A stretch of 46,039 nucleotides of DNA, counting the filler, from Catajapyx aquilonaris (taxonomy: Eukaryota): assembly GCA_000934665.2 (NCBI GenBank). It is 2 parts of 2 records of this genome, joined end to end, with 100 filler letters (N's around TTAATTAATTAA, not from the genome) between each part and the next. Parts side by side here need not be neighbours in the genome. Positions count along the whole stretch, not along the records: positions 23,023 to 46,039 come from JYFJ02005815.1; 1 more part is not named here. One strand, 5' to 3'. A program made the translations under genes and the position numbers. A model generated the notes under the pieces. That model was not told the DNA's origin. It saw nothing but the letters and a program-made list of their open reading frames with translations, and searched no databases. Below, one piece after another: positions 1-46,039 of this stretch; the stretch's first letter is position 1; every line of letters starts with the position of its first letter.

Positions 1-206
1 GCCCCCAGTGACATTCACTCCTTCCAGGTGACACTTCTCGAGTGGATTTGTATTCACGAAAAGCTAAACGACTGCCATGCATGTGCCAAGTGTATGCGCA
101 CAATGCGGAGCCAATACCTGTCGTAGCTATACGGCCGTCGCTTTGCTACAAAACTGTAAGCGAGCTATACTGTACAAAGCATTTATAAAATCGTAGAATT
201 GGATTT

Positions 207-645
207 GTGCCTCTGTTTGTCCAGGGTAAGTCATCAGCTATATCTGAGTTATGTACGAGCACAACCAAGTGCTCACCCACACTTGCGCAAGGTCATTAGT
301 TGCCACAGTTGCTCCTCGGCTCCTCGGGGGTCGAATTCACACCAGTAACCTCTAAGATTCGTTCCAGAGCTTTGCCAACGTCGCAAAAGTCGGCCATATT
401 GTTACCAGCTCAAGCGTAGTGTTGGAAACAATTTTGCGCGAACTGTGTTCAGCACTCGGTTGCTCTCATTTAAAAGATTCATGCATGTACAGTAAAGGCT
501 CGATATAACGCTCTTCAATGGACCGCCCAAAAGTAGCGTTATAAGCGGGATAGATCTATATGGAGGTTTTACTGTAGTACCATTACATCTCGCACTACTG
601 AGAGTGGCAGCAGTGTGCTGAGAGGGGGAATGCGCCATTTGTGGA
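207..645 (+). mobile_element. Nested non-autonomous repeat complex: family B interrupted by TIR family A (255-469) and a TA-flanked MITE (490-574)
   Basis: The B-left segment GTGCCTCTGTTTGTCCAGGGTAAGTCATCAG and the B-right segment GAGAGTGGCAGCAGTGTG...GCGCCATTTGTGGAC are contiguous in the uninterrupted copy at about 15981-16115. Here two inserts separate them. Confidence 0.7.
490..574. mobile_element. Tc1/mariner (pogo/Tigger-like) MITE
   Basis: TA|CAGTAAAGGCTCGATATA...TATATGGAGGTTTTACTG|TA: imperfect TIRs starting with CAGT and a TA target duplication. A related copy lies at about 39173-39268. Confidence 0.75.
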
Positions 646-699
646 CATTTTTGTCCAGTTTTGGCAATATTGCATTGGATAGAACTTTCGTCCCACTGA

Positions 700-766
700 T
701 AGTTACTGCTAACTTAGCAGTAGCCTACCATTGTTGGCAATGGTACTGCTAAGTTAGCAGTAACTA
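700..766. repeat. Inverted repeat (23-bp perfect arms) with an inner palindrome
   Basis: TAGTTACTGCTAACTTAGCAGTA (700-722) and its reverse complement TACTGCTAAGTTAGCAGTAACTA (744-766). Confidence 0.85.
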
Positions 767-811
767 AAAATTGCACCTATTATCTTTGGTTCACATGCGA
801 TGCAACCCTTA

Positions 812-962
812 AGGCCATTTCACAAAAAAAATGTCGCGCGGCAAACGGCGCGACTTGCGGCAAATTTTATTGTTGCCAACAATTGGCAACAATAAATATA
901 AATAAAAATTTGCCGAAAGTCGCGCCGTTTGCCGCGCGACATTTTTTTTGGTGAAATGGCCT
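812..962. mobile_element. PIF/Harbinger-type MITE 1 (almost fully palindromic)
   Basis: TTA|AGGCCATTTCAC...GTGAAATGGCCT|TTA, with a long inverted repeat (AAAATGTCGCGCGGCAAACGGCGCGACT / AGTCGCGCCGTTTGCCGCGCGACATTTT). A 3-bp TTA target duplication is typical of PIF/Harbinger. Confidence 0.85.
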
Positions 963-965
963 TTA

Positions 966-1140
966 AGGCCCATTCACACAGGCCGTCGACGGTTTTGGTT
1001 TTTGGGCTCGTTGACGCCGTGGACCAATCAGAACGGGCCCTCACGTAAACAACGCGTCATGGTTACCGTGAGGGCCCACTCTGATTGGTCCAAAACCAAA
1101 ACCAAAACCAAAACCGTCGACGGCCTGTGTGAATGGGCCT
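966..1140. mobile_element. PIF/Harbinger-type MITE 2
   Basis: TTA|AGGCCCATTCACACAGGCCGTCGACGGTTTTGGTTTT...AAAACCAAAACCGTCGACGGCCTGTGTGAATGGGCCT|TTA: perfect long TIRs plus an inner hairpin GGACCAATCAGA..TCTGATTGGTCC. Confidence 0.87.
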
Positions 1141-1323
1141 TTATGCAACTGTAATCCTAATAATCTTCATTAATCTCAAGTACCTTACGTCTACAGTTGT
1201 AGATAGCACAATCTTGTTGCACTTCAGATACTGTGCTGTAGTGTACCGACCCAATGAAGGTCACTTCACACTTTTGAAGTAATTAGTGTTGCAGTGACAA
1301 GTGTCTCACAGTCAGACCTAATT

Positions 1324-4041
<2,718 letters not shown>

Positions 4042-4062
4042 GAATGAAGTGTAATCTTCCTG

Positions 4063-4068
4063 AATAAA
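4063..4068 (+). terminator. Polyadenylation signal of the cathepsin gene
   Basis: AATAAA about 20 nt after the TGA stop codon. Confidence 0.75.
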
Positions 4069-6236
4069 AAGTCAAGCTGCTCAGCATCATGACCTCTGAC
4101 ATGTTCAACATGTTGAAACTTCTATGTACGTATTCCCGTACGGTACTTTACGTATTCTCGTATCATAATATCCTGTAGCGAAAAGCAGTGTACATACTTT
4201 GAGTTAAACAATATCTGACTGCATAATTAATTTCGCACTGTACTGCATTTACCCTCTTTGACATGTATAAGTTAAATGTTTTCGCAAAACAATCAAAGCA
4301 CACAAAACAATTTTTAGATCACAACTTCAAGATTTATGATGTTTTTTTGCAAAGATATGGCTGCATGTAGGCTACTACAGGTACAGTAATATTTTTGACC
4401 AACTTTAGCGTTTACGTCCGATGTTGTCAAGGTGTCTTAGTTTTAATTCAGGAACAACAGCCTCGCACCCGCTACAAGAAAATTACCCAAACTTTTTACG
4501 GTTAATTGCAGCGGCTTAAAAAATTGAAATTCCGTCCCCTCCTCTTTTTATTGCAACCGCTTTGCATAGCAATCCAGGGCTCAAATGGTGGAGAAAACAG
4601 AACCTCCGAAAGTAACAGACAAACATTCTTCGTCTCCACCCCCTCCTTTCAGCCCAAAACGGTGGCCCGTAAATTTACGAAGGCGTCCTATACGCACCCC
4701 CTGAATCCTCTTTATTGCACCCGTGTGGAAGCTGGGTCGGAATTTCGGTCGTCTCTTGGCATCCCGCGACGAGTCAAATGACATGTCGACCCTTCAAATT
4801 ACTACCCAGACATGTCCTCCTTTCCCCTCTCCTCCATCTCAACCCCTTGAGAAACAAGAAAGGGAAGGGTTTAGAAACCTGTGTCAACATCGAGCAAGAG
4901 TTTAGATGGAGCCGGACGCCATTTGGAATCTTAGCCCTTGCCACTGGTCTTACAATAATATTTGCTTACTCCCCAAAAAGTCTCCAGGCTCCGGATTGTA
5001 AAGTCTGTCCGGCTCCCGGACTTCTTTTTTTTATCTATACGACATATAAAAAGTTCTCTTTGCAGATCTCATGTCCAATCCTAACATGATGCTCAGAGAA
5101 CTACGAGGATCTCTCAAAAAAATCTCCTTTTCTGCTTTCCAGAGTCTCTTTTGGGGTTCTTGGAAGGTTTTTTTAGAAGCTACTTGAAAGATCAAGATGT
5201 ATCGATTACTGGGCTTCGAACAAAATGGTTCAGAAAAAGATGGAGGTCGTGTGTCATACTTCAAGTATGGATGTTTTGGATTGGATAAATATGGCCGTTT
5301 CATAATGTTTGTGGAGACGAAAACAGTAACGACAGCATAAATTATTCAGGTCGTTAATTGCAGTAATAGGCACATTGAAACTGGTGGATCCATCTATCGT
5401 GTAAGTAGCACACAAAACATGAAACCCGTGACTTGCATATATGTCATACCACCCATTGACGGCACTGTCGACGGTCGGTTGAGCAATGTTCTCACCAGAC
5501 AGACCAATGAATATTTCATGCGGGTTGCTCACCAGGTTAATACTCCAGCTAATTTTTTTTCCATCCACGAATAGCCCCAAACACACTCGTACTATTCATC
5601 ACTACGATCCGCTGAGCTAAAACCCTCCCATGCAAATCATGAATCTAAAAAATTTACAAAAAATCGCAGTGGAAAATGTCGGATGGAAAAGAAAAGGAAG
5701 CTCATGCGAACCAGAAAAAAAAGAGGTTCTGGAACAAAAGGTCTCACTGGAAATCAGAGGTTCATCTTATATGCCACGACTCACATTACAATCTGACTAC
5801 AGCTTTATAGCCCTATAAAAGAGGGCCAGAGCAGTTCCTGACCGAATTACCGGCTCTACCCTTTTCACGAATCCTTTGCCGTACAATTTCCTCTAATTTG
5901 GTTAACATGCTTGACGGTACGGGGGGAGAGAAAAAAAAAGTCGGAAGCCACCAATGGGAGGGGGAGACTTATATTGCACTGCACCAGACGCGAATTTCAT
6001 TTTGCGAATTTTTTGGGTGCGGATGAGAACAAATATTTCAAAATATCTGGACCGTGTGGAAACTGGAGAGCTCATCTGGGCAAAGCAAACTGCCCATGGA
6101 CAGAAGTGGACTACTTTTTAAAAGAAGAATGGATCTAAGACAATCGCGGAATGAAAAAAAAATGCACTCGCATCATTGTTGATGAACAATATTACGAAAA
6201 GAAATTTTTGCTTAAAGCAATAGGTTACTTACTCAC

Positions 6237-6280
6237 CATAGGTACATCCATCATCTGACATATCACCATAGTGTCCTTAC
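6237..6280 (-). other. Candidate 44-nt exon or recursive-splice cryptic exon of an unidentified minus-strand gene
   Basis: The minus strand reads CTAACTAATGATTGTTGTTTTGCATTGCAG|GTAAGGACAC...GTACCTATG|GTGAGTAAG: branch point, U-rich tract, AG immediately followed by GTAAG, and a second consensus donor 44 nt on. Confidence 0.5.
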
Positions 6281-7729
6281 CTGCAATGCAAAACAACAAT
6301 CATTAGTTAGGAGCCCAATTATTGTAAGCAGTGAAACACAACAATTTAAAAATTGGTGCAACATGCGTGCAAAGTAGGCGCGATTTATCAACGTTTCATT
6401 GCAAGTGTCGCAGTAATTTTTATGTACAGAAATAAACGTTCAAAAAATTTTAGGCTGGAAAATGTATATTAAATTAGGTTAGGTTATGACAGATTAGCGA
6501 AATTAAACTACACTGGTCATTCATTGTCGTCGATTGTTATTATTTTCAAATGTTTTCTGGCCCTTTTCCAGCTGATAAATCATTTCTGGAATCGATGCAA
6601 CCGGTCCTAAATGTCAAGTATTATTCCTAACAGTTTTAACTACTATAGCCACCACCTTGGACCAACACTCATTGTTCATCAGGTGACTCGGCCGACCTTG
6701 AGCCAATAGCCCAATTTCCATGCAAACAATATCCCCACCAATTACACGCAATGTCCGGAGTGTAAATCTACAGCATAGTTCCTATCACACCCTTCTAAAA
6801 CGTGTCACCGTCGAGTTAGTTAGCCGGGGTGTTTCACACCCACGCAGCCTGAATACCAAAAACGCTTTTTGGAGCCAGAACATTACAATTGAACTCACGT
6901 ACATGACAACAACCTTATTCATAAGCCCTCAATTGCAAGGGAGGTCCACTCTCTTATTATTGCGACTCATCTTCAAAAGACCGAGGACCTCCCGCTTACA
7001 TCATCCACTCTCATCACTTTTATCGATGAGGAGGCATCAATTCTAATCAAGTTTACAACTAGCTCTCAATTCACCTTCTTTATTTTTATGAGCATAACTC
7101 TTTTTAAACTGCCGGAGGGGTGAAAGACACGCAATGTTTCCTATTAGGTTACTTTGGACAACCTCATTTTCATCGGATAACGGTTACATTTTTTTGGCAT
7201 CAAGAAGCTTTTTAGAGGTACTCAGAAAGAGTCGGAAGAGTAAAAGAGAATAGAAACCAATAGTTCGCGAAATTAAAAAAGAAAGTTGGAAGATTAAAAG
7301 TGCAACCTGCTCTTTTCAGCTGAATTCAAAAATTGCAGCTATGGCAAAGAAATATTCACAAAAATATTCGTAGGCAAGAAATAAAATATTCTCAATACTA
7401 AAAGTTGGGTGTTCTTGTCAACTTTTCCCAACGCTCCTCAATTATGCGTGCAGCCCACAAGCAAGATCCCTTACGATACTGTAACATGGCATGGTGTGAG
7501 TCACACCTGAAATATGCACGCCCCTCACCGCCGGTTATTCACGGCCAGTGCACGTAGGATTTGTATTAATAACAACCGCTTTAAAAATAGCAAAGCCAGG
7601 GCTTGTAAATAAGTCGCATCTAAAAAACCTATAATGGCAACCTCGCATGTATAAAATTGAACTGTGCTATAGAATTGGCTCCAGTCAGTGCCTCTGTTTG
7701 TCTGGAATGTATATGTAGATGAATATTAT

Positions 7730-8011
7730 GCGAGCGCAACCGACTGCACACCCACACTCGCGCAGCTGTTCTGACAACAACGTTGTCACAGTTACTCCCT
7801 TTGGGCAAAAACATAATTCACATCAGTAGTTCTGAGGTTCCTTCCAGAGTTTTGGCAACGTCGCAAACGTCGGCCATTTTGTATCTCCTCAAGAGTAGCG
7901 TTGGAAATAAGGGCAGCGCAGAACTTCCACTCTACAGAGCTTACCAACTGTTATTGATATTGCCAACCATGCACGCTGCGCGAACTGTTGTGCGCACTCT
8001 GTTGCGTTCGT
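7730..8011 (+). mobile_element. TIR family A non-autonomous element, full-length copy inside family B
   Basis: Termini CGAGCGCAACCGACTGCACAC ... GTGCGCACTCTGTTGCGTTCGT. The internal GCAACGTCGCAAACGTCGGCCAT and GTAGCGTTGGAAATA are shared with copies at 255-469, 8893-9428 (reverse) and 13896-14150. Confidence 0.75.
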
Positions 8012-8068
8012 TAAACAATTCATTTATACGTAGTACCACCGTGAGAGTGGCACAGTGTACCATCTATA

Positions 8069-8352
8069 GCCGGCCTTGGTGGACTAGGGGTTAGCGCGCT
8101 CGCCTCTGGTCGTAAGGTTGTGGGTTTCGAATCCGGCCGAGGTCGGTGACTTTTCTCAGGGTGGTAAAAAAGTGAGAGTGCGCCTTCCTTCGGAGGGGAA
8201 GTAAAGCAGTCGGTCCCGTGTGCTTGTGACATTGCGCGAGTGCACGTTAAAGATCCCTAGAGTGGCCAAATTTCCAGGAGGAGGACCACCCCCTGGCGTC
8301 GGTGTTGAGCCTTAGATGCAGAAATAGGCCGACGTTAAGCCCCACTGAACCC
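8069..8352 (+). mobile_element. tRNA-derived SINE with a Nin/Deu-like central domain
   Basis: Pol III box A TGGACTAGGGG (8080-8090) and box B GTTTCGAATCC (8124-8134). Central CCTTCGGAGGGGAAGTAAAGC..GGTCCC and GCACGTTAAAGATCCC; 3' GACGTTAAGCCCCA. Flanked by the direct repeat GTACCATCTAT (8057-8067 / 8361-8371). Confidence 0.85.
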
Positions 8353-8892
8353 AGTGTACAGTACCATCTATGTGAGAGATATGGTACTACAGGGACAGGT
8401 GATTAAACATTGGGCTGAAGTTCTGACACATACTGTACCTCTGTCCACTTTTTTTTCCAAAAAATTTCCTCATTCGTTACACTCATCCGCAAATAAGTGA
8501 TCCATTTTTTTTTTTTAAGACGTGGATAAGAATCAGCAGGAAAAGTCTACCCGGGCGCCAAAGGGACCAAGCAAAGGTGATAGATTACAAGCCGGCTGCT
8601 CATAATGCACAACACGAGAAGCCACGCCTTCTTTCCTTATCTCTATAGTTGGGGATTTTCGAGTGGAAGGGTAGACCCAATAAGGAGGGCAAAAGTCAAT
8701 GACAAATGCGCGCCCGTTCATAGTATCAGATTTTCATACCCATGTCCGCAGCAACGGGATTTGCGACCTGCTAATATGCTAATTTGGCCACCTCACCCAC
8801 TCCTCTTCTGCAAAGCGCAGAAAGTTATCTAGGAAGGTTTGTAGATAACGTAACAATTAGGCGAGGGCAAAAATATAGCAACTTTTTTTTTC

Positions 8893-9428
8893 ACGAGTGC
8901 AACCTAGTGCGCACCACTGTTCGCACAGTTTGCACGGTTGGCATTATAAATGATGTTTGGTAAGTTCTCTGTATAGTGGTGGTACTGGTAATAAGCTCTG
9001 CGCGTATTTCCAACGCTACGCTTGGGGAAACAAAATGGCTGACGTTTGCGAAGTTGCCAATAAGGCTATGGAACGAACCTCAGAGGCTACGGACCATGTA
9101 AAATATTAATATTTAAATAAAAATAATTAATAAATAATTAAAATAAAATAATTTTAAATAATGAAATAAAATAATTTAACAAAAATTAAATGAAATTATA
9201 TTAGAAATAACAAAATAAACATAATAAAACCTAAATATATTAAATGAAATTATATTAGAAATAACAAAATAAACATAATAAAAGCTAAATATATTAAATT
9301 AAATTATTAATAATAAAATACGGTACGTAACCAAAATTATTTGGCCCCTGGGAAGTAACTCTGACAACCTAGTTGTTGTCACAACAGAGGAGCTGCGCGA
9401 GTGAGGGTGCGCACTCGGTTGCGCTCGT
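8893..9428 (-). mobile_element. TIR family A element (reverse) with an internal AT-rich insertion
   Basis: Ends ACGAGTGCAACCTAGTGCGCAC and GTGCGCACTCGGTTGCGCTCGT. It is the reverse-complement match to 7730-8011, interrupted by an A/T tract at about 9098-9320. Confidence 0.75.
9186..9298. repeat. 54-bp tandem duplication within an AT-rich tract
   Basis: TTAAATGAAATTATATTAGAAATAACAAAATAAACATAATAAAA(C/G)CTAAATATA twice. Confidence 0.85.
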
Positions 9429-10336
9429 AAAAAATCACCTATAGTTGATTGGAGATGATGACTCACGCCAGACAAACAAAGGCCCCTTCTCATGTCAATT
9501 CTACGTGACACAATCATAAATCACTGCTAATGTGGGTAACAGTTACCAGAAAATGAACAAATCGCTGATATTTTTGAGCGGCAGTATCACCGATAGCCGT
9601 AAGCCAAAAAACACCATGTTGGCCCCCATATTATGCCCCAGCAAGCTCCGGTTGCCCGTGTCATACAGGCCGCGTTATTGTTGCATCGTTCGATAAAACC
9701 GATATTACATCTGGTTAGCACTAACAGGTATGAATATGAAAACGCATCAAAGGTTATATTGCAGGCCTGGAGGCTTTGCTGGAAAAATATGACATCCCCC
9801 CACTCCCTCCCTCCCTCCCTCCATACCGTAAATAAAAAAAATCTCGTGCGTGCAGCATATAGATCAAAGTCATATCGGTTGGGAAGGGAAGACTTTTTAA
9901 GGCATCTTTCGATCTTGCTTCTGACAAGGAAGCTGCGGTGAAAAAAGGTGCCGACACTTCGATCCGGATCCACGAGATGCCTCCCAATTTTGGTGGGTCT
10001 GGGGGAGTTGGGTGTGATAGGGGAAGGAGGAAAATGTCCAACCCTGTACCTTTCCAGCCCGGGAACATCCCTCCCCTTTTCTCCGGCGATAAATTACTTG
10101 AGATGAGGAAGGATCACACTTTGCCAAAGGGAGGGAAGCTGCCTATTGGGCCATTCGAGGGATCACGATGCGAGCTGCGGAATCTGCCAGGAAATAGTTA
10201 TGTGGGTTGGAGTTGAGATGGTGGTCCACATAAACTATTTTCGACTCTTAGACCACTTTTCTTAAAAGGGTTGTTTCTCCTGTCTTCTCCTAAGCCTTTG
10301 TTGTCAGGTTCTCTACACAATTCACTCGAACTGGCC

Positions 10337-10420
10337 ACGTAGTACCATACCCCTCATATAGATGGCACACACTACTGCCACGCACCAGTGATGACTCACC
10401 CTGGACAAACAGAGACACAA
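10337..10420 (-). mobile_element. Repeat family B, short reverse copy
   Basis: GATGACTCACCCTGGACAAACAGAGACAC is the reverse complement of the B-left segment. AGATGGCACACACTACTGCCAC matches B-right. Confidence 0.65.
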
Positions 10421-10574
10421 ACAATGATTCCAGACGGAAACTAACAAAACTTTGACTTCTAAGTAACGCAATTTAATCTATAATATTAAAATCCTATTCA
10501 CGATGTTTGGTTAAGCCTTCTGATTGGTCCGCCCCATATTGCTACCTCAAATCTTTCGATTGGCTCCCTCACAC

Positions 10575-10627
10575 AACAATATGAGTAAACAGTGTACCTT
10601 TCATTGACACTGTTTACTCATATTGTT
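10575..10627. repeat. Perfect hairpin, 21-bp stem with 11-nt loop
   Basis: AACAATATGAGTAAACAGTGT-ACCTTTCATTG-ACACTGTTTACTCATATTGTT. Confidence 0.9.
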
Positions 10628-12914
10628 ATACCTGAAGAGGGGGAGGTTCCAGAAGCGACTCACAATACGGTCTTCACCCCAACCCGCAAGCCTAGAAAAA
10701 TGCGACAGAAGCGAAGGTTTTTGTAGTTTAACTTTTAAATCGCTAAGGTGGCCTGTGATAAATATAATTAGTATCATTATATAACTTGTATAGTGAAACC
10801 AGTACGGAGCTGTACTTACTCTTGGGTACTGCATAAGTGCAAAAATAATGCTTTAATGCCGGCTCAGTTATTTATATTAATCCTGCGCGTTCCAGTGTAA
10901 CTGACGCAAAATTTATAAACTTTCACGTTTCCAGGAAAAAAGAAAAAGCAACAGAATTTCTCTAAAAATACAGACGTTCTGAATTTGATTATATCCATTT
11001 CCGGGAACTATGCTTTGCAATTTTTTTAAATACATATTTTTTAAATAGTCCTGTCAGGATGGTGACTGTTGTATTTTCGTTTTGTGACATATTTGCATCT
11101 CTAAATTGTGTGAAGGAAAATATTATACATACATTTTCTTTAAAATTAGTTCTAACCAAGTTCATTGCACATATATGATTCACACCAGTACTGATTGGAC
11201 ACGATATTACTGTGGTTATATTCTACAAAAATATAGTGTGGCAGCTCTATTTTTGTAACACACGTTAAATTTAGCGTATCAATGTCCAAATCAGCCAAAG
11301 TGTAATTTTTTTTCTATTCTCCCAACAACAATTCTCTCTTTCTCTCTGGTAGTTTTATATAGAGCCCGCCTGGGCCTCGCCCCCACCACTTCCCCCCATT
11401 GATTATAGAGCAACGCACGGGGTAAAACGCTGGCAAGCCTTAAAAATTCATACCATGACTGACTCTAACCTGGGAACTACTGCTCGTTGTTTCACAGCCC
11501 CGGTAAATAATTCTCCAGGCCCCCACACTTCATTCCTGAGTCTGGGAAATGGTCGATATCTCATCTGACACCAAGCAAAGGGGGGGCAGCCCTTTCATTT
11601 ATTGCGCCAACCCAGATTGCAGGCCCAACACTGCAAACACTCACTATATACACTCGGACACTAATTGCTGCCAACTATAACTTGCTAGCTTTTAATAGTC
11701 AGTGATCATGCCAGATTTATGTTTGTTACAAGTCACAGAAGTTGGACGCAAAGTAGTGTTCAACAGACTCGATGTCTAAAGAGAAGATTTGCCAATATTG
11801 TTACTGCTTCCTCCAATAGTGAGGTTCAAACTGTGAAATAATTTCTACACTGTTGTAAATGAAGGATATATTAAGATTCCGTTGGTCAGATTATTGTTTT
11901 AAATCATTCCGTTCAGTTGCTGGTGAAACATTAATGTGTCCGTTGGGAAAGTACACTTACGTAACAGACGCAAACTAATGAATTTAGTATGACTCGTCTG
12001 TGTCACTGATTATTGTGTTTACTGCATTGTACTGTACATGGGAGGGTTAGCCAATATCGTTGGTTTTCTCTCGATGCTGGAGTTTAAGCAATGTTTTTCA
12101 GACGTCTTATGCCCGAGATTGTTTCACTTGGTCGGATTCTGCGTTTATCCGGGCTCTAATAGTTAATTTGGTTCAATTACATAAGCTATAATATGAATCC
12201 AATGAAAATTGCACTTTATGTCATTTCAATTGAAGTAAGACTAATGAATGTTTGATCTTTTCACTTTCTAAGTAGGCTCCACTAATTACTTTATCGAACG
12301 AGGTTCACCTTTGATTATATTAAAAATCGTTTCACCCTCAATTTGTAAGTAAAACGTTATCATGTATATTAGAAAAAAGCACTCTTTGTACTACTAGCAG
12401 GCCTAACTGTTTCAAGTAAGCAAACATCGTACATATTTATTTTTGGAGTCTCGTCAGATTTATCTCCAAATCTCAACAGGTTAGCTGAAAGGTGAATTTA
12501 GATGAAAAAGAAATAAAAACAGGAGCATGCGAACTCCAGTATTCATGTTCAGACACCGTCAATTGCATAATTTTGTTGATAATGTCAATTTGTTTATACT
12601 TTAAAACAAAGCACCCCTGCTGTAGGCTACATTCCCTCAAATAGTATTCCGTGCTTCAATTGGGATTCTACCATTCTTGCTTATTCAATTGTTCCAGATG
12701 CATACTCTACACATTCGCGGAATAATTTTCCTCTCAACATTCGCCTACGAAACAAATTTGCATACATCAGCACTACATCTAATTCAATCGTTCATGCACT
12801 ATGTGCACATCAACTTGTACACAAACTAGTTCTCACTCATTTGCATAGGATTCAGGCCCTGTTGTATATTCACGAATCTGAAACATATCAGATACCAGAT
12901 TGTCTACATATTCA

Positions 12915-12940
12915 TTTGTTTGTTTGTTTGTTTGTTTGTT
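12915..12940. repeat. (TTTG)n microsatellite
   Basis: Direct reading. Confidence 0.85.
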
Positions 12941-13895
12941 TTAAACCAAGTGCTCAGGCCAGAAGGTTTCGTCTAAAATATGGCATGATTTTGTGAAGCT
13001 TTACTTCCATATTTCTGTGACTTCGGTAATTTTACGGAGTGGTGCACAATGATTGTATGCACTTCCTCTGGATTCAGGATTCTTGCAAATTTCTTAGAAC
13101 ATATTAATTTTGCAATTAAGGGTATCCCAATGAGTTCAGAACACCTTACAAAATCGGCTAAAACTTGCCGAAAATTAGACCGCATCTGAACCAAGTTCTC
13201 TGACGTCACATTTTCATTGCTTGATATTAACTCCCGATTGGAAAGCATTGCAAGGAGGGTTTTTTTTTCCTCCGGTCTTCTCTCTATATATTTTTCCTTC
13301 TCCTTTTCTTTTTCTCCTCTCTGTTGGAATTGGCACTTCCCCTTTCAGCTGACACCCAAGCGAACCTTTCATCAAATTTGTAGCTTCCTCCAGCTCTTCT
13401 CTTTTCCCTCCGAGTCGCGTGCCAAGAAGACCCAAGAAGAAGAAGAACCCTCTTGTTGCAACCCCCCCCCCTTCTACTTGCCTTCCCAACCTACTGCTGA
13501 CAATACAAACAACTTTCCAAGCTATCCGATGATGGAGAGAAATTACGTTGCCGGTACCAGTCACGTGTCTGTCACAAATGACGACGTACGAGAAGAAGGA
13601 GGAAAAAAAAACCCTTTGCTTTACCTTGACTTGTTACGAATTTTGAGCCGCATCATGACAAGATCTGTGCACGAAGCAAGTCACGAAATTAATTACAGTT
13701 CAGGAAATTTTGACGCTAATTAAGAATCGTAATATGTAACTAACACTAGCACAATTCATACCGGTATCAAAAATTATTTTTAATGTCGGAGTGTGTAGAG
13801 CCTACCCAGTGATTTTTAGAGCAAGTTCAGGCCAGATAAGTTATTATTTTGTCAAAATCAATGAAATGTTTTCTTCAGTACTCTTGATATTTTTT

Positions 13896-14150
13896 ACGAG
13901 CGCAACCGAGTGCGCACCCACACTCGCGCAGCTCCACTGTTCTGACCACAACGTTGCCAAAGTTACTCCCCAACGGCCAAAAACTAATTCACACCCGTAT
14001 AGGCTAAAAAGATCGGGCCAGAGACTTCGCAACGTCGCTAACTTAGGCCATATTGCCCCCCCCCCCAGCGTAGCGTTGGAAATAAGTGCAGCGCAGTAAA
14101 CCCACTATACAGACTTAGCAACTATCATTGATAATGCCAACCGTGCATGC
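13896..14150 (+). mobile_element. TIR family A element, right end missing
   Basis: Starts ACGAGCGCAACCGAGTGCGCACCCACACTCGCGCAGCTCC and is collinear with 7730-7975. Confidence 0.72.
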
Positions 14151-14936
14151 TGATTTAGTTTTTAAAAATTCATCGATAATAATATGTTATGTTTTCATCT
14201 GTAAACTGGCTTCGATAAGAAATCATCCACTGTATCGCAAATCTGTGAAAATATTAGTTCACAACTGTTGCCTACATTTAATAGTGATTCTGATTGAACC
14301 AATCACGTGCATCACATCACAATAAACAGCATTAATATTATCTCCACTTTCCCTTAGATCAGCACTACTCAACCGCCATAACATGAACCGCACGTGACCA
14401 GATTACGCATTTAAGTTTCACCTCAGACAAAAAAGTTTTGTTGGCCCCTGGAGTGACCGGAAGGAGGGGAAGAAAACCTCAGAGTAGGTAGGGGGATAGC
14501 ATCCGGAAACGGAAGTGATTAGGAGAAAGGTCTGCTAACCACCGAGGGGAAATTGATCCTTGATTCAAAATCCGCACCACGAAGAGATTTTCCTCGCAGG
14601 AAATCCGGGGCTACGGACTCTTGATTTTTTCTTTTTTCTTTTCTTTTCTTCACAACCCCCTCCTCTTCTAGCTTTGCCATTTCATCTCCCATGGTGGCCA
14701 CACGTCCACTATACCCAGCTTGACTTTTAATTCCCTGAAAATTGCCAACCCGTAGTGGTTAGTTTCTCGGAATGACTCTCTCTGACATACCTACGGAATA
14801 CCAAAAAAAAATCTTCATTGAGTTTCCATGCAGGTTGTAGGACTAGACGTTACCTGATGTAATGGCAACCAATTTCCTAACTTCAAACCTGTGTTTTAAG
14901 CCATTTACACTCTGTGTTTTCTGTAGTAGAGAGTTA

Positions 14937-15020
14937 GTGCCTATGTTTGTCCGCGGTGAGTCATCAGTACTGCGCAAAGAGGAACGATGCGCCATCTGTT
15001 GAGCCATCTATGTGGCACCA
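14937..15020 (+). mobile_element. Repeat family B, short copy
   Basis: GTGCCTATGTTTGTCCGCGGTGAGTCATCAGTACTG...GCGCCATCTGTT. Confidence 0.6.
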
Positions 15021-15969
15021 CATCCATATTTTAACTTTTTTTGGATGGTGCCATGGTGGCGAGACATCTTGTACACACTTTGTCACGTGCGCGGCTCGTT
15101 CTATCGGATACACTACTAACACCGCACTTCCCTTTACCCCTCCTACCCACTAAAGAAGGTGGGGGCAAAGCAACAAAGAGTTTTCCGGAGTACATCAACT
15201 CCTCCATGAGAAGAAAAGGCTTTAATATCCCGTCGGGCCTCGTAACTGTCTTGTCGTAGCAGACGAATGGGGACGGGGCAAAGTAAAGGGCCTCACGTCA
15301 CATCCGGATGAGGGATGGGATGCACCGGAACCGGCACGGAAACAACCAACTTGCCCAACACCTTACAGGTCATTCTTTTTCACAAAGATAACAAGGGAAA
15401 AGGAGAAGAGAAAGAAGAGAAATGGTTTCCCGCGCGCAAGTCTTGTATATTAGATGCAGGATGGTTCAGGCAAATAAAACGTTTAGAGGGTGAGAGGGTG
15501 GATGAATACAGCCTACGACACTTCCATCATCTCGGCAGCTAATAGCTATACTTTTTATAGCCTCTGAATGTAAGGTAACTGTCACAAAAAAATCTGCTTT
15601 ACTAAAGCAATCAGAGTAATGCGGGAAATCTCGCACCTTGCATTTAAAAGTCATTTATCTCGGTAAGGAGGCCCTCCATGCTCGTGAGCACAGAGATTCG
15701 CTAACACTATTTTCAGGCGCGAAGCTAATAAGCTGTAATTAAGTCGCTAATGAAGAATGTCAGGTTATATGATCCGGGAGGAGTATTCCTGTTACTGTAC
15801 TACCCTCTTTTACGTCCAGTTGCCTGAAAATCATGCATAGGTATATGTTTAATTAAGCAGGTTTCCATGCCAGATGCACCGCATTAGTATCACGGAATTG
15901 AAGTAGTTTTCCAACCCTATTCGAGTCCACTTTAAAGAAGGCTAAATAAATAAATAAATCATACGCAAA

Positions 15970-16115
15970 ATTGGCTAGAGTGTGCCTCTGCTTGTCCAGA
16001 GTGAGCCATCAGCTAGTACTGTACCACTAGCCCTCGCCAGACCGCGAGAGTGGCAGTAGTGTGCAGAGAGATATGATTCGCCATCTGTGTAAGAAATATT
16101 GTACTATGTGGACAG
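15970..16115 (+). mobile_element. Repeat family B, uninterrupted copy
   Basis: GTGCCTCTGCTTGTCCAGAGTGAGCCATCAGCTAGTAC..GAGAGTGGCAGTAGTGTG..CGCCATCTGTG..GTACTATGTGGAC. Confidence 0.7.
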
Positions 16116-16849
16116 CGATGGACAGTCGGGTGCCAGGGCAGTTCAATACGAAATAAATAGCCATTTCAGTCCAGAAAAGGCCAGAACTCGACCGAAATTA
16201 GTAGGTAAATCCATAATTAACGAGCACTTGCTAAGTCTCTCTCATCATCCTCAATAAAAAGCAGGTCGCAATAAAAGGCAACAAAAGGTGTTGTACTGTA
16301 CGCCGGCGCTTTTTTCCTGACGATGCATTTCCTCGTTGAAAATACACACACACACGCCCGCCTCTCGGAAGTCCGTAGCATGACTTCATAATTTTGCAAA
16401 TAAGCACGCACGGCATGTCAATTATCAGGCGGGTGCGAACCTTGCCCGCTTAAGGCCAAACCCCACACACACAAAATATGGTAAGCGAAGAAATAACAGA
16501 TGGAGCCACCCTCGACCCATCCAACTCTTCATCATCTCCATCCCCCCCTCCCAACACTATAAAACAGCGACGATGTGGAGAGAGTGCCCACCAATTCGCG
16601 CCAATTTACTGCCCCCTCGGGAACATTTCCATGTAGAGAGAGAGNNNNNNNGGGGGGGGGGGGTAATCGGGTTATTTATTCCGCCATGTTATAAGTGCTT
16701 CTAAAGAGGCCATCTTGTCCAGGGAGTCGGGCCGCTGCAGGTCAAAACGCCAAAAGCGCAAACAAGCAACGTTCGGGGACCATGGAGCTTATACCCGAAA
16801 AAGGTGATGAACAGCATTTATGATTCGCCCTGTATTAAGGTGTTTCCAA

Positions 16850-17150
16850 TACCAACTGCTGATACTAACAAAAACTACCCAATACTAACTACCTAACTAA
16901 TATACCTAACAAAGGGCATTAATAAAGCTAACCAATAATAATATACTGGTACCTAACAAAACTAGCGGCCTAATGTAACTACCCGATATAACTAATATGA
17001 TACATGATATACCCAATTGATATAACTAATGTGTCTAATATAACTGCCCAATATAACTAACAATTGATAACAATTGATATAACTGATGCACCTAATATAA
17101 CTACTAACTTAATTGCTATATACCTACGCGTAATGTAACTGACTGATATT
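16850..17150. repeat. Degenerate short-period tandem repeat (ATATAACTA/TACCTAA-like units)
   Basis: Recurrent ATATAACTAAT, ATACCTAAC and GATATAACT motifs. Confidence 0.7.
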
Positions 17151-18471
17151 TACAGTTGGGCCTTTCAGGCACAAAAAGTGGCATGTCCGGTTCACCTGTC
17201 GGTCGTGCAATAAATCATGCAAAAATTCGGCCTGGGAATTCTGACTGAAAGGTCATAACCTGACCTCGCGAGAAAAAAAAATGCAATATCCCTGGCATAA
17301 AAGGGTCGAGACAAATATGCACCAAATTGTGAAGTCCCATGAAGATTCTCTTCGTTCTTTTTTTTTCTTTTGTGCTGCTGCTGCTTCTTTCCTTCTCTTT
17401 CACTGTTCCACACATTTATTTCCTTTTCTGTTGGGGATCCTTGTTGCCTGAAGGGCCTTACCATCAATCACTCTTGACGGACGGCAAATAAATCGAGTGG
17501 GTGAGGCGGTGCCCACCTGCCAGGGGTCATCCCCTCCAGGCTCCCACTCCGATTAGGTCAGAAAGAATACTGCACGGTTAGATTCCGCTCATCCCACCCA
17601 ATTGGACTGTCAGTGACAGATGTGACACTCAAATTAATATAAAAAGCAGGACGTCACTTCTGTCCAATTTCTGTTATTGCCCCGAAACGGTATAATGTAA
17701 TCAACAACAATCAATCATTGTTGATTCCATGGAAACAAGTTGCCATGGAAGCCAAACCTTTCGTAATTTTTTTTTTCATATTATTTTGTGCTACTGAATG
17801 TTTGCCAAAATTCTTTTGCGAGTTTGAAGTGCTGTAAATACTGTACGAACTATTCATAAACAATGATCTTACACAAAGGATGTACCGTACAAACAATTTT
17901 TATATGCAGAGAGCTACATCCAAGTACTCAGCATTTGCACGTTCCCTCGTCTCGAAGGAGCATGAACGTAATCAGAGTAGCGGGACATGTTCCTTAAACA
18001 TTCCCTTCCTGCCTTTCGTTTTCTTTCTTTTTTTTCTTCTTCTTCTCGAACCAGCTTTCTATTGGAGCCAAGTGCGTGTGGGATTGGCAAGGTTGGATGG
18101 GTGCAGCGCTCTCCGGCGGAAAAGAAAGGAAGAGCGGAGTTAAAATGGCGGAAGGTTCCCCCGTTCCACGTGGCCGCCCGCCAAACCCAAGGAGACAGGC
18201 TTGGAAAGCCAAGGAACGGCCTAATGGAATCGAAGAGAAAGGGTTTTCGAGGAGAGGCTTGGCTTGGTTGGCAGAAGAGAGAAGGGGTGGGTGAGGTAGT
18301 GAGGGAGGGTTTTTTTTTGAAGGAAGGTTTGCTGCTCACGTTCTTGCCGCAAATGTCGGGATCGCGCCTGCTGACGGGTCTTGCTTCCCAAATGCCAACA
18401 TGCGCCATCTTTCATGCCTTTGCTGCTCCTAAGGCCCCTTTGTTGCTGCAGAACACCCTTAAGACGCTGGC

Positions 18472-18780
18472 ATGATCTTAACACTAGTAAGGTCCACCAA
18501 ATGTGACAGACAGTGACATGGGGGGGGTAGGGGGATCTGCGTTTATAACTGTATTTACTCACACTTACACGGTCAAGTATGAGTAAGAGTAAACGTATAC
18601 GAGTACAGTAAGAGTAAAAGTAAGAGTACGAGCAGCCTAAAAGCAAGCCTAAAAGTAAGAATCAGTGTAATACTGTAGTATAGCCTAAGAGTAAGAGTAA
18701 GTGTTTTACACAGAGTAAAATAATGAACTTAACACTGGTAAGGTCCACCAAGTGTGACAGACAGTGACATGGGGGGTAGG
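18472..18780. repeat. About 58-bp direct repeats flanking a (GAGTAA)n-like tract
   Basis: CTTAACACT(A/G)GTAAGGTCCACCAA(A/G)TGTGACAGACAGTGACATGGGGGG at about 18477 and about 18728, with GAGTAA/AAGTAA units between. Confidence 0.85.
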
Positions 18781-19269
18781 TGGTTTGTATTTTTCTCATT
18801 GTTTAGGCTTTCGCTCCACTATTTATCACAAATGCAGCCTCTTTCCACCTGTATTACTGTACTTGCACTGTTTGTCCCCCATGGGTGTAAAATCCAGTTT
18901 GCAAAATGACTGCCATACATTCGAGTCGGCGAATGAATCGGCAGGATTTTGCGCCACTAAAGGGACAAGAACAAGTCTCAGGTGACAACCATCTGGTTTG
19001 GCTCGGCCATTCAAAATCCCCACGTCCATTCCTGTTCGGCCCACAAGGAAGGTCGTAATGAGACTCGACATGCCATCAAGTAAATCGAGCTGCTCCACAT
19101 CCCACTATACCTCCCCTTCACACATGCACTAACCTCCAGAGAAATTTGGGTCCCGTCTAAAACATTAAATCAAATCAAGCGTTGTAAACTGCGCGTTTTG
19201 ATTATGAATTGCACAGAGCTGGACGATCCATCATTTTGGCTGCAGTTCCCCAAACACATGTGATTTCTG

Positions 19270-19700
19270 GCCAGCAGTGATCATAGCTTATAGCTCAAGA
19301 TAGCAGTGATCCCAACTAATAGTCCAAAATAACAATGGCCATTACCTGCTAGTCCAAAAGTAACAGCGATCACAACAATTACTTATAGTCCGAAACAACA
19401 ATGATCTGCCGAAAATAGCAATGATTTGTTTCTGCCAATACCAGGTAGGTATTTGACCATAACTGCTAGTCCAAAGTAGCAGCTAACATGAGTGCTGGTT
19501 AAAATAGCAGTGATCCTAGCTGACAGCGCAAAATAACAGTTATCACAACTTCTAGCCGAAAGTAGCAGTGGTCCTAACTGTCAGTTGGAAAAATTGTGCT
19601 AATGTTGACTGTAAAAGCAACTTTCAGCATAAGAGACAAAATTCGCGTGAGGCAAGCCCCATGTGGCTGGTAACTTTCAAGATAGCAGCTAACTGCTTTA
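19270..19700. repeat. Degenerate minisatellite of about 30 bp
   Basis: Repeated TAGTCCAAAATAGCAGTGATC-like units. Confidence 0.7.
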
Positions 19701-21994
19701 ACAGCAGTTAGCAGGTAATTGAATGGAGCTGTGTGGGGCAATTGGCGCAAAGTGAGAGATGTAAGTACGGAGCAATAATAAGGAGGTTGAAAAATGATAA
19801 ATGGCAGTTGGGTGGGCACATTCACTTCAGGGGAAAGATAGAATCAATGGAGGGAGGCAGAGGAGGATGGTCGTAACTAAGTGCCTCGGGGAATGGGGGT
19901 AAGGAGCAGGAAAAAAAGGTTGGGAAGGAGAGAACACCTCGGAAGTTGAAAGGAGAGAAAAATAATTCATTTTCCATAGAAAAAGAAAATCATAAATGAG
20001 GAGGCTTGTCCTTACAGTTCTAACAGGTCGTAAAATCGCGACATTTTGTAGCTGACAGAAAGCATCACTAATGACAATACCGACGTTTGTGCTTAACGTA
20101 GACTACCTCAATTAAATAAAGCACTGACATTTAAACTTAACTGTTGGACATTTTAACATAATTTCAAACCTGGTTTAATATTGAAAAGCTTTATGTTAAG
20201 TAAGGTTTGCCGTATATAGTGCTTTGTGCTTTGATTGCTGTTTTATCCTTGTCTACGAAGAATTTGCAAGGTCCTAAAATGTTCCTATACTGAACACTAA
20301 TTTGTGTTAAAATGATAGCAATATTAAATTCGGTAAAGTGCAAATTGTGTTACAGAATATTGGAAATATATCACACAGCGTACACAGAGAGTGCATCAAT
20401 AGTCTCTCGTTAAAAGGTCATGTCCAAGTCATGGCCCTAATTTAATTCACGATTTAACAAGATATAGTGCAAAAAGACAAAACACCCAGCAGCTTCCGCT
20501 TGTGTAATCAAAGAGGTGCAAAAAAAATATTTTTCCTCCCGATTTTTAATTAAAGACCTCCGAGTGATATTCAAACGCCATTAGTCTTGTCCCCTTGCTC
20601 GGCGCGCTTTTCCTGCTAATAATCACCCTGCTAATTACAAAGCCTTTCCAGACTCATACAGAGAGCACTATGTACATGAGGCCCACATAACCGTCTATGG
20701 CATAGCCCAACTCATGTTCGACACCGGATCAAACAAAGGAAACCTGACCTGGCGTGTAAGAGGTACTTGAATAAGTTCAGAGACATGAGAGGAGGGAGAA
20801 AAAAAAAGTGAGCGCTAATTTATGGCCGGATTTTCCGGGACTTTTTTCTGTAATTCCTAGTTTCATGTAGATAGACTATGTGGGACATGTGTGAAAACGT
20901 GTCAAACCGAATTTTTACAAGCCTGAAATCAGCTTTACCCTGGAGAGTTTGAATGTTTCAGTCGAAACGCCCCAATGATTTCCAGATCATAGGTCTTCAT
21001 TACCATTTCCCAAAGATCTGTCGGCTGTTCAAATCTGATCGGAGTCATAAAATAATAATTAGCAAAAAAAAACTCCATGCAAATAACTTATAAATTCCTG
21101 CGGTGAATCGTTTGATCTCGTCTAAGCAAATAATATTACTAATTAGTCACTACTCTGACCAACAAAAATTACTGATGGCATCTCTGCTGATTAATACCAG
21201 AGAAAGGGGACCAAGCAAGTAAATTATATTGACATCTTTGATTAACTTGCTATTAGGACAAATCCAGTTTCACGTACGCGATACTTTTTAAAGGCGAATT
21301 AGTCTCGTTTCACAAACTGTATTCAGTGTTCTTTCCGTTCATGATGGGTCTTCATTCCAAAAAAAGAGCGAAAAAGCGCTTTACCGACGAGCCTCAGGAA
21401 AACGAATCCTCGGAGTAAAATCCTCTTTCCGATTGCACCCATTGGAAATCCGATTCCCGACTACGCACTTCGAAGGAGGTATCTATTGGTCCGAAACAAA
21501 ACACTTTTTGTCTCTCGAAATGCACAGTCCGGGAGAGGAAGAAACAACGTTCCCAGAAAAAATAGAGACAGAGAGATATAGAGAGGGAAAAAAGGTAGGC
21601 CATCATGATGAAAACGACAACCTCCTGGGATCCATGCCCATGCTTTTTACGAAATGAAGTTCTTCACCTGTTATCATGCCCAATTAATCTGCACGAATGT
21701 CTCGCGTGTCGGTCCATGACCTTGTTGACAAGAGTGCAACAGCAACAAAAAGGGGGCATTTAAATAAGCAGGCAGCCGGAGAGCGAGGAAACACTTCTTT
21801 CTAAAACGAAGCCGCCTTTTTTCCACTCTTTAGCACCTATGCAGTCCTAAACTATAGTGTCTGACGTCGTGTACTATCCCTGGGAGACGGAAGTGCTTTA
21901 ATTCATTAATTACTGACAGAATTAAATGTTAGGCGTCACTTGCATGTCGTCAGGAGCATGCAACAACCTTTATCTAACCAGGATGACTACTTCA

Positions 21995-22560
21995 CAATAT
22001 AAATTTTTTGAATGTTTTGTAGTGGGATATATTTTGAATATATTTCGAATTTTTGACGATGTCATGTTCGCATTTTTGGATACATTTTCAAAATGTTTTA
22101 ATGTACGCATATTTTGGAATGTGCAGGCCTACAGTACACAAATTTGCAAATTTTAAAAAAAACTTCAATATTTTTTGAATGTATTGTACAATACAACATG
22201 CTACACTAGGCCTAGTTTGGAAACCTGGTCTAAATAAATGTTCAAATATTTTAATTAAAAATGTTTGTCAAAAAATATTCTGTATTTTTGAACATATTTC
22301 TCGTTTAAGACAATATTTTGTATAATTTGTGCATATTTTTTGAATGTACCGGTATTTTTAATATGTTTGAAAATGCACTGTATTTTGATACATGTTTTAA
22401 ATAAATGTATGAATATTTTGAATGTATAGCGATGTATGTAGTCTACCTTTTGAATCTTTTTGAATCTTTTTGAATCTTTTTGAAACGTTTTGAATGTGCC
22501 AGTATTTTTTGTAAACAAAAAATGATTTTAAATAGGCTACATAATTATATTTTTGTATGG
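21995..22560. repeat. AT-rich low-complexity tract with TTTTGAAT units, including (TTTTTGAATC)n
   Basis: Many TTTTGAAT(A/G/C)T motifs and a tandem at about 22448-22485. Confidence 0.7.
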
Positions 22561-22922
22561 ATTTTCTTCCAGATTTGATTCTACATTTTGAATTCAAACT
22601 GAACTCGGAGCAGGTGGTTCGGTACAGAATCTCCTACAATGATAATCAGATAGGATGGGTCGGTCTAGAATGGAAGAAGGGTTTTCAAAGAAGGGAAAAA
22701 AAGGGGGGGAAAAACTCGAGACACGCGGCCCCCCATCTGATGGATGGAAATGAAACTGGTCTCCGTGGCCAGAAGCGTCTCAACTCTCTTCCATTTACAT
22801 CGGACCCTGAGGAGCGGTTTGGTAAGGCAAAGAAAGACATCTCCTCCATCCCTCCTGCTACTGCTCCATACCCTACTCCCTGCGACAATGGATGACGTAA
22901 GGGACTTTCCGATGGCCTTGTT

Positions 22923-23022
22923 NNNNNNNNNNNNNNNNNNNNNNNNNNNNNNNNNNNNNNNNNNNNTTAATTAATTAANNNNNNNNNNNNNNNNNNNNNN
23001 NNNNNNNNNNNNNNNNNNNNNN
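22923..23022. other. Artificial 100-nt assembly spacer (44 N + TTAATTAATTAA + 44 N)
   Basis: Symmetric N runs around a palindromic 12-mer that places stop codons in all six frames. Confidence 0.92.
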
Positions 23023-24247
23023 GCCCCCCCCCCCCCTTCTCCGCAATATAAGTAGCAGGCGTGCCTTCAACGCTGGATGTTGACTCTGTCTACTCCCCGA
23101 CTTTCCTACATGTTTGCTCAGCCTTATATTGGCCATTGGCCCAGTTGGAAGGCGACTATAGGAGGGCAAGAAAGTTAAGAAAAAAGGGCGACGGAATTGT
23201 GTCAATCGCTACAATAATAATAAAAAATTGTGCCGAGAAAATCATTTCATCTAATTGCCACGCTTGATAACCAGGATTGGGACAATCACCTGCCTTTTTT
23301 GGCTGATAGTATGCATTTTTCTTACGCTTCTTCATGATTGATTGGGGAGGTATATCCGGATCCTCTTCCATTTAATCAATGGAAATATCTCGCCTTTTTT
23401 TTTTAACGAAGTCTTTTCTTCGATCGGGCATTTTTTTTTTTCCGACGGCCGGATCTTGCCTTTCAAAATCACGCTGGCACCTCACAACCATTTGCGACGG
23501 CATTGTTGTCAGGAGAATGCACATTCTGGCTCCTTTTTTTTGGGGGATGGACTGGTACTACAGCGAGCTGCTGCGTGCGTAGGATGTCTCAGGAACGAAA
23601 GTTTACATGCGCAAATTCCCTTTTCTGCATGGCCGAACTTGGATGTACAAAAAAAAATTGCAGGTTATTATTAATTGTCGCGGAGTTTTGTTTCTCAGCA
23701 ATTAATGACTAGCAGGAAACAAGCGTTTTTTTTTTTAAAATACAAATATAGTGCGTTTGGTTGTGGCACCCATTATTCGAATAATTCAGATGGAAAACCG
23801 TCGGTATTGTGATAATTAAACTCTTACGTATTCGTATGTAACCGTTGGAAAGAGAGAGCCCATATACATATCGGACTAATAAAAAATTATACTTGCAAAT
23901 CCTGGCGGCTAGGTTTGCACACATTGACTGTGTAGCACTGTCGCACAATAATACGCACAGTGATTAAGAACGTAATCTATTTTGATTTGTTTTTAGAAGG
24001 GACAATTTAGGTGGCTTGATGCAGGATCAAATTTTGCAAGCATGAAAAATGGTGTTTTACTCCTGCTTTTTAATCTAACCTATATTCTCACTATAACTGC
24101 GGTTAATTCTCCCTCATGGCTCCCGAATAATATACCGCAGTACCTAACAAGATCAACAGATACGCGCGTTGTTAAATCTTGTGCACGCGATTAAAAAACG
24201 CGACGTCGAGTGTTTACATGGACGTGGGGGTCCATCATTATACCCGA

Positions 24248-24287
24248 ACACACACCCACACCCACACCCACACACACACACACACAC
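24248..24287. repeat. (CA)n-type microsatellite
   Basis: Direct reading. Confidence 0.8.
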
Positions 24288-24777
24288 GGTACAAACTGCC
24301 AGAAAAAAGTAGTTGACCAGCAGGATTAGGCGACCCGTCGATTAATGCAGTGATGAGGATTTTGCGGCGATATTTTTTTGGTTATTTTAATTGGCACTGC
24401 AGCACAACAATCCACTAGCAAATATTTGATAGCCATAAAACGCCCCCCCCCCCCTGAAAAANNNNNNAAAAAATTGATAATTCGATCCCTCTTGTAAAAT
24501 GTACGGCCTGCTCTAAAACATTTGCGTGTCAGAGCGCAATGGGTATTTTGGGGGGTGGTCCTACCCACACGAGAAGGCTCGTGCAAACTGGCCAAGAAGT
24601 GCGAATTTATTGGTCAGTTTTGGCGGGCTTTTTCATACAATTTTTGTTTTGCCTCACTCACCAAAATTTTTTTTGGACCCAAGTGGATGTTTAAACAGTG
24701 CGGGCTTTTGCAAACTCAAAGACCCATCAGCAAGGTACATCCATTGCGCATCTCCCCACCACAATTCCATAATCCTC

Positions 24778-24781
<4 letters not shown>

Positions 24782-24808
<27 letters not shown>
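24782..24808. repeat. (CT)n microsatellite
   Basis: Direct reading. Confidence 0.85.
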
Positions 24809-24812
<4 letters not shown>

Positions 24813-27800
24813 CACCAAAACATCCCTTTGATCTGTTTGCTCCCGTGATTTGATAGGCCAGCCATGCTTTATCGCCCATCTCCTCTAGTAGGGCTCGCAT
24901 TCCACTGCTCGAAACAATGCATCCAGGCTACGTCATATGTATACATACGGTACAACATTATGTAGTGCTCGATTATCATTGTGACGGACCTCCCCTGGGG
25001 TGTTTGTACGCCTGTACAAACAGGGTTGCCGGCTTTCCAAAGCCATAATCCAGCTTTACAGTCCGGCGGAGATGGTGGAAGAGGGTTGGAGGGGGGTGTC
25101 CTTTTGTCCACACGAGCTAACAGGTTTCGCCCCCCACCCCCCTCCCTAGCCCGTTGAAGCCATTTAGGAAATTACTCCATATGGGTCGGGACGGCAGAGA
25201 TACCTTGGAAAAGCTCTGCAAATGGAGCTCGGGATTTGGAATCGAATTACAAACGGCAAGTTCCTGAGAGATAGGTGGTAATGGATTGGGGTAGTTGTAG
25301 GTGTGGCTGCGGAAAGAGATGTCGGATTGATGGGTAGGAGGGGGGGGGGGGGCTTTTAATCCGGAAGCTGAAGAGAAGATGGCCTCTCCGGAGGGGGGAT
25401 GCTGACAGTGTAGGGGGGAGAAAGAGAGCAAAGCTGGACATTAGAGGGTGTCCAATCGGAATTTGTGACGGACAGCGAGTGTCCGGTCCAACCCTCGCAA
25501 CCTGCCAAATGTCGTGACCGATCGTGGGTACAGGGTGGACCACTACCCCGAATTCGCAATTTGCTTAATCAGCACGACACTTTGGGAGTAAACTGCAATT
25601 GCAATTAGTGTTCATCCTGAACAGCCCGCAACCCAAGCGCCTCAATTGTGCGCCAGGCAGCGTATCTCGCAGGCGTTGAAGTTCCCTTCACAAAAGCAAT
25701 GTCAGATTCGTCCCTCTTGAGATTTGCTACCGAAAAAAAAGGGGGGTGGAACACTTGCTTTCCAATTTCATGGCTGAGATGGACCTGAATTGGGGGACTC
25801 CCGACAGTGTTTCGCGGACTGGAGACACTCCAGCTCGAGTCCCCTTTTGTCGGAATGCTCCGAGAATTGACCTGGTGTTGCCTGCAGGGTACTGCTGTAG
25901 TGTAAAGGGGGGGATGACCTGGACCGCTTGAATTTTCGGAGGAGGTAGGAACTTGCGCGGCACTGTGCGAAAAGGGCTTTGTGCTTCCTGGAAGCCTATT
26001 GTTTTCCGGGTATATATAGGTCGCCCGAAACTTGGTGCTGTGTTTTTGGGGGGGTCGAAATGTGCGGTGCCTCAACTTTTGCACTTCCTCCGAGAGCAAG
26101 TTTCGCGGGATATTAGCGCTTGTTTGCGGTCGTAATGTACACCAATTTAGCCAGGGCGGCGGAGGAACGGCGGTTTAGGTTGGAAGGGAGAATCAAATAC
26201 TTTCACAGGGAGGGAACGTCTCGATTATTACGAGCGACTTTGGGGATATCCCCAAAACAGCCCCCCCGTATAAGCTCCAGTATAAATATGGACCGGATTC
26301 TTAAGTATACGGTGACTTACTGCACTTGGTAATAGTCCGGCTGGATTTGTGCGCTAGTTGTTAAAGCTGTGAACAAAACGTTACCGCGAACGCCCCATTT
26401 ACTTAATGGTTCAGGGTCGTTATAGCAGCGACTTTGTTCCTGTTTGCTGTATAACTTGTTTTATAGTCCAGGCGATTCGGGTGAATCCCTCCAAACTGCT
26501 TTCTTCAGCCAGTGAGAATTGCTGAAAAAGTGCTAAAGGTGTGTTTGTATGATTTATGAAGCAAGTAAAACCATTTCCGTGTTGTTGTTATTATCAATAC
26601 CAGTCACTGTGACACAATAAAATCATTTCCATTTGTCCAAACCACCTAGGAGCAATAGTGGCAAGTGCATGTTGCAATGTGTAATTTGCATTCAACATCC
26701 AATTATTGCCCCATGCTGTTGACCAAATGTGATTACAGGGCGTACAGTGCATGCACTGTAACCATCATGTATTCCTTACACGTTCGGAGTTTCTGCAAGA
26801 TTCACATTACCATGCTGCAGACCCTGAACTGTGCCATTTCTGTCCAGACGTATAACCGCAATTGATGAAATGTAATTCACTAGAAAGATATAAAAACGTA
26901 GCATAATGCTATCTCGTGACACTCTTTTTATTTCCAGTTAATAGAAATCACTGAGAGCACCTGGCCTTGTTCCTTCCAGTCCCATTGAATATACCGTGGG
27001 ACTCGTAAGCTATATCAGGCTTTTCCTTCCCTGTGCTGCTTCTCGACTAGCTCAGGCATCGTGCACTCGAATCATGTTATTTCAAGTTTCACCTGTCTAA
27101 TCCAACCGCTTTAGGAACCCGGTTGCTAGGAGATGACACGAGTTTCTTCAAAGGAGGCCCCTCTCCCCTCTATCTCTTGTGTGTATAAAGGTCGCCTTAT
27201 TAGACCGCCTTGAAATGCCCCGGAAAATCTAGGCTGTTGAAGCGAAGCAAACGCATGGAAGGCAACGTTGTGTAGTCTCCCACGCAAGATTAGGCTTCTT
27301 TTTTTTTTTTTTTTTTGAAAACGTGAACAAGGATGGATAAAAAAAAATGTGTAGATCGCATTATAGCTTTTTCGACGTATATTTTTACAGATCCGCATGA
27401 CTACCATCTGCACTTTTTTTTATTAAAAAAAAACGATAAAGATGGAAAATATATAAGGCTGCGTAACCGCGACCTAGAAATAGCTGTTCATCTAGCTTCA
27501 GGACGATATCTCTACCGCTCTAGGGGTGGAAATAGGATTCTGGTGATCTTACCACTCACATCCTCTCTCGGCCTCATCCATTCCCATAAAACTGACAAAA
27601 GATGGCGGCCCCTTAAATCACTCCCTCCATGAAGAACGACGGTCCCGAGCACATTTTAAAATACACCTCCTCCTTATATATATATATACGGTTAGTGGAC
27701 GTCCTCTTTTTAGGTGTATAAGTGGCTCGGTCCACTGTGCCTGACTGATATTAGAGCCGTGCTGGGCACATTTCCCACCGAGAAGATCATCTTTGCCTTA

Positions 27801-28859
27801 ATTACCCGCTGCCGTGCAAGGCTCCCGCAGGCGAGTATAAATAGGCCCACCAAAGTCAGTTATGGCTCTAATGAGCCGTGCTTAATGAGATATCTTAAGA
27901 GGGGCTCTTGATGGCCCGGTTCACGGAGAACACACTTGATTTTTTTTTTTTTTTTAGAAAAATCGTGCGCGCAAATCGGGAACAAAACTGCCCACCCCTT
28001 TTTGTTTTGCAGGTTGTATACACGCGTTTCCACTTTGTGTCGGCGCCATGTCAAAATCTGGTTGGGAAAAAAACTAAAGGCGGGTCACATTATGCACGCG
28101 GTGGCATGTTTATCACCGGAATTTTTTGGGGATGGCAACGGGCCCTCCCCATATTTGTGGCGGAATATTATATGTGGCACGCTGGTTTTGCAAAGATGGA
28201 AGCGGGCAGGCGACAGTAGACTACATTTTCTCGCCATTCGAGGGCATCCGGGCGAGAATTCCACTAAGGATGTGCTGCCAGCATGCAAAACTGAATGGAT
28301 GGGCGTAGGTGGAATGCATTTTATAGGCTTCCTGTAGACGTGGCATCAGGAAAACACGCTCGGTGGGGGCTTGAGCCTTGGAGGAGCAGAAAAGAAGAAG
28401 AAAAAAATCGCATCTTTCCACAGCCTCCAAGGAAGGAAGCTGAGGTTTCTTATTAAGCTCGTGTTTCGGAATTCCTATATAAAGCGGAGGCTGGCAAGAT
28501 GTATCCAGCCTTTTCAGAGCTTCAGGTTTTTCTTGAAGCAACACGCCCCCCTTCCCTCCCAAAACCGGCCTGCGTTTAAAGCCTAGGCTTCGTAATTTGG
28601 GAAACAAAAGTTTTCTGGGGACCTGCCTGGGGGATAAGGGCTTGTGCCATGGCCGGATTATTTATGGGGACAACCTAAGATTTCCAGCGTTTACTGCAGA
28701 CTCGCGACTCTGAGCCCCGCGTCACTTGAGCTCCTTCACCTGAGAATAAATGGCGCAGTGTGGCAACAACGGGCCCCGTTTACTCGAGGCCCATGCTAGT
28801 GTCACGATTAATCTTTCTCCTAATAGGCTTATTCTCTCCGTCGGATGTTTATCCGACCT

Positions 28860-28945
28860 GATAGTACCACGATCTCTCGCACGGTGGCAGGAGTGTGCAG
28901 ATGGAGTATATGCCATCTAGGCATGAAGAATAGTACTATGTGGTA
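28860..28945 (+). mobile_element. Repeat family B, right segment
   Basis: ATAGTACCAC..TCTCGCAC.GTGGCAGGAGTGTG..GCCATCTA..GTACTATGTGG with short inverted ends ATAGTAC/GTACTAT. Confidence 0.6.
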
Positions 28946-29143
28946 AATCGGCGGGACATTTAAAGTTGATTGTCACTGTAATGCACTGATTATACGTTTT
29001 GCCAAGGGGTTGACTAAATAGGGGAATAAATCCTGCAGCCATCGGCTGTGTTATTTTTGGCATTCTTTTGTGCTGTTGAAATGTCAGGAGATGACCCTCC
29101 TGTTAAAAGACGCCCTTGACTTCTTTTCTCACCTTCTTTTCAG

Positions 29144-32100
29144 AAGAAGCGGACACGGATCAAGAGACGGATCGACTCCTGGGGCAGCACAGGCCGGACG
29201 ACAAAGGATTCTTCGACGAGAAGGTAACCCGAGGTTTTAAGCATATAATGTGCAGATTTTGTTTTGGGGTGGAATTATTCTAGCATGTGATTCAATTTGT
29301 TTCAAAAAGACCGTCTTCGCTTTGCCGAGTTTGCCGGCATGACTTCTCTCTCAGGGATTGCAAATGGTACCTGACAAAACCACGCGACTCAACCCCACAC
29401 GCGTGCACACCGTCGTAATTAACCCCCGAGTAATTAGCACAGTGTGGTGGGCACCGGACAGGTGCATCACTGTACGGATTATTATTCGAGCCGGACACTT
29501 TTTTTTGTGTTGTTTTTAGTCGTGGGGGGGTCTGTCACAATATTGTTGCACGCATGATTGGACCCTGTGGTTTTTTTTGTCTGCCGCTCAGTTTGACGTT
29601 ATTGGCAGGGTCTGTCGGGACATTTTTAGAGTGTGCACCAATCAGTTGTTGGATTGTTAGCCCCAGCAACAATCCGGTCAGGTGCTGCCGACATTTTTTT
29701 ATTATTATTCAAGCGACGTTGCCTTATAACCCAAGCGAGTGCAGAACAACTGGCGCTGCTGTTTTCTTCTTGCCTTTTTGGCCTTAATTAGGGCAGGTGC
29801 GAGCGCACCCAACTTGGAATTAATTAAGCCTCCCCCCCTCCCCTATGTTAATTAGGCGGGGGGGGGGGGGGTTACGAATTCACCTTCAGAACCCGAGTTA
29901 GCGGGGAGGGGCCGAGTCTGGCAGGCCAACCACCGCCCCTGTGATTACACTCGGAAAAGTTTCTGGTGCCACCCCAGAGAGAGACTGGGGGGTGCCAGCC
30001 GCCAGGACGTCCAATTGACACGATTTTAGGGAATGTGTCCATAAAGTTAGGTTAGACTTTTGGAACAATGTTCCCATTTTATGTGGCCCTCTCTAGCAGC
30101 TTGTTATTAAGCAGTTACTTTCGAATAACTGTTAGGAATCCTGCGAAACTGTTCTCATGTGGGTTGACTCATTATTGCATAACATGGTCCAATTGACCCA
30201 CTGTAGTGCATGCAATTCAGTCCTCTAACTTGAAACTTAATTTAACTTAATTTAACTTAATTTTTAAAACAATATGTATAGGATATTTGTGTTGTTCCCA
30301 GCGCCAAATTATTTCCAGACACAAAATTTGGGACATTAGCCTATATCGAAACCAACTCTTGCGAGTTTGAGGAGGATAATGTAGTGAAATCTGTACGTAC
30401 TGCGGATTTTTTTTCTCTTCAAATTACACTGTTGGGGTGTTTTGAAGGATCAATTAGCCCAGGCGCTGTATATCCTGCAACGAGATTAATAAGGGCTGCA
30501 AATCCCTCGGATTTCCCCGGGATTGTAATGCGCTAATTTGTCTGCTTAATGCCCACACCCCTGCGAAGGTCATTTTCTGGAGGGACTTAATGCCTCCGCA
30601 AGAAAGACAAGTCAACATTTTATATAAAATGTGCATTACCAGAATTGCTTTCCATTCTTAGCCCCCCCTGTAGTAGTTACCCTTCATTTTTAGCCGCTGG
30701 ATTATCACATCCTGAGGGTGGGTTGTCCCGATTAGCTCTGCACACACAGTTTGATTCGCGAGCGTGTGTGTGTCTGTGTCCCGCGAGAGGAAGATTTAGC
30801 TGGTGGGCTAATCCTGGGGGCTCCCATGTTGCTCCCAAATGCAGGGCACGAGCTTTTAAGTTGAGGGCTTGTCAGATGAGAGAGGAGGGGTGGGCTAAGG
30901 CACGTGGATTAATCAGGGGCTGCCTTTTTTTTGTGTGTGTGGAGCGCCAGAATCCGCCATCATGCCTATCATTCTGGCATTTGCAGGGGCTGTTTTTTCT
31001 CATCAGATTTTTTTTTGGAGAAGGAGCCTGGTTGCATTTCGATGCCGGGAGGAGAAACAGATTAGGAAAAAATCCTGGTGTTCGGAAATTACTTCCTGTT
31101 GGGTTTTTTTTTTGCTGCGGATATCGGAAACTCGTGGTCTAGTCGGACACACACACAAAAAAAAGTTTTTTTTATTAGGAAGAAATAAACGGGAAATGTG
31201 CTGGGGTTTAATGGAATTTGAAATTGGGGAATGTGGCAGGCGTGAATATTGTTGTAATTGCGCGGTCCTATGCCGCAACTATGTGCGGTGTGCACAAAAC
31301 GATGCGGAAATAAAAATATCGGGCGATATTGAGAGTTGAAACACACGTGTGTGTATATGCCCATCAGATTAAATTAAACGCATATATGCCACACTGAAAT
31401 TGCTCCAGGTAGTAAAATCCCTACTTACGCGGATGAGGAGGCGTGTTGCCTTCCTAGAAAATTGAGCGATGTTCCGCTCTGCACACAATTAGTGTTTGAG
31501 TTTTTAAGGCGATAAAAAAAAACAACGAATGGTGCACGCGCCCTTTTCCTGTGCGGTGTGCCAACACGTGACCTCCCGATTACGCTGCTTCCTATTTTGA
31601 TATAACAAAAGGTTGGAGGGTCTGGCATGGGAGAGGTGGGGGGGTTTGACTCAGTTGGGCCGTTTAAGCCAGACTCTCTCGATCAATCCTATCCGCAACA
31701 CACCTGTCCCACATGTGGCCTGCATTGTGCTACGTCACCACTATAGCAACCTGGTGTAAGTGTGCAGTTTCCCCTAGTTTCAATATCTTGTCTCTCTCCT
31801 GAAGTTAGTGGCCCTCCTTCACAGGACACACACCCAAAGAGAGAGGGGATAGGACCCGTGTTCAGTTCAGGATCGATCCTGTGAGAAACGAGAGTGAGGA
31901 ATAGAGACGATAAAGTGGAAAGTTAGGATTGGTCGCTGGATACCCCTCGGTGGTTGCCACGACAACCTGACCTCTTTTTTTTCGGGGGAGGGGAAGGACC
32001 ACCCCCACTTTTTTTTTCGTAGCATGCTGACAAATATGGTCCCGTGATGATGGGGTTCAAGGAGAAGTGCCTCCTCGGCTCCTGCTGCCCATTGACCAAT

Positions 32101-35100
32101 TGGGAGTGTAATGCCGTTTGATGTGGACTGTATCTCGCGGATCAAGACGAGGGAATTTATTTTTCGATGTGTAGTTTTTTTTCTCTTTTTTTTGGCCAAA
32201 ATATTAGTTTCGGACCGGAGAGCCCTGTTTGATCCTCAGCTTGAATACAGGGGATACTGTGCCAAATTGGGAGCAATGCATTAGTTGTTTGATCGGAACT
32301 GGAGTTTTTTGCGTTATTCATTAGTCCATTTTCTGGCTTCCCAAATTATTCATAATTAGACCTGTCGTCCATTTAATAAAGGCTGTACGTGTTTAGAATA
32401 TGGGCCAGCATTCAAATTACGTTCTCATCTGGAATTATGTTGAAAAATATTTACTCATTGAAATGTAAAACACATTGTTTTTTTGTGTGGAATAATAATT
32501 GGACAGGTGTTATGCAATAATGTGTCATCCCACAAAAAAATGTCAAAGTTGAGATAAGACCAGGAACGTACTTCGTTCAGTTAAAATCAATCTGGCGAAA
32601 TATGCATACTACTTCCACATAAATGACCGAAAAGGACACGGAATTAATTTTACAGGTGTGACATTCAACGAGTCAATTTTCTCAAAACTGTTCTCATGTG
32701 AGTTGTGTCATTGTTGCATGACATGTGCAATTGAGCAATCAGAGTTTATGCCTGTGACTTTATAGCTGCGTATTTATGTGATCCATTAGTAAGGAAAAAA
32801 ACAAGAAGTTGGCAGTATTCCATTTTGCTTATCAGAAATGGTCCACAGTCTGGGCCTGAAAATTTTAAGAGGCGGCCCATCCTCTCCTCTCCATGGAAAA
32901 TGAAATTCTGAATTACTTACCAGCATGAGACTGGTACTGTGTGCGTCAGAATTGTGGGTGGGTGTGCACAGCTGACTCTCTCTCTCCCTCCCTGTATTTT
33001 GTTGCCTTTTGGAGGGGGGGTGGGACTAGGGAAATTGCAATTTCAAATATCCCCTGAATCGAGTGGAGGGAACAGGTGGCCTGGGAGTAAATGACTCTCG
33101 CCTGGATTTAAAGGATTAGTTCCCACTGTTTAATGCTCGGGCAAAGTTTATCCTCTTAGGCTGCCAAGGGGTGGGAGAGAGAGGGGGGGGGGGGCATAAA
33201 ATTGCTTTATGGTTNTGGGTCATCGCGTAATTGGGAAGAAACTACCTCCCCAGGATTGCAGCTTGTTGTAGGAGCCGCACTCATTTCCGGATCTGTTCGT
33301 CACATATTTTGAGGTCGTTTAATCGATTTAAGCCTCCAGGGGAGCACCAATTTTCTGCTGGAAAATGTTGTGGGTACAATCCTGTCACTGGATGTTACAG
33401 CCGGCGTCTTAGTTAGGAAGAATTATTATCACTCGTGATTAAAATTAACAAGTAATTGTAATCACTTCAAATTGGTCCAACTGTTGCCTTCAGATATTTG
33501 AAGTCGGTCAGCTGCAGTCAATCATGTCAATGAATCTGATATCAGAAGTTAATAACAGTGGCTGCTCCAGAAGTGGCATCAGGAGAGTAATGCCTGAAAT
33601 GAGCAAAATGGCAGATTGTGCAAGGTGTTCAGACTTGTGAGATCCGCTTGTTTTGTTAGTGGCCTGTTGCGGAATTTGCAGTTGTGCCAAATGAGTAGTT
33701 GCAATATAGATAGTAGGATGTGTGTAGTATGTTGCTAATTGAATGTAACAGCTGCAGGTGGATTTGCTCAAGTTGAACACCCTGAAGGAATGTTAAGCAT
33801 TACGTAACCTTCTTCTGTTAATATTTCATGTTGGCACCATCTTTGCAGTACATGGGTGGTGTCCGTTAACTGTTTTTGCCCTTTGTACGTTCTTTTTAGT
33901 TGTGGTCTTGATGGTTTCCCTCCATCAAACTCGTTTAGTAACCAACTAAATTTTTAAAACTGACCTCCTTTTTGGTAGTTGAGTCGCTGCTGTTGAGACG
34001 GGCTCTCTTTTTAAATGTTGGGTGTTTAGCTTATTAGGTGAGAGTTTTTTAGTGACATGTGTGGCGATGGTTGCATCTTTTAAAACCTCTTGACCTCCAG
34101 CTGGGCTTGTCTCCCATGCAGGGCTGGCGAAAACCCAAGTCACGCACAGTGATGCCCAGCAAAAGCAACAATAAACCAACCTCACCCACGGCCAGTTCGC
34201 ATAGTACCAATGCCAAGTCGCCTTCCCCTCCTAAAGAAACAGTCCAGGCTGGAAAAGTGAAAAAGGTTGCCTCCTCATGTCCATTTCCGTTTATTCACAG
34301 TCTTGATTGGCTTCTTTTTTCTCTCTCCCCAAAATTATATTTTTGTCCCTCCCCGTACCATTTCATCTAGATGCCTGTAACAAGTGTCGATCCGCTGTAG
34401 TTACACCGTCCAAACTACTCCCTTTTGCATGAACGTAGCCCCCTAAGGAAAGAAAGGTATCTTCAGTTGCAGTCAGGTTAAACTCTACTGTTTGTATTCA
34501 TGGCTGTGTGATTGTGTTTTTTGGTTACTGCCAGTGGCATCTTGTGTGTTCGTCCTTAGTGCCTGTGTTGAAGCTATATAAACCCGAGTTTAGGCCTGTC
34601 CGATGGCACTAATAGCCCACCTCGCTCTGGTCTTTTCAGGAGAAGGAGCCAGGGAAGAAGAAGAGCAGGAATAAAGAAGGTATGGGGGCTCAGTCAGAGT
34701 CGGATGCTGAATGGGGATGCTACAAAATAATGGTCATTTCTTTTGGAAGGTTTCGAAAATTATGGATTAATATTCTCTTCTCTTTCCATCCCTTTGCCCT
34801 CTTTGTGTCGCTATGACACTCTGGCGTTCTCTTGGGGTGAGTGGCCCCCTGGATCGGTGTGGATACTTGTTATGCGTTGATTTGTGTGTGGTTAATTGGG
34901 ATTGATTGGAAGGTTGTGCATTTTGTGGTAAATGGATAATAGGAATAATGCCGGCATGTTTTATGGGCCAATTATTATTTTCTGCATGGAAAATTAATGC
35001 ATGTCAATATAATTTTGGCAGAATTGTCAAAAAAAGGCTAATCCGATACACATGGCTCATGTTAAGCGTTGACAGTAATCATGACAGTGTAGTGTTGTCG

Positions 35101-36158
35101 TGTGTGTCACAGAGTACACAACGTGACTAATATTGAATCCTTGGCTTTACAGTGATGATTCACGAACCTGCAGTTCTGATCGAGGGCGTGCTGTTCCGGG
35201 CCAGGTACCTTGGCTCGACGCAACTAGTGTGCGAGGGGCAGCCGACCAAGAGCACGAGGATGATGCAGGCGGAGGAGGCCGTCTCTCGAATCAAGGTGAG
35301 CTTAGATTGCTTTGTTCCGCTCCATCCCTGGGAGTCCAGTTTGCTATTTTGGTTGGCATATTTTCTTCAGTTCCCGTCTTCTCTCTCTTCTCTTCTCCTT
35401 TGACATGAAAAAAAATACATCCCCCCGACACTCCCATTGTTATCTGAGCCGCTATTTGTTTCCATCCATTTGTTCGTTACCTTGATTTGTTTATTATTTT
35501 GCCGTTATAACGAGGCTCTTCTGTGCATAATATTATCAACACACACCTCCCATTGCCAACTTCACCACTGGATATGGCATGTTCTTTGTGTTGCTAATGT
35601 TCGATTCAGTCCCATCAGTTTGGATGTGTTTGGATTGGAAATACTTGTGTCCGGGGAAGGGGTGTTAAATTTTTCGACATTAACGAGGGAAAACCAAAGT
35701 TTCTGTGTGAACAAAACCTATGATGAATATAATGCATGGGTGTTGGATGTAACTGAGTGAGTGGCAAGAGTTTTGGCCTGCATTCAGCGCCGTTGCTTGG
35801 TTCAGGACGGCAAGCAGCGGAACTGAAGCAGTGCTGCCAACGCAAGTGCCAACACTCAGGTCTTTCTCTTGGACCAGAAACTTGAATCTTTAAAAAATAA
35901 ATTCTGTAATAAATGTTGGGAAACGGACACACCAAAACTCGGTAGCGCTTTTTATGTTCCTTTTTGTGGGAGAAGCGTGAACTACAACATTTTCCATCCT
36001 CCTCCTCCTCCCCACTTTCCGCCTATTCCGCACCCCCGTTGCACCCTCTCAACGTGTGACGACACCTTGACCTCCTTCCCTCCCTCTTCACCACAACCCG
36101 ATTTGCCCAACAATTTGCAGGCCAACCAAAATGGCAGCCAGAGCTCCCAGGGTTATGC

Positions 36159-36210
<52 letters not shown>

Positions 36211-39200
36211 GATGGTGGTGGTGGTGATGATGAGGATGATGAGGATGATGATGATGATGAGGATGATGATGAGGATGCTGATGCTGGTCTTGATGATCAT
36301 GCTGACGGGAATGATGATGATGAGGATGATGATGAGGATGATGATGAGGATGATGAGGATGACGATGATTTGATGATGGTGGAGGGGGAAAGGACTGGGA
36401 TGGTGGCGTCTGGTGGAAGTGGTTGTGGTGGCGGTGGAGGAGGCGTGGGGGTGGCGGCGGCTTCGAATAAGCCCCACCCCCCGCCCCCCACTGTCGTGGC
36501 ACCCTTGGGATCGGGGACCAGCGGGACTGTCTATCGGCTCAGGTACCTCGGGTCTGTGGAGGTGGAGGAAGAGACCACAGGGAAAAGGAGACGCAAAAGA
36601 CTCAAGAAGGTCATGGTAGAGGAGGCCGTGATGAAAATCAAGGTGCGGCTCTGTTCTGGCTTCTTAGCTGTCCCCCCTTCTCTGCTGTACAAAGTATATT
36701 ACGTTTATGTATATTTGGTATCTCCCACTCCCCTACCTCCACCCAAAACCTTCCAAAAAATACTTGGTGGTATCAGCCCCGTTCCCCCCCCGTCATGCAC
36801 CACATTGTTACCAAAAAAAAAGTATGCATGTAGCTGTATCGACGTCGTCAGTCATGCAATATGTACAACACACAGGCATAGCACAATTGCGTGCACGCCA
36901 ACACAAAAACAAAAGTAGAAACTTTGCAGGGAAGCCTCACAGGGTTCGTGTCCTGTTGCGTCGCTACCTCCCCACACTATCACATCCAAAACGATGCACT
37001 CTTTCTGTACTATGAGCACAGAGGGTGACTACCACTACTACACTGCAGGGATTCAAATGTTTTTTAAAAGCATTACTCGTTTAAAAAAAAGAAGTGACAC
37101 TTGAAACCTTGCATTCGACTGACTTGAAGTGACCAAATCTGTCACGTAAGACTGCCCCCAATTGCCCCCCGACTACAACTTGTTTCCAGTTGTCATGTGC
37201 CAATGATATGCTTTCTTTCTTTGGCATTCTTCCCATTAGGCATTGGTAAGTGTTGTTGACTTAAATAATCCCTTTTTACTTCACCTCTCTGTGTGACGCT
37301 TTCAGTGCACGCTGCATGGTTTACTTTTCTTTAAATTTGATTTATTCGACATAGCCTGTGTTCTTAAATATTTAAAAAAACAACTTGGAGACATCTAGAG
37401 GTAAGATGGGGACAGTTGTGGTTGAAAAAAAAAAAATTTAAATAAGCAGGTTTGAGATGAAAATCTGCATGGCTTTTTAGTCAGTCAGGAATTGCACAAC
37501 GGAATAGTTGTTAAAAATGGTTGCGATTACGGGGATGGGCTGGGAAGCAGATCACCAATGCCAGCAGCAGTTTTTTCCGCTTTTCACCTAGTTGCATCGC
37601 AGCATCACGCTTTATCATTAGGTGTGTGTGCTCACCCACCTTATTTTTAGGCCTCATCTGTCTCAGACAATAACCCATCCGAAACAAACGAAATACCTCT
37701 GCAGGCACCTGAAGGCGAGACTCAGCCGAGTACTGAAGTGGACCTCTTCATCTCCACGGAAAAGATCATGGTCCTGAACACGGATCTTAAAGTAAGGTTT
37801 TACGAGTGTGATGCGTTTATAGTGCTAATACAACTTGCCTTTCCTTTACAGGAGATCATGATGGACCATGCCCTTCGTACTATTTCCTATATAGCAGACA
37901 TTGGTGACCTGGTAGTTTTGATGGCAAGGAGGAGGATCGTCCCCCAGGATGGAGACGAGGGGGTTAAGATCAACCGCACGCCAAAGATGATCTGTCACGT
38001 CTTTGAGAGTGAAGAGGTACGGGTCACTTAACAGAGCACTTCCTATTTGGTAACAGATAAGTTAACATAGTTTGACCTAAATATGGAAAAATGAAAATGA
38101 AAAATGCGGATCATTGGCCTTACGCGTCAACAGCAGGAAAGGTCACAGGTTGTAAGACTTGTGAGCTAAAGCAATGTTTACCACAAAATACTCGTTATCA
38201 ATAATGGGTGCAGGACAGGACTTATCTTCTTCTAAATGACTTTTGCCATTCAATCCAACCAGCCTCATTGCACTCGGACTGTTGACTGGTTTGAGCAGCT
38301 GTTTTATTGCTGCACTGCTGGTTTTTAAAAGTTGAGTGAGTTTAAGGTGACAATGCAGTGAAATTAAGTTGAAGAGGTGAGCATCTTAGTCAAGGTCTTT
38401 ACCACGTATATTTTTGGTGCAAGTTTGAAACAGTTCAGATGAATATGATGCTTGAAACGTTTTCTCAGTTTGACTGAGTGTCGGCTGTAGATAGATCTGG
38501 AGCACTTTTTCAAACGTGGGAAGGTACATTTTTGACCTGTTTGTACCCAGATCCTCTCTGATACTGACAGTAAGCCATATTCATAGGTTGTAAGGAAGTA
38601 AGTGCAATCACTGCCACCTGCAGTTCAATTGAAATGTTTAAGATTGGGCTATTTTGCAGCCAAATTTAAAAGCATGTATTGACTTTTTATTCACAACTTT
38701 GAACCTGTTCTGAAGAGTCTACTGTGGTTCTCTGCAGGCGCAGTTCATTGCTCAATCGATCGGCCAAGCATTCCAAGTGGCCTACATGGAGTTCCTGAAG
38801 GCGAATGGCATCGAGGACCACAGCTTCGTGAAGGAGATGGACTACCAGGAAGTGCTCAATTCCCAGGAGATATTTGGTGACGAGCTTCAGATGTTTGCCA
38901 AAAAGGAGATGCAGAAGGAGGTTGTGGTTCCCAAGGCGAAGGGGGAGATCTTGGGGGTGGTGATAGTGGAGTCGGGTTGGGGCAGCATGCTCCCGACTGT
39001 AGTCATTGCCAACCTGGCACCAGCGGGAGCAGCGGCCAGGTGCGGGCAGCTCAACATTGGGGACCAGATCATTGCCATCAATGGAATCAGCTTGGTGGGG
39101 CTCCCACTCTCAACATGCCAGACCTACATCAAGGTGAGTGGAAATGAGTCTTGCCAGTAATGAAATACTGTAGAGTAATACCTCGATATAACATTCTACA

Positions 39201-39866
39201 AGGGACCGCCCAAAAGTAGCGCTACAAGCGGGATAGCATTATATGCGGGAGTGTTATATCGGGTTTTTTTTGTGTATTTCGTTGTTACGTCAGAAGCTAT
39301 AACTAGTGTGATCCCTTACAGAACACAAAGAACCAGACAGTAGTGAAACTGACTGTAGTGCCATGTCCGCCAGTGGTGGAAGTGAAGATCAAGAGGCCAG
39401 ACACTAAATACCAGCTGGGATTTAGCGTGCAGAACGGTGTGGTAAGGCACTCTTCATGCTGTGGCTAAACTTTCAGTCGGTTCAGACTGTGCTGCAAGTT
39501 GCCTTTACCTTCCAGATCTGCAGCCTGCTAAGAGGAGGTATAGCCGAGAGGGGCGGAGTGAGAGTGGGCCACCGGATCATTGAGATCAACAACCAGAGTG
39601 TGGTCGCAGTGCCTCATGAGAAGATTGTCAACTTATTGGCCACATCAGTTGGAGAGGTCGGAACCTTGTCGCTTCTCAGACCATTACTAAGGGTTTTAAC
39701 TAATCAGGCATTGTTGTGTAGTTATACGTGATCATGGGCAGATGCAAATATTCTACTTATATATCCGCAGTATTCACATTGATTGCTTTTACAGATTCAT
39801 ATGAAGACGATGCCAACCTCCATGTTCAGGCTTCTTACCGGACAAGAGACGCCAGTGTATATATGA
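29144..39866 (+). CDS. lin-10: X11/Mint/lin-10 (APBA family) adaptor: PTB domain + tandem PDZ; 5' coding exon(s) not identified
   Basis: In-frame GT-AG exons: 29144-29223 ([20 protein letters not shown]), 34122-34265 (GWRKPKSRT..), 34640-34679, 35153-35295 ([27 protein letters not shown]), 37705-37791 ([17 protein letters not shown]), 37852-38016 ([27 protein letters not shown]), 38738-39133 ([15 protein letters not shown]1 [11 protein letters not shown]), 39322-39441, 39516-39656 (PDZ2 [21 protein letters not shown]) and 39795-39866, ending [12 protein letters not shown], the typical Mint C-terminal tail. Confidence 0.97.
30140..30200 (+). repeat. Interspersed repeat fragment, second copy at about 32684-32740
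   Basis: AAACTGTTCTCATGTG(G/A)GTTG..TCATT(A/G)TTGCAT(A/G)ACATG..CAATTGA at both positions. Confidence 0.65.
34439..34456 (+). CDS. Candidate 18-nt microexon of X11 (PPKERK)
   Basis: CCCTTTTGCATGAACGTAG|CCCCCTAAGGAAAGAAAG|GTATCT; phase 0/0 and frame-preserving between the ..KVKK and EKEPGKKK exons. Confidence 0.55.
36121..36642 (+). CDS. X11 cassette exon (174 codons): poly-Asp/Glu tract plus a duplicated PTB N-terminal segment
   Basis: Acceptor TTTGCAG| at 36120, donor AAG|GTGCGG at 36643, phase 0/0, open throughout. It ends [40 protein letters not shown], which parallels [14 protein letters not shown]...[10 protein letters not shown] of the preceding exon. Confidence 0.8.
36160..36369 (+). 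repeat. (GAT/GAG)n trinucleotide tract encoding 56 Asp/Glu in 70 codons
   Basis: Direct reading. All interruptions preserve the acidic frame (GAG, GGT, GCT, GAC). Confidence 0.9.
37240..37245 (+). CDS. Candidate 6-nt microexon of X11 (Ala-Leu) inside the PTB domain
   Basis: TGCTTTCTTTCTTTGGCATTCTTCCCATTAG|GCATTG|GTAAGT: long pyrimidine tract, perfect donor, phase 0/0. Confidence 0.75.
39173..39268. mobile_element. Tigger-like MITE copy in an X11 intron
   Basis: CTCGATATAAC..GGACCGCCCAAAAGTAGCG.TA.AAGCGGGATAG shared with 490-574. Confidence 0.7.
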
Positions 39867-41213
39867 GACTCGGGAACAGATGAACACGTTTAGGTGAAAA
39901 AACTTGCTGACAATGACATTGTGTTTTGCTTTCTACAGTGAGTAAGCTGCTCCTGGCTGCATGAGTGGTGTGTGTGTGTGTGTGATTCATCGGGTACTGC
40001 CAGAGAAGAAGAACCGTTTTTAATGGTGCGGATGTGCGTGTGTGTACTGGACACGTCACACAAACCTGGGGGATTCTGTGTGTGCTTTTGTGTCTGCAGA
40101 AAAAAAAACATAATTATTAATAATGGTATTTCAAAAATGTGGGAGCGGAAAGTTTACCTGTTGGTGAGATGAGAGGCATTTCGAAAGGCTAACTGGCAAA
40201 AAATTTTCTTCTTCTTTCTGGTGTTGACCTCCAAAGGGGAAGTTTCTAGTCACAGTTTTATGGCTTGCAGGCGGACCTAAACCTGTGTACATACACACGA
40301 AAAAATATATACAGTATACACGACTCTCACCCAATCATAAAGAAAAAAATAACCCCCTCCTAACTTATTTAGTACCAGAGTTATAGGCCTACTTGCATTA
40401 TGTGATATATCACAGATAAAGAAAAAAAAAGATACCTAACTGTTTTGTAGTGTTCTATTAGATCTCCATGCCTTTTTCCTCGCTAAATTTAATTCAAACA
40501 CAAGAGTGCCTGTAATTCAAAGAGTGCCATGCTTTTGAGAGTTAAAAGAAAGAAAATAATAATAATAATCCATTGGCTTTTTTTCCCTCCTCCAAGGTCA
40601 CGATCCCCCTCTTCGAAGTCACTAATTGCTTTTTTCAATTCACTTCTGAGCGTCTTTGTACTGAACATTTTAGTGAATCATGACCATTCAGCTGCATTAC
40701 CAAGTTATCATTTCCATTGAATATTTTGGGGCGCCTTGTGAATAGATGGACATACGTATAATATATATCCAGAATAAATAAATAAATAAATAATGCTGGC
40801 ACGCTGAAAAAAGGAGTGCCGGACGTGTTTCATATCAGCCCACCCGACCCCAGAGATGGTTTTTTTGTAAAAAAAAATCATAATAAGTGTGCTTTTTCTC
40901 TCTGTTTTGGGTTACATTTGTACAGGTGAAGATGACCGGACAGAAAGGAAGAAAAAAAAAATAGTTTGTACGCCTTTTAGAAAACAGTCCCTCAAAACAC
41001 AATATTGTTGATCCTACCCCCTTGATTCCTCCTCCGAACTCAAAGAATATGTGTGCGTACAGTACAATGCAAACAACTCATATGGAGAAGACATAAGTGT
41101 GACTGAATCTGTTTCCGCTTCAGTTTTTAGTGTATATTTTTTTTGTTGGTTCCTTTGTTTGTTTGGTGGGCAGTTACCAACAGACTACTTCAGTGGATGT
41201 TTGTTAGTGAGAT

Positions 41214-41219
41214 AATAAA
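41214..41219 (+). terminator. Probable X11 polyadenylation signal (alternatives: AATA repeat at about 40773-40793 and AATAAA at 41290)
   Basis: AATAAA at the end of about 1.35 kb of UTR-like AT/UG-rich sequence following the X11 stop. Confidence 0.5.
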
Positions 41220-41548
41220 GATGAGGCTTTCGTTAACAATGTCACATGCTCCCTTCCTGTCTTGAACCCTCAGGCATCAGATAACGAGAAATAAAAAGAT
41301 GTTTCAGACTTATGCATTTGATGCAGTGTTGTGACCTCCCATCCTGTTGGCAGCAAGTAAAAATCAATGCCGATGATCAACAACCACAACAAGAAAATCC
41401 AACATGGTACCAGTCACGGCAGGACCCCCAATGCCGAGGGTGGGACTGCTTCGTCTCCGCATTTAATTTCAGCAGATTTTGGAACTGCCTGCGTGGGATG
41501 AACCGACTCTGCGGACTGGTGTCATATCTTCTCGACCACTGTGACGGC

Positions 41549-43167
41549 ATGTCCGCCTTGGGACATGCCAGGTTTTGTGAGAAAATTGCGCTTGGAGCAC
41601 CAACCATACTCAGTCTGTTTGGTTTCTTATTATTTTGTCTGTCGTTTACATTTTACTTCTTTGACAATTAGTGCAAATTTTGTCAGTTTTAATAAAAATA
41701 CTTTCCTATAAACAACTGGGGCTATGACTTTCATGTGTCGCATGTTAATGTTTGACTTCATATTGAGCAACAACTTCACGATTTGCATTAATGTTATGTA
41801 GTTAAGTATGTCCAATTAATAACTTTTACAGGCGTCTTCCAAATATTTTAATCTTTGGCATAACATGTTACACCAACCTGATGAATCTTTGAACAGGGCA
41901 GATTCCTGGTATAAAGGATGTGGAGGTGTGCATGAGACCTCCATGTGAGAAAATCTTGGTGGGTACCTGGGAGCAGCGGTACTCATGCCAGCTGCCTGAC
42001 GACTTAAAGAATTTTTATTTGACCACCGATGGGTTCAAGATGACTTGGAAGTTCAAGTACGGAGGTCGGTTTTTTACGACAGGTTCAAATAACTATCTTT
42101 CTCTATCTCTGTCATTGAGAGGTACTGTGCCTCGTGCATGCAGATACTGCTTGTGCTCAAACTTGCTTCCTTCCCCAAAGCTTCCAAAACCAACCTAGCC
42201 TAACCCTGCAAAACCAGTCCCAATCACAATGAGCATGACTTTCTTTTTCATATTTGACAACTTCCTTCACATATTTTTCTAGTGACGCTTCAAAGCTGCG
42301 GCATGGCACAACAAGACAACATGCACATACTTCATACAATAACTGTACATTTTTGCAATTGCTTTCTGTGCATTGGTTTAGTGGAAGTGTTTTTCCCCCT
42401 GTGCTTCTGTCATGTCTTATAGCAGCTTTTGCATTTGTGAATGCTTTTGAAAAATGCAGTGTTATTCTAATGGCTGTCTTATTGCTACCAGATGACATTT
42501 TGCCAACCGGCAGTGCTTGCATAAACCAACTGAGCCAACTTCAGAAGCTTACTGGCTTCTGCACAAGCACTGAGGAGTCACCGTTGGACCTGAACGATCT
42601 GAACCTGGAGCCAGATGGCATCCGAAAACCAAACCTGAGCCTCCGCAGCAAGGTCTTTGAACTGGACAACTGTGGAGAGGATGTCGGGTGGGCCTGCCTC
42701 GCTTACATGCCCAAACCCGTGAATTATGATGCGGACGCGCTGCCTGCTCCCCCTGAGGAGCCTTCAGTCTGGCTGCTAGACAGGGCCTTCCAGTGGCACT
42801 TCCTGGCCCCAAACTTCTCTGCCTATTTCCGCATGATGTTGGTCCACCTCGGACTGCCCCAGTGGCAGTGTCGCTTTACACAAACTGGACTAGCCCCATG
42901 GGCTGAGGTAATGAGTGTTGCTTGGGTCATTTAATAACCATGCAAAAGTCACGCATATGATCATAGTGGTGCTATAATTTGTAATGACATCACTATTTTG
43001 AATATCGTTATTAGTTGGTGTTCTCGTTGGTGGCACCGCATCTTCTCCAAGACAAGCCAAGCGTCAGGGAAATGGACATTCAAAACACTCTGGATGTGTC
43101 CATCTTCAGACGGAAGAAAGGAACCAAAGGCAAAAATCCAGCTAAAGAACCAGTCCAATCTACTTAA
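41549..43167 (+). CDS. TPGS2: Tubulin polyglutamylase complex subunit 2, 4 coding exons, about 266 aa
   Basis: Exons 41549-41612, 41897-42064, 42492-42907 and 43015-43167 join in frame (801 nt). Motifs EKIALG, WEQRYSCQLPDDLKNFYLTTDGFKMTW, VFELDNC and VWLLDRAFQWHFLAPNFSAYFRMMLVHLGLPQWQ match TPGS2. The start is uncertain (in-frame ATG also at 41498). Confidence 0.92.
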
Positions 43168-43205
43168 TCCTATTTGCACTCTCATTGCTCCAATATAATT
43201 GTTCA

Positions 43206-43211
43206 AATAAA
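43206..43211 (+). terminator. TPGS2 polyadenylation signal
   Basis: AATAAA about 40 nt after the stop; a second one at about 43228. Confidence 0.65.
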
Positions 43212-44925
43212 GTCTAAGCTTTCCAATAATAAACTTTGGATTATTACATTATACTCTCCTGACCTGCATATTTGTTCAGGACTCTCTACCTTTTAAAAGG
43301 CCATAAGGAGGCGGAAACATCAATCACGTCCTCATTAACCATGACATGCAATTATCCTAGGTACATGATAAGGCAGGTTGGAAGAGAAGCATTATGCCAC
43401 CCTGTGTCGCACAGGAGAGTAATTACCATCCTTGAACACAGCGCAATGTGTGGGAAATTCTTGCACATATTGCACTCTGAAACGCTGCAGCAAACTGACA
43501 TTTTGCAATAATTGTGGCCGAATTAATTGAATATGAAGTGTCCAACAATCCGTAACTTATTTCCTTTTAATTCCTGTTGACCTCTGAACTTACATACGTC
43601 CGGCTCTGTATAATTTACCTGATTCATGTTTGATAATTATGTGACATATACGTCTCGGATCAAGTCTCCAGCATCCGGAAACTTTCCCTTATCCTTCCAA
43701 CCGATCATGTCTCAAGCAACTGGATGCAACACTCCGTTGGCAAAATATAATATTCCAAGGTTCTGACCCGCTTTTTTTTTCCAAAAAAATGCAAGGATTT
43801 ACTACCTGGGAACAATCACACTCTGATAGTTTTTTAGTGAATAAAAATTGCCCTCCAAAAGTTAGAGGAGAAAATACATACCCGAAGGTAATTTGTATTT
43901 TCATTCGTTGTGCAAGCGACGAAGATCTCGTGCTAGTTTAGAACATGCCGGAAAGATCTGGAACAATGATGACCATCACTTTCACTTGACTCCAAGTGTC
44001 ACTCGTCATGAGCGCTGTTAAATAATAATCGGATTCTGACGCTATAAAATTTAATAAGCGTGACGAGTTACGACTGCAATATTAATATTGTTGACACTGT
44101 ATGAAATCCAAAGTGAATGAAAATATGCTGCAATATTGAATATTTTAACACTGGCATTTAATTGTGTCGGCGCTGTTTTAAAACATTACTCTTCCTGACA
44201 AGTCATACGCGCAAGACAATTATTTTTAACAATTATTTCCTCCTCTATTTGTGTCAATTTCTACTTAAAATTTTAGGCGAACAATTGAGTTTATTGGCAG
44301 AGAGAAAAATTCATAGAGCATGCACTTGGGGCCAGATTTTCTCCTAATTTGCCTCTAAGTGTTTTTAAACAACCTTCTTCATGATTTATTATAACGCGGA
44401 GACAGTGTGAGATTGCATAAATCTACATAATTTTTTAGAGGCGCAAATCCACGAAGAGAAATCCGCGTTGCGAAACAACAATCGTATGTGCTGCATTTTT
44501 CCAGCTCACATCTTATCTGTATACATATACCGGTGCTTTACCGCAACCTCCACTTTTTCCCCCGGCAGACTCTAAAATGTACATGTAATTACGGGGGGGC
44601 CAATATTTTAATCACATTGCATGGTCAACAATTTTTCGACACAACAAAAAGATAAGACGTTTTAAACATTCAAAATCTCCTGTGTCCTTACAACCATTCG
44701 TACAGAGTGGAGGATATTGCACTAGGTCTGTGTCTCTCTGGACCAAAAGTGCGTGAAGCGGGACCGACTTTCGCTTTGCTGGTCACTCGGGGGGGCGTGC
44801 CTTGACATACCGGGGTACACACATTCAGTGTGCTCAAAATTTGGCTTTTCTCCCCAAGGAGGAAACAGCCAGGACTGATGATGAAATTTATGTGGAGGAG
44901 GGGATGGGGGGAAAAAGTCGCCCCC

Positions 44926-44944
44926 CCAATGAGACATTATAAAA
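44926..44944 (+). promoter_or_regulatory. TATA box (TATAAAA 44938-44944) with an adjacent CCAAT
   Basis: Located about 100 nt upstream of the signal-peptide ATG at 45038. Confidence 0.7.
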
Positions 44945-45037
44945 GAGACCTGGACACTTCATCCACCTTGAAAGTCGTGGATTGAGTCGTGGTGTGTACA
45001 CAGTACACGACCAATATTTTAGTGTGTGACCTGAAGG

Positions 45038-46039
45038 ATGATGCGAGTCAGTGTTGTGTTGGTTTGGATTGTTGTGATCCACTCTGTGGCTGGGAAATTG
45101 TACGATGAGTGAGTATGCAGCATTACATTCAGATGAGTGCAGCGCACTGGTGGCGCCACGAGTCACTGGCGGAAAAAAGAGCGATATTTTCCGCCATCGA
45201 CTCGAGGCGTCACCATCCCAACATCCTTATTTACACATCTTGAAGAGTAGGCTATGTATGGACGACTATTTGTCCTTGTCATTGCGCAATTATTTCATTT
45301 ATTTGTGACTATCCCTACACTACTGTCTGGTCTTATTCATACACCTCATAGTCTCAGCAGAAAGAATTCAAAAGGCCGGAGCCACATTCCAGTCCATCAT
45401 TAATGTCACGACGTTAATTATGAAATATGGCCCCATTCGCGCCTGAAAAAAGAAACACTTCAGCCTAATAACAATATTGTCTTTTTTTATTTTAAAAAAA
45501 AAGAGAAGCGTCTGATAGACTACTTTTGAGATTTTATGCCAACCTTATACGTGCATAATGTGATGTAATCTGTCCGGATCCGACATTGACGCCCTGTAAT
45601 TTTCATCCCCAAATTAGCCGTCACAGAGGCCACTACGCTGCCAAGTACCGCTACGACTACACTGAATACGGAGACAAACACGGTCCGTACTACAGGGTAC
45701 ACAGGTTCAAGAAAGTGCCCGAGCCACACCTTCCACACGGACCTGGAGGTCCCCATCACGGGGGTCACGGAGGTCACCCATTGCCTCCGATCCATCCTCA
45801 GCAGGGACACGACCATGGCTACGGACACCACGACCTGGGTTACAACACCCACGGGTACGAGCACCAAAATCACCATCACTACTACCCGGACATCTACTAC
45901 GGAGGACACGGAGGATCGGTGTTGGGGCTGAGCAAGCCGAGCCACGGAATTAAGATTGGTGACTACGGCCACTACCACGGAGGATCGGTGTTGGGTCTAA
46001 ACAAGCCCAGTCACGGAATCGTGCACGGAACCAAAATTG
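45038..46039 (+). CDS. Secreted His/Gly/Tyr-rich repetitive protein (cuticle/structural-like), 3' truncated by the window
   Basis: Exon 45038-45108 encodes the signal peptide MMRVSVVLVWIVVIHSVAG-KLYD with donor GA|GTGAGT (phase 2). Exon 45618-end follows ATTAG| and reads RHRGHYAAKYRYDY...HGPGGPHHGGHGGH...HGGSVLGLSKPSHGI with no stop and C-ending codon bias. It is absent from the supplied ORF track, which shows only its antisense. Confidence 0.85.

What the first reader, a model, noticed from the sequence alone, without database searches (positions are those of the whole stretch)
35153..37791. X11/Mint PTB domain has two N-terminal segments, with a poly-acidic spacer before the second, basic copy
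Seen: the canonical exon ends [38 protein letters not shown] downstream phase-0/0 cassette (36121-36642) ends in a diverged paralog, [40 protein letters not shown], at the identical exon junction. It is preceded by 56 Asp/Glu in 70 residues and a Gly/Pro linker. Established: this segment forms the first strand and helix of the PTB fold, and Mint PTB domains bind APP-type NPxY tails and phosphoinositides. Inference: inclusion gives one PTB C-terminal half two competing N-terminal segments. That could rebuild the domain with a strongly basic loop (KRRRKRLKK, lipid-binding or NLS-like) next to an acidic tract able to shield it, i.e. a splice-controlled domain-complementation switch. From memory, some insect lin-10 gene models contain a similar KRRKR segment, so it may be conserved but unstudied; this is unverified.
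Basis: partly seen in the sequence, partly recalled or inferred. Interest (0 to 1): 0.85.

Follow-up and report, generated by a model that had tools for sequence, protein, structure and literature searches.

The report
Duplicated PTB start in Mint cassette
An arthropod Mint/X11 adaptor gene has an old, optional exon that gives its PTB domain a second, highly basic copy of its own first strand and helix, behind an acidic spacer; which copy the folded domain uses is still unknown.

Summary
Exon A (35153/35174-35295) and the phase-0/0 cassette (36121-36642) both end in a PTB strand-plus-helix segment at an ...IK|GT junction. The cassette has 56 Asp/Glu in 70 residues and a KRRRKRLKK loop.

It is a conserved exon, not a chance ORF over a (GAT)n repeat. 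All 120 listed lin-10 models carry copies A and B in tandem. Two later calls add moths and a mealybug, for nine hexapod orders in all. A GT donor follows copy B in 19 of 19 metagenome loci. pN/pS on its structural codons is 0.06-0.46.

The exon is optional. The one RNA contig of this organism joins 35295 to 37651 and skips it, and 12 of 15 listed Bombyx isoforms skip it while 3 include it. I saw no RNA that includes the cassette in this organism.

The junction is the same one where human Mint1 has its alternative 33-nt exon 6, which controls Rab6 binding.

Verdict: a new, unstudied variant of PTB-domain alternative splicing, of moderate to high interest.

The parts
34640..34679 (+). 40-nt micro-exon upstream of exon A
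   Evidence: RNA contig joints 29221>34638 and 34677>35172 (cut +2). AG/GT flanks checked.
35153..35295 (+). Exon A: canonical first strand and helix of the PTB domain. Two acceptors, 35153 and 35174 (the RNA contig uses 35174).
   Evidence: Pfam PID profile positions 1-34, 37.9 bits.
36121..36642 (+). Alternative cassette exon, 522 nt, phase 0/0: short N-terminal part, acidic tract, Gly/Pro linker, copy B.
   Evidence: The acceptor context TTTGCAG|GCCAAC is shared with L018. GT donor conserved in 19/19 loci. Skipped in the RNA contig of this organism.
36160..36369 (+). Acidic tract: 56 Asp/Glu of 70 residues, encoded by an imperfect (GAT)n array.
   Evidence: TRF finds period 3, 75 copies, 77% matches, 0 indels at 36155-36378.
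36370..36522 (+). Gly/Pro-rich linker, 51 residues.
36523..36642 (+). Copy B: diverged paralog of the PTB first strand and helix.
   Evidence: PID profile 1-33, 16.3 bits alone. Conserved in relatives.
36583..36609 (+). Polybasic loop KRRRKRLKK between strand and helix of copy B.
   Evidence: Motif variants in 120 models.
37651..37791 (+). Next PTB exon (second strand). The acceptor 37651 is used in RNA.
   Evidence: Joint 35293>37649 (cut +2)..
37852..38016 (+). PTB exon
38738..39133 (+). End of PTB, plus PDZ1 exon
39322..39441 (+). PDZ1/PDZ2 exon
39516..39656 (+). PDZ2 exon
39795..39866 (+). Last coding exon, ending in ...PVYI and the stop codon.

Best explanation
The region 36121-36642 is a genuine, ancient, optional cassette exon of the arthropod lin-10/X11/Mint gene. 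It arose by tandem duplication of the exon that encodes the first strand and helix of the PTB (PID) domain. It sits at the phase-0 junction ...SRIK|APEGE..., the same junction where human Mint1 has its alternative exon 6.

When the exon is skipped, copy A and the core make the ordinary PTB domain. That form is seen in this organism's RNA. When it is included, the protein reads A - acidic spacer - flexible linker - B - PTB core.

My best reading (inferred, not shown) is that copy B, which is contiguous with the core, takes the strand-helix place in the fold and copy A is left as an orphan segment. This would replace the strand-helix loop, which in rat Mint1 holds the membrane-inserting leucines, by an acidic-then-polybasic loop ([12 protein letters not shown]). 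It would change lipid, partner or localisation behaviour while keeping the APP-type peptide groove. The conserved acidic tract upstream probably modulates the basic loop electrostatically.

Confidence by part:
- Real, conserved, alternatively used exon: about 0.95.
- Copy B adopts the strand-helix position in the fold in at least one state: about 0.5.
- Acidic masking of the basic loop: about 0.3.
For: Sequence and splice signals:
-.

Conservation:
- 120 of 120 listed lin-10 models hold A and B in tandem.
- Bombyx and 24 other lepidopteran clusters, a caddisfly and a mealybug also hold B.
- 66 of the 72 representative-library hits examined (ids P0121-P0192 of the 73 hits) have a Val (GTx) codon right after B. 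A further 3 are spliced full-length models and 3 did not fit the motif.
- GT follows B in 19 of 19 metagenome loci whose match reaches the end of B. A lies upstream of B in 4 loci and the next PTB exon lies downstream in 12.
- On 25 structural codons of B, in 36 pairs, pS is 0.56-1.03 and pN is 0.05-0.28.

Optional use:
- An RNA contig with 0 mismatches joins 35295 to 37651.
- Of 15 listed Bombyx isoforms, 3 include the cassette and 12 skip it.

Fold competence of B:
- B keeps the residues it shares with A: F, R, aromatic, L, G, S, then M..EEAV..IK.
- In inclusion models the full-length Pfam PID match (profile 1-139 of 140) starts at B (P0004 185-325, P0179 255-403, P0005 291-433), and A is only a second, partial stretch.

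Functional precedent at this site:
- Human Mint1 exon 6 (aa 495-505) lies between ...IK and APEGE. Skipping it enables Rab6-GTP binding and Golgi localisation, and APP binding is kept (PMC3667844, passages read).
- Rat Mint1 L473/L474, described as lying in an accessible loop away from the APP site, are needed for membrane insertion (PMC3564535, passages). I map them to the QLL just after GST, using the spacing in the Mint2 chain 3suz and the exon-6 numbering. The 2-residue rat/human offset is recalled, so this mapping is an inference.
- NUMB exon 3 inserts 11 residues in its PTB domain and changes lipid and membrane binding (PMC11889595, passages).

Acidic spacer:
- 34 of 35 distinct spacers are net acidic.
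- L018 starts like the window's cassette and has 61 Asp/Glu in 151 residues, built from GAG/GAA rather than GAT codons.
Against: - I saw no RNA evidence of inclusion in this organism. The only RNA contig skips the cassette, and no contig covers 35578-36690.
- Inclusion elsewhere rests on database gene models. I could not check their RNA support.
- Copy B alone scores 16.3 bits on Pfam PID, below the 20.9 cut-off and well below copy A (37.9 bits).
- A is more conserved than B. In alignment A1, 38 positions between residues 60 and 100 are invariant for A, against 21 between 185 and 220 for B.
- In both AlphaFold2 models only A's helix (and in one model A's strand) received secondary structure, and B received none. 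These models also failed to fold most of the PTB core and the PDZ domains (mean pLDDT 33.6 and 38.4), so they carry almost no weight.
- No dipteran or beetle model appeared. This is weak evidence, but it suggests the cassette may be dispensable in some lineages.
- Some wasp and ant models end just after B by reading into the intron. In those, B cannot complete a core in cis.
Confidence: 0.5

Rival explanations
1. Copy A always stays in the fold. The cassette is a long insertion in the helix-to-second-strand loop, with an acidic tract and a basic motif. It acts as a regulatory or localisation module (NLS-like or lipid-binding patch, or a partner-blocking insert like Mint1 exon 6). B's likeness to A is then only a leftover of its origin.
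For: - A is better conserved and scores higher on the PID profile.
- Vertebrate Mint1, Mint2 and NUMB carry short basic inserts in this loop that act without refolding the domain.
- The loop tolerates other inserts here. This organism's RNA has an 18-residue extension from acceptor 37651, and other models have 2- and 8-residue extensions.
Against: A pure loop module would not need to keep the hydrophobic strand and helix positions. These are invariant or nearly so in B across Collembola and insects, while synonymous sites are saturated. An unfolded amphipathic strand-helix unit would be exposed.
Confidence: 0.3
2. Chance ORF or decaying pseudo-exon: a dead duplicate of exon A, kept open by a (GAT)n microsatellite that has few stop codons.
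For: The (GAT)n array is open in five of six frames. There is no RNA cover of the cassette in the one run available.
Against: - Copy B lies outside the repeat.
- It is conserved with intact frame and donor in 19/19 loci and 120/120 models.
- pN/pS is 0.06-0.46.
- The repeat itself has no indels.
- The acidic character recurs with different codons in L018.
Confidence: 0.03
3. A and B are mutually exclusive exons, as is usual for tandem exon duplicates, so no protein ever holds both.
For: Tandem duplicated exons are commonly spliced mutually exclusively (abstracts of PMC9741552 and PMC9013439 in the listings).
Against: - Exon A is 122 or 143 nt (entered in phase 1) and the cassette is 522 nt (phase 0), so B cannot replace A in frame.
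- Only two AG sites upstream of B are in the needed phase, and both lack a pyrimidine tract.
- All 120 models hold both copies, and none holds B alone.
Confidence: 0.02
4. The cassette mainly marks a truncated isoform. Transcripts end in the intron after B and give an N-terminal Mint fragment (A, spacer, B) without PTB core or PDZ domains.
For: Several of the 120 models continue from ...KIK into V-R... intron-like sequence and then stop (8 rows in the tail count). Some of them, such as P0049, P0051, P0052, P0079 and P0080, carry only the PID family.
Against: - Most models splice B to APEGE/APDGE.
- Read-through models can come from unspliced RNA.
- This reading does not explain why B keeps fold-forming residues.
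Confidence: 0.05

Closest known systems
Human/mouse Mint1 (APBA1) alternative exon 6 (33 nt, aa 495-505); Mint1 versus Mint1 826 (PMC3667844, passages read)
   Same: Same gene family and the same exon junction (...IK | APEGE...), in the loop between the first helix and the second strand of the PTB domain. It is an optional, phase-0 exon with basic content. The Mint2 chain 3suz shows KAAKIKKKA at this place. Inclusion or skipping changes partner binding (Rab6) and localisation but not APP binding.
   Different: The vertebrate exon encodes 11 residues with no strand-helix copy. The arthropod cassette encodes 59 residues (Bombyx, 19-residue spacer plus B) to 174 here and more (172-residue spacer plus B in Allacma). 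It includes an acidic spacer and a full paralog of the preceding exon's strand and helix. Homology between the two exons is not shown.
NUMB exon 3, an 11-residue insert in the PTB domain (review PMC11889595, passages read)
   Same: An alternative exon inside a Dab-like PTB domain adds basic and hydrophobic residues. It alters phospholipid and plasma-membrane binding, and it creates a surface that binds an acidic domain (MDM2).
   Different: It is in a different gene and is a short disordered insert, with no duplicated fold element and no acidic tract in cis.
Engineered alternate frame folding switches (definition read in PMC12344692; 27 papers hold the term)
   Same: One protein holds two copies of a fold segment, and only one copy can complete the native fold while the other is orphaned. 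The balance can be shifted by ligands.
   Different: Those are man-made, use circular permutation with copies at opposite termini, and the copies are near-identical. Here the copies are natural, in tandem at the N-terminal side, 33% identical, and supplied by splicing. Mutually exclusive folding is not shown here.
Vertebrate COE/EBF duplicated helix exon (PMC2394523, abstract read)
   Same: A tandem exon duplication whose two copies are both included in one protein, repeating a structural helix.
   Different: There the inclusion became mandatory and the repeated helix extends an HLH motif. Here inclusion is optional and the duplicate is part of a closed globular fold.
Mutually exclusive tandem duplicated exons (abstracts of PMC9741552 and PMC9013439 in search listings)
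   Same: Origin by tandem exon duplication, and homologous alternative segments for one structural position.
   Different: The copies occur together.

Membership tests
Mint/X11/lin-10 adaptor gene | PTB (PID) domain followed by two PDZ domains and a conserved C-terminal ...PVYI tail | tested here: met
   tblastn of P0005, P0007 and P0012 on the window gives 86-100% identity over the PTB and PDZ exons, up to ...QETPVYI. The spliced frame is open. Pfam finds PID, PDZ and PDZ_6 in the homologues P0004, P0005 and P0193; P0179 (C-terminal part garbled) matched PID only.
PTB/PID domain (PF00640): copy B as its N-terminal element | Match to the N-terminal positions of the PID profile | tested here: inconclusive
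   B alone matches profile 1-33 with 16.3 bits and E = 0.01, below the 20.9 cut-off. A alone scores 37.9 bits. With the core, the full match 1-139/140 starts at B in 3 of 3 inclusion models.
PTB/PID domain: copy B as its N-terminal element | B physically packs as first strand and helix on the core | not testable with these tools
Alternative cassette exon | AG/GT flanks and a length that is a multiple of three, in phase 0/0 | tested here: met
   522 nt.
Alternative cassette exon | Transcripts that skip it | tested here: met
   An RNA contig joins 35295 to 37651 with 0 mismatches. 12 of 15 listed Bombyx isoforms skip it.
Alternative cassette exon | Transcripts that include it, in this organism | tested here: inconclusive
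   Only one run was available, as contigs, and none covers the cassette. Inclusion is seen only in gene models of other species.
Mutually exclusive exon pair | Either exon can replace the other in frame, and products hold exactly one | tested here: not met
   The phases differ and there is no usable in-phase acceptor. 120 of 120 models hold both copies.
Alternate frame folding system | Duplicated fold segment present twice in one chain | tested here: met
Alternate frame folding system | Mutually exclusive folding of the two copies, with an orphan segment | not testable with these tools
   No confident model was obtained.
Classical monopartite NLS / polybasic lipid-binding patch | K-K/R-x-K/R cluster (pattern recalled from general knowledge) | tested here: met
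   KRRRKRLKK at 36583-36609. GRKRRKRLKK-type loops are present in the models. This is a sequence pattern only.
Classical monopartite NLS / polybasic lipid-binding patch | Nuclear import or lipid binding depends on it | not testable with these tools
   Needs an experiment.

The most novel reading that the evidence does not exclude
The inclusion isoform is a natural alternate-frame-folding switch. Copies A and B compete reversibly for one PTB core within the same molecule. The balance would be set by the acidic tract (possibly by its phosphorylation), by acidic lipids or importin binding to the polybasic loop of B, or by partners of the orphan segment. Splicing would then install a conformational switch, not just a variant domain. 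A further bold corollary is that the short basic exon at the same junction in vertebrate Mint1/Mint2 is the remnant of the same ancient duplication.
Probability: 0.15. Interest if true: 0.85.

Novelty: new variant of a known kind. Interest (0 to 1): 0.58.

Why it matters
Mint/X11 proteins couple APP-family tails, Munc18, neurexins and calcium channels to membrane traffic.

- In vertebrates, an 11-residue exon at this same junction decides Rab6 binding and Golgi localisation.
- Hexapods have kept, from springtails to moths, a much larger optional exon at that junction.
- That exon hands the PTB domain a second, polybasic copy of its own first strand and helix. This marks the junction as an old regulatory hot spot.
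- Isoform-specific experiments are possible in tractable insects such as silkworm, wasps, cockroach and thrips.
- If copy B does take the place of copy A, this would be a rare natural case of splicing offering a globular fold two alternative versions of a core element in tandem. That principle is so far known mainly from protein engineering.
- The segment stands in public gene models, but my six full-text searches found no paper that describes it.

Tried and rejected
1. RNA evidence. The look-up of sequencing runs listed one run (X1) and no holder on record as RNA. Laid as contigs, X1 shows the skipped form but has no cover on 35578-36690. Nothing can be said on inclusion here.

2. AlphaFold2 on P0004 with a 27-row alignment gave mean pLDDT 33.6 and pTM 0.20. 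On P0179 it gave 38.4 and 0.25. Most of the PTB core and the PDZ domains did not fold, so the models say nothing on A versus B, and I ran no fold search on them.

3. Complex prediction (PTB core plus copy B) met a full queue, and was declared unavailable. It never ran.

4. phmmer of copy B alone against PDB sequences gave only a chance hit (E = 3.1).

5. Mutually exclusive splicing is rejected on exon phase.

6. The Rbfox-type motif TGCATG within 400 nt downstream of B is present in the window (+183), in the L008 group and in L024. It is absent in L018, L005, L007, L002, L004/L001 and L006. The background is about 0.17-0.21 per 400 nt, so this is inconclusive.

7. The search of earlier findings by place and by sequence returned nothing.

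8. Taxon of the window. The neighbouring TPGS2-like ORF has its best named hit in a copepod (53% identity), then an aphid (40%), and the Atlas says Arthropoda. The lineage is unresolved, so I cannot say whether the cassette predates hexapods.

9. Diptera and Coleoptera were not among the hits.

10. Pfam found nothing on four other long ORFs of the window.

11. Literature. The searches found no paper on this insect cassette. The library lacks most subscription journals, including the first Drosophila X11L papers.

12. In the metagenome scan, L021 and L022 are another PTB gene (Numb-like by my reading), L019 is diverged, L020 is cut by the contig end, and L023 had no match at 1e-3. I left these five out of the 19-locus donor count.
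Full report
**Observation.** The window holds the 3' half of an arthropod lin-10/X11/Mint gene on the + strand.
- Exon A (35153-35295) encodes the segment ending ...AEEAVSRIK, and GTGAGC follows it.
- The stretch 36121-36642 is preceded by TTTGCAG and followed by GTGCGG. It is 522 nt long (174 codons, phase 0/0) and ends in a segment that aligns end to end with exon A's product.
- The count of 56 Asp/Glu in 70 residues is exact. A 51-residue Gly/Pro-rich linker follows.
- The A/B likeness is far above chance. The alignment scores 60 against -12 +/- 8 for shuffles. The profile-profile comparison gives E = 2.2e-5 over 39 columns at 33% identity, with B two residues longer in the loop.

**Gene model and RNA.**
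- tblastn with three insect homologues maps the remaining PTB and PDZ exons up to ...PVYI.
- One public run (X1, kind not on record) holds a 2487-nt contig that lies on the window with no mismatch and with GT..AG joints. It is therefore a spliced transcript.
- The contig uses a 40-nt micro-exon (34640-34679). It enters exon A at a second acceptor (35174). It then joins 35295 directly to 37651.
This adds 18 in-frame residues before APEGE.
- With these coordinates every exon has AG/GT flanks and the frame is open to the stop codon.
- No contig of X1 covers the cassette. I therefore saw no RNA evidence of inclusion in this organism. Contigs cannot show absence.

**Conservation.**
- A search with copy B found 140 proteins at E <= 10, of which 120 were listed. 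All 120 hold both an A-type and a B-type segment in tandem, and none holds B alone.
- The named species include a springtail, a cockroach, a louse, a thrips, a lacewing, a caddisfly and many Hymenoptera. The order assignment is my own knowledge.
- Bombyx and 24 further lepidopteran clusters, the caddisfly again and a mealybug came up with a Bombyx-type query.
- The exhaustive representative search gave 73 hits at E <= 0.001. I examined the 72 with ids P0121-P0192. 66 are genomic ORF fragments in which the residue after B's last Lys is Val, the mark of a GT donor. 3 are spliced full-length models. 3 did not fit the motif.
- A metagenome scan gave 24 loci. In all 19 whose match reaches the end of B, GT follows directly. 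These 19 fall into about nine distinct lineages, because several loci are near-identical. Exon A lies upstream in 4 of them, and the next PTB exon lies downstream in 12.
- On the 25 structural codons of B, synonymous sites are saturated (pS 0.56-1.03) while pN is 0.05-0.28 in all 36 pairs.
- Conclusion: this is an exon under purifying selection, not a by-product of the (GAT)n array. That array is itself free of indels.

**Optional use.** In the 90% cluster of Bombyx mori and B. mandarina models, 15 of 19 members were listed. Three include the cassette and 12 join ...SRIK directly to APEGE or ALAPEGE. These are database gene models, and I could not check their RNA support. Substitution of A by B is excluded, because the phases differ and no usable in-phase acceptor exists.

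**The spacer.**
- Its length runs from 17 to 172 residues among 35 distinct spacers, and 34 of them are net acidic. Two lepidopteran spacers are only marginally so.
- Hymenoptera share an EEDECDSSEEL cluster.
- Locus L018 starts its cassette like the window (cag|GCCAAC...). It has 61 Asp/Glu in the 151 residues before B, built from GAG/GAA rather than GAT codons.
- Acidity therefore looks selected. The extreme poly-Asp run here is a local microsatellite expansion of that trait.

**How it probably works.**
- B keeps the positions that A shares with the PID profile: F, R, aromatic, L-G-S, then M..EEAV..IK. It differs most in the strand-helix loop. There, A's ...[12 protein letters not shown]... 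becomes ...[18 protein letters not shown]....
- Pfam places the full-length PID match (profile 1-139 of 140) on B plus core in 3 of 3 inclusion models, with A as a second, partial stretch. This reflects contiguity in the sequence, not physics.
- In rat Mint1, leucines 473/474 are described as lying in an accessible loop away from the APP site, and they are needed for membrane insertion (PMC3564535). By spacing in the Mint2 chain 3suz and the human exon-6 numbering, I map them to the QLL right after GST. This mapping is an inference.
- If B takes the strand-helix place, the lipid-facing loop changes from hydrophobic to acidic-plus-polybasic, while the peptide groove is untouched.
- The same junction carries alternative exon 6 in human Mint1. 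Skipping it permits Rab6-GTP binding and Golgi localisation without loss of APP binding (PMC3667844).
- NUMB exon 3 is a parallel case in another PTB domain (PMC11889595).
- The rival reading is that A stays folded and the cassette is a long charged loop. I cannot exclude it. It fits A's better conservation and higher profile score, but it does not explain why B keeps core-forming residues.

**What failed.**
- Two AlphaFold2 runs with shallow 27-row alignments gave mean pLDDT 33.6 and 38.4. They showed helix only for A's helix, but they also failed to fold most of the PTB core and the PDZ domains, so they are uninformative.
- Complex prediction never ran.
- The taxon of the window is unresolved beyond Arthropoda.

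**Comparison and novelty.**
- The closest known systems are the Mint1 exon 6 and NUMB exon 3 inserts. These share the site or the principle but hold no duplicated fold element.
- Engineered alternate frame folding shares the architecture (PMC12344692).
- The tandemly included duplicated helix exon of vertebrate COE/EBF is a further parallel (PMC2394523, abstract).
- Full-text searches found no description of the insect cassette.
- I rate it a new variant of a known kind. The exon is real, ancient and unstudied. The attractive switch mechanism is plausible but untested.

Noticed in passing
window 37651-37704: An alternative upstream acceptor of the second PTB exon is the one used in the RNA contig. 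It adds 18 residues in the same loop where the cassette and the vertebrate exon 6 insert. Other species' models show 2-residue (AL) and 8-residue extensions at this place.
   Followed up: partly
window 35153 versus 35174: Exon A has two acceptors 21 nt apart, and the RNA contig uses 35174. Both forms also occur in insect models (...KEVLIEG... versus ...IHEPSVLIEG...).
   Followed up: partly
window 34640-34679: A 40-nt micro-exon, rich in Lys codons, lies between the 29.2-kb exon and exon A. It is seen only through the RNA contig.
   Followed up: partly
window 42239-42931 (+): A neighbouring ORF resembles tubulin polyglutamylase complex subunit 2 (Knr4/Smi1-like). Its best named hit is a copepod at 53% identity. 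Pfam found nothing.
   Followed up: partly
window 45559-46038 (+), runs off the end: An open frame rich in His, Gly and Tyr with repeated GGSVLGL.KPSHGI units, possibly a structural (cuticle-like) protein. No Pfam match.
   Followed up: no
window 30146-30184 and 32607-32668: Contigs of run X1 lie here with 'goes back' joints and many loose ends. This suggests a dispersed repeat inside the large intron.
   Followed up: no
L021 410-514 and L022 463-567: The scan pattern also caught another PTB gene whose first strand reads ...[13 protein letters not shown].... This is Numb-like by my recollection. It shows that copy B's GSVEVEE resembles the general PTB consensus more than copy A's GSTQLV does.
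   Followed up: no
L024 4884-5018: A divergent copy B has a longer loop with few basic residues (...CWKYRTKK...), while exon A in the same locus is canonical. The polybasic loop is therefore not universal.
   Followed up: no
window 16645-16651, 22923-22966, 22979-23022, 24462-24467, 33215: Runs of N (102 bases in all) lie in the upstream introns.
   Followed up: no
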